DNA of 61,569 nucleotides, counting the filler, from Collodictyon triciliatum (Eukaryota): the NCBI GenBank assembly GCA_043381765.1. It is 5 parts of 5 records of this genome, joined end to end, with 100 filler letters (N's around TTAATTAATTAA, not from the genome) between each part and the next. Parts side by side here need not be neighbours in the genome. Positions count along the whole stretch, not along the records: positions 1 to 14,123 come from JBHJMP010001869.1; 4 more parts are not named here. One strand, 5' to 3'. Position numbers and translations under genes: made by a program. This document shows positions 1 to 61,569 of the stretch, one piece after another. Under the pieces are notes generated by a model that had not been told where the DNA came from, searched no databases, and was given only the letters and a program-made list of their open reading frames with translations. Within the stretch, counting starts at the first letter, position 1; every line of letters begins with the position of its first letter.

Positions 1-1618
1 ATAGCGATATGTGCCTGCAGTGCTTTCAAGAGCAACAATCAGCAGTGAAATGTATCAAAGTGCTTTGATTTACTGGTTTTTTTAGATCACGGACTGCATC
101 CCTTTCCACCAGATATCTGAATGGATAAGGTCGATATGTGGGCAATTTGATGCGCACAATATTACTTTTCTCTTCAACTAATACAATGCGATATTCTGGT
201 GCTTTCGTCTTGTATTGTATGTGAATGTTAATGTTAATGTACTTTCCATAGATGCACATTTAATTAAGTGCAGCTGTAATATTTCCCTCTGTTCAAAGAC
301 CGTTACAAATAAAAAAATGATGAAAAATCGATGAAGAGTTGATAATATTATGGAAGAGATGGATTGGGTTGCAGTATTAGAAAACAATATATATATATTT
401 ATATATATTACAGGCTATTTTTACTTTCAAGAACAATCACAAAGCCGCTTATTCAGTTAACCAAGACACTAGCCCCATTTTTTCCCCTTCAATCCGTCCA
501 CATTTTTCTATAATCTTTACTTTGAATTTCCAGTGCGACTAAAATTTCCTATGAAAAGAACAAAATTTGAAATGCCTTTTTCTTTTTCTACCAAACTCCG
601 ACTCATTTTTAATGGAAACAAACAAAAACAAACGAAAAAACCTGTTCCGAGCCTTTAATAAACAGACCGGCTCACCAATGTTTATAGCAGATCAACTCCA
701 TCGACTCCATCGCATAATCAGTCAAGAACAAAAGCCAAAGACCGGCACAACAAAACTGATCTATTGGATCCCTTTTGCTTGGACACTCATTATTTTTAAC
801 AAAACACAAATAAAAACCACCGATCAACATAAGACCAAGCAAACTGAATAATACAACATGAAAACATAGCTTTATTTTCTATAAAAAGCGGAGGTTTAAA
901 CCTAAGCAAGTATTTTACCTATGTCAGAAAGTCAGAAGACTTGATCGAGAATAATGGGGTAGTCTATCAAAAGCTGGCAAATAAAAATAAAAGAAAAGAA
1001 ACAAGAACGGGCCAGAGATGAGTCCCTTCAACAAAACTTTATGTGATTGGCTCTAGTCTTGCCCTGCATAATCCCTGTGTTATGTTGCGCATCAACCGAC
1101 CAAAACTCAAAACTCAAAACACATGAAAACTTATTTACATATCCAAATAACATTAGATTCAACTATTCCTCCCTCCTGCAAAGGTTTTAGGGCCCTTATA
1201 ATTACGAATATTCGCAAGTCAAGAACTGGCATCTTCCGGATTTCCGAGCCTTTCTTTTGCAAAGATTGTTGGCCACGCATACACACTATGTGAAATATCC
1301 CTTGATTCTATTTTTTTTATCGAAGCTTTAGCTGATTATTCAATTCGCTGTTTCTAAGAATGTTAAGTGACTTCTATTCCAACCTCATGCGGTTTGTGAT
1401 GCTTTCCAGGAGCTTCGGGGCGATTGAATCTCTGGTTGCTCTGCCCACAGTAAGATCACTTCGATGGAGATCCTTCAAACGTAGACTTTAAGAACGTCTC
1501 TTAGATCTTGGATTTGCTTTCAGGTTGGTTTTGATATGTTTGCTCTTCTCTTCTCAACTCGACCTTTTTCTTGGGATTCGCCTATTGGTGGAAAAAATAA
1601 ATCCCTTGTTTATACATA

Positions 1619-1885
1619 TTTTCCTTTATTCGATACAAGTGAATGAAGGAGTTTTTTAAAATTTTTACAGGACGCCGTAGTTTTTGCTTCTTGGTTGAAA
1701 GCAGTGACACGAGTCGGTTAAGGGGTTCAGGCCAGCAGCGTACGGAATCTGGATTTGTGGCTCGTCAATATACAACCGATAGGGTCGAGAATAGTTGCAA
1801 CCTTTAAGAGGTGCGAGTACCAGGGACTCCGACCTCAATTTGATCGGAGGCCAAACTCTCCCTGGGGCGAAAGTGCACGCGACTA
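1619..1885 (-). mobile_element. Dispersed retroelement family B copy
   Basis: Aligns with 49573-49835, 54545-54795, 56765-56893; 3' end CACTTGTATCGAATAAAGGAAAA. Confidence 0.65.
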
Positions 1886-2476
1886 CCCTGCTCTCCTTTA
1901 CTATCAGATTCCTTATATCGTTCATTCTATTCGACTCCAAATCCAATACCCTTGATTTATGCATGTCTAGTATTCAACGGATAACATATAGCAACCGACA
2001 AACCAGCATAACTTCTTCAGCATAGGCATTAGCGGAACCGGCAAGAATATTGTTAATTATTTTTGCAGACTCCGAAGAAATATACTTTTATTTTTTGAAT
2101 TAGCGACTACAGTATAAGTCAAAATTTTGGAAATATAGGTAATGAATTATCCATTCTAGTAGTCCGAAGACCGTCGTCCGTTCAACTCGACTCCTTGAAT
2201 CTCAAAATCATACTTTAATCAACCAGATTCAGGTATGACACATATTTAGGAATTTCTCTACATGTATTTTTATGACTAAGTAAACGGTAGATTATGATTC
2301 TTTGCTATCTTAATTTTTACCTTTACTTTTCATAGGGCATAGATGATATTGAATGATGTATGAATTAAAAATAGCCAAGTTGGAAAAATCAATCATGAGT
2401 TAATTAACGTTATTAAAGGGGGTTTCATTGAAACAAAAAAATCTATACAGTCAATACAAAATTTTCGACTATTTAT

Positions 2477-2659
2477 TTATTCTTCCATTCCATTTTGTGC
2501 AAGATGGTGGAGATGCTGGCTTTGGTTCGCTAGCCATCGTTTGCATGGACGCTACTTGGTGGCCGGGTGGCGGAGATGAAGTAGTCGGTATTCAGGAATT
2601 GCATCCTGCAGTTTGGCCTGTGGTCTGGGTCTTGTGCTTGCATAAGGAGGAAGACCAGC
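2477..2659 (-). mobile_element. 5'-truncated LINE family A 3' end with 21-bp TSD
   Basis: TSD ACAAAATTTTC(G/A)ACTATTTAT at 2456-2476 and 2660-2680; (AATA)n tail; matches 19857-19960; absent from the paralogue. Confidence 0.88.
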
Positions 2660-5600
2660 ACAAAATTTTCAACTATTTATATATCTTGATTATTTCTCAG
2701 GATGAACTCAAAAAAAACATTTATAATAGCACCTCACGAACTTTCAGAAAGGGCCCATCTGTCATACCATTACATCGTACAAGGAACTCTGGAGCTCTCA
2801 TTTTTTGGTGATAAACAAGTCATACAGTAAGTTGACCAAGCCAATTCATAGCATCGAAAGGAAATTTATTTATTTCAAGGATTCAAGTTCCATGAATCTA
2901 ATTTTTACAATAATTAAAAAAACTCATGATTAAAACTTTGAGGGCATTACAAAGAATAGTGCAATCTTTGGGCCAGATTGACCAAGAATCTGATAGCAAA
3001 AAAGTATGATTCTTGTCTAATTTTACCTTCTAATTCTCATCATAATTGAAAAGCACGAAAAATTTTAAATTTATATGACAGAAAATTCGTCACATGTTTG
3101 ATATTCAAAGGTAGAAAAACCAAATACGCACATTCTAAGTACATGTGCGTATAGCCTAATTTTTAGCAGATTATCAATCAAACTTCATTCTTAATTCAGG
3201 TCTCGTTTTGATAAATGGTTCAATCTGACAACTTCATGGAATAGCTGAAAAATCGCATTATTTTATTCAATCTACCATATTAAGCATTAGTTATTCATTT
3301 TGAAATAGAAACTGGTCGAACTGAAGTCATAGACAAAACTCAGATACAGTTGCAAATGGAAGGGACAAAAGACAAAATCCGTGGGAAAGGGAACTGTTTC
3401 GATCTACTACTTGGAGGAGGGGGGTGGGGTGGTGGACCGGCGACTCCTAGTTTTCCCGATGGTCTGAAGTAAAGGTCTAAGAACGTACGGTGGGGGTGTT
3501 GTGTTGGGTTGTGTTGTGTGTGGAAGTAAGTATGTCTTTGTCCACTCATTCATGTCCAAAAATAAATAAATAAAATAATAATATATGCTGTAAATTTTTG
3601 TAATCAAAAGTCGTGTATCCTTTTTTTGCGGTAAGGAGACTTTATTTAATTTGAAAACATTGCCTATTTAACATATAAAATACAGCATTCATTAAGTCGA
3701 ATAGTTTATAATTAAAAATATTTACCTTGTAAAACTATTACTAATGATAGCACAAAAATCTATAAAATTAAGAATTATCATCGGAGTCTGGCCATGCTAG
3801 TTATTTCATTATTCAGTTGATAGATTTTATCCTACCATAAAATACATGGAATCAATATTTTAATATTTATATTATAATTGCCTCAGCTATATGTTTTCTA
3901 ATGAAGTTTAATCAAAGTGAATAGTCTGTCTAATGCATCTGCATCGCTACGTCGTTTATTTTTCAATAATCGTATTACATATCGCCTCATGAATATTAAA
4001 TCTACAAAAATCTTTAAATTACTTATCTACTAGAAAGTGTTTGTTATCTGCAGAATCTTGGTATCCGTATTTTACATTCCGTTTTAATTAAATCAATAGA
4101 TACACTTTTCCATCAAATGTGAATTTTAAAAAACCAAAAAACCAATATATGAACCATAATAATATCCAAATCGAAAACACATACCATATCCCCGCTAAAA
4201 ACCAGTTTGCCGCTGAATGATACACTACCCCTCCCCTTGACCGACCTGCAATCATTTGTCCACAGCTTCACGCCCATACCCCTCACCTAACTAGACCTTG
4301 TTCGTTTCTCCAAGTGAAATGATTTGTAGGTTTACTGCTCAATAAATAAACCTATCTGATAATTAATCATTGTTATATCATCTAAATTTGTTCAATATTA
4401 TTCCTTGGTTATTTAGATGTCGATTTATCAAATCCAACAAACATATCCCTCCCCCTTCCAATTCCAAATCAATCAGAGGTAATAAGAAAGCATACCGATA
4501 TTCGTTTTTGCGTTGCCCCCGACTAACCTATTGTTATGGTTAACGGTTCACGCCATTTTTTTCCCATTATTATCATTCACTTATATTTATAAAATCCTTT
4601 TTATGTATCCAAATATGTCCCGTATATTTCAGCTATTTATAGAATAATTTATTTATTTAATCCACCACATACATTATGATTTCTATAATTTTTTCATATT
4701 GATGATTCTATCATATTGTTCACTTTATTATGTTTGGTCAAAATAAGGCTGAGTACTAGAATTAAATACGATTGCAATTTAATTATTACTGTATTATCCA
4801 ACAATTTTCGACTAGGAACATTATCTCTGTATTGATGCACACGTAAAATACCTCAATGACTAAATTCTCAATTATAAATTACCTTTGAAACGATTGTGCT
4901 AGTAAATTTATTAATATTCAGACCTTTGTTACCTTTCTTGTAGTAATAATTATAATTTGTATCAAAATCATAGTACTAACCTTAGTGTAATAGACTTATT
5001 CTATTCAGAGCTCCAAAGAACCTTTATAGCACATAGTCTTCAAATTCTCAATGAAATATAGGATTTAAATACAACATATCACTATTAATAGTCATAATAA
5101 TAAAACAATTTTATCAGAGTGATTTGGTTTTGATTACTATAGCTGGTTTTTGTCTATGAATCATATTAATATGGTTACTGTGAAAAATATGTCCTTTAAA
5201 TATAGGTTAATTAAAAATCACTATATTTGGGACTTCTGATACTGAATGAGATAATAATTGTATGAATAATCAGATAAATAAATGCAAAATGATACGGGTT
5301 GTGAATCATGAAATCTATTAGAGATGGTATCCAATACTCACACAATATATTTTTATTCCTGAAATCAGTTAATAAAATTTTACCGAATATTAGGATGTAG
5401 TTCATCGCTTGAGCCCCTATTTTGTACATAGACGGTTATAATTCAAGGGATAACATATAATATGTAATTAATAATATAGTTAACCGAAAGACAATTTGCT
5501 AAGTTATATTTAATCATAATTTTAATTTCCAAACGGAGGTTATCGAAGCCATGTTCTAAAGAAAATCTTTTTGTTTGCTCCTATGATATTAATTCGATGT

Positions 5601-7184
5601 AGTCAAGCAAACAGGATTTTTTATCGTTGTATCAGAGTAAGTTATCTAACCATATGGATTTTATACAGTTATGAGTGTCTGATTAATTATAAGTATAAAT
5701 ATTATATGGAAACAATAAAACGATTTGAATCAGTATATCTCGATAAATATACACATTATGAGAATGAATAATTAATAATAGCTTGATTAATTTTTATTGG
5801 AATTTCTTGGTATTTATAGTTTTTCATTTAGAGGAATATTTATTTAAATGGTCAACAAATAAAGAAATTTTTCAAAGGATAACACTGGTTCTGGTAAAGA
5901 ATATTTTATGATATTATATTTTACAATATTCATCTGATAATGAATCTATTCATACTTGCTCATAAATTAATTATCAGATATATCGTTTTATTTTTAATAT
6001 TATTGTCATACATATCTCATAATTAATCAATATGCCAATCCATTAGTTATTAAAATTGTGCGTCATTAACCACTTCTTACTTTTAAACATTACATCATCC
6101 GCTCATCCAGTTTTGGATTGCTTAGAAAACAAAGAGATAATGTATGATATATTTTTGATCGATTAATTAAATATTGGACTTTTTGTGCATTAAGAATTCG
6201 TTTAAAAGAGAATATGATTAAAAAACAATTTATCAATTATTTCTTTACTTTATCAATATTTATATACAACAAAATTTGAAAAATGTAACCAAATAATTGG
6301 CACATGTCTCTTTGATAAAATTTTATTCATAATTTAAATATACATTTTATTTCATAATATTCAGAAAATATAACTGTTTTATCATATTTAATCCTTTTAA
6401 AATCGTGCAAATTGTTTGAATAATAATAATTAATTCTATATTTTTAATTATAGGTATGATATTATATTTTGATTTTAAAGTGCATATAATTGAATGAAAA
6501 AAGTGCTTTTGTGGCATCTTCGGCTATTTTGGTTATCACAATTTATTGATTTATAACTAAGACAAACCAAACCTATTCTTTTCGAACTGAGACATATATT
6601 ATTCTATCATATAAACTTAAACTTGATTTTCCTTTGATTTATTCTCATGTCCCAATAATAATGAGGCTAATTTACATGAGTCCCATAATTAATATTGTTT
6701 TCCGTATGTCGTAAATTGATATATTTGTTTTTAATGCATGATTCAACTAATAATTGATTAGTGATTTTCCTACAAGTATCAAATCAAAATATAATTATAA
6801 TTCATCCAAAAATGACCTTGCTAAAAAATAACCGAAGTCTAATGAATTTTTATCAGTTTTATCCTAATTTGTGAGTTGATATCGATTTAATTTGAGACGA
6901 CTGTTTTGTATTTCTAATACATATGAATTAATAGATGAAGTCACTATATAATAAAATAAAAAAGTCATGGTTATCAATGGATATGAAAAAGAGTATTTTA
7001 TAGATTTATCTATGAGTATTATTGAAGTTATGTGTAGATAATCTATCCATGTATTTTTGAATCAATCAATGATAATTGAGTAAAATGATTCAATATTTAA
7101 GTTTAAGAAAATGTGTTCATTGGGTATTACACCATTTCATAAAATTTTGTATAAATGTTTAAACACTCATCACATTAGTTTAGA

Positions 7185-10100
7185 ATGAGATTAAACTCAA
7201 AGTCGTTTGCAGCTCTGTTTCTGTTGGGTGAGTTTTACATTTTAATTGTTTTAATTTTATTGACTTCAAATTACATAGAATTTTAATTGATATATTTATA
7301 GGATTGATACTCCATTGCCAATTGTGTCTTGTTGAAGGGCAAGATGATTCGATTCGAACGTTGACTGGCCATAATGGTGGTGTTCGTAGTGTTGCCTCTA
7401 CTCCTGAAAGCTCAAAAATTGTGTCTGGAAGCTATGATAGAACAATCAAAATTTGGAATCTTTCTGATGGAGCTTTGATTCGCACGTTGACTGATCATAC
7501 CGGTGGTGTTAACAGTGTTGCTGTTACTCCTGATGGCTCAAAAATTGTTTCTGGAAGTGATGATAGTAAAATCAAAATCTGGAATCTTTCTGATGGAGCT
7601 TTGATTCGCACATTGACTGGTCATATTGATAGGGTTAACATTGTTGCTGTTACTCCTGATGGCTCAAAAATTGTTTCTGGGAGTTATGATAGTACAATCA
7701 AAATTTGGAATCTTTCTGATGGAGCTTTGATTCGCACATTGACTGGTCATTCAAGTAATATTGACTGTGTTGTTGTAACTCCTGATGGCTCAAAAATTGT
7801 TTCTGGAAGCTGGGATAATACAATCAAAATCTGGAATCTTTCTGACGGAACTTTGATTCGCACATTGACTGGTCATGACTATGGTGTTAACAGTGTTGCT
7901 GTTACTCCTGATGGTTCAAAAATTGTTTCTGGAGGTGGTAGTTATTATGAAAATCCAATCAAAATTTGGAATCTTTCTGATGGAGCTTTGATTCGTACAT
8001 TGACTGGTCATACTGATTGGGTTCGTAGTGTTGCTGTTACTCCTGATGGCTCAAAAATTGTTTCTGGAGGTGAGGATAATACAATCAAAATCTGGAATCT
8101 ATCTGATGGGTCTTTGATTCGTACATTGACTGGTCATACTACTTGGGTTGTGAGTGTTGCTGTTACTCCTGATGGCTCAAAAATTGTTTCTGGTGGTGGT
8201 GATTGGTCAGTCAAAATCTGGGGACTTTGTGTCGCTGGTCAGTTCTATGATTCAGATTCAAAGTCTTGTCAACTGTGCCCTTCTGGAAGCTATAGTGCTG
8301 GAGGAAAGTCATCTTGTTCTTTATGTCCTGCCGGTACATACAATCCATCTACTGGACAAACAAGCTCTGCTTCCTGCATTTTTTGCCAAGAAGGAAAATA
8401 TAGCAACAAGACAGGTCAGGCATCATGCCTTAATTGCGAACCAGGAACATACACTAATATACGAGGACAGCCATTATGTTTTGACTGCCCATTAGGTTTC
8501 TACAATCAGGAATCAGGAAAAACATTTTGCACACCATGCGGCCCAGGAACGTACTCGAATTCGACAAAAGGGAAATCTTGTGAAAAATGTCCAGCCGGGA
8601 CTTTTAATCCAAATGTTGCATCTTCTAGTGTTAGCAGCTGCTTTCCATGTCCATTAGGAAGATTTTCATCAAAAACAGGTGAATCAACATGCGAACTTTG
8701 TCAATCTGGTTCTTACAATGCAAACCTTGGTCAGACTGGGTGCACCAATTGTACTGATGGAACTTACAATCCGAGATTTGGTTCATCAAGCAACGCGTCA
8801 TGCCTTGAGTGCCCTCAAGGAACGTATGGTAATGAACAAAGAGATGAATGTTTATCTTGTCCAGCTGGTACATTCAATAATAAAACTGGCTCATTTGATG
8901 AATCATCGTGCATTTCATGTGCAAATGGAAGTTACAGCTCAGAAAGAAGCGCATCATGCAGCTTATGTCTATCAGGATTCTATCAAAAAGAAGGCACCAT
9001 AAAAGACTCAAGCTCATGCTATGCTTGTTCAAAAGGCAAATTCAACTCAAACTCTGGCTCATATGGAAACGCATCTTGCGTTGAATGTCCACAAGGCACT
9101 TGGAACGATAGAGAGGGTCAAGCGTCATGCACATCATGTCCGCCTGGTACATTCAACAACAAAATTGGCTCATATAATCAATCATCCTGCATATCATGCG
9201 TGAACGGAAGCTACAGCTCAGAAAGAAGCTCGTCATGCAGCCTATGTTTATCAGGATTCTATCAAAAAGAAGGCACCATAAAAGACTCAAGCTCATGCTA
9301 TGCTTGTCCAAAAGGAACATTCAACTCAAACTCCAGCTCATATGGAGACTCATCATGTATCGAATGTCCGCAAGGTACTTGGAATGACAGAGATGGTCAA
9401 GCATCATGCACATCATGTCCAGCTGGGACATTCAACAATAAAACTGGCTCATTTGATGAATCATCATGTATCTCTTGCGCAAATGGAAGCTACAGCTCAG
9501 AAAGAAGCTCATCATGCAGTCTCTGCTTATCAGGATTCTATCAAAAAGAAGGCACCATAAAAGATTCAAAATCATGCCATTATTGTCCAAAAGGCACATT
9601 CAACTCAAACTCCGGCTCATATGGAAATAAATCATGTATCGAATGTCCACAAGGTACTTGGAATGATAGAGATGGTCAAGCATCATGCACATCCTGTCCA
9701 GCTGGTACATTCAACAATAAAACTGGCTCACACAATCAATCATCATGCATTGAATGTCCAGATGGAAGCTACAGCTCAGAAAAAAGTGCTTCATGCAGTT
9801 TGTGTTCCTCAGGATTTTATCAAAAAGAAGGAATCATAAAAGACTCACAATCACGCTACGCTTGTCCAAAAGGCACATTCAACTCAAACTCCGGCTCATA
9901 TGGAAACAAATCATGTACTGAATGTCCACAAGGTACTTGGAATGATAGAGATGGTCAAGCATCATGCACATCGTGTCCAGCTGGTGCATTCAACAATAAA
10001 ACTGGCTCATTCGACCAATCGTCATGCATTTCATGTCAAAGAGGAAGCTACAGCTCAATTGGAAGCGCATCATGCAGTCTATGTTCATCAGGATTCTATC

Positions 10101-12298
10101 AAAAAGAAGATATCATAAAAGACTCAAAATCATGCTATGCTTGTCCAAAAGGCACATTCAACTCAAATTCCGGCTCATATGGAAACAAATCATGCATTGA
10201 ATGTCCACAAGGCACTTGGAGTGATAATAATGGTCAGGCATCATGCACATCATGTCCAGCTGGAACATTTAATATTGAAACTGGTTCAATTAATCAATTA
10301 AGTTGTATTCTATGTTCCAAAGGTAGATTCAGCTCCGAAAGGAGTTTTTCTTGTAATTTCTGTCCAACTCGGTCAACCACAGAAAGAGAAGGTTCTGCAT
10401 CAATCGATGACTGCAAATGCCTAGATACATATGTGTCACATGACGGCATTTGCACATGTCCTCCAGGAAAATTCGAGGATGAAAATAAATGCGTTCCTTG
10501 TCGGATTGGTTCTTTTAAAAATACAAATGATACTAATTTTTGTTTTTCGTGTGGTGATAAATCCACAACAAAAAATAATGGTTCGCAGACTTCGACAGAT
10601 TGCGAATGTAAAACAGGATTCGATTTTATTAAATCTACTTCGACCTGCGAATGCAAACCTGGATGGTACGAAAAGCTAGAGGAATGTTTCAAGTGTTCTC
10701 CTGGAACATACAATGAAAATTACGGTCAAACACTGTGTAAAGAATGTCCAATTAATTCATTTACCAATATGACTGGCTCAATATCTATTTCAGAGTGCAA
10801 GTGCCTTCCATCAACATATCTTGACTCAAATATCAAGCAGTGTAAGTCTTGTCCAATAGGATTTATATGCGACGGAAGCAGTAGTCTTAATGTTGCACCT
10901 GGTTATTGGAAAGCGCCGACATCAAATGGAGAATATATTGCTTATAAGTGCCTGAATCAAGATGCATGTAATGGAGGAAACAATACCTGTGCCGATGGAT
11001 ATACTGGAGCTTTATGCAGCGTCTGCGAACCGGGATACGGGAAAACAGGAGATTTCTGCACAATTTGCCCATCAAGAGAAATCAATGGATGCCTTGTTTT
11101 TTTTAGCATTATCATTCCTATTTCCTTTGTCTTTTTTATGATTGAACAATCTAAGCAAACGAAGACTGGAAATATTCAAATTCTGAAATCTCTCTCCACA
11201 CACTACCAAGTTTTATCATATTTGGCAAACTTCGATGTAAACTGGAGCTCTACTTTAATCTCAGCTATGAAGATTCCAGCTCTGTTCTCATTTTCTCTTT
11301 CTATCGATAGCTACCCAATAGAATGTCAATTTGATATATCGATCTATGAAAAAATAGTATATTCGATTTTAACTCCAATTATATTGACAATTATCGTAAT
11401 TTTTATTGTTTTAATGAAGATTTCATGGCAGTGGTACAAGGAGGAAATTTCGAAGCAAGATATTACCATGAGAAGTATTAAGCATGAAATTACATACTCT
11501 ATGCTGGTTATGCTTTTCTTTGTTCATCCTTCAATTACATCTACCATCTCTGTAATATTTCCTTGTGAAAAACTTGGAGAAAATAGCTACCTTAAAGTAG
11601 ATATGTCAATTATTTGCGATGATTCAACATACTTATCATGGAGAAATATATCCCTGTCTTTTTTGGTCTTCTACTGTATCGGAGGTCCTACATTGATTTT
11701 GATAAGAATAATTCAAAAGAGAAGTTCTTTAAACAACCCAACTTCGAACACTTATGCTCTTTTAAGATTCTTGGTCGATGGATACACTGAAAAATGTCAA
11801 TACTGGGAAGTTATCATGATGATGCAAAAGCTGATAATTGTGATGATAAGCGCATTCTTTCCTGCGTCATTGCAAATCTACTTTGGTTTGTGGCTCCTAT
11901 TTCTAATGATAGCCTCGACGATTTATTTTCAACCTTATATATCAAATGTACTGAGGAAGTCGCAATTACAATCACTTTTGGTCCTCTATTTTACCTTGAT
12001 GCTTAGTTTACTTTTCCGATATAACAATTTGAATCAAAAAACCGAAGTTGTGTTAATGCTTTTGGTTGTCATTCTGAACGGAGGGATAGGAGTTGTTTTC
12101 CTATCAAAGGCAGGCCCTGTTGTTTTGAGATTAGCCCTCACCAAATTTTTATATTCGTTTGATTTCATATGGGAACTTACTGGTGCGAAATATGTATATT
12201 TGCAAATCATAAGAAAAATCACGGGAGAAAAAAAAAATGGAATCGTCGAAATGCATAGTATACCAAATACATCAGCTGTTGGTGTGTGCTCCATTTGA
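7185..12298 (+). CDS. Signal peptide + 7 WD40 repeats + long Cys-rich (GCC2/GCC3, ephrin-receptor-like) stalk + ~9-TM C-terminal domain; putative cell-surface receptor, ~1680 aa
   Basis: Exon 1 7185-7227 (MRLNSKSFAALFLLG), GT-AG intron 7228-7301, exon 2 7302-12298 in frame (ORF track 7304..12298). GH...W WD40 repeats; CPxGTY/F-type repeats; hydrophobic C-terminus with GYxxxxxYWE and FQPY motifs. Confidence 0.9.
7355..8222 (+). repeat. Seven near-identical 126-bp WD40-coding tandem repeats (fifth unit 135 bp)
   Basis: Unit starts at 7355, 7481, 7607, 7733, 7859, 7994, 8120; near-invariant core ACTCCTGATGGCTCAAAAATTGTTTCTGG. Confidence 0.95.
8858..10260 (+). repeat. Five 279-bp (93-aa) higher-order Cys-rich coding repeats
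   Basis: TGTCC(A/G)(G/C)CTGG recurs at 279-bp spacing: 8858, 9137, 9416, 9695, 9974, 10253. Confidence 0.9.
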
Positions 12299-12602
12299 AT
12301 TCGTAATCTGAGAGCTACAAAATAATGGATAGTACTCTGCTTCATACCCAACTTTTAAAAGTTTAAAATTTAAGTCTCTTTGATTGATAATGTCTTTTTC
12401 ATAGATAAATTTTTTTTTTGACTTTTGTTTTACTTTTTATGCTTTATTAGCCTTTTTTTCCTTTTAATTGATATAAGTTTAAGAAATTAAGGTTATATAA
12501 GGGAGCGAGAAAGGTGCGCATGATAGAGAACAGACTATATCAGAAGACACTGCCGTGAAGATGCAGCCATTAGAAAGAAATCTATGATAGCAAGTTGCAC
12601 AG

Positions 12603-13364
12603 ATGGGCGGCCCAACTGTTGATTGGAAGCTCAGGAAGTTAGGTTTGCTATGTTTATCGATATCCAAAAAGAAAAATATTTCCAGCTTTGAAGAGAACGT
12701 ACATGCGCGCTATCGAAACTTAGTAGCACAGTGAGCATGTGATTGGGGTTCATACATTAAACATGGCGATACAGCCCACCAAATCACTCGTGATGGTGCT
12801 GATAATTATAATGATTATGATAATAATGGTGATGGTGATAATGATGGTGATGGTGATAATGATGGTGATGGTGATAATGATGGTGATGGTGATGGTGATG
12901 GTGATGGTGATGGTGATGGTGATGGTGATGGTGATGGTGATAACAGTAAAAAAAAAAAAAAAAAAGACAATCATACAAAAAAAAAATTGCTGGCGTCAAG
13001 TTAGCTACACTTCGGTCTTACCGCGCACAGGCTCGCACAAGAGATATATCTGACCATGCAACCACCTAGAATCCAGTGAGACGGGACATCTATGTTGATA
13101 GCTTTTTTTTGTCTGTCACTCGAATACAACACCAGCCGAGCAAGCTTTTCGGCCGCACTGACGACCCCAAAAGAATATCTTTATTTTCCACATGTGCCGC
13201 AAACGCGTTGGCAATGCATTTACGTGGCACTCGTTTGACACCCTTTTATTTATTTTTTTTTTTTTCATAGCTTGCGCGGCTTCTTGATCAAATCTGCTAG
13301 AGCATTACTGAGGATGAGACCGGAAGCGGATGCTGTGCCAGAAGCTGGCAGGTACTTCACATGA
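12603..13364 (+). CDS. Small multi-exon gene or gene 3' part (~72 aa, unknown function), not in ORF track
   Basis: Exons 12603-12637, 12686-12730, 13031-13075, 13271-13364, all GT-AG and phase 2, giving MGGPTVDWKLRNFEENVHARYRNLVAQLAQEIYLTMQPPRIHLRGFLIKSARALLRMRPEADAVPEAGRYFT*. Confidence 0.4.
12790..12942. repeat. (GGTGAT)n / (GAT)n microsatellite
   Basis: Direct reading; source of the poly-His, poly-IT and poly-MV ORFs. Confidence 0.95.
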
Positions 13365-13694
13365 GAGGCCCTGCAGCCCAGAGAACTGAAACCTTTCCTG
13401 GCCTGTCTGTATTATGCAAAAGTCAGTCAGACATGTGATGGGCACAAACCGGAACCCGTCGAAATCGTCTCCAAATAGGTTTTATTCATAGAGACCAGCA
13501 CAGTACTTTGACAAAACGCAGGAGGCAAGGGGTTCTCTGAACAGGGGGAAAGAAGCAAAACTGAACCTGCGGATATAAGGAAGTGGATAGGCGCTCGGAA
13601 AGAAACTCGCTCCTTCTTCTTTTTTTTTTGATCGAGTTGTTATTTCTGCACCTAACCTTGTATAAAAAATCGCACAGAACCCAAACTTGGAGCC

Positions 13695-13943
13695 ATGGCC
13701 GACCAAGTTGCGCAAAGCCTTGAAGCTGTCTCCCTTTCCACCGACTCCAACCTCACCCCTGAGCAAAAGCACACTTTCATCACGAGGAACCTTGCAGAGG
13801 TCATTGGCGAGGAAAAGATGAAGGAAGTCCTTGCCCAGCGCGATCTGCGCATCTACTGGGGAACCGCGCCCACAGGGAAGCCCCACATTGCCTACTTTGT
13901 GCCCATGTCCAAGATTGCCGACTTTTTGAGAGCTGGTTCACAG
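13695..13943 (+). CDS. YARS1: Cytosolic tyrosyl-tRNA synthetase, exon 1 only (rest lost at contig end)
   Basis: [10 protein letters not shown]...[31 protein letters not shown] is the eukaryotic TyrRS N-terminus with its HIGH-like motif; donor GT at 13944. Confidence 0.95.
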
Positions 13944-13996
13944 GTTCTCTATGACGGAAAAAGAAGCAGCCTCCTTGACCTCGAAACCAACAGCAT

Positions 13997-14123
13997 CCTT
14001 TCCTTTCTTTTCCTTTCCTTTCTTTTCCTTTCTTTTCCTTTCTTTTCCTTTCTTTTCCTTTCTTTTCCTTTCTTTTCTTTTCTTTTCTTTTCTTTTCTTT
14101 TCTTTTCTTTTCTTTTCTTTTTT
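13997..14123. repeat. Intronic pyrimidine microsatellite at contig end
   Basis: (TTTCC/TTTTC)n read directly. Confidence 0.9.
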
Positions 14124-14223
14124 NNNNNNNNNNNNNNNNNNNNNNNNNNNNNNNNNNNNNNNNNNNNTTAATTAATTAANNNNNNNNNNNNNNNNNNNNN
14201 NNNNNNNNNNNNNNNNNNNNNNN
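14124..14223. other. Artificial contig spacer N44-TTAATTAATTAA-N44
   Basis: Exactly 100 bp; stops in all six frames; identical at four places. Confidence 0.97.
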
Positions 14224-14371
14224 AAAAAAGAGAATAAAAAAAAGAGAATAAAAAAAAGAGAATAAAAAAAAGAGAATAAAAAAAAGAGAATAAAAAAAAG
14301 AGAATAAAAAAAAGAGAATAAACAAAAAGAGAATAAACAAAAAGAGAATAAAAAAAAAGAGAATAAAAAAA
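14224..14371. repeat. 13-bp tandem repeat (AAAAAAAGAGAAT)n
   Basis: Direct reading. Confidence 0.9.
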
Positions 14372-14400
14372 GACTTTTGGGTTACGCTTGCCTTTATCAC

Positions 14401-14510
14401 CTTATATTCTGGGTGTCACTGATCTTTTGTATGCTCTCGACCAACGACCGCACGCGCTGATCCAATTTGATCAGCTGGTCCCGCATCTCCGTCCTAGTTG
14501 CAGAGTCCAT
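14401..14510 (-). CDS. Probable 5' exon of an unknown gene running off the contig
   Basis: MDSATRTEMRDQLIKLDQRVRSLVESIQKISDTQNIR, coiled-coil-like, followed by GTGATA donor. Confidence 0.35.
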
Positions 14511-15022
14511 TCCCCGCACTGCACGATCACCTAATCTTAACAAGCAATCAGACTTCGACATACACGCATACCGCCAACCACTGTGCCTTGTGACTAACCC
14601 ACGACTCTACAAGCACTCTCTTTCTCTCTTGTTTGTCGCATTTCTGGGCAGCTTCGCATCGAGAGACGCGCGGAGTGCTTCATATTAGGGAGTTCCTTGG
14701 TTCTTTATTTTTTGTTCTCCAGACTGATTCATCTTGTGATGTGGCATTGATCACACGCTGCAGTATTCCTGGCAGCGAGTCGAACAATGGCAAGCACAAG
14801 GGACAAGGCACGGAGAAGTTTAGAGGGTGCCAACAAGAGTAAGGGAAGTTCTTTACAAGACAAGAGAGTTCCAGACGAAACATTGAGCAGAGTATGCAGG
14901 ATACGAAGTTCTCAGCAATAGAGGCAACGGATATGTAAGAGAAGAGATGAAAAGAATCCGCTACTCCCCACAACCATATCAAACAAAGGACCCAATAGAA
15001 GGAGGAGGAAGCAGGCAGTAAC

Positions 15023-15691
15023 TCAGTGGACCTGATTAGCATTGACCACAGGAAGCAGCGCTTTCCGCACAGCAGCATGCATGGGAGAAGATTGCATCTT
15101 GCCCGAAGCCGCCAACTTGCGCGAGTCCGCCGTGGGCGTGTTTGTGTTCGATCCCGGGTTTTGTGAGTGTTGCGGAGTGTTTTCTTTGTCCTCGGGATAG
15201 GACGAAAGAGCCGGAGCCATGGACTTTGCAGGAGAGGACGACGCAGCGAGCAAAAGAGCCGCGGCCAACGCAGTCGTGTCGACGAGCTGCTCACGCGAGA
15301 CTGTGCGCTTTGCCAAGGGCGTGTTTGCAGGCGTCTTTCCAGGATACACAAAGTGTGTCTGTTGGGTGGGAATCGGAACGACGGGCGAGTGGCTGCCTTC
15401 AACTGGGGCGCTTTTGGACGCGCGTCGTTCCTTGAGAGCTGAGTCACACGTCTGGGCGTTGGGCGGGCAGACAGCATTGGCTGCGGCGGCTGCTTCGACG
15501 GAGTCGGCTTCTTCGCAGTCTTCGCCGAAGGAGGCCGTTCGCAGAGGCGTTCGCTTCTGAGTCGGTGAGCGCGGGTCGCGTAGATCGAACTCGGCGCTTT
15601 CGTGCTCGTTGGCTGCAGGGGAAATTGGCGAGGCCGGTGCTTCGATGGTTGGCGAAGGCTGTGTGGGTGGGCGGCTGTAAGTCTGTCCCAT
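15023..15691 (-). CDS. 222-aa disordered cell-cycle-type protein, CDCA3/Tome-1-like motifs
   Basis: Single-exon GC-rich ORF: MGxxxS start, DPRSPTQKRTP, DKEN (KEN box), RKALLPVVN (D-box), many SP/TP sites. Confidence 0.7.
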   Translation of the reverse strand: MGQTYSRPPTQPSPTIEAPASPISPAANEHESAEFDLRDPRSPTQKRTPLRTASFGEDCEEADSVEAAAAANAVCPPNAQTCDSALKERRASKSAPVEGSHSPVVPIPTQQTHFVYPGKTPANTPLAKRTVSREQLVDTTALAAALLLAASSSPAKSMAPALSSYPEDKENTPQHSQNPGSNTNTPTADSRKLAASGKMQSSPMHAAVRKALLPVVNANQVH

Positions 15692-16127
15692 GGTCGATGT
15701 GATTATCTGCAGGTAGGTGTGTCAGCCGAGTCGGGTTTTGTGGGTGGTCTATCAAAGTTCTTTGCATATCTATTATCTCGCTTGTGAACGTGAAGGCGCA
15801 TAGCAAGTGAGCTTTTGTGACTTGGGTTGATGATAGGGCATTAGTATTGTAGGTTTGGTAATGGGGGGCTAGTATGAATGTTTCAGAATGCGCTTCGAGT
15901 GAAGGTTTATATGACACGTTGTGTTTGCTCGTTGGTGGGTAATGAGGTTTGATTTTTTGAATTTTTGAGTTTGAATGAAATTCCTTTAATTGGAAAGAAT
16001 TTTTGGCGAGGGTGGAGAGCGAATCACTCCGGCTTCCAGCGGTCGAGGGATGAGGCGAATCCTGGCTTCTTGCCTTTGCTGAGGATATGCGGAACGCCGT
16101 TTGGCCGTGTCAGTGGCTGGAGCTTGA

Positions 16128-17885
16128 TTAGAAACATATGAGGATAGAGATATTGATAATAATGATCAGAAGCGTTTTGTAAGCAAGTGGCTGCCTTAAT
16201 ATAAGACCGCGGAAATCATCCAAGGAGATGCGTGAGTCCCCGTCCATGTCCGCCACAGCAATCATACTTTCCAAATCTTCCTAATCCACGTCATTCCATA
16301 AAAAAAAAAAAAATGAAAAAAAAATAAGCATTGGTGTTACTAATGGCGATATTTTTTTCCATTTGTTAAAATTATGAATTATGCAAATATCATCGCAAAG
16401 ATACATTAGATATGGCGCCGTAGCCGAACGACGTTGTGATGCTTTTCAAGACGTCTGTGGATACAAACCCCGTATCAAGGGGGTCGTAGACCTGATGTAC
16501 GAATCAAACGTATGATTGGGCGTACATACAAAAACAAATGCTTTTTCTTTTTGAAAAGGAATAGCTTGTCATTATAAAAACCTTGAAAGCCTCTCGAATG
16601 GGGTCAAAGTTTGTGAGTTCGTTTCCAATCAAAAATTCTTTCAGGGCTTTCACGGTAACTTTCCCATTAAATCCGCTCATCATCACGCTGTATTCCTTCT
16701 CAGTCCAGTCATGAAAAAAGGGACTCAACATTTTTTGGAGGGTCTCCCTGTGATGGGTGAAATGAGGCAGCGATTTAGTTTTCTAATTCAAAGTGCCCGA
16801 TACTTACACATTCTTTTTTTATTATTATTATTTATTTGCAAATATATTATTTAAACAGTTCTTGAGTGAATATACATGTCCAATTCGCCAGATTCAGATA
16901 TGTCAAGGAAATCAAATGCAGCCTGTATTTCCTCCTGGTCGATGGCAACTCCCCCATTTTCATTTTTTTGTAACCTGCACATCATAGTTACTTTTCATTA
17001 CTTATTTGGAAGAATTATGAACTACCATCATGCCGAGAGATTCCGAGGGCTTTTTATGTTCTTTCTTTATGAAGATATGGAATCATATGTGAGATATGAA
17101 ACTGGCAATAAAGACAAGCATTTTTCTTTTTTTAATATTTGAGTTTTATTATGTTTCTTCTCTCTCACGCAAGATAGAAAGAATATGTTCCTCACTTATA
17201 GTAAAATATGATAATTGATTACTTTGAAACTGAATCCCAATGTTTCATCGAGGAGGTTGGTGATGCATTTGGCTCTAATCCGGTGCGACGAAGAACACTG
17301 ACCTTCAGGTCCACTGGTTGATTTCCACGAGCTGGGCCTTGGCCACTGCATGTCTCAATTAGATTCAANNNNNNNNNNNNNNNNNNNNNNNNNNNNNNNN
17401 NNNNNNNNNNNNNNNNNNNNNNNNNNNNNNNNNNNNNNNNNNNNNNNNNNNNNNNNNNNNNNNNNNNNNNNNNNNNNNNNNNNNNNNNNNNNNNNNNNNN
17501 NNNNNNNNNNNNNNNNNNNNNNNNNNNNNNNNNNNNNNNNNNNNNNNNNNNNNNNNNNNNNNNNNNNNNNNNNNNNNNNNNNNNNNNNNNNNNNNNNNNN
17601 NNNNNNNNNNNNNNNNNNNNNNNNNNNNNNNNNNNNNNNNNNNNNNNNNNNNNNNNNNNNNNNNNNNNNNNNNNNNNNNNNNNNNNNNNNNNNNNNNNNN
17701 NNNNNNNNNNNNNNNNNNNNNNNNNNNNNNNNNNNNNNNNNNNNNNNNNNNNNNNNNNNNNNNNNNNNNNNNNNNNNNNNNNNNNNNNNNNNNNNNNNNN
17801 NNNNNNNNNNNNNNNNNNNNTAAGACCTCCGAGTGCCTTCCTTAACAGCTGGAAGAGTTTCGCGGTTTTGGCTTCCAGAGGCCAT
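16128..17885 (-). CDS. Calmodulin-like EF-hand protein, multi-exon; 5' part crosses an N gap, so both ends are approximate
   Basis: Spliced: ...EEIQAAFDFLDISESGEL...DPIREAFK|VYDPLDTGFVSTDVLK...|EDLESMIAVADMDGDSRISLDDFR. Confidence 0.8.
17369..17820. other. Intra-scaffold N gap
   Basis: N run without spacer motif. Confidence 0.95.
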
Positions 17886-18240
17886 GAATGGTACTCCAAG
17901 GCTAATCACCAGATATTGAAATTATCTAACGTAGTCTGCTCAGGCTCGACCCACAGCAGGAGAGGAATGTCCGATCAAAACATGTTTTTATAAGATAAAA
18001 AAAATGAAAAGCAGGGACGATTGTTAGCCGATGTGAGAAAAGCCCAAGAGTCAGTCGTCTCTTGAGATTCATACACTGGCAATTGACAAAAAAGATTCGG
18101 GGAACAAAACCCCCAGAAAAAAGTAAAATACTTTGTGGTATTGCCCACACCCCCAACTATGCTCTTGCCTTCAGCAGCCGACGAATCCTGATTCCACCTT
18201 AAAAAAGAGGTAAAGTGACAGACTTTATCGTGGGGAATAC

Positions 18241-19072
18241 ATGGAGGGAAATGGTTCTAGAAGAACTGAACGTCGAAAAGAAAAGAGGAAGCGAATTGTT
18301 CCAATGGATGAAGAAGAGCAGCTGAAAGTGTTGAGCCTCCAAAGCTTTGGGCCATCTGACAAGCTGCTTCAAGAGTGCACATATATGAATATGTCAAACA
18401 AAAACCTTGTCGAGATGCCACCTGGACTCTCAACTCTAAAAAATCTCAAAGCTCTTTATCTCCACCAAAACATGCTCCATGCCATTCCTTCGACGATATC
18501 CCTCCTTGTAGACCTGAGAACCCTATACCTTCATATGAATCTACTGAGCTCGCTGCCCCAGTCCATATCAGAACTTGTATTTTTGAGAGACCTTCTCTTG
18601 GACCATAACCAGCTTACAGCTTTGCCGAGTAGTATATTGCCATTGTCCAACCTAACAAGACTGGCGCTGCATAGCAACCCAGTGAGTTAACCCCTTTTTT
18701 ATGTTTACACACGATGTACTTGTTTATATTGTCTTATATATTTTATACTTCTTGTGAACTATACAAATGATGTAGTTTTTTTTTTAAAATATATGTGAGC
18801 TTTTTTGATTGTGTTTTACCTTTATATCACCCTGATTTCTGAATTATAATTTACAAAATATAACATAGATGACGATGCTACCCGAAGGAATATCGAATCT
18901 AAAAAATTTGAAGTATTTGTGCATAGAAAAAACAGGAATGATATCGATTAAGATGATTCCAAAGTCAATCTCTACACTTCCATGTTGGGGCTGTGAAGAA
19001 ATTCCTTACGAAGGAACAGTTATGACGATGAGTTTTGCACAAGCCCTCCGACGTCTTGATTTTTATGATTGA
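18241..19072 (+). CDS. Small leucine-rich-repeat protein (~214 aa, 2 exons)
   Basis: Exons 18241-18681 and 18869-19072; LxxLxLxxNxLxxLP repeats. Confidence 0.88.
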
Positions 19073-19508
19073 AGATAAAGCATAATCTGAGACAGAAATA
19101 AACCTTATGGTCTTTCGAAATCAAAATAAACATTTGAAGGCTTGGCTTTCACTGGATGTCAGCTGATTCCAAATGGATTTCATCCATGAAATATTTTATG
19201 AGCATGAACAAACTCAATCATAGTTTGTTATTTACATATGTATATATCCAGCTTCCAGGTAAAGAAATGAAGCAAGCCCCATCGTTATAGTTATTATTAT
19301 ATTTTTTCTTTCTTACTTTTCATGCTTAATTTTTTAAATGTTTCTAACTTATTCCTTTTGAGAGAATCATCGATTATAGAGGGATAGTGACATTCGAATA
19401 TCGCATATACACAACGAAGAATATTACTTTCTACGATTTATAAATGAGTTGATTATTGCTATGAGCTAATTTCGTACGAACACGATCTTTGAGTAATCTC
19501 CTCTCTCT

Positions 19509-19549
<41 letters not shown>

Positions 19550-19552
19550 CTT

Positions 19553-19584
<32 letters not shown>

Positions 19585-19854
19585 CCAATCGTCGGCTTTC
19601 TTTGAATCGTTATTCAACATATTAAAATATCAATCGCACAATTCTCATATATTCGCTTTTCCCTTACACAAGAGAATCTATGACTCAGTTTTTGTCTTGA
19701 ATGTTGAATGTTGAAAGTAAATTATATTTTAGATTCGATAAGCTAAATAGGCATGTATATGTTTGTTAGATAAAATTTAGGGCTTATCAAAAAAAAAAAA
19801 TTACAGCTCTTTCATCCGACATGAGTAATGGAATTTTGGTCCTGATTCTCAAGT

Positions 19855-20330
19855 CATCGTTTGCATGGACGCTACTTGGTGGCCGGGTGGCGGAGAAGTA
19901 GTTGGTAATCAGGAATTGCATCCTGCGGTTTGGCCTGTAGCCTGAGTCTTGTGCTTGCATGAGAGATACAAGGCGAGGTTGAATCTCTTTCTCAGTCTCT
20001 TTCCATATGTCTCTTCTCACGGGGTCTGTGTAGTAGAGAACGTGCAGGTGGCGAAGAAAGCTGTTGAGGAAAGAAATTTGTATTATGTCATCCAATCTGT
20101 TATCAGGAATGAGTGGCTGGTTGTGATTCTTGTTTTGCGTGAGTAAATGCGCGCTATCCACATAGTCCATAGCAAATGGCCTCGCGTCACTGCTCAGAAT
20201 GTTTTTACATCTGGGCGCAGCTGTTGCAGAGGCCCAAATATCGCATGGATTTGGGACAACAGCTGCAGCCGTCTTGAGTGTCAGTCGAAGAATCTCACCG
20301 GCTGTTTTGCGCAGGTTTTGAGCGAACTTT
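19855..20330 (-). mobile_element. L1/Tx1-like LINE (family A) ORF2 3' fragment, frameshifted
   Basis: Clearly aligns with 50240-50705; reads FAQNLRKTAGEILRL...W...MWIAR. Confidence 0.75.
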
Positions 20331-20798
20331 CAGATGGGTGATTTCTAACTGGTGCTGTTATTATTACTTTATTTTTGGAATTACTTTCAAGCCATACCAT
20401 TCATCAAAATCTTTCGTTAATATGCTCTGGATAGCAGAAAAATTATAAGGCTTGTGCACACATAATTAGAGGGTCATATCCACTTGAGGTCTCTAAAATC
20501 ATGGATATGTCTGATGGGAATTGATTTACAATCAAGACCCAATATGTTCCTCACATCACCCAATTATGAGATTCTAACATTAACTCAGGGACATCTTAAA
20601 GTTAAGAGAACCGAGCTCACAGCTAATTTGCTTGTTTATGTCCTTATTTTTCTTTTATTATTTGTAATCAGTCACATTCTCTCCAAAAATTTTCTTCTCA
20701 TGTCTTGGGTGATTGAAGTGAAATGATATACTGAAAAGGGGATTATTTCTTATGTAGAAAAAATAGATTTAAAGACAGCCTCATTTATCTCAAAATGG

Positions 20799-23700
20799 TC
20801 ACTTCTTTGTAGGTCTCATGGAAAGCATTCTGATGTCAATCAAACGAAGGAGAAGGTTCAATTCCTCTTGCACAATATGATATGGCTAAGGGTTATGTGG
20901 AAAAAATTGAGCTATAATTGTTTCTGTTAAGGAGTAAGTTTTTTTTTTAAAAAAATGCATGAATTGAAAGAAACCTCATTTCCGACGATAGTGACCATAT
21001 AATGGTACATTTGAAACATTATGTGCCTTATTAAGCCACCAATTCTGAGTGTGTCCTTTGTCAGGGATATTTGCTATAAACATAATCGATGAGTTTGTTT
21101 AAGGCGCGTCAAGAGCAAAATTAATTTTGTGTCAGGGTATCTAATCTCGCTTTTAGTGACTAATATTCTTGAAATGGCAGTCAAACAACTAAATGTATAT
21201 AATTGAATACATTATCTATGCTGTCTCTCAATGAAGTTATAATGGCTATCACGGAAGGATATGGTGACAAGTGAACTAGTTATGAATATAAACGATGATA
21301 TGTGTCGCCCATATCATAATGACGTTTACAAAACTGCTACGCATATTCTTTACAATAACTTACATGTAATTCTCTTCCTCTATTCGGTTCAAAGCACATG
21401 AAAGTAAATCCGTACAAGGGATGAACAAAAGAAGGGGCGAATGGTGTAGAGCAAGTGCGTGTAGAATAATTTATTACGTGTAGTGAACTCTTCCAGGAAA
21501 ACTTGCACCTTCATCCACATACCGTAAAGTAACGTGCTTCCGTAATTGGATTGGTGTACCTATTCGCAATAGTAGTTGAGAGAAATAGCGGGTGAATTTT
21601 AATCGATCTTATAGATCTAACCCAATTGAAAACGCACATATGTGGGAGCGAAAGTATCGGGAATAAGGGAGTGTTCATCTTAAATACTTACGTTTTCAAT
21701 TCTGGCAAACTTTCCCCACTGACTAACGATGGGATCTGGATGTGTAGAACATGAACTAAAAAGACTATACTTCTCGCAGATGTACATGACAGAGAAGAGG
21801 TCCAACTTTCCGTCTTTGGTTACAACTAGGTCTCTGAACATGTCCAACACCTTAAATTTTTTTTTTAAGAAAAAAATCGTTAAAGCTATGCTTTTTTTTT
21901 AATATACTTTAAAGAAATGACATGAAATATATGCGAATCGCTGTTCAAGAAATACTTGTCTCCTTGTGCCACGGTAGTTTAAGACTTTGCACAATGTGTG
22001 GAAATCGTTGAAGTTAACCTGCCGAGCTCTTGTAACAAGCCATATTTAGACCATTTACTGAAAAATTTTCAAATTGTCGTTGTATCAAGAAAGCCTTTTT
22101 TTTTAAGCAAACACATGTCTGTAAATTACCCAAGGCTGGTATTCAAGAATTCCAAAGCACGCTCTATGTTATGGATGACTGCCATTCGTTCAGTGTCGTA
22201 CACTGGTACGGACGGAAAAGAATTCAGAAAATATTCTCCAGTCCATATGAATAAGATACACAATTTTTATGTAGTTTACTATTGAGGATGATTTCCAAGA
22301 AATGAGCAACATCCACTGTTCTATCAAAAAACATGGCAGTCCCTTTGACCTACAGCGTTGTTTGTGAAAAGTTACAGGTTCAATTCTCTTGTATGGATTC
22401 TCGCATTTTTTGATGAAATTTCTTTCGTACCTCCTTTAAAATTGTATCTTTCTTTGCTTTGGGTGCATCAGGTAAAATCATGTCAACTACTTTGATGCAT
22501 GTGTCCAATGGTGTTGATATGACCTTCACAGAGAAATTCCGTATTATTAATAGATTTTTTTTTATTTTTCGGAAAAATTTACCTCAAGTTCATTTCCAAT
22601 AAGATTACATCCCATCGATATAAGAGCCCTTCTTACTTGTCTATGTCCACCGAAATTAACCAATTTTAAAAAAGATATTCAAAAAGAAATATTCTGGAAT
22701 AATCTAGAGTCTGCACAAAAATCTTACAAAAAGAAGGATAAATGGTCTTCTTGGAAAGCAAGCTCATCCACGAATTTACAAAATACGGAGACTTCAGGAA
22801 GCACTTTACTTAAGCTTTTGCACATTCTCAGAAACTGAAGGAGCAACTATTAAATTACATTAAATTTCTATATGAAATTCACATGCAGTTTCGAACATTT
22901 TCTCTTCGAATATCATTTTGATGAATTTTCCGTCCCTCATCTGTTTTTAATAGACCATTCATTACTTCATCAGATGTTGGTCTGTCTCCGCCTTTCTTCC
23001 CAAACCATTCGTAAACTGTGCATTATTTAATTAAAAAAATTCACCTTTTCATAAGAGGAAAAGGAGGAAGGAAAAAAGGCAACAAAAACAACGATAATGA
23101 TTATAGCAAAAATACTAATAAAGAGGAAGCTTCAAGAAATGAGGCCACATGGCTTTTAAAATGCACATTATCTACCCAAATTATTTTTATTACCAAATTC
23201 TGGGAACGCTTGCCTGAATTTACCGATACGGTCTTTTTGAAATTGAGAATTATTTCATAACTCATGAAATCGACAAAGAACATATTATTTCAATTATGAA
23301 TAACATATTTACCATCCATGGTGTCCTGTAGCTCTTTATCGTTGTATATGCATTGGATACAGTTCAGAGTCCAATGTCTTATTTTTGGAATAGGCGGGGC
23401 GCTAACTGATATATTCCATTTCTGTGAAAAAAACTAACATTATACATATGTAGAAACGAAGTTATTTTTTATATATAAAAGGGTTTATAGTTACAGCTAT
23501 GAGCCGGTAAATATAGCTTTTCTTTCGGATTTCTTCTTCTCCGATTTTTTTTCGGTGAGCAAGAGTCCATTGCCTTGGTTTTATAGTAATAAAATTATCA
23601 GTATAACCAACAATATTATAACGCTTTCGATTATTGATTGTTTCATGAAATTATTTTCTTATTTACATCATGTCTCCCGCATTTCTGTTATGCTTTGGAG

Positions 23701-26700
23701 TTGCGTCCAGTTGGGGGTCTATTTTGCGAAATCATTGAAGGGATTAAAATCACTGTTAACACATGATATATTGTAACGTGTTAGACTCTTGTATACATTT
23801 ATCAATATTACCTTCATCTTTCTTTAATTTCTTCTTTCCATCATCTTTTGACGGCTTGGTCTATTTATTACAATGGAATATATGATATTTTAAAAGCCTT
23901 TTTCAACAACCTCTGAAATCCTAAATAAGCGATTATTTACCGAGGACCTATAAATTTTGGACTTAGTGGTGTGTTAACAATATTCAACTAATTCAAAATT
24001 TGTTGATATTATTATTTCAGAAGAATTATTTACCCTGCCAAACCAGTTCCCGGCTTCAGCTTCTAGATTTTCATCGATTATATTGAAATGCAATTAGAAT
24101 CATCGTTGAAAAAAATTCAATTTTTTGAACTCACTGGCTCATCTGTGCTCACACCAATCTCACGGAAAGTTCGGCGCTGATTTTCGAACAATTTTGAAGC
24201 CAAAACATCATGTTCCTTGTCTCTTTCTTCCATCTTTATAAATTATCTTAGATTGTCAGTGAATTTACTTAATTATACCCAGATAGTATGTGATATACCT
24301 TTCTGGCTAGCGTCAACTGTATTTCCTTTAGTTTGTTGACCTCATGCATGTTCTCGTTTACGGCATATTGAGCTGTGTTAAATTTAGACATAAGATAATT
24401 TTATAGTGGAAAATCTAAATGTGTTTAATTAAACCGATTTTTTTTTTCAAGTACCTTGGCTAAGCTTCTTGGACATTGTTTTAACAGTGAAATCAAACTT
24501 CTCAATACTTTTCAGCATGACTTGAGGTAAACATAAATTATATCATTATTTTTTTCAAAATAATAAATGAGACTACATTTTAAGTAATATACCATTTGCA
24601 GCCTCTTCATCAGATATATTTCTGTAATCTATGGATGCGATGAAATATTTATCATACATCGATTCAAAATGCATTAAATAAAAGTGCAAAACATCATCCG
24701 GGTTCTGACATTACCCATCACAGCAGCCTTGATCATAGTCCGTAAGTTTTGGGATTGCTGTAGTGGTTTATGTACATTTTTGGCCGTTTATTTCCAATAA
24801 TAGTTTAAAATTCAACGGCTGCCAAAACATTAATAGTTGCAAATTAATTAAAATGTTACATTTTCTTCATGGTCTGTACTTGATGCTGCGGTAGAAGCTC
24901 CTTTAGAATTTCGATTGTCGTCAAATATCTCCACAGATTGAAGAGTCCCCATCGTGTTATCTAGCTATATCGAAATAAAATGTTCGAAATAAAAAAAGGA
25001 CATAAAATTGTTAGTGCAATCTTAGTTCTCACTCTAAAATATGCTATTTTACAAGAAAATTGTCTTAATATGCACATAAGTACCTTTTCTAGGATAATCT
25101 TGTCAAGTTGTTTTCTTTTTTGGGTTTCAAGTTCCTCCAAAGTTGGGCCTGCTCTCTTTTTTTCTTCTTTAATACCTCTGGAAATAAAATTTGATTTGAA
25201 AATAACACCTTTTTGAAGATAATTATGGTTTCATTTTTTATGTATGAAATAAATAAATGAAAAACAAAATCTGGCAGAACATGTACATTAATGGCATTTC
25301 TGATAAGCTCCTAGAATTTTGACGATGGGAATTTATGGAGACTCCGCAATTCGGACAGATTTGAGATCTTTCCATATACCCAATATCGCTTTCTTCTCCC
25401 TAAGGTCGGAGTTAGTTATCATACAATAATTGTAATTATAATCAAATGCAGCATCGCTTGAATTCAAAGATAAATAATGGGAACATCAGAATTCTCATCC
25501 GAAGTCCTTTGATGCTCGGAGGCGAAAATGAGGTACTCGTCATTGGACTGGTCTTGATCGACAACAACCTAATTATATACGTTCAGAATGGCTGTTGTGA
25601 GAGCACTAAGAATTGGGGAAATAACTCTTTTCTCTGATTTCTCTTTCATCCTTTCAATCATAGTGGTTTTATCTGCCAAGCTTGTCTGAAGCTCCTGTAT
25701 CCTGGATAATTGTATCAAAATCCCAATAAATAAAGAAATCGAATATTAATTAACGAAGAAAAATATTTGTAAAAAAACAAACTTGGAACGAAGTGCAGAT
25801 GACTCGTACTCAAGTTTTCGGACGTAAGTAGTATTCTTTGAAATACTGTCTGTATTTTGGCGAGGGTTTTTTTTACAAAAAAAAAAGGTCAAATGATTAT
25901 TTGTTGATCGCTCTTGTCTTACTCTATGAATAATTTGCCTTACCCTTGAGTTTGTCTACTTGGTCCCAAACAGGGTCTTCCTTGAGATATTTGAATATTA
26001 TAAAGAGATTTGATACCCTTTCTTCTAACCTAAAGAAAATGTTTTTATAAAGTGGAGATGAAACGAACATGTTGAATCACTCTTAATTTTTTTAGATTTT
26101 ATATGCAAACCTTCGATTCAAAGACATTGTTTCTTCTTGGGATTTCTTCATCTCCTGATACTTTTTATCAAACTCGCTTTTTGCTGTTTAAAACAGATAA
26201 TATATGTGAATATATATGCAATAATTTTGTAGGGTTATGTCGGTCAGAGAAGAATCTCGCATACCATGGTGAAGCATCAACCGATACTGGGATTCTAGGT
26301 TTGCGATTTCAGTGATTTTTTCATCATGCATTCTGGGAAATAATCTATCATGAGTAAAAAAAAAATAAACATAACATTTCCTCTAAAGTCAATATAATAT
26401 ATGCTTAAAATTTCCAAACAGCTTAGTCTTTTGTATGGCTGCGGATATTTCCTTTTGCGCATCCTGGAGTTGTCCGGACAAATCCGTGTGATTGCTTCGA
26501 AGGGACACAAATAATTGAGCATATTTCTAACAAAAACAGAAGCATTAGGTTGATTTTGACGAAACTAACATACATGGATATTATATTGACCAACAAAACA
26601 TCCCACCTGTCTGAGTTTTTGGAAAAGACCTCCAAGCTCGTAGCAAATGACTGCTGACTGAGGCATGAAATTGAAAGAAAGTGAACATTTTTGTTTATAA

Positions 26701-28035
26701 TATGCATCGAAATTAGCATGAGTACATAATAAAGTTTTTAAGAGAAATACACCATTTGTGCAGCTTCTCCATAAACTAGGTCAATACACGCTTGGTCATA
26801 AGCAGCCTTCTCAGGAGCTGATGTGGACTATTGTATCATGGGAATTTTCTGGCATAAGAACCTACTATAAAATCTCACACGCTCTAGTCGGCAACTTTAT
26901 GTGAATGATAGTTTTAAACCTGAGGGCACATATCTAATAACTCATTGAGACGCTTTTCCAGAGTCAAAACATCTTGCCGTTGAACAGGCAAATCAGCCAT
27001 GCGTGGGAAAGTATGTTGCCAAGTGTTTCCTGATGCATTTAGAGTTATTAAAACCTTTGATACTTGTGTAGAATACTTCTTTTGTAGCAGTTGGCGATAC
27101 TCTTTGAATTGTTGCTTGTGAAATACCCTTGAATCTGACAGCATAATGGCCGTGCGTTTCAGGTCCTAATGTAGGAGGCATGGAATGGTCTAGGGGATTC
27201 CTTTTCTCAGAGTCACTTTGTACCGTGATTACAAAAAAAAAAAAAGAAAAAAAGAAAAAAAGGGACATTAATTTTTATTGTGATAAAAAAATATGAATTG
27301 AGTTAATGGGTTTAAAAAATTCTAGATGGATAGCGGCTACAATCCCAAATTATTTTCTCAATGTTATTAAAATGCGTCACATTTCTCTTTATAATTCTAC
27401 TTTGACTGGTTCTTGTGACGCACTTATATATCTTTCCTGTACATCAGTAATCCGAAGAAAAATAGTCCAATAAGGATAAAAAAAATAATTACGAAATAGG
27501 AGATGACGAGCGGAAAAGAGTGGGAGATGCACGATAGACCGGGCGCAATGTCATTCTATCTACATTCGTAAATTCGCTTGTGTCAATCATGTTACGAAGG
27601 CCACCTTGCTCCGCTACACAGATATATGGCGCATTTTAGATATACATATAATTATGGCGAAATGATATTGTCTCATTGAACTGTTTAGCCTGTAAAAAAA
27701 TAATGAGATCAGAGCTGTGATCATTCAATTCATATTTAGCTAAGATTAATTTCGCATTCCAGAATTTTAGAAAATTGAGGAACACTCATTAATAAATAAA
27801 AAAAAATGACAATAAACAAATAAATCATTCATATTATTAAAATGAAGTAAATAGAAAAAATAGATGATGCAAATAAAATCCATTGTCAGGCTTTGTAGAT
27901 GAATTTACCAAAGCCAAGAACGCTGCTCGCTCGCACAGATGTATCTGTCAACTTTGTTCTGGACTCATCTGCCAATTTGTTTTGCCCTGTTGTATTGTCC
28001 GCCCTCTCAGTCTTACTTTGAAGGGGTAAGGACAT
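20799..28035 (-). CDS. Large multi-exon (~30 exons) protein: axonemal dynein light chain-like (p28/AXDND1) domain, coiled coil, TSNAXIP1-like / EF-hand-like C-terminal region
   Basis: Spliced manually in frame from ~27165 to the stop at 20799: PVQRQDVLTLEKRLNELL...DQACIDLVYGEAAQMSAVICYELGGLFQKLRQKY; HWTLNCIQCIYNDK...FPEFVYEWFGKK. 5' exons and start (MSLPLQSK at 28035) are less certain. Confidence 0.75.
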
Positions 28036-28352
28036 CTTCAAAGAGACAAAAAAAAAACTTTTAAAAGAAAACACAAAGCGCATATTTTATTTAATTATTT
28101 ACTAATCATTATAACGAGTATTTTTTTTTTTGTTCTGTGATAGTATTTTATTCAATATAGTTAGAATAAAGTGTATCAGTTATATATACATATTAGATAT
28201 TTGGATTATGAGAGGATTTGCTTGTAAGTAGTAAGAAGCGTGGAAACCCTCCATCATGTGCAATTTAGTACAGAGGCGGAGAAGGCCACGGAGAGCTGCC
28301 TGTCTGGGTATGTTTGCTGCCTGATACCGCACAAGAAGGTTTTCTTTCTCAT

Positions 28353-28452
28353 NNNNNNNNNNNNNNNNNNNNNNNNNNNNNNNNNNNNNNNNNNNNTTAA
28401 TTAATTAANNNNNNNNNNNNNNNNNNNNNNNNNNNNNNNNNNNNNNNNNNNN
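28353..28452. other. Artificial contig spacer
   Basis: N44-TTAATTAATTAA-N44. Confidence 0.97.
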
Positions 28453-28890
28453 GTCTGCAGACTTTATAGAGTCCTTCCTTGTGCCAAAGTCACGACGCAA
28501 AAAAATAAATAATTATAATTATACGAAAATAAAATAACAACAATAAAATAACAACAATAAAATAACAACAATAAAATAACAACAATAAAATAACAACAAT
28601 AAAATAACAACAATAAAATAACAACAATAAAATACAACAACAAAATATTATTAAAAAAATTAAAAAAAAACTAGAGCCATCTTCATCAAGGCCAAGAAAA
28701 CGCAAAGGTTCTTCTCGATCCTGTGTATCCCCACAGACCAGATGTTTGTAGGCGCGTCCAAAGTATGTGAGGGGGAGAAAGGGCGAGGGAGAAAAGCGTT
28801 GCTTTCAGTGTGGGTTGAGTGGTAGGTCGTCATCAGAGATTGGGTCTGCCACTTGTCTCTCCCTTCTCGATAAGCCTTTGTGGGATTCAT
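28453..28890 (-). CDS. Probable 5' end of an unknown gene (2 exons) running off the contig
   Basis: ...SVGIHRIEKNLC|EGLYKVCR joined in phase across an intron containing the 14-bp repeat. Confidence 0.4.
28528..28640. repeat. 14-bp tandem repeat (AAAATAACAACAAT)n
   Basis: Direct reading. Confidence 0.9.
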
Positions 28891-29519
28891 TTCAGCGCCC
28901 GCCTGCTACCAACTCTATGACTCTGATTCGCCATTCTCCTTCTTGACTTTCACCAACTATAGCAGATTAAATAGGCACATCTTCCTCACATCTGTGCAAC
29001 AAACACCCGACCGGGCTTCTCGTAGCCTTCTCCGCTTGGAAACACTGATTGTGCTTGCAAGTACTTTCTTTCTATCGCGATGACAAACGCTTTTAATGGC
29101 GAATCTTTCTTGTTGGGCGCAGACTCGATTCGCGGCTCGGAATGCAGTTTCAGCGCACACGGCCTTCTTCAACAAGAATTCTTGTTATATGCATTCCCTT
29201 TGCTTAGCCCTTTTGTTTACTGCATTCCTTTGTGTTTCGGAATCCGGAATGAAAGGTACGGTGACTTTTCTTAATAGGGAAAGGGTATTTCTGACACAAG
29301 AAAATGGGACAAGCGACTATGTAGACATTCTGCAGTGGGATGTCTGACAATTGTGAAATTCCATTTCTGGATATTATAGTTTTCTACCAAATTTGCCTTG
29401 AACAAGTGCATCTCTATTTTTTATTCCCGTTCTTTTCTCCTTTATTCAATTCGAGGGAAGGGATTTAAGTTTGTCTGGTGCATTCCTCCCTGATGTTTGT
29501 GGGATGAAAAGCAACATAA

Positions 29520-32500
29520 TCAAGCTTCCTCCAGTGCATGCGATGGGATTTGCCAATTCATCTCCCTGCCAGCCTCATATATCTGCTGTAGTTTCTCTTC
29601 AAATGTCCCATCCTTCGTGAGCTCGCAGTACTTTTGATAAAGCAGAAGAGCCTAGGTGAAGAGGGGTTCAAAAATATTAGAATGTGCCATTATCAAATAA
29701 CAAATTGTGTTCGTCATTGCACGTGCTTTCAAAAAAGCAGACACACACATGGATGCACTTTTTTATTTTCTTTCTATTTTCTTTTTTCCTATGAACCAAA
29801 ATACGCTTGTGATTGTTGGGTCTGGATGGAGAATTATGTTGTTCATCCAATGCACATTCTGAATGAATGGGGTTCGGTACCGTTCGCGCATCTTCAATGC
29901 TGTCATGTGTCTCTCGTTGGACAACTTCACCAAGCAAAATATACGCAAGAAATTTCAAGGACAATTTCCTAGTATTTTTTTTTTCATTTTTACTCGAAGA
30001 AAAGGAACGTCACGGAGAGATATTTTTGAATTATCGAAAACCTCTGTTATTTGTGCTTGTGATTCAAATGACTATTCAATACCTCTGTCGATTCAAATGA
30101 AATATTTCTACTGTATCGATGATTTGCTCTGGTGGGACATATATGCCTAAAAGAAAACAACAGAAGAAAAAAATAGAGTGGTTTCATAGCTGTTGAATGA
30201 AACTAAGAATTACAGATGGTCAACTATATATTTTTCTGTTTTTACTTAATGGACACTTCAAGAATGTAAGGGGAACTTTATCTGCATTAGAGGTAAACAA
30301 AGGAAAAATTGCTGACCCAAAATCCTGAAATCTTGGGCTAATCCGTGTCCAATAAACCGCACACCATTATCAACCAGAAAACGAATCTTCAAATATGATG
30401 CCTGTTACAAAAGAAATATAATGAGTACAAAAAAAAAAGTAAGTATAAAAAAATGGTGTGTGGTAAATTATCTCCTCTTGACGAGTATCATCATTATGTC
30501 AATACACCAGCATAAAATTTCACAGTATTTATATTAAAGCTAAAGAAAAGGGAATGCTACTTTCAGAGTAGTAATATGGCGATACGAAGAGGCCGGGTCG
30601 AGGTCGCCTGGTTTCAAGCCGGAGAATTTCGTCAAGTAATCAACAACCTCCTCTGACGTATGAATGTAGTCATCCACCATAGAAACCTATTTACCCCAAG
30701 GTTTTTTTTTTTAAAAAAAAAAAACAAGTATAAATACAAAGTCATAATGAATTTGCCATCGTTTTCATGGCGTTATGCTTCATATCATTTTCAAACATAC
30801 GCCGGTCATAGGACCAGATGCACGCACAATACTGACACGACCAAGTCCCTTTTATTTCAAATCATTTTCAGGTCAATACAGGGGGAAAACATTGTAGCAA
30901 TCAAAACAAACGTTCACAACTTTTGCTAAAACTTACATTTTATAATTTCAAATGAACGGCGACTTTTTAATTCATCCTATTCATTTCTACGCAATAAATA
31001 CGGACATTTACCTGTCTTCTGGGCTTTGTGATGATTGTGTTTCCGCCTTTATCGATTTCAACCTCTTCCTAGATTATACACCTTTTAGTTGATTATGAAA
31101 GAGTTGAATTATGAAAATATGCCATAAAATCATCATTTCTTCAGGTTGTGATAATAATTAATCATAACAAATAAAAAGAACCTCGCTGAGTGCAACAAAT
31201 TCTGCGTCGAGAGCAACGATGGACCCGTCAAGAGGGAGTTCAGTTGGCTTTAAACATTCACAGAATATTTTTTTAAATATTATTTCAAATAAAGAGTGCA
31301 AAAAATTTATACCAAAAAACAATATAAGGAGCATCTACTTGGAGAGGGGTAAAGCTCAAAGGCGTCTCAGTATGTCTATTATTACACCGACCAATTAACA
31401 AACGGCAGCATTGAATCCAACTCTGATGCTTTTAAGCATTTTCACTGAATGAAAATTCTAGTCATATTATTCATAGCATATACTTACTTTGACAGAGAGG
31501 TTGGATTCAATAAAGGATTCGCATTTATGTGCGAGATTGGGTCGGGGATAGGAACACTATTTTCGAATGTTGTGCGGTGATACATCAAAATACAAGGTAT
31601 CTAAAAAATGATGACAAATAGAATCCTTTAGAGTTTTAATTTCTACATTACACTCCAGTAGTTTGATTTGACCCAAAGAAACCTTCCAATTGCAAGAAAA
31701 GTCCATAACTTCTTCCTCTGAAACGGAACATATAGTGAAATCATTGAACAAATACCTAAAAAAAAACACATACAATATAGAATAAAGCAAAGTAAATACA
31801 AAAATCATCCTCTTGAGAATGACATATTTTGCCAATCATCTCCACTTTGAGCATCATCTATGTTTGAATTTTTTTTTTCTCCTTCCTACCATCCTTTCAT
31901 AGAGTTCCCAGGGCCTTCTGGAGCGTAAATATCAGGAACTGAAATATGAAAAGTTTATTCTCACTTTTTTGAGTGTAAAAATTAAAAGACAGATGCATAA
32001 TCAATCAATGCAGCCTCACCTTTTATGAATGAGATTATATGACCATGCCTTGTCGTGTCTAGTTTTTGGGAATCAATAACATAACACACAACGGCCTATT
32101 TTTAAATTAGAAATATATGAACCAACCAACCAGACAAAAAAAAAGACATATTTTAAAAAGATAATCAGAAGTTCAAATAAAATTCAAAGTAATGTTTAAA
32201 AAATACTTTTACTTGATTTTAGCTCTATAATTCAGAACCTGCAATACAAAAAATATATTTCTAACCTTCAGTTCATAAAAAAATGCATCAGATGACGAGG
32301 GGTCGCTATGCTCAGTGTATCTTTCCACAATGAAGCCCGGGTTTGAAGTGCTCTTTCGCATTTGAAGTCTGCCAACGATGTTTGCGTTAAAAAAAAAACG
32401 AGCTATTTAAATAAATACTGAAACCTATATACATATTATGTTTTATACATACTTTGAGCTCATCCATGGTACTTCAGCAAGTCCACATTCTTCTAATTGA

Positions 32501-35500
32501 AATCTCAACTTAAATATTGTTATGTCTGACGTAGATGAAACAAAAAGCTTTGTTTGTACGTAGCTTCATGATTTTGTGANNNNNNNNNNNNNNNNNNNNN
32601 NNNNNNNNNNNNNNNNNNNNNNNNNNNNNNNNNNNNNNNNNNNNNNNNNNNNNNNNNNNNNNNNNNNNNNNNNNNNNNNNNNNNNNNNNNNNNNNNNNNN
32701 NNNNNNNNNNNNNNNNNNNNNNNNNNNNNNNNNNNNNNNNNNNNNNNNNNNNNNNNNNNNNNNNNNNNNNNNNNNNNNNNNNNNNNNNNNNNNNNNNNNN
32801 NNNNNNNNNNNNNNNNNNNNNNNNNNNNNNNNNNNNNNNNNNNNNNNNNNNNNNNNNNNNNNNNNNNNNNNNNNNNNNNNNNNNNNNNNNNNNNNNNNNN
32901 NNNNNNNNNNNNNNNNNNNNNNNNNNNNNNNNNNNNNNNNNNNNNNNNNNNNNGGTAACCTTTCAAAATGCATGAAAATTGTCAGTTTGAGTTAGTTCCA
33001 TACATATTTTCATTTATAGCACAAAATATTGATTTAGGAGACAATTTTGACTGCATAGTATCATTATGTTGACAACAAGATATATTTCCCCTCATGCCCA
33101 AAAAGGGACACAAGTTTGAAATAAATCATCACAATATAAGCTTTTATCAGAACCTTTGAGGATATGCATGTGCTTATGAGATCTTCTAAAGTGTAAATTC
33201 TTTCTGCGTCTTTGGACAAAGATTCCTATGCATATCCATCAAAATATAAGAAGAAAAATAGCAATTAGTTCTTGTCAATTGGGATGTTATCGACAAGTAA
33301 CATCAGTTCTTGTTTCACTGTACTGCATCGCAAAAGTCGGATGACGAATGTTTTTAATTTTCATGGAAAAAAACCTTCAATATGTGCGAGTAATTTAAAG
33401 ATATCACTGTTTGCTCCATTCCAAGTTTCTGTGGCTCTTTGCATACTTTGCAAATAACATCAGCATTCAGCTAGGAGTCAAGGATGAAAACAATTCAAAA
33501 GAAGAAAAAGAAAAAGAAAAAGAAAAAGAAAAAGAAAAAGAAAAAGAAAAAGAAAAAGAAAAAGAAAAAGAAAAAGAAAAAGAAAAAGAAAAAGAAAAAA
33601 GAAAAAAGAAAAAAGAAAAAAGAAAAAAGAAAAAAGAAAAAAGAAAAAAGAAAAAAGAAAAAAGAAAAAAGAAAAAGAAAAAGAAAAAAAGAAAAGAAAA
33701 AGAAAAATGTATTTCAAATTAATGGATCAAACTTTTCACTAGACTGTTGTTCATAATTCATGTATAAAATCAGTTTTTAGGCTCTATTTTTGACTCACAT
33801 TCAACCCAAAACATTCTTGGATAATGCGAGCAGACCTTCTGTCCTCACGATTAAAACTTGGTATTGTTGCATGACTCTTGGTTGTTTCCAGAGAGTAGCG
33901 ACTTAGTTCCTTTTGCAACTGTCTCAGTATGAACACATTAAATTCTTCGATAAGTCTTTGGTACGACAGGTGCATGTTGTATGGAGAGACCTCAACAATA
34001 CCGATTTGTGATGCTGTCAAAGTAGTAAATATATTCTTAATGATAGTGATAGTGGTGATGATAGCGAAAAGGTCATTGCCTTGTATAATAAAAGTAAGGT
34101 TTCTTTTGATAAAATATAGTTGCTCAAGTGATGTATAAATACCTTCTTTCAGGTGAGATAGAGCCCTAAGAAAATTCCTGGATTGGCAATTTCGACTACA
34201 TGCACCGTTAAGAGTATCTTGTCGATTCGAAAGAAGAGAAAAAAGAAGGCATATCGGATGAAAGAAAACCAAACAAAAATCAAACTGATATTAAGATGCC
34301 AAATGAGTCTAGAATGACATGGAATTTGATAGGTTTGGTACAACAAACATACGAAATAGGAAACCCAGTTCACAAGCAAGACAGTATTCTTCTTCGCATA
34401 TATGATTTATCATCGACTGGCGAATGGCAGGTATAAAATACAGCACTTGAATAAAGGCATTTGTGTAATGATTTGGAAGCGAATTTTCCAATCCACCGAA
34501 CGTGGTTTTGTTGAAAATGCTTTAATATTTGAGAGTGAATAACAATCGCGAAATAGATGCTATTGAAACTATTTTTTTTTTTACTCAATGTCACCTTTAA
34601 TAGCGTAGTGGTATACTGAGAGAATGTTTTATTGAATGATCAAATTATTCATATATATTAAAAACCAAATCAAATTCAAAAAAGCTACGTACCTAAAATC
34701 AAAGTTTTCGATTCCTAATTTTGACCATTTTATTTCTTGAAATTGGTATTTTTTAGGGGGCTTATTTGGCTGTAAAAAAGCAATACGCTCGTTGCTCTGC
34801 TTGAGAATAGTATTTTTAAATTAATGTTAAGATGAAATACCAGTCTATTGTTCATGTTGAATGCAAGGGAATTCTATTAAGCCTAATCGATAAGTTTATT
34901 GCGCATACACATATGAAGGTTCATAATTCACAAACTTTTTTTCTGCGATACGCAAAGTCCGAGAATAATATAGTGATTTTGTCTTTTGGTGGATTCGGAA
35001 TTATTTGATTTCTCCTTTTTTTTTATTTCAAGGATACACCCATTCGATAAGTGATGAATATTATATGCATTATATTAATGAAAAATTGTTACCAGATCAA
35101 AGTTTAGATGAATATGTGGTTACTTGAATATTTTTGGATTGCTAATTTTGCCAACGTTGTTAATCTGCTTCATTTTTAAAAGAAGATTCTGTTTTCCAGT
35201 TTGATTAATTTTTTTTGTTTTTTGGGCTTCTGACTGACCACATATTCACGGAATATGATAAAAAAAAATATAATCCTTACTGGGTCGAGTATAGGAGGCT
35301 TTCGAATAAGTCCCGGGTCGCGTGCCAGGGCGTAGTCAGAAAGAAGGGGGTCTGGCAATTTTGGCAGCATCACGGCTGATAGTGGGCTAATATACACACA
35401 ATAATTTCGACAAATAAATGAATAATATGATGCATTTGAAAAAAGTAAAACAAAAAAGGACGAAAAGAGAAGAACAATTTTCCAAATGATTTCTCTTCTC

Positions 35501-37984
35501 ATAATAGCCCTATTAAAATCGAATGCAACTATCACGAATTAAAGTCCATTTTGATCTGGGATTCTGTGAGTTGGTGAGAAACATTCCTCAAATCTGCCAA
35601 CCCAACTTGAAAAGAATTGACAAGAAAATCCTGTCGGTCGGCCAATATTTGCACGGACCTGCGGTGTAACGTGAAGAATATAAAGTTGAAAAAATCGTCA
35701 CCATTTACAATACTTACCTTTAAGAGCGGTATTTAAAGATGTCGATACGTAACATATAACACTCACCCAATATTACTTCCTACTCCCATGCAATGACCAG
35801 TGGAAGAGACACAAAAAATAGTGGGATATTCAGTTTCATTTACATCAACCTATTCAAATGTACGCGGGGAATTAATAACTTAAGATCTTGTGCATTTAAA
35901 TTGCAACAGCATAATCATCGAAGATAGAAAAAAAGGAAACCAGTATATCATCTTGAATTATTGGTTGTGCTCCTTGAATATCAATAAATTGAATATTGCC
36001 CTGTCCTCCAAGGGCCAGCGCAACCGCGGAGTATGTAGAATGAAACTAGAACACAGTTAAATGTAAATAGCAATCGCAATACAATCAGGTTAAAATTCAT
36101 ATAAGTTAAATACACTAATCGTTTCACTAAAAAAATTTTTTAAAAAAATAGGTATGATAATAATATTTACTTTGACCGAAACGCAACCTCCAGGATATTC
36201 ATATTCGTACAGAATTCGATTCATGCGAGCATCAATAAAACTGATTTGGTCATCAGGAATCAGCCCATCATAGCCACTAACACAAGTACCGAAATAACAG
36301 AATTCAGTTATATATTATATCCAACACATAACGATAGGGGTGATTTCATCACAGCGATTTACCCCATACACAGAAAATTTTATTTTGAATCATCAAATAA
36401 TGGCGTTTTTACACAATTGAAGTGGGTAGTGCCTTCAAGAATATGATGTGAATTCCATCTGTGTTTTTTTTTTTAAAAAAAAATACTTAGTTACAAATCC
36501 AGATGCAGCTATCAAATCTCCTCGCACGGCTACATTTTGTATATTAGCATGTCTAATAAACATCTGCGAAGCCTTGGATTCCACACGGGGGTCATAAAAT
36601 CGCATGCAACCATCTTCACACCCAGCGACGATGAATCTGTGAGATTTATTCACTGAGGCAACGCCGCATTCCACAAATATCTATATCGAATAGAAATCAC
36701 ACCGCCTGATTTAGTGCGTAAACAATGCCATCAGTGGCAAATATCCGATCATAATCTCGTGATTTATTTATCCTGGGGAACAAAATTGAAGAAATCATCA
36801 TTAAAAAAAAACATAGACATACTTCTCTTGGGGATGACATCGTCGACAAGTCCAATTCAGTGATGCTTCTTCGAGCCAGACCAGATAGGAGGATTCTCAT
36901 TCCTTGACCTTGGGAGAGACATGCATCTTGGACATTGTATATTTTGTCGGAGCTAGAAAATGTTCGCAGTATGATTTCAACCGTGGATTGATGCATTAAA
37001 ATGGATAATAAAAAAAAATATTCACGCGTAGGAATCAGTGATTGTAAAAAGCATAGTTTTTTTTTTGTATTTATGATGATATGAACGTTACGGCAAAGAG
37101 ATATTATAAAATAATACGAAAATGTCTGAAGGCGCAACCCGCCTCGAGAAAACATTCGCATTTCGTTTGGGGAAAGGCTGAGAATTCCGTCTTCCATAGG
37201 AAATATTTTCACAATACTTTCTGAGTGAGCCTGGACTGAGCAATACTTTATCGACGTGTTTGGAATTATGGAAGAGAGTCTCCCCTAACAATATATGGTA
37301 CTGAAGAATAAGCATATGTCGATTCATAGTACAGATAAAAAAAAACTGTAAATAAAGTATGCCACGAATAACCAAAGTTCAATAAAAAAATAAAAAAATA
37401 TTGTTATTATTGGACCTTAATTTGGTGGCAGAAACACTCTTAAGAAAATGCACCAGATATTTAATATAAACAAATATATGTAAGATGAAAGATGATGATG
37501 CCTAATATTTTGAAGAGAAGTAGAGGTGCACATACCGAATTAGAACCGCACCATAACAACTCTTCGGTGGAGTCAAAGGACATTGCAGTGACTTCAAATC
37601 CGTCCACAAACTGAGACCCTACCAAAGACCAGTCCGAGCCAGGATACAACGCAGACGAATCTGCAGCCCATGCATCGTATCCATCGAAGGGATTCGAGTC
37701 AACCAGAGGCGGTGCATTGGAATTACGCGAGCGAACAAAGGGATCAGCGAAGAACTGGACAGGTACAAGATAAAGTTTCTTGTGACTCAAAGCAGTGATA
37801 TATATATATAAGCAAAAACTAACAAGAAAACAAGAAAAAAAAAACGGAAAAACGTGAAGGCTTTCTTTGCGTAGATGCCGCTGCCATACCGAACGATTAA
37901 AACACAAACCTGGCTCTGCTGAGTGTAGTTTTGGCTCCGTGGGTGGCTGCTTCGAGGCGGAACTGCGGTTTGTTTTCGACTCAT
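29520..37984 (-). CDS. PAN2: PAN2 poly(A) nuclease catalytic subunit (WD40, pseudo-UCH, DEDDh exonuclease), multi-exon
   Basis: [100 protein letters not shown]. Stop TGA at 29520-29522; start codon tentative. Confidence 0.95.
32580..32953. other. Intra-scaffold N gap inside PAN2
   Basis: N run. Confidence 0.95.
33497..33707. repeat. (GAAAAA)n intronic microsatellite
   Basis: Direct reading; lies in a PAN2 intron. Confidence 0.93.
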
Positions 37985-38060
37985 GGATTCTCTGACTGTG
38001 TTTTTTCTCCTCTCTGCTTCACAATACTCTGCGATCCCAGGCAAGGTGTTATTAACCTGC

Positions 38061-38560
38061 AGAAAAAAAGAAACGAAAACAAGAATAAACGAGAAAAGAA
38101 GAAAAGAAGAAAAAGAAAGAAAAAAGAGACGAAAAGAGGAAAAAGAAAGAAATCAAAACAAGAATAAACGAGAAAAGAAGAAAAGAAAAAGAAAAAGAAA
38201 AAAGAAAAAAGAAGAAAAAGAAAGAAAAAAGAAAAGAAAAGAAAAGAAGAAAAGAAGAAAAAGAAAGAAGAAAAGAAAAGAAGAAATCAAAACAAGAATA
38301 AACGGGAAAAGAAGAAAAGAAAATGAAAAAGAAAATGAAAAAGAAAAAAGAAAAGAAAAGAAGAAAAGAAAAGAAGAAAAAGAAAAAGAAAAAATTAAAG
38401 AAAAAGAAAAGAAGAAAGAAAAGAAAAGAAGAAAAGAAAAAAGAAAGGAAAAGAAGAAAAGAGAAAAGAAAAGAAAAAGAAAGAAAAAGAAAGGAAAAGA
38501 AAGGAAAAGAAAGGAAAAGAAAGAAAAAAGCAAAGGAAAAGAAAAAGAAAAAAGAAAATA
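38061..38560. repeat. ~500-bp purine-rich low-complexity tract upstream of PAN2
   Basis: GAAAA variants with repeated AACAAGAATAAACG; on the minus strand it ends in a TTTCTGCAG acceptor, so it is probably intronic. Confidence 0.85.
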
Positions 38561-39552
38561 ACTTGATTTTCCCTAAAGCTCAGTTTTCGCTGTGTTGTGA
38601 TTCATTCTACAAAGACTTGAAGGGATTCACCGAGCCGCAGAGCCAAACCCGCCCCGTGTCCGACCAGGCGATAAGCAAGACTCATGGCATATTTCCCTGG
38701 ACCGGTGAGTGAAAGCAGCCAGAGAAGCCGGGCAACTCTGAGAGAGCGGTGACAAGAAGCCAACTGTGATTCGCAGCAACAGCCACTTCCTGCCTCAGGC
38801 CCTTTACGCATACATGCCTCGCCCAATACATACTGACGAGCCATGCTCGGGGACTAGAAGTTGGTCGCAAAGCATGCATTCACTTCCATCATGACGCCCC
38901 CAACCAACATACTAATCAGCCCCGCCAACCAAAGAAGAGTAAAGAAACATGTCTTTGCCACGATGCCCAGGCTCCCTGGGTGCGGAGAGATTGTGCGGCC
39001 AGGGGCAAGTATTGAGTTGCCTTCTGTTCCCGATTCAACGCCATCTTGGAGGCGGTGTATGTATGCATTAGAATATTGGCGGCAAAGTAAAGTAAAATGA
39101 GTTAATGAAAGTTACTGTTTGAATGCGCTTTGAAGAAAAGACAGATAACACTCCTTCCAAATAAAAACATTTTCTTTTGATTCAAACACAAAAGTCAGAC
39201 TGTCTGTGAATGACTGAGTCAAGGTTTCATCCTAGTGAAAGTGTAGCTGTTCCTCGCTCAACTCGCTAAAAACCTTGATTGATTGCATCCAAAGGCTGCA
39301 AGAAGTTCACAAATGGGTAATGAGAGAAGTAAATGAAAATAATGTTAATAAGTACTTTAATGGGTGCATCTAGTTGAAGAAAATACTGCATGTGAAAACG
39401 CACTTTTTATATTATGTATGATGACAATGGTATATCATTTCACTTTCGGTATACATGATGGTGATATTTATAAATTGCAACATCACCAACTAAAATCTAT
39501 GGCTACAGTTCATAGTTTGAAGTTTCCAAAAGAAAGCAGAGAAAAGAGGAAG

Positions 39553-40152
39553 TCAGTTACATACGCACTGAAGAAAAGAAAAGAGTACTGCACCAGGCGG
39601 GGCGAGTGTCCTTTTCCATGATATGGTTGAATATTTCGGTGCAGCCCTTCCAGAGCCTCTCATTGAGCTACAAGAAAGAAAAAAAATCAGCTTTTGAGAA
39701 ATTAGTACATAAGTTAGGATATTAAAAGCGAAAAAAGAGGGTGTTTCTCGATCGATAAAGTTCAAATGAGGGACACAGTATTTATGATAATGTGCAGATG
39801 CATACCTTCTCATAGAGTCTTGTGAATTATTTAGCTGCCTGGATATCCATGACGATCGTTTTGTTGTCGGCAATAATAAGCAAGCTCGTGTCTTCGACAG
39901 AAAAGTAGAAGATAGCTTTGGGCTCGCTAGATTAGGATGTCTTCTTGGCCATGCTTGACATGCCTTCTTTCTGATAACCGTCAATGAAATCGAATTTCTT
40001 CTATTTTTGATGAGTTTCATGCGACGGATTCTCGGATGAGCAAATTGAATCAAAACAATCGCCAGCGCATAATCAAAACGAAAGGATGCGCTCTTTATTC
40101 CATTAAAGATTACTAAAATGTATTGTATTACAGTAGATACTAAATTTCTCAA
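39553..40152 (-). other. Unresolved coding-like region (gene fragment or pseudogene)
   Basis: 199-codon ORF plus GT-AG signals, but no recognisable domain and ambiguous frame. Confidence 0.25.
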
Positions 40153-40429
40153 AGAAAAAACATATTATTTCATTCATTAAGAATAATCAAACGTAGAGTA
40201 TCAACACATTTAAATACCACAAATAGCTCGGCATAATAAATTAAAAGCCTCTACGATGCTATAAATTCGACTCTCGAAGGGAATAGTTTATGATGTTTAG
40301 CCGAATGTCGAAAGAAAATAAGGTTAAAAATAAGCTCTTGACACGGTCGCTGAAGAATTGTCTTCAGTAATCTCTTGGTGGAAAAATACAACATCAGTTT
40401 ATGCATCGAGGAGAAAATGCAATATGGAT

Positions 40430-42053
40430 TCATATTGATTTAAAATCCCTGATGAGCTCGTCGTCCATCAAATATGTAACCTGTTGGAATTCAACAATAA
40501 GTGGGTAATGAAATGGGTGACTAGTAAATTGGCGTTCAACGAGCTGTGTCTATTGATAGATTCTTTTGAGGGAGAAAAATGGAAACCTTATTCAAGGCAC
40601 TATTAAGTGATAGTAGCCATTCCATTTTTATAATGCAGTCAGGAATATGAGAAAGCTATGTGCAATGTGAACAATAGAAATTTCTGAAAGCTTTATCGAA
40701 TTCCAAGTGCACAGACACTCGCAGTGAATCTTCGTAGTGGGATATACAAATATGCGACTTTTTTTATCTGGTAATTAGTATAATAGTAAAAATAATAACA
40801 TAAAAAAAACAAGAAAATCAATAATTTTATTGTTATATAAATAAAAAAGACTCGATTATTGGCCAGGCATAGTTTTGTCAAGCCACGTAATGTCGAGAAG
40901 GAGCTCGGCAACGTAGATATCTAATTTGTTGAAGTTGAAAAATGTTTAATGTGGTTTACTGATGATGAATAGATAAATGGACTATTCCTACAGAATTGCC
41001 TGATATATCCACCGAACTACATTTTCTCCATAGGCCCAAGCGATTCGAAACATTCTCAATTTTCTCATATGCAGCGACCTCATCATAGTATTCGAGATTC
41101 ATGGCTGTCTTGAAATCATTCCTAATAAGAAGATTTCGGACCGCCCTGAAAGTTTGATGCACGTGGATAGAGCTGTTTTCTTCGGTGGGACTCATAAGAA
41201 TTTCGCGCAAGTTATTCAATAACGTGATTGCCTGTGGTAAAACGGAAACCTAATTGGAAAGTTGGTTAAAAGAATAAACCGAAAAAACTGTTTAAAGTTT
41301 ATCACATGCTATGTGCTGATAAGCTTATGATCTGAAAATAAAAAATGAAAATCGTCAAATTGAAAAATATAGGAGGATTCAGTAAAGCATCACAAAAATT
41401 GAATGTCAATATATTACACAAAACCAGAATATCTCGTAGAGTCAAATGCTTACAGGGTTGCATACAATATCGAGTGTGCTCAGCCGTTTCAATGATGATA
41501 TTGAATTGGAAAGCGAAGATAAATCATTTTCTCGAGCATTTAAGAGGCTCAACTTTTTTAATGCAGAGATTCTGTCGGGCAAACATGAAACTCTGTTCTT
41601 GTAGAGATACAATTCAGTGAGCCTTGTAAGAGCTCCTATTTCATCGGGCAAAGAAAGTATACAATTACCAGATACACCCAGATATTCAAGATTCGATAAC
41701 CGCGATATTTCGCCTGGTATCTGTGATATCCTGTTGTAAGTAACATCAAGAAGCGTGAGGCTTGTAACTCTAAAGACCCCAGAATCCATGGCAGTTAGTC
41801 TATTGTAATGAGCGAATAGCCTTTTCAGTCCAGAGAGCAGAGATAGTTCGTTCGGCAACTGCGAGAGGCGGTTTCGATATAGTCCAAGAACAACCAGACG
41901 GCCCAGGTCAAAGACACCGGGCGGCAAAGAAGTGAGGCTTTTGCTTCCTGCATCCAGCAAAGTGCACCGTTCGATGGGCCGAAGAAAGCCGTTGGGTCTG
42001 TATGCGATTTGGAGAGCCTTCAAGTGTTGTAGACGCGCGGCACGATCGGACAT
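40430..42053 (-). CDS. Leucine-rich-repeat protein, ~5 exons, with a non-LRR island; 3' end tentative
   Basis: Exon 1 has ~8 LRRs; later exons VSVLPQAITLLNNLREI..., ISTLPSSFSTLRGLTKLCLANNR, LSHIPDCIIKMEWLLSLNSALNK. Confidence 0.82.
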
Positions 42054-42479
42054 GACAGACGGTGTCAGACGCACTTGTCTGTCTTTTGCTTTGCTTTAGC
42101 GTCTATTGTTCTTTGGGTTCAATAAGGCGCAGAGAGATGGACGAGTTATAAGGATGAACCAGAAAGTGTCGGCGGTTGCGTGTGACTGGATAACACAAGA
42201 TGGAGTTCTAACGTCAATCGTGTACATATTTAACGGAAGGATGGGTCGTACTATGCATGTATATGTTCGCAACGGTGATGGACATGTTTGATAAGACTTT
42301 ATGAATTATAGATGAGATTATAGACTTGCAATATATCAGAATGAAATTAATCACATAAATTCCACATTCAATCAGAACATTCTATCCGATCAAAAGAACG
42401 ATCTGCTCTGGCGAAAAATCAGCTCGCACAATGCAAAGATTCGCAACCATCAACAAAACAATCTGAGCAAGAGAAAGGA

Positions 42480-42577
42480 AAGAAAAAAGAGAAAAAAGAG
42501 AAAAAAGAGAAAAAAGAGAAAAAAGAGAAAAAAGAGAAAAAAGAGAAAAAAGAGAAAAAAGAGAAAAAAGAGAAAAA
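42480..42577. repeat. (AAAAAAGAG)n 9-bp repeat at contig end
   Basis: Direct reading. Confidence 0.9.
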
Positions 42578-42677
42578 NNNNNNNNNNNNNNNNNNNNNNN
42601 NNNNNNNNNNNNNNNNNNNNNTTAATTAATTAANNNNNNNNNNNNNNNNNNNNNNNNNNNNNNNNNNNNNNNNNNNN
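42578..42677. other. Artificial contig spacer
   Basis: N44-TTAATTAATTAA-N44. Confidence 0.97.
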
Positions 42678-42747
42678 GATAATTTAAAACTTATAAAAAA
42701 ATAAATGAAAAATAGAAATATCAGAAAGAACTTGAATAATTCCCACC

Positions 42748-43185
42748 AATCCGTTTTCAGATATTTCACTGGTCAGTCCCCAGCGCAAGTCGATGAAAAC
42801 AAGGATGACGCCCTTCTTCTTGGCAAAGTCTTTGAGTCTGCAACAATTTTTTGATTCATCAATAAACCGAACATACAAACATGTAATCATGAAATTTTTG
42901 TGATTGACCAAAACGATGTTACTTTTTTTCGGCATTTGCAAAGAACTCGTCTCTTTCTCTTTGCATGTCTCGAAACGTGGAGGACATGAAGATTCTCAAG
43001 ACTCTGGAGTCATAGACAACAGTCCATCTCCCTTCACCATCAGAATAAACTGCGCCTGTAATCAAGCCTCTGCGGATTTTCTCATCAGCTGGTGCGGGTT
43101 CTTTTGTTGGTTCCATCTGTTTATGGATTCCAGATTCTTGCTGGTTGGCGGCGTCAGATTGTCTGCTTGGTGATGGCTCGGACAT
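42748..43185 (-). CDS. DUF4062-domain protein 5' exons (TEP1/NPHP3/NWD-type N-terminus); rest off contig
   Basis: RVLRIFMSSTFRDMQRERDEFF...|LKDFAKKKGVILVFIDLRWGLT matches the FxSSTFxDMxxER...DLRWG signature. Confidence 0.88.
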
Positions 43186-46177
43186 CTTCCTGTTGATTAA
43201 ATGCGAATAATATATAGGATTAAGAATTGTCAAAGATATACTATAATCGTATGCTATTCTCTCTGTTTGACCGCCTCGGATGATTCAAAACAATTAATCG
43301 GCTCGTCATATTTCCTCTCACTTTTGATTTTCATGATAAATCCACTAAAAGGAATATTATTGATAAAAATTCTCGGATAAATATATTTTTGTATAATATT
43401 GAGGGCTAAAACTCCACCCTTGATTACAATATTGTTATTCAACTATAAAATGATGAATCTTTAACTAAGCCCATACTTGAAAGTAAAAATATAGGTAAAA
43501 TAATGTGTGAATCATGAAAGATGAGGCCTTTTGAAACAATTAGTTGCTTTTAGATTATGCATTATATTATATTTAAAAAATTTATCTGAGAACAAAAAAT
43601 TAATTAGTTTAGATCATTCTGATCCATTAGCCAAATCGTGCTTGAATGTTTTTGATAAAAGTTATTATCATTAGGTTAAACAAAACATTAATACAAAAAT
43701 GCATCTCAAATAATCCAGCAGCCGGTGCGAAAGGCCCGTACATTCCCTTACTTATTTGCTTAGCCTCCATGGAATGGCATGAAACTGTAAATGGAGCATT
43801 CTTTTAGTGATAACATTAAGGTAATTTCGAATTGTAGATAATTGGGAGCCATAATCTGAGCTGAAAGGAAACGAGCACATATTTTATGTATATTATGAAT
43901 ACTTACAAATGAAAATGACGATTGCAATAATCAAGAGACATGGTCACTCATAATCCTGCAGATTTCGGAAAGAGTTCGACGAATCTGCACATTTCTTGTA
44001 TATATCAGATATAGATCAATATGATGTACAATATTTTCCTTGTAACAAAGTAGGTCAAGTAAAATAAAATGAAAATATAAAGTTGGAATTTTAAATGTTT
44101 AACATATGATAGAGAACTGGTGACTTCATGACCCATAGAACATTCTAACTTTCAAATCAGGCATATTTCGAGAAGATGAATCGTATTGTCAGAGTTTGAA
44201 GCATAGGCGGTGGACGCTGAGCGCACTGGCTCCCTATAGATAATTTTTCTTAAAAAAAACATTTTATTGTACATAATGTTGTTGAAATATGATTGATGTC
44301 TGAGTACAAATAAAAAATACTCACAGAAAAAAAGGGCGTGATCTGTCTGCAAAAAAGGCGGTTCGGTCGTCAAGTTCAGGTGTGAAAATAACCGCTTTTA
44401 ATCTTGCATGTTGAGTTGGAGGGGAGGGGTGTGTGGATTATTTGGAAATCTTCAAGCCTACAAATCCTGCAAAAAAAGTTGTATTAAGATGAGTAGAATG
44501 AGAATTGAAACCCCTTATCCTTAAGTCGCATAAAGAAGCATTATATAAAAATTAGTTCATAGCTCACCATGTAATAAACCTTCATATGTTGGTAAAAAGG
44601 CCTCGAACGGTGGGTGTGTATAGGTAGTGCCAGTGCGTTGTTTGTAGTCTCACATGTGTCTGGGGGAGGGGTAGTGTCTGACGTATCTCTTTTTGGTGTG
44701 GGTTCATGGCGTTAATAATACCGTTAGCCTGCTCTCTAAACAGTTTCCGCTAAAATTACGAGTATATACATAATTAAATATGATTCCTGATACGAATTCG
44801 GACGGCGTGACGGAGGCCCAAGTTAGGATTTTTCTGGTCTCTATTGAAATATCAATACTTTTCATAAAATGTATGTGAATCTAGAAGCGTCATTTGAAGT
44901 TGCTTTACTGCCAAGGGAAACTCCTAACAGAGAGAATTGCGGCTGTTTTAAGTGGGGTCAATATACGAACAAAAGCATTAAATTTTCTCTGTAAAACATT
45001 TAAATTACTAATTGGCTGGTGTAAACGCAGAATTGTAGTGTAGATGCATGTTCTTCCGATCCAAACCAACAAATATCACTAAATGATTCTTGAGTCTGGA
45101 TAATAGAGAAAAATTAATCTGGAATCTAGGTATCCATTACAATTTCATGTGTGAGCCATTAATCATAAAGTCATATGTACCTTGAATTTGTAGGAGCCGC
45201 GAGAAAGTCATTTCCCAGTCCCTTAGATTTAAAAATTATAGTTTTCTGATTTTTTGTTATTTTTTTGAATGATTGATCAAAGACATACTTACTTCCACAC
45301 ACAACACACCCAACACCCCCACCGTACGTTCTTAGACCTTTACTTCAGGCCATCGGGAAAACTAGGAGCCGCCGATCCACCACCCCTCCCCCCCTCCTCC
45401 AAGTAGTAGATCGAAACAGTTCCCTTTCCCACGGATTTTGTCTTTTCTCCCTTCCATTTTCAACTGTATCAGAGTTTTTCCATGACTTTAGTTTGAACAT
45501 TTTCCGATTCAAAATGAATAATCAATGCTTAGTATGGTATATTGAATAAAATAATGAGATTTTTCAGCTGGTCCATGAAGTAGCCAGTTTGAACCATTTA
45601 TCGAAAAAAGGCCATTGGCACGGAATGAAGTTTGTTTGATTCTCGTTATATTTTTGCTAGGCGAATTGAAACTCAGTGTGTGCGTATTTTGTGTTCAATT
45701 GTTGAGTATCAAACATGTGATCAATTATCTATCATGAAATTTATTATTCTAATTATTTTTTTTTGTTTTTAGAAGTGAAACGTACCAAATTTGTTGTATG
45801 ATAAAATTTGATCAGAACCACACTGTTCTACAATCAGAATGCTTGTGAATTCTGGCCTAAAGATTCCACTGTCTTGTAAAATGTGCGTTGAATATCTTAA
45901 TTATGGATTTTTCTATGTATTGAGATAATTCAATATATGATATAAATAAAAATATTCCTTATAAAAATGAAACGAACAAAATCTCACAATATGGCTTGTA
46001 TATGACCTAAAATTGCGAGCGCAAAGACTTCTGTGCGATGAAGTAGGGAAAAAGAGCCTATTTGGCTAGTTCGTCAGGTGCTACTATAAAAAGCTTTTGT
46101 TAGATTCCACTGAGAAAGCATTAAAATTACTCTATCCGTAACTTTGTATATCTGATGGATATCTGAAATGATTAAAT

Positions 46178-46288
46178 TTTTGTTCCTTAATTCGATTCAA
46201 AGTGGAGCGCGGTTTTGCCATACAAAGGGACGAGATAAGTGCGCCTGGTAGAAAACAAACGCGAGTAGAAGAAACCACCGTATAAAGG
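46178..46288 (-). mobile_element. Family B short 3' fragment
   Basis: Ends CACTTTGAATCGAATTAAGGAACAAAAA; absent from the contig-1 paralogue. Confidence 0.65.
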
Positions 46289-48726
46289 ATAGCAATATCT
46301 ATAATGTTTATTTTAAAATCATTTCATGTCGTAAAATTCAATCACCTTTGTTTTTTTCGAACATCTATTCTTATAATTTATCCATCATCCAATCTCATTT
46401 GTGCCCATGTGAGAGATAAAGAAAATTTTGTAATGATAACAAAGAAGCAGAGTCTACTACTTAGAATTATAGAATCAAAGGATTTATGTATTAAGTAACG
46501 TAAGGTGTATCATACTTAAATCCGACTAATTGAAGTGTAATTTTGCGACTAAAGGTGCCGCGTTGAAAGGACGACTATCTCCGGACTATTTTGAATGTAT
46601 AATTGTTTGTTTAAGTTTCCAAAATATTGAGGTTTAATGTAGTAATTAATTCAACTATAAATATTTGTATGTTTTTTTGGAGTCTATCCGACAATTCAAG
46701 ACCATTATTCTTACGAATCCACTATTGCCTTTGTTGTAGGAGTTGTGCAGTATGTCAATTATTGCTCGTAATCTGCTGGATACTAACTGTGAATTGATCA
46801 ATAAAAACGGTTTCTAAAGTTGAAAGAAATCAATATAAAAAAAGAATGGGGTAGTAAGTATCCAAACAGTAAATAGAGTAACCGCTTCTTTATCATGCAG
46901 ATTTCTTCCTCTTCGATGGTGAAAAATTTTCGAGTGAACAATTAATGTTGCAGATTATCTGATTATTTAAAAATTATGTCATCTCGCATGTATTAAAAAT
47001 CGATTCTTTGATAGAATTTGTTATTATAAAGTTACATTATTACATTTCTGGTGCCAAATGATCAGCTTCAGTCGCAGGGATGCAGTCATTATAGATGATC
47101 TTTTCCTCCCTTTTTGGCCATAGCTCAACCATTTTCTCTATCCTATGGACAGTGAGGGTCATTTAGGTATTGCTTATAATAGCATGACAAATAATAATAA
47201 ATATTGTCATATGTTTTGATACGGCCTGCGGCTGATGAAAAAACTTAACAATGGTAATAAAAAAATAAAGATAAATAACTCATCACTTACCCTTAATCAT
47301 AGCGATTCCCCCAGCACAATAAACGATGAGGGGCTTAGTCTATTATGCTGATAGTAAACTTCCAGGCATGTTAAATTGACGACAGCTTTGCTTCATAAAA
47401 AAAAATATAGAGGGAGGAAGGCATATAATTATTATATAGATCAGAATATGTTATATTTTTTCACTAGTAAGTGAATCCCATAAAAAGCCTGAGTTGAGAA
47501 GAGCTAGGCAAAAATATCAAAATAACCGAAATGATGGCAAGCATGTGGCTAAATGAGATGTACTTGATGTTTGCGTCTTTGGGAAAATCCATCCAAATAA
47601 GTGCGATGTGGACAACATAGTAACTAATGTCTCAGTCGCCGTCATGCCCGTGAAAATTATCCCAAGCTGCACGTGATGGGATTAGAGTCCAATATACACC
47701 ATAAATAATAATAAAACTAAAGCTATAACTATGAAGATAAAAGAATAAAGTGAATATGGAGATTTGGGTAGCTCAGAAAGTGTGGAAGCATGGACAAAAA
47801 TTCTCTGCTACAGGATGCTCCATAACTTGAATAGTCCGTTTCTTCTTGGCTTGCAGGTTGCTGTATGAATGAGAGCCCTGACAAAATTGGCACATAAAAT
47901 TAGAAAACTTGAATTCTTTGTCATATGGATACGCAATTGAGTTTTCATGAGTTTTTTGAGTTGTGGGATGATAAGTAACGGTAGAACCAGATATTAAACA
48001 AGGCAAGGACTAAGCCAAACACATTTAGGTTTGCTGGAAGGAATCGTTTTGTGTCCTTGCTTGTATCTTTTATAGTTTGTATTATTTCCCAGCATCCGAT
48101 AGACTACCCCTCTCTCGATAAAGTCTTTTGGCTTTTTGAAATAAGATATCAATTTGAAATAAAATATCAAACTTGCTTAGGTTTAAACCTTCGCCTTTAT
48201 AAAAAAAATAAAGTATGATTCCATGTTGCTTTCTTCAGTTTGCTTGGCATATGTTGATATTGTTGTTTGTGTGGTGAAAAGAATGAGTGTCCCGCCATAG
48301 GGATTCTATGAATTATCTCTTCCGTTCTCCTGATCTTTGGCTTTTGTTCTTGGCTGTCTGTGTGCTTTCGTTGGTGGAAATGCGTTTGTGAGTTGATCTT
48401 CTATATACACAAGTGAGCTATTTTTCTCGTTATGGAATTGATAATATTATACATTTTATTAGTACAATAACCATGAGTAAATTTTGTTTTCTTAATAATA
48501 TACTCTAGTCGCACAAAAACATTAAAAGCAAAAATCAAAGAAATCAAGCTTGACGGAGCAAATGTGGAAAAATGGGGTTAGTGTCTTGGTTATCTAAATA
48601 AGCGGGTTAGTGACTATCTCCAAAGTAAATATAGCTAGGAATATAAAAATGAATGCTCATGTTGCAAACCAGTCCATCTCTTCCATCACGCTATCAATTC
48701 TTCATCCATTTCTTCATTTTTTTTTG

Positions 48727-48852
48727 TGAGACGCGACATAGACTTGACAGATTTGACTGGTTTTGCCGCGAAATGAAGAAAGATTCATTGATTACGTCTT
48801 AACATGTACAATTTTTTTATGAATTATACATAATCTGTCGCGAAAATAAATC
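48727..48852. mobile_element. ~125-bp insertion between degenerate ~28-bp direct repeats
   Basis: AATTCTT...ATTTC(T)TTCATTTTTTT at ~48696 and ~48853; single copy and no insert in the paralogue (~310-345). Confidence 0.5.
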
Positions 48853-49572
48853 AATTCTTGGTCGATTTCTCTTCATTTTTTTAACCGCCTTTCAACAGAG
48901 GGAAATATTGCAACTGCACATAATAAGATGTGTATCTATGGAAGGTATATCAACATTATCATCAACATTCATATATCAAGAAACAAAAGCGCCAGAACAT
49001 CGCATTGTATCAGTTGAAGAGAAAAGTACATTGTGCGCATCAAATGACCCACATATCGACCTTATCCAATCAGATATCTGATGGAAAGGATGCGGTCCGT
49101 GACCTAAAAAACCAGTAAATCAAAGCACTTTGATATATTTCACTGATTGTTGTTGCTCTTGAAAGAACTGCAGGCGCATATCGCTATTGGAATCCAAAGT
49201 CTAGTTTGCTAGCTTGTTACTTTTTCCTTCTTTTCTTTCTTTTTTCAATAGTTTATTGATCAAACACATCGCCAAAGATGAATACCGTTTCTTTTTAATC
49301 TATGTTTTTTTTGAAAAGGCTGATATTTGATGCGGGCTTAATTGACGCGCACCACCTTTCGAGTATCTTTACTGACTCATTTTAATGGCTTACAAAACCC
49401 AACACAAAGCAAAGGTTTATGCTATAATCTTACTTTTTTTTACTTTACAAAAGGAATATACGATATTATTGGATATTCTGTAAAAATAATAACTTATTAG
49501 ATCACTGTTAAAAATATTTTTTTTGTAAGTCACTGATCTCACACACTCGTTAAGGTCAATGTGGCACATTGA

Positions 49573-49835
49573 TTTTTTCCTTTTATATTTTGTTAAAAGA
49601 AAGGGTTTTATTATTATCCTACAGCCCGCCCTAGTTATTGCGCCTTGGTTGAAAGCTCGAACGCGTTTTGTATTCACATGCAGGTCGTCGTAGTATAGAA
49701 ACAAAATTCATGACTCATCTAAATATATCTATTGTGGGTCGAGCTTCATACAATCCTTAAAAGCTGTAACTACCAAAGCCCTGACTTGGATTCAATCCGA
49801 GGCCTAAGTTCCGGCAAGAACTAAGTGACGCGACT
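49573..49835 (-). mobile_element. Family B copy
   Basis: Homology to the other copies; A-rich 3' end. Confidence 0.6.
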
Positions 49836-50169
49836 GATTTAAATCAGACAATGAATGCGTAACCAGTAGACGCAACATGTGAAAGTCGCTAATCTTATTT
49901 AAAAAAAGAACATTCAATTTGGACAAAGTGCTGTATTTGATTTTTATGTATTGTTATTTGATTGAATGCCTTTTGCCCGTGATAAATATATGTATCTGAA
50001 CTGTGCTGACTCACTACAACCAATTTCCTGAGTAAACCCATTCACCTTTGTTGCAAAGCTCTGTTTAAGTGCATCGTTCAAAGAATCCATCGCGTTCGTA
50101 TATTTATTTGATCCACAAAATCCAAGTCAAAGCCAATTTACTTTGCTAATAAACCCATCTTACTGGGCC

Positions 50170-50820
50170 ATTTTTTATTTTGTTTATTTTTCTTTGCGTG
50201 TGGAGATGAAGTTCCTGTCTCCAAGGTGCCAGCCTTCTTTTGCACTAACGCTACCTGGTGGCCGGGTGGCGGAGAAGTAGTCGGTAATCAGGAATTGCAT
50301 ACTGCGGTTTGGCCTGTAGCCTGGGTCTTGTGCTTGCATGAGAGATACAAGGTGAGGTTGAATCTCTTTCTCGGCCTCTTTCCACATGTCTCTTCTCACA
50401 GAGTCTGAGTAGTAGAGAACGTGCAGGTGGCGATGGAAACTGTTTAGGAAAGAGATGTGTATGATGCCATCCAGCCTGATATCAGGAATGGGTGGCTGGT
50501 TGTTGAATCTTGCTTTGCGTGAGTATATGCGCGCTATCCACATAGTCCGTAGCAAATGGCCTCGCGTCACTGCCCAGAATGTTTTCGCATCTGAACGCAG
50601 CTGTTGCAGAGGCCCAAATATCGCCTGGATTGAGCCAATAGCCGCAGCCGTCTTGAGTGTCAGTTGAAGAATCTCACCGGCTGTTTCGCGCAGTTTTGGG
50701 CGAAGGGACATTGCACAAATGTTTCCTCAATGGATTCATCACTGTTGCTGCGAAGTGTGCATTGTTGGGGGACTTTGCCAGCTTTTGTCGCGCGTGTGCC
50801 TATCCATAGCTCCCTATTGA
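50170..50820 (-). mobile_element. L1/Tx1-like LINE family A ORF2 C-terminus, longest copy
   Basis: QCTLRSNSDESIEETFVQCPFA (degenerate zf-RVT CCHC), then a 1-nt frameshift into ...FWAVTRGHLLRTMWIAR; A-rich tail. Confidence 0.78.
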
Positions 50821-52049
50821 TGAGATGACATAAAGCAGCCGAAAACATTACCAAAGCAAAATAAATACAAACCATACCATAACAAAAAAAAAAGCAAATG
50901 ATTCACTCTGTATGATATCGACCATATACTATTTTGTTTTCTCTACTGACTGTGGCATGCGAAAAAAGAGAGAACGAGTATGAGTCGTATGGAATGCCAT
51001 CTCGTCTAGTGGTGTATATCCAAAACAATATTATGTCTATTGGTGTATGTCCGGTGATAAGTAGCATTCAGTGGCGTCCATTCAGTCGTGTGCTCCATCA
51101 AGACGGATTGAACACAATTCTATTATATTCATAAATCTAAAGCTTCTGGAAACACATATTTTTTTTACTTTCTACTTTTTTGTATCATAAATATTTGTGT
51201 GCAACGCGACTGGGCAAATAACACTAAAGCAAAAAATTATAATGAATATTGGACTCTGCCTTTGCTTCGCAATCTCCAAAAAACACGTCTGATATGCTTC
51301 GCTTCTTCGCTAATTACTTGCATTTATTTTTTACTCTTGTTTTTTTTTTCATAGAGCTCATATTTGTTTGACGCTATAATCCGTCCATTTGTCTACCAAT
51401 ATATATTAACGCGCGATTTCATTTGGTGTTTTTCTACAGTGTTATATCGAGAAAGTAAATCCGTAGAAAACGTTTTTACCTGTGGGCACATAAATTTACA
51501 CAGGCTAATTTTGAAGGATTTTTTTTATGTTTTTATCTTGATATGCAGATGTTGAAGTTTATGATGACAAATAGGTTAATAACTAAATATTGTTTTCAAT
51601 ATGTATAGACAAAGTCACATGAAAATTTTTAAAAGGCAGCCAATTTATATGACTTTTTGGAGGGTCCTTACTGTATGGATAGGTTGGTTTCTTCGTATCG
51701 AGGATTTTATAGATGTATAATCTGATTTACCTTTTTAATACCCATTCGGACTTGAATACTGTATATAAGCAACATGTCACAATCAGCATATCGGTATACT
51801 TTTTCATGACAAAAATTAATCAAATACAATCAAAAATTAAAAAAAAATTTCGTAATAAATCAATTTGAACAGGTTATTGCCAATATTGTTAGTAACTCTT
51901 TTGTAATTATGAAATAAATATTTGATTGCTATCATAAGCATGCAAACAGTGCAAGACTATCTTACATCTATGAGATATTAGTTGTAAATTGATCATTCAG
52001 GTTATGGAGCAAGATTAATACATTATGAAACAAATAAAACAGCATACAA

Positions 52050-53200
52050 TTTTAATATATTCATACAAAATATTTTTGATTATATGCCATGGCTAGTGCA
52101 TTGTTGGCATTGTATATGTAATAATCGTACTTTGAATAATCGAAATACAGTCCTTATAAGACTGGAATATCGATACTGTTGGTCACTTAAAATTATCAAT
52201 AAATCAATACTCCATGAGACACGGTAGCTGTGACTTTGACCACGGAGTCCAGACCACGGCGTAAAGGCTTGGCTTTGTAAATTATTATTTTCTCTCTTTT
52301 TAAATTTGTGCAACCCTCGATTGTTTGACCTGACATAGCAATGTATTTTTTAGATGCATTAAATAATCATACACATAATCGATACGATTACTTTGATACC
52401 AGAAAACTAATATAAATCAGCAAAAGAACGTTTGTAGTTATGAGACCCTGAAGAGAAACCAAGCCGAAATAAAAACCCGAGAGATGTCCTACTCCCATAT
52501 GATATTTCTTGGGACGCTAATCTTACAAATAAATCGAAGAAATCAAAAGCATATGAAACCCATCTCATAAAGTACAAGAGTATACATAAAAAATAGAATG
52601 ATAAAACTTTAGATATAGTTATCCTTACAAATAACAACTGTAAACAAAACAAATAAAAAATGGGAATCCACCAAAACATCATCGCTAATGAAATACCTTG
52701 CGCACGACAAATAACCATAGACAAATTACTTCTTAAACTTCAAGAATATTCTTTCTGGTATAATTGCGAATAATTGTAAGATTGCACCAACCACAACATA
52801 ACCAAATATAAAGAAAAATCTCTGTGTTTTTGTTTTACTTTTCAATCACTTGCTCAACCGCACCACTTATTGTTGTTAGATATCATAGTCTTTATTTAAA
52901 TGACACTCGCGTTGGAGAATATAATAACCGTCTGACATACACAGGTAATGAAACTCCTTGGAATCATTTTTAAGGTAACTGATTTGTGAGTACTTTTATC
53001 AACTCGACAATTTTATCCGGCCTTCTGTCAGTCTTGAACACAATATGAACCCGCGTTGGATTTTTTTATTCATGACAGAATAAGATGTTGGCGCCCATGC
53101 CTACAATCTCAAAACCATGTTTGATTTAACCCACTTCAGGAAGAAAAGTCTGTGTGTAAAAACACTTTGCTATCTTCCTATTTCACCACCCAGTTTATCT
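52050..53200 (-). pseudogene. Possible decayed multipass membrane-protein gene
   Basis: Broken hydrophobic frames, e.g. RFFFIFGYVVVGAILQLFAIIP and the ORF at 52407-52724. Confidence 0.25.
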
Positions 53201-54544
53201 TTTCTTACATTCCTATTCATCTCTTTCTATCTATCTTTTATTTTTTATAAACAAAAAAATCCAACTACATAAAGTTCAAGTTTTCCACTTTCTCATCCGT
53301 ATCTCTTTTTTATCCTAGAGGCGAAGGCAGCAGCTCGACTTTGTTTTCTATTAGTAAATAGTTGAAATGAAACCAAGGAAAAAATTAAAACTGCTACCTT
53401 GAATCAATTAAAAGCAACATAACTCATATATACAAAAACATCGTCATCTAAATTTTTTATCTATTATAAAAGATGTTTGGCAAATAATAAAAAACCTTCA
53501 ACGCATCACCACAAGCTTATCGATTTGCTTGCACATATGTAAGGAATATATTGAAAAAAAACTTGCTAGTTTTTTCGCTGTAATACTCTAAAAAAATTGT
53601 GTTTCTAAGGGAGCAGAGAGCAATTACTGATGTTCGCAATATTGCCACCTTGCTTGAGTGTGTATTTCTGTTTCTTAAAATGAAGAATCTGAAACTGTTC
53701 CTTTCAATGCTTTCTTATTCGAATATTTGTTTTTAAAAAACTATTCTTTAAATTATTCGTGTTTGATACCACCATAAATACTTTTCTTGACCGGGTTTAC
53801 TTCTCTTGGTGTTTATGCAAATCCAGTAAGTTTAAGTCAAGTTTAAATTATTCATATTTTTATTATTATTTATGCAATATTTTCTTTAAATATTTTTTGT
53901 CTGTTTTCTCTTCAGTAGCTAACAATTATGCGAACAGATGGAGAAGCCGCATGTGGAGTCGCATCACTCACAAATGTGCCAGTGATGTGGATAAATAGAG
54001 ACCTTACAAACAGAATAAGGACAGTGTCATGCGAAATTACTTCACATTCTCTACTGCAACAAGAGCTAGAAATATCGCCTATGCTTACACGCTCTGAAGC
54101 TTTATGAACACGTTTGCAAAAATATTTAAATACATACATATAGAAACAACTTAATATTTTACAAAAAAATATTACATTAATAGTTGAACAACACTGCCGG
54201 TGCCTTACAAGCTGAAAGAAAGTTGTAAAGTTGAACAGGCCACGAAAAGCCTGCATCTTGAAGAAATTACAATAACATGCATTTCAAGAAAAATATTATA
54301 AAATTATTGTATTGAAAGCAAGTGACACACGCGCAAGAGTTGAATAATGTCCACACAGTTTGTGTAAATTATGATTTCTTACATATAATTTAATAATAAA
54401 AAAATAGCAAAATCTTCCAGGAACACAATATATGCAAACAAAATCAACATACCTTACAATATTTTTGCATAGGATGAAATACATGCCTTTCGCCCATGAA
54501 ACACAGAACAGTGTATTGTAAATAATAATACTTTTAAAAATTTT

Positions 54545-54795
54545 ATATCCTTCGTTCAATTCAAAGTAAGGGTTTTTTTTGCATTTTTCTACAGTCCGCC
54601 GTTGTTGTTGCACCTTGTTTGAACGCAATGAACGCATCAAATTCGGGTCAAGGTCAGCTTGGTACGGGAGCTGGATTCTTGCTTCATCACTATGCATCCG
54701 AGAGTGTTGAGAAATATTACAACTCTAAACGGCTGCAACTACCAAGGCCCCTGACCTGAATTCGATCCGAGGCCAAACTTTCCCCCGGAGGCATC
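54545..54795 (-). mobile_element. Family B copy
   Basis: Homology to 1619-1885; 3' end ACTTTGAATTGAACGAAGGA. Confidence 0.68.
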
Positions 54796-55585
54796 CTATT
54801 GTCTTATTTATTCATTCAAAATATATCGTAGCACACCGAAGATAATCTGAAGCGGTGATATTTCAATGATTTGTAATTTTTTTTGGAGTGAAAGATAAAT
54901 ACATATATTTTCTTAATCAAGTGAATTACGTTCCCGTTTGAAACTGTGAATGCTATTTTTCAGACTATTTCACGAGCATGCATAGAGCCTTATCGGTGAT
55001 GTAAGTTAAGTGCATGTCACAGACTAGCTCGTCTTTTGGCTTTTCGAGTGGGTCAAAGGCACAGTGCTTCTATGATTCCAGATGTTGAGTTATATGATTT
55101 AATATTAACCAATTATGTACATATCAAATCATAAAACATATGACAAGCAAATGATATAATACAATTTTAATGATATTTGTTTATTGAACGTCGGTGACAT
55201 TTACAAAATAAACTTCTAGATTTTTAGCCTTTCATTAAATAATTGTACTTGCCTACCTAAACTTTCTTTGAATATTTGGCTCATTTGTTGTTTACTTGTA
55301 GTTTGTGTGGATCTAAATGTCTGTTATTCATGAAATATTTTTCGTATGTTAAAAAAAAAGAGTCACGCATAAACCTTTTTTTGTAAAAAAAAATAAAATA
55401 ATTATGATATACATACCTGATTGATTTTACCTCAACAAAATTATGCATCCCGCCGACTGTTGTTATGAACAATAAAGCTCTTGTATTTTTAAGGCAGATT
55501 ATTAAATTAGCACGATATAATTGTTGATTAGATGATTTGCCTATTTTGTGGCGTATACACTCACTGTGCACAATGGGCACTTTTT

Positions 55586-55641
55586 TTCCTTTATTCGATT
55601 CAAAGTGCAGCGAGGTTATGCCATACAAAGGGGCGGGATTT
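55586..55641 (-). mobile_element. 56-bp family B 3' terminus with perfect 16-bp TSD
   Basis: ACAATGGGCACTTTTT at 55570-55585 and 55642-55657. Confidence 0.8.
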
Positions 55642-56764
55642 ACAATGGGCACTTTTTAATGCAGGGTCAGGGCAAAATGGTCAAAAATAGTCCAACATGA
55701 ACCCTCATTTGATTGCGTAGTTTTCTCTTCTTTTTTTTTTTGATACAGTTCCAAATTCGAGTACTTTGAATGCAAAAAAACATATAATAAATTTACATAT
55801 AATGATAAACAGTCGATAAAATTATAGATTATTAATATGCTATTCATTTATTGTGCATTAAATATGCATTAACTAGCAAAACATAATTTGAATAATCACT
55901 TCATATAAACTTACAGAGAAGCACGGTTGTCATCATTTAATTCGGTATGCATTTTGCCATGCCCCGTAAAGATATCGCCCTTTCTCAACGCAGACGACAC
56001 ACTTATTTTTTGGCATGATTCTGAATGCTTCTTTCCTTGCATCGGATAACATATGAACCTTTTTGTGACCTTACCATAGGTGTCTTTACCTGATTTTATA
56101 TCCTGTAAACGCGAATCAATCGCATTATATAAGATACTCACTGCCTTTTTTCATTCATTTGAATTAGTTCGGTACACACTGTGCATCCAAATGCCAGACT
56201 TTCATTTGAATTGCTGACGGTTGACATGATACAGCCAAAGCAAAATGTTTTTTGACCCAGTAGAGCTGCAAAACTGTTGTATTAAGTGACACATATGTCA
56301 CACACACTTTTGCTGAAGCATGTGTTGATTTCGACCTCTGTCGCCTTTTTTATGTTCTCATTCTGTTTATTCGAAAGGCTTAGATTTGCACAGATATTTA
56401 CAAGAAATTACGCCAAGTAAAAATAAAAATCACATAGATGTCCATAATCCTTGCCGGTTCTTTTCGTCCATCCTTTCTTCGTACACAAAAATCTTATCTT
56501 GGCCACTTGGCTTTTAATTTATGTCTGGGATATGAACTATTAATCAAAACAATGCAAAAAATGTAATATCTCATAAATGAATAGTAAGTGATGATAATTT
56601 TGCCCCTCAGCGATGCGTTCTCATGATAACATGGCTTAGCAATCGCGCAGATGCCTTTTCGATATTCAACTCTTACTCTGTACTGCTGACCTCAAATGCA
56701 CGATTTATTATCCAATAAGATGCTAAATCTGCCCTTATATTCATTTTAACACCTAGTAATATAA

Positions 56765-56893
56765 TTTGTGTTCATTCGCCTTCAGGAGAAATTGACCTTG
56801 AGTCGAATCCAGGTCAGGGCTCCTGTTAGTTGCAGCCCTTTAGAGTTGTAACTATCCTCGGCCTTCATACATGCATCTTGATGAGCCACAAAT
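56765..56893 (+). mobile_element. Family B copy cut by contig end
   Basis: Aligns with the reverse complement of 1753-1875 through GAGCCACAAAT. Confidence 0.65.
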
Positions 56894-56993
56894 NNNNNNN
56901 NNNNNNNNNNNNNNNNNNNNNNNNNNNNNNNNNNNNNTTAATTAATTAANNNNNNNNNNNNNNNNNNNNNNNNNNNNNNNNNNNNNNNNNNNN
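56894..56993. other. Artificial contig spacer
   Basis: N44-TTAATTAATTAA-N44. Confidence 0.97.
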
Positions 56994-57033
56994 CCTAACA
57001 ATTTGTGGGGAGGGTATTGTAGATGTGCTGTTG

Positions 57034-57112
57034 TATTTTTTATTTTTATTTTTATTCTTCCTTTCAATTTTGTCCAGGATGGTGGAGATGTTGGCTTTGG
57101 TTCGCTAGCAAA
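57034..57112 (-). mobile_element. ~75-bp LINE family A 3' terminus
   Basis: Matches 2478-2535; (TAAAAA)n tail; degenerate TSD AGATGTGCTGTTGT (57021) / AGGTGTGCTGTGGT (57113). Confidence 0.75.
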
Positions 57113-57279
57113 AGGTGTGCTGTGGTGTTATTTATTCTTTGGTGTGATGACAAGTGCATGAAGGCTCTAACATGGTTCAAGAAAAGATGAAAATACGCCA
57201 TACAGAACAGATAAAGAATACGGCAATCAAACAGGTTTTAATTATTCATATTCCCAACACAATTCCCCCCCCCCCCCCT

Positions 57280-61414
<4,135 letters not shown>

Positions 61415-61424
61415 GTCTGTGCCT

Positions 61425-61535
61425 TTGTTTTGTTTTGTTTTGTTTTTTATTGGTGTTTTTTTATTTTTTATTGGTGTTTTTTATTTTTTTTGGTGTTTTT
61501 TTTTTGGTGTTTTTTTTTTTGTTTTTTTTTTTTTT

Positions 61536-61569
<34 letters not shown>
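61425..61569. repeat. T-rich low-complexity tract
   Basis: Direct reading. Confidence 0.85.

Follow-up and report, generated by a model that had tools for sequence, protein, structure and literature searches.

A diversified family of putative exoplasmic WD40-propeller receptors with a cysteine-rich stalk and multipass membrane module in Collodictyon triciliatum

Several described systems share parts of the architecture reported here. In the HNWD genes, the WD40 repeats are over 80% identical within a gene (PMC12222747). CRMPs have nine predicted transmembrane helices and have been proposed as contact sensors for exocytosis; they are required for contact-triggered exocytosis, in which they form a complex with MIC15/TSP1-type partners (PMC9815656 and PMC9670195). 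In fission yeast, Pkd2 has 9 predicted helices and lets calcium through under membrane stretch (PMC9727806). In the plant receptor kinases CRINKLY4/ACR4, a cysteine-rich domain comes after an extracellular propeller of seven blades, which the authors term WD40 (bioRxiv 10.1101/2020.08.10.245050). Collodictyon takes prey with pseudopods, and its group eats cryptomonads, green algae, and cyanobacteria.

In this work, we found a candidate receptor gene in the window, i.e., the whole stretch of 61,569 nucleotides (filler included) that was analyzed from Collodictyon triciliatum. The predicted product begins with a signal peptide and seven WD40 blades; ~20 cysteine-rich repeats come next, and then DUF7630 and a membrane module. 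The features are as follows:

7185-12298, + strand: whole gene, with one intron and a product of 1679 aa
7185..7227, + strand: exon 1, 43 nt, with the start codon and the first half of the putative signal peptide; the same exon is found in paralogues
7228..7301, + strand: phase-1 intron, 74 nt, GT..AG, GC 0.16
7302..7339, + strand: predicted remainder of the signal peptide (its second half), where hydropathy over aa 6-27 peaks at 2.19
7352..8221, + strand: seven-blade WD40 propeller, aa 32-321 (tandem array, Pfam, AlphaFold, and Foldseek)
8228..10945, + strand: cysteine-rich stalk of ~20 Ephrin_rec_like (GCC2/GCC3-type) repeats (PF07699, 20 stretches, E 3.6e-129)
8854..10298, + strand: tandem repeat of 279 bp (93 aa) within the stalk, in 5.2 copies with 86% matches
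10946..11068, + strand: DUF7630 Cys-rich juxtamembrane module (PF24633, E 7.3e-6, 26.5 bits, just missing the cut-off of 27)
11075..12109, + strand: multipass membrane module (AlphaFold, hydropathy per helix, and loop pattern)
12110..12298, + strand: short C-terminal tail, ~62 aa, with the stop codon at 12296-12298

The splice from 7227 to 7302 is well supported by comparative evidence. Without splicing, the frame from the ATG at 7185 closes at codon 34. The long open frame (1688 codons, uninterrupted) has no Met upstream of aa 1171. A 43-nt first exon with a GT donor and an in-frame acceptor was found in 39 of the 65 paralogues with enough upstream DNA, whereas ten other first-exon lengths gave 1-7 of 65 in the same test. 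Paralogue introns are ~56-181 nt and occur in all three phases, such that the length differs while the exon frame is kept. When the region 7170-7360 was compared with the genome, all 40 scored sequences among 45 candidates matched. These patterns agree with the spliced signal peptide proposed in an earlier note on this DNA. Only 31 aa precede the WD40 repeats; cleavage is probable after aa 27 by the -3/-1 rule applied by eye, and entry of the N-terminus into the ER through this predicted signal peptide is strongly supported.

The earlier note also described seven WD40 units after the signal peptide. These start at 7352, 7478, 7604, 7730, 7856, 7991, and 8117, and are borne out by a tandem array with a period of 126 (6.8 copies, 83% matches) and seven Pfam WD40 stretches; unit 5 carries a 3-codon insertion. 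Their description as almost identical in DNA was slightly strong, as it suits the 27 framework codons (92%; 83-98%) but less so codons 1-35 overall (mean pairwise identity 82%, range 74-89%). The 14 patch strings that it quoted all read as given, although the first patch, said to follow GH, does so in most units and follows DH in unit 2. Amino-acid change is concentrated in the two patches as claimed, with 157 of 193 pairwise differences (81%) falling in 11 of the 35 sites. Entropy peaks of 3.2-3.7 bits are located at unit positions 10, 12, 28, and 30 (hereafter the four sites, or hot sites), and positions 8 and 9 are also variable. In the AlphaFold model of the propeller (mean pLDDT 90.7, pTM 0.88), the variable sites map to one face, as had been anticipated, with no scatter beyond the d-a loop, the start of strand a, and the b-c loop. 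The best Foldseek matches of this model are seven-blade WD40 propellers (TMq 0.88, rmsd 1.0), the blades are canonical GH-WD, and aa 31-325 include 2 Cys. ESM Atlas returned generic WD40 clusters only, at 0.84, with recognition below the threshold. The internal amino-acid identity of the array is 72%, and 24 of 117 outside WD40 matches are at this level or above; high internal identity by itself is not rare among repetitive WD40 proteins.

The cysteine-rich stalk and multipass module that the earlier note placed downstream of the propeller are real, based on Pfam, Cys counts, and helices. The stalk is 11% Cys and has 21 sequons. Eight helices of the membrane module have hydropathy of at least 1.5 and one is weak at 0.36; the loop pattern fits nine, which is probably the number of helices given the model. 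If there are nine, the C-tail, which is without an enzyme or signalling domain in Pfam, would be cytosolic. For the module itself, no Pfam family was found (only DUF7630 appeared at E up to 1), and its profile had no match in PDB sequences. The AlphaFold model of this module has moderate confidence (pLDDT 68.8); with it, Foldseek found nothing at E up to 0.001 (the rows for GPCRs had E 0.13 or worse and TMq under 0.2), the best VIA match was a generic helix bundle (Z 9.2, 114 residues), and this null result is not evidence for a new fold.

For sidedness, the claim that the propeller lies outside the cell stands in part: the predicted signal peptide, sequons, and disulfides place it on the exoplasmic side, but they fix that side only and do not separate the cell surface from an organelle lumen. 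Six units have the NLS sequon as described previously (aa 67, 109, 151, 193, 238, and 280), corresponding to unit positions 36-38. A sequon at these positions occurs in 86% of 256 high-identity units, compared with 4.2% of 1503 outside WD40 units. On the top face, 8.8 sequons were expected and 0 were seen (permutation p 0.0004). The fixed bottom-face sequon and the sequon-free top face support a propeller that is exoplasmic and ligand-binding. Such a propeller may instead face a lumen, that of food vacuoles or of some other organelle, and the receptor would there sample ingested microbes and set their fate (digestion or expulsion), a reading that the sidedness evidence accommodates. In favor of this location, vacuoles are where phagotrophs encounter most foreign surfaces. 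CRMPs, moreover, are at the surface only briefly (PMC9815656). However, very long stalks (frames of up to 3526 aa) and stacked propellers that vary only in the outermost one fit reach beyond the cell coat, and we consider a receptor in vacuoles or other organelles unlikely.

WD40 units were gathered by HMM alignment (453, later 821), and a set of 288 units was defined by framework identity of at least 85%, a filter that lowers the framework omega. The diversity is high, with 149 four-site combinations in the 154 units of 22 seven-blade genes and 284 two-patch combinations in the 288 units; Tyr, Asn, Arg, Ser, Gly, and Trp are abundant at the hot sites. Within genes, pN is 0.63 and pS 0.37 at the four sites, compared with pN of 0.08 and pS of 0.24 in the framework and pS of 0.19 at the conserved codons inside the patches. 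The hot-site pN exceeds pS in 28 of 35 seven-unit genes and does not in the other 7. In the codon model, the pooled omega at the four sites is 1.56 (LRT 7.5) and 3.8 (LRT 56) on two trees, and the framework omega is 0.11. The predicted dN/dS above 1 at the variable sites is consistent with these pooled values, but only position 12 is individually significant in both tests. Position 10 is significant on the framework tree only. Positions 28 and 30 are significant only against the global synonymous rate, and their synonymous changes are raised as much as the non-synonymous ones, such that recombination in patch 2 may mimic selection. The per-site tests used a coarse likelihood grid, and trees from 105-nt recombining units are unreliable.

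These observations bear on a reading with no arms race, namely that a recently amplified WD40 unit is drifting at tolerant positions on a general adhesive protein. The same positions are also the most variable in outside WD40 proteins (entropy 3.3-3.8 bits), so tolerance accounts for part of the pattern; recombination inflates tree-based tests, and the lack of individual significance at positions 28 and 30 agrees with drift. However, pN exceeds pS at the hot sites in tree-free comparisons, and the conserved codons between these sites show no raised synonymous change (0 of 36 sites in the focal gene). Moreover, inner propellers of the same proteins keep the hot positions conserved: when equivalent blades of seven 21-blade paralogues are compared, pN at the four sites is 0.63 for the outermost propeller and 0.14 and 0.10 for the inner two. 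In eight 21-blade genes, all 104 inner units have their closest match in the same blade of another gene, as do 12.9 of 47 outer units. In the sequences of these paralogues, only the outermost propeller varies, and drift alone appears quite improbable to us. Separately, local hypermutation of the patches was ruled out, as synonymous change at their conserved codons is above that of the framework in only 15 of 35 genes.

Diversifying selection cannot separate the binder from the bound. The top face may vary because viruses, parasites, or predators bind to it, which would make the protein a variable coat or decoy, and the many copies with frame breaks (stops or frameshifts in 10 of 40 tail-selected loci) fit rapid turnover. 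Yet an evasion coat would gain from glycans on the exposed face, where sequons are depleted (0 vs 8.8), and the residues at the hot sites resemble those of binding sites in being aromatic and rich in Arg. The membrane module is also under purifying selection across paralogues (median pN 0.27, pS 0.75). We regard a coat as rather unlikely and favor a binding face.

Judged by their sequences, the repeats evolve in concert within and between genes. The nearest unit is in the same gene for 26.5 of 148 units (chance 6) and is the same blade elsewhere for 24.4 (chance 21.1); the WD framework pS is 0.18-0.28 to six genes with TM pS of 0.73-0.78. Of the repeat shuffling that the earlier note mentioned for the fungal sensors, exchange of entire repeats between genes is seen less clearly here than a homogenised framework with freshly changed patches. 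None of the seven first patches of the focal gene has identical DNA in another gene, and such identity is rare (18 between-gene pairs). By sequence affinity, the head and tail of the focal gene are from different subfamilies. The head is 82-90% like L046, while the membrane module is 66-72% like L046 and 74-84% like L098/L099; grouping of the tail with the clade of L046 was rejected (p-AU 0.003). Two more high-identity heads, L050 and L053, are on the focal tail clade; the tail of L048 is not of clade B. In paralogues from both membrane-module clades, the 93-aa stalk repeat keeps 85-90% identity, and this region (8854..10298) is likely the zone of head/tail exchange. A mosaic of this kind, in a fragmented assembly of 14,576 contigs, may also be expected if a WD40 array of intracellular origin had been joined to some unrelated membrane protein as a chimera of assembly or amplification. 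However, the same fusion with a conserved junction is present on at least 65 other contigs, the focal gene is one open frame, and the bottom-face sequons are part of the WD40 repeat itself. A chimera is highly improbable as an explanation of the architecture, and could be behind the head/tail mosaic of the focal gene alone.

The gene is not single-copy. A genome search with the membrane module gave 97 matches on 92 contigs (97 of 205 candidates scored), and WD40 heads are present in 33 of the 34 tail-selected loci with a visible head region, consistent with the earlier note's view of one member of a family with a shared stalk and membrane module. Among 40 WD40-selected contigs, 32 run on into the stalk or membrane module, four into a different extracellular-type linker, and four end inside the array; no NACHT-type frame was seen upstream of the arrays on these contigs. 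The paralogues have one to four stacked propellers with blades in multiples of seven, and many of the tail-selected ones have old, diverged blades below 80% repeat identity. A repeat pool common to the NACHT proteins of this genome was unsupported, as the WD40 units there (3 of 41 NACHT proteins) are diverged or 45 aa, at 29 bits or less.

In a freshwater-metagenome DNA run (X1, 0.05 of words) that may not be independent, 222 short contigs match, including 47 at 99% identity or above, 72 at 95-99, 52 at 90-95, and 51 under 90. None spans the whole gene, so X1 is no test of the mosaic or of strain variation. A metagenome scan with the membrane-module alignment gave 376 pattern matches, with 0 confirmed. 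HSP90 is 87% identical to Diphylleia rotans (next 81%), which points to a predator of the collodictyonids (CRuMs); this single housekeeping gene is on another contig, and its GC3 is very different (0.81-0.88 against 0.29). An actin search of the genome found one dominant conventional actin locus, which agrees with one organism but is no proof.

Outside this genome, relatives of the membrane module form 12,408 clusters at E up to 0.001, with proteins of Rigifila and Mantamonas as the best named ones. Domains were assigned by Pfam in 29 of 150 TM relatives, and a WD40 profile was run on all 153. The heads are often beta-propellers (RCC1, FG-GAP, PQQ, and Kelch), together with TIG, LRR, filamin, and DOMON. 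No WD40 array was found among the 153 relatives examined (one weak single-blade match), and none of the 117 outside WD40 matches has the stalk or membrane module. In a homologue search with head plus stalk, the best 120 of 3927 matches (8000 scored candidates) were 117 WD40-only and three stalk-only; WD40 proteins crowd this search, which makes it weak evidence of absence. Literature searches lying mostly outside subscription journals found no paper on a signal peptide-WD40-stalk-multipass architecture, and, among the papers listed, none that brings DUF7630, PF06011, or CRMP together with CRuMs.

To our knowledge, the molecular basis of prey recognition in phagotrophic protists is largely unknown. 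A literature search for protist prey-recognition receptor families under diversifying selection gave one paper that fits in part, on lipid remodelling in prey. We propose, with about even confidence in the explanation as a whole, that the gene is one of a large contact-receptor family on the surface of a collodictyonid-like phagotrophic flagellate, with HET-E-like renewal and calcium-type signalling. The signal peptide would send the N-terminus into the ER, and the blades would fold as the modelled seven-blade propeller, with the bottom face glycosylated and the top face kept free, as the sequon statistics suggest. A stiff, disulfide-bonded stalk may hold the propeller tens of nanometres off the membrane, where the top face would bind surface molecules of microbes, prey, or parasites on contact, and seven differently dressed blades may give each gene its own specificity. 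In the weakest step, which draws on analogy and indirect homology, binding or a pull on the stalk would act on the membrane module, which probably has nine helices, in a CRMP/Pkd2-like manner, to give a calcium-type signal that may lead to capture, engulfment, or rejection. The sequence patterns suggest renewal as in HET-E: gene conversion or unequal crossing-over may keep the blade framework uniform within and between genes, selection may favor point changes at the four codons, the two patches may reassort, and heads may move between stalks. A broader and rather doubtful possibility is a germline, antibody-like repertoire of ~100 surface receptors, in which NLR-style WD40 diversity outside the cell, generated by selection and repeat exchange, is combined with a CRMP/Pkd2-like calcium trigger; with it, a free-living single-celled predator from near the base of Amorphea would distinguish among prey, parasites, and self when it touches them. 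If true, recognition diversity can be made on the exoplasmic side, too, in the manner of HET-E. The WD40 heads would be putative soluble binding domains of great regularity, each blade with four positions that can be tuned, which may be expressed and screened against prey, viruses, and conspecifics, and the family would provide a handle on a very widespread and unstudied nine-helix receptor module.

Among the known systems, the HNWD NLRs of Podospora anserina (HET-D and HET-E as well as HET-R) have 42-aa WD40 units that are >80% identical per gene, as here, and four diversifying codons in two pairs 18 apart, with a conserved residue between the two codons of each pair; the pairs are located in the d-a loop and the b-c turn (PMC1805685 and PMC12222747). 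The focal gene is likewise above 80% (82% nucleotide, 92% framework) and has four top-face codons that appear to diversify (pooled omega 1.56 and 3.8; pN > pS in 28 of 35 genes), with the likeness judged by spacing and strand position and not by alignment of HET-E itself. Framework homogenisation across the family is common to both. The same four codons and mode of evolution as in the het-d/het-e allorecognition genes are also what self or kin recognition (cannibalism avoidance or mate choice) would predict, with propellers reading a polymorphic same-species tag as HET-E reads HET-C. However, ~90 loci here are far above the ten-member fungal family, and no other long frame lies close to the gene on its contig; we give recognition of self little weight beside that of prey, microbes, or parasites. 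The focal protein also differs from HNWD in its N-terminal propeller, signal peptide, glycosylation, stalk, and multipass module, as does its family in having blades in multiples of seven, and the signal-peptide exon and 86% sequon argue for an exoplasmic and not a cytosolic sensor. No NACHT or N-terminal death effector (HET) is among the best 25 Pfam families for the whole frame or WD40 part, and neither NACHT nor a death effector was matched by Pfam in the stalk and TM parts.

CR4 blades are each disulfide-stapled and BLIP-II/UVR8-like, in a conserved family with a single TM and a kinase (bioRxiv 10.1101/2020.08.10.245050), unlike the focal protein, which has 2 Cys in 295 aa, a multipass module, no kinase, and a diversified family. 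Flc/Pkd2 proteins (PF06011) resemble it in having a multipass module, of nine helices there and probably so here, after a signal peptide and extracellular domain, but the focal protein has no direct PF06011 match and no Ig-like lipid-binding head. The link goes through relatives: 2 of 29, P0011 and P0020, score above the PF06011 cut-off over residues that overlap their matches to the membrane-module profile (E 1.5e-60 and 1.6e-53), and 2 of 5 others match below the cut-off, which suggests indirect homology. CRMPs of Apicomplexa and Tetrahymena share an exoplasmic N-terminal binding module, Ephrin-receptor-like repeats, and a cytosolic C-tail with the focal protein, whose cysteine repeats gave the 20 PF07699 stretches; this likeness rests on described architecture and not on a comparison of TM sequences (PMC9815656 and PMC9670195). 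The CRMP genes are conserved, number two to four, and encode heads of the Kringle, lectin, or MAR type, whereas dozens with diversifying WD40 heads are found here. Finally, unnamed receptors of Rigifila ramosa, Mantamonas plastica, and Clastostelium recurvatum have Ephrin_rec_like, DUF7630, and this multipass module in the same order, and by its sequence the focal gene belongs to this protist receptor family.

The candidate WD40-tipped receptor gene (window 7185-12298, +) is located on the first of the contigs that N runs join into the window (C1869; window 1 to about 14,120), and no second long frame was found near it among the open frames of that contig. A class Ib (Trp/Tyr) tRNA synthetase fragment (PF00579; 13656-14171, +) lies at the end of this contig, and another contig of the window has a leucine-rich-repeat frame (41442-42095, -; PF13855, E 1e-19). 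Without splicing, translation from the ATG ends at codon 34, and no Met precedes aa 1171 in the long frame; thus, the WD40 part can be made only by splicing of a 43-nt exon.

Features of the candidate receptor gene, from the splice model made from sequence
ATG at 7185, +: exon 1, 43 nt
After exon 1, +: intron, 74 nt, GT..AG, GC 0.16
Through to 12298, +: exon 2; spliced product of 1679 aa
aa 6-27, +: N-terminal hydrophobic leader
aa 32-321, +: seven WD40 units, after the leader
After the WD40 units, +: stalk of about 20 Ephrin_rec_like repeats; part of it is a 279-bp tandem array of 5.2 copies
After the stalk, +: DUF7630, score slightly below the Pfam cut-off
After DUF7630, +: multipass module without a Pfam match

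The AlphaFold model of the membrane module (pLDDT 68.8) contains eight helices that are clearly hydrophobic and a further helix that is weak. A count of nine places a Cys pair and an NWS sequon outside and most basic loops inside, a modest trend.

The paralogue search suggested by the earlier note found the same membrane module on at least 92 contigs (97 of 205 candidates scored), WD40 DNA matches on at least 40 (40 of 201 scored), and first-exon region matches on at least 40 (40 of 45 candidates); together these cover at least 135 contigs, a number of fragments rather than of genes. We fetched all 40 WD40 contigs (WD40 set) and 40 more of the 92 contigs picked by the membrane module (tail set). 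Within the WD40 set, 32 loci lead into the stalk/membrane module, four lead into a Gln/Ser/Lys-rich linker, and four stop within the array. Six tail-set loci have no 5′ end, and WD40 heads were found in 33 of the 34 others; L107 (C2773) is the sole locus with upstream DNA and no WD40 head among frames of at least 120 aa. Stops or frameshifts occur in 10 of the 40 tail-set loci (L099, L100, L101, L103, L104, L114, L121, L124, L127, and L128), which are either pseudogenes or assembly errors. Among 76 frames, 36 have seven blades, six have 14, 10 have 21, and one has 28. The members are mostly paralogues, because the most similar pair of 44 modules compared is 96% identical and the nearest module to the focal one is 76% identical. 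Of 65 genes with sufficient upstream sequence, 39 have a 43-nt first exon with a donor and an in-frame acceptor, compared to one to seven for other lengths; most of the other 26 have a hydrophobic stretch ahead of the repeats, and some have a first exon of another length. Four loci (L049, L051, L052, and L064; C8348, C3847, C2934, and C5975) join this WD40 head to another kind of body, a Gln/Ser/Lys/Arg dipeptide-repeat linker, with an FG-GAP-type propeller (PF14312) behind it in L049; the 43-nt first exon is present in L051.

For the focal WD40 units, the patch strings and six NLS sequons reported in the earlier note are all as written, and its observation that amino-acid change is concentrated in two patches (after GH and after VSG) was borne out by 157 of 193 pairwise residue differences. 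DNA identity among the seven units is 82%, rising to 92% over the 27 framework codons. The confident AlphaFold model of this part (pLDDT 90.7) resembles seven-blade WD40 propellers (TMq 0.88). With the first Ile numbered 1 and positions placed from the strand list of the model, each unit has strands a (11-16), b (22-27), c (32-36), and d (42-4). Variability is highest at positions 10, 12, 28, and 30 (entropy 3.2-3.7 bits, 154 units), which the model places where the d-a loop ends, where strand a starts, and within the b-c loop. For HET-E, Paoletti et al. (PMC1805685) assign the four selected codons (7, 9, 25, and 27), which flank conserved codons 8 and 26, to the top face, within the d-a loop and the b-c turn. 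The focal units have identical spacing and flanking pattern, with 11 and 29 conserved, a match made by spacing alone.

The four tested sites were set by the HET-E spacing after the unit listing had been inspected. For these hot sites in the 22 WD40-set genes with seven blades, pN was 0.63 vs a pS of 0.37 at the same codons; the framework had pN 0.08 and pS 0.24, and conserved codons within the patches had pS 0.19. The focal gene has hot-site pN 0.59 and pS 0.41, framework pN 0.05 and pS 0.18, and synonymous change at 0 of 36 sites of the conserved patch codons. Hot-site pN exceeded pS in 28 of 35 seven-unit genes (one 5′-cut gene excluded). In a codon likelihood test of 288 units (framework identity ≥85%, no indel, from 60 of the 76 frames), pooled omega at the four sites was 1.56 (LRT 7.5) with the all-site tree and 3.8 (LRT 56) with the framework tree, and framework omega was 0.11; these numbers are approximate because the grid is coarse and units recombine. 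Position 12 was significant with both trees, 10 with one, and 28 and 30 with neither, their synonymous rates being high as well. Against selection, and as drift at variable positions might produce, outside WD40 proteins are also most variable at 10, 12, 28, and 30. The best control for selection is the contrast between outer and inner propellers, which is internal to the same proteins: in seven 21-blade paralogues, same-blade comparison of the four sites gives pN 0.63 for the outermost propeller vs 0.14 and 0.10 for the inner two. In eight genes, the nearest neighbour was the same blade of another gene for 104/104 inner units vs 12.9/47 outer units. Each blade of the inner two propellers in the 21-blade subfamily (L056, L065, L039, L060, L053, L045, L050, and L098) is conserved, including its top face, which suggests a fixed ligand or a structural role below the variable one.

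Among 256 non-terminal high-identity units, 86% have a sequon at 36-38, as do 56% of the full 745 units, compared to 4.2% of 1503 units in the outside WD40 matches listed. The sequon comes after strand c, on what we take, by the usual WD40 convention, to be the face opposite the hot sites. Where sequons are possible in the variable patches, none was observed vs 8.8 expected (288 units, p 0.0004), and in a wider set eight vs 24.4 (732 units, p 0.0002). The pattern fits a propeller that passes through the ER with its top face kept clear; it is common to the cell surface and organelle lumen, and a lumen-facing sensor would also produce it.

Among 23 high-identity seven-blade genes, the nearest neighbour was in the same gene for 26.5 of 148 units vs 6 by chance, and at the same blade for 24.4 vs 21.1 by chance (no excess). 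Identical 18-nt first patches were found in 18 between-gene and 26 within-gene pairs, with the second patch also identical in 0/18 and 3/26, respectively; therefore, the patches either reassort or evolve quickly. No focal first patch recurs in another gene in this comparison. The focal head, taken from the upstream sequence as far as the first stalk repeats, matches L046 at 80-90%, whereas the focal membrane module matches L046 at 66-72% vs L098/L099 at 74-84%. Compared with six genes of the L046 tail clade, the focal gene has WD framework pS of 0.18-0.28 and tail pS of 0.73-0.78. Grouping of the focal tail with that clade, itself taken from the module tree, was rejected (p-AU 0.003). The mosaic of any given single gene may be a chimera; the same head/tail combination as in the focal gene is found in L050 and L053. 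The tails of L098 and L099 are 96% identical, with 21 vs 7 blades. Relatives of this family are present in a freshwater metagenome DNA run (X1). One contig (depth 11) has ten letter differences, all in the first patch of unit 4 (window 7751-7766), and another joins 7834 to 8224, a junction also found in paralogues L041 and L047.

The membrane-module profile matched 12,408 clusters, with Rigifila ramosa, Mantamonas plastica, and one Clastostelium as top named matches. HSP90 from another contig of the assembly is 87% identical to Diphylleia rotans, with one 98% match above and the next at 81%. The host is therefore probably a collodictyonid, an assignment from this one gene with support from the module, whose affinity is with CRuMs. 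Heads in 29 scanned relatives include RCC1, FG-GAP, PQQ, and Kelch propellers, TIG, LRR, filamin, and DOMON; two of the 29 passed the PF06011 cut-off, inside the region matched by the profile. The WD40 array was absent from the 153 module relatives examined, and the stalk or membrane module from the 117 outside WD40 matches listed. The receptor belongs to a protist receptor family of wide distribution whose heads are interchangeable.

GC3 is 0.81-0.88 in HSP90 (L138), 0.29 in the receptor (7185-12298), and 0.36-0.43 in NACHT frames; the recognition families apparently occupy an AT-rich compartment with few genes. The assembly has 44 NACHT matches (41 above cut-off), mostly frames of 1000-3400 aa (e.g., L142-L147). 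In three inspected frames, pentapeptide-like stretches were recognised by eye and WD40 lies at the C terminus; the units of L147 are repetitive, 45 aa long, and variable at top-face residues. A large set of putatively intracellular NLR-like proteins coexists with the predicted surface receptor family.

Our preferred reading, at about even odds, is that the focal protein is a contact receptor. The variable top face would bind molecules on other microbes, the stalk would provide reach, and the probably nine-helix module would relay a signal in a way similar to CRMPs, described as proposed contact sensors for exocytosis (PMC9815656, PMC9670195), or Pkd2, reported to have nine predicted helices (bioRxiv 10.1101/2022.08.11.503631) and to be calcium-permeable under stretch (PMC9727806). 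The architecture, the family, the pattern of variation, the sequon bias, and the discordance of head and tail are observed; location at the surface, binding, the class of ligand, and signalling are inferred. Less probably, the protein is a lumen-facing sensor, serves self recognition, belongs to a variable coat, varies by drift, or is a chimera. The layout alone is not new because CRINKLY4 is already described with an extracellular propeller on a Cys-rich domain (bioRxiv 10.1101/2020.08.10.245050); the listings and abstract openings searched contained no large family in which this module has WD40 heads that are canonical and under positive selection. The build is similar to that of CRMPs, a likeness of layout alone. 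The focal family evolves as HET-E does, yet it is not an NLR.
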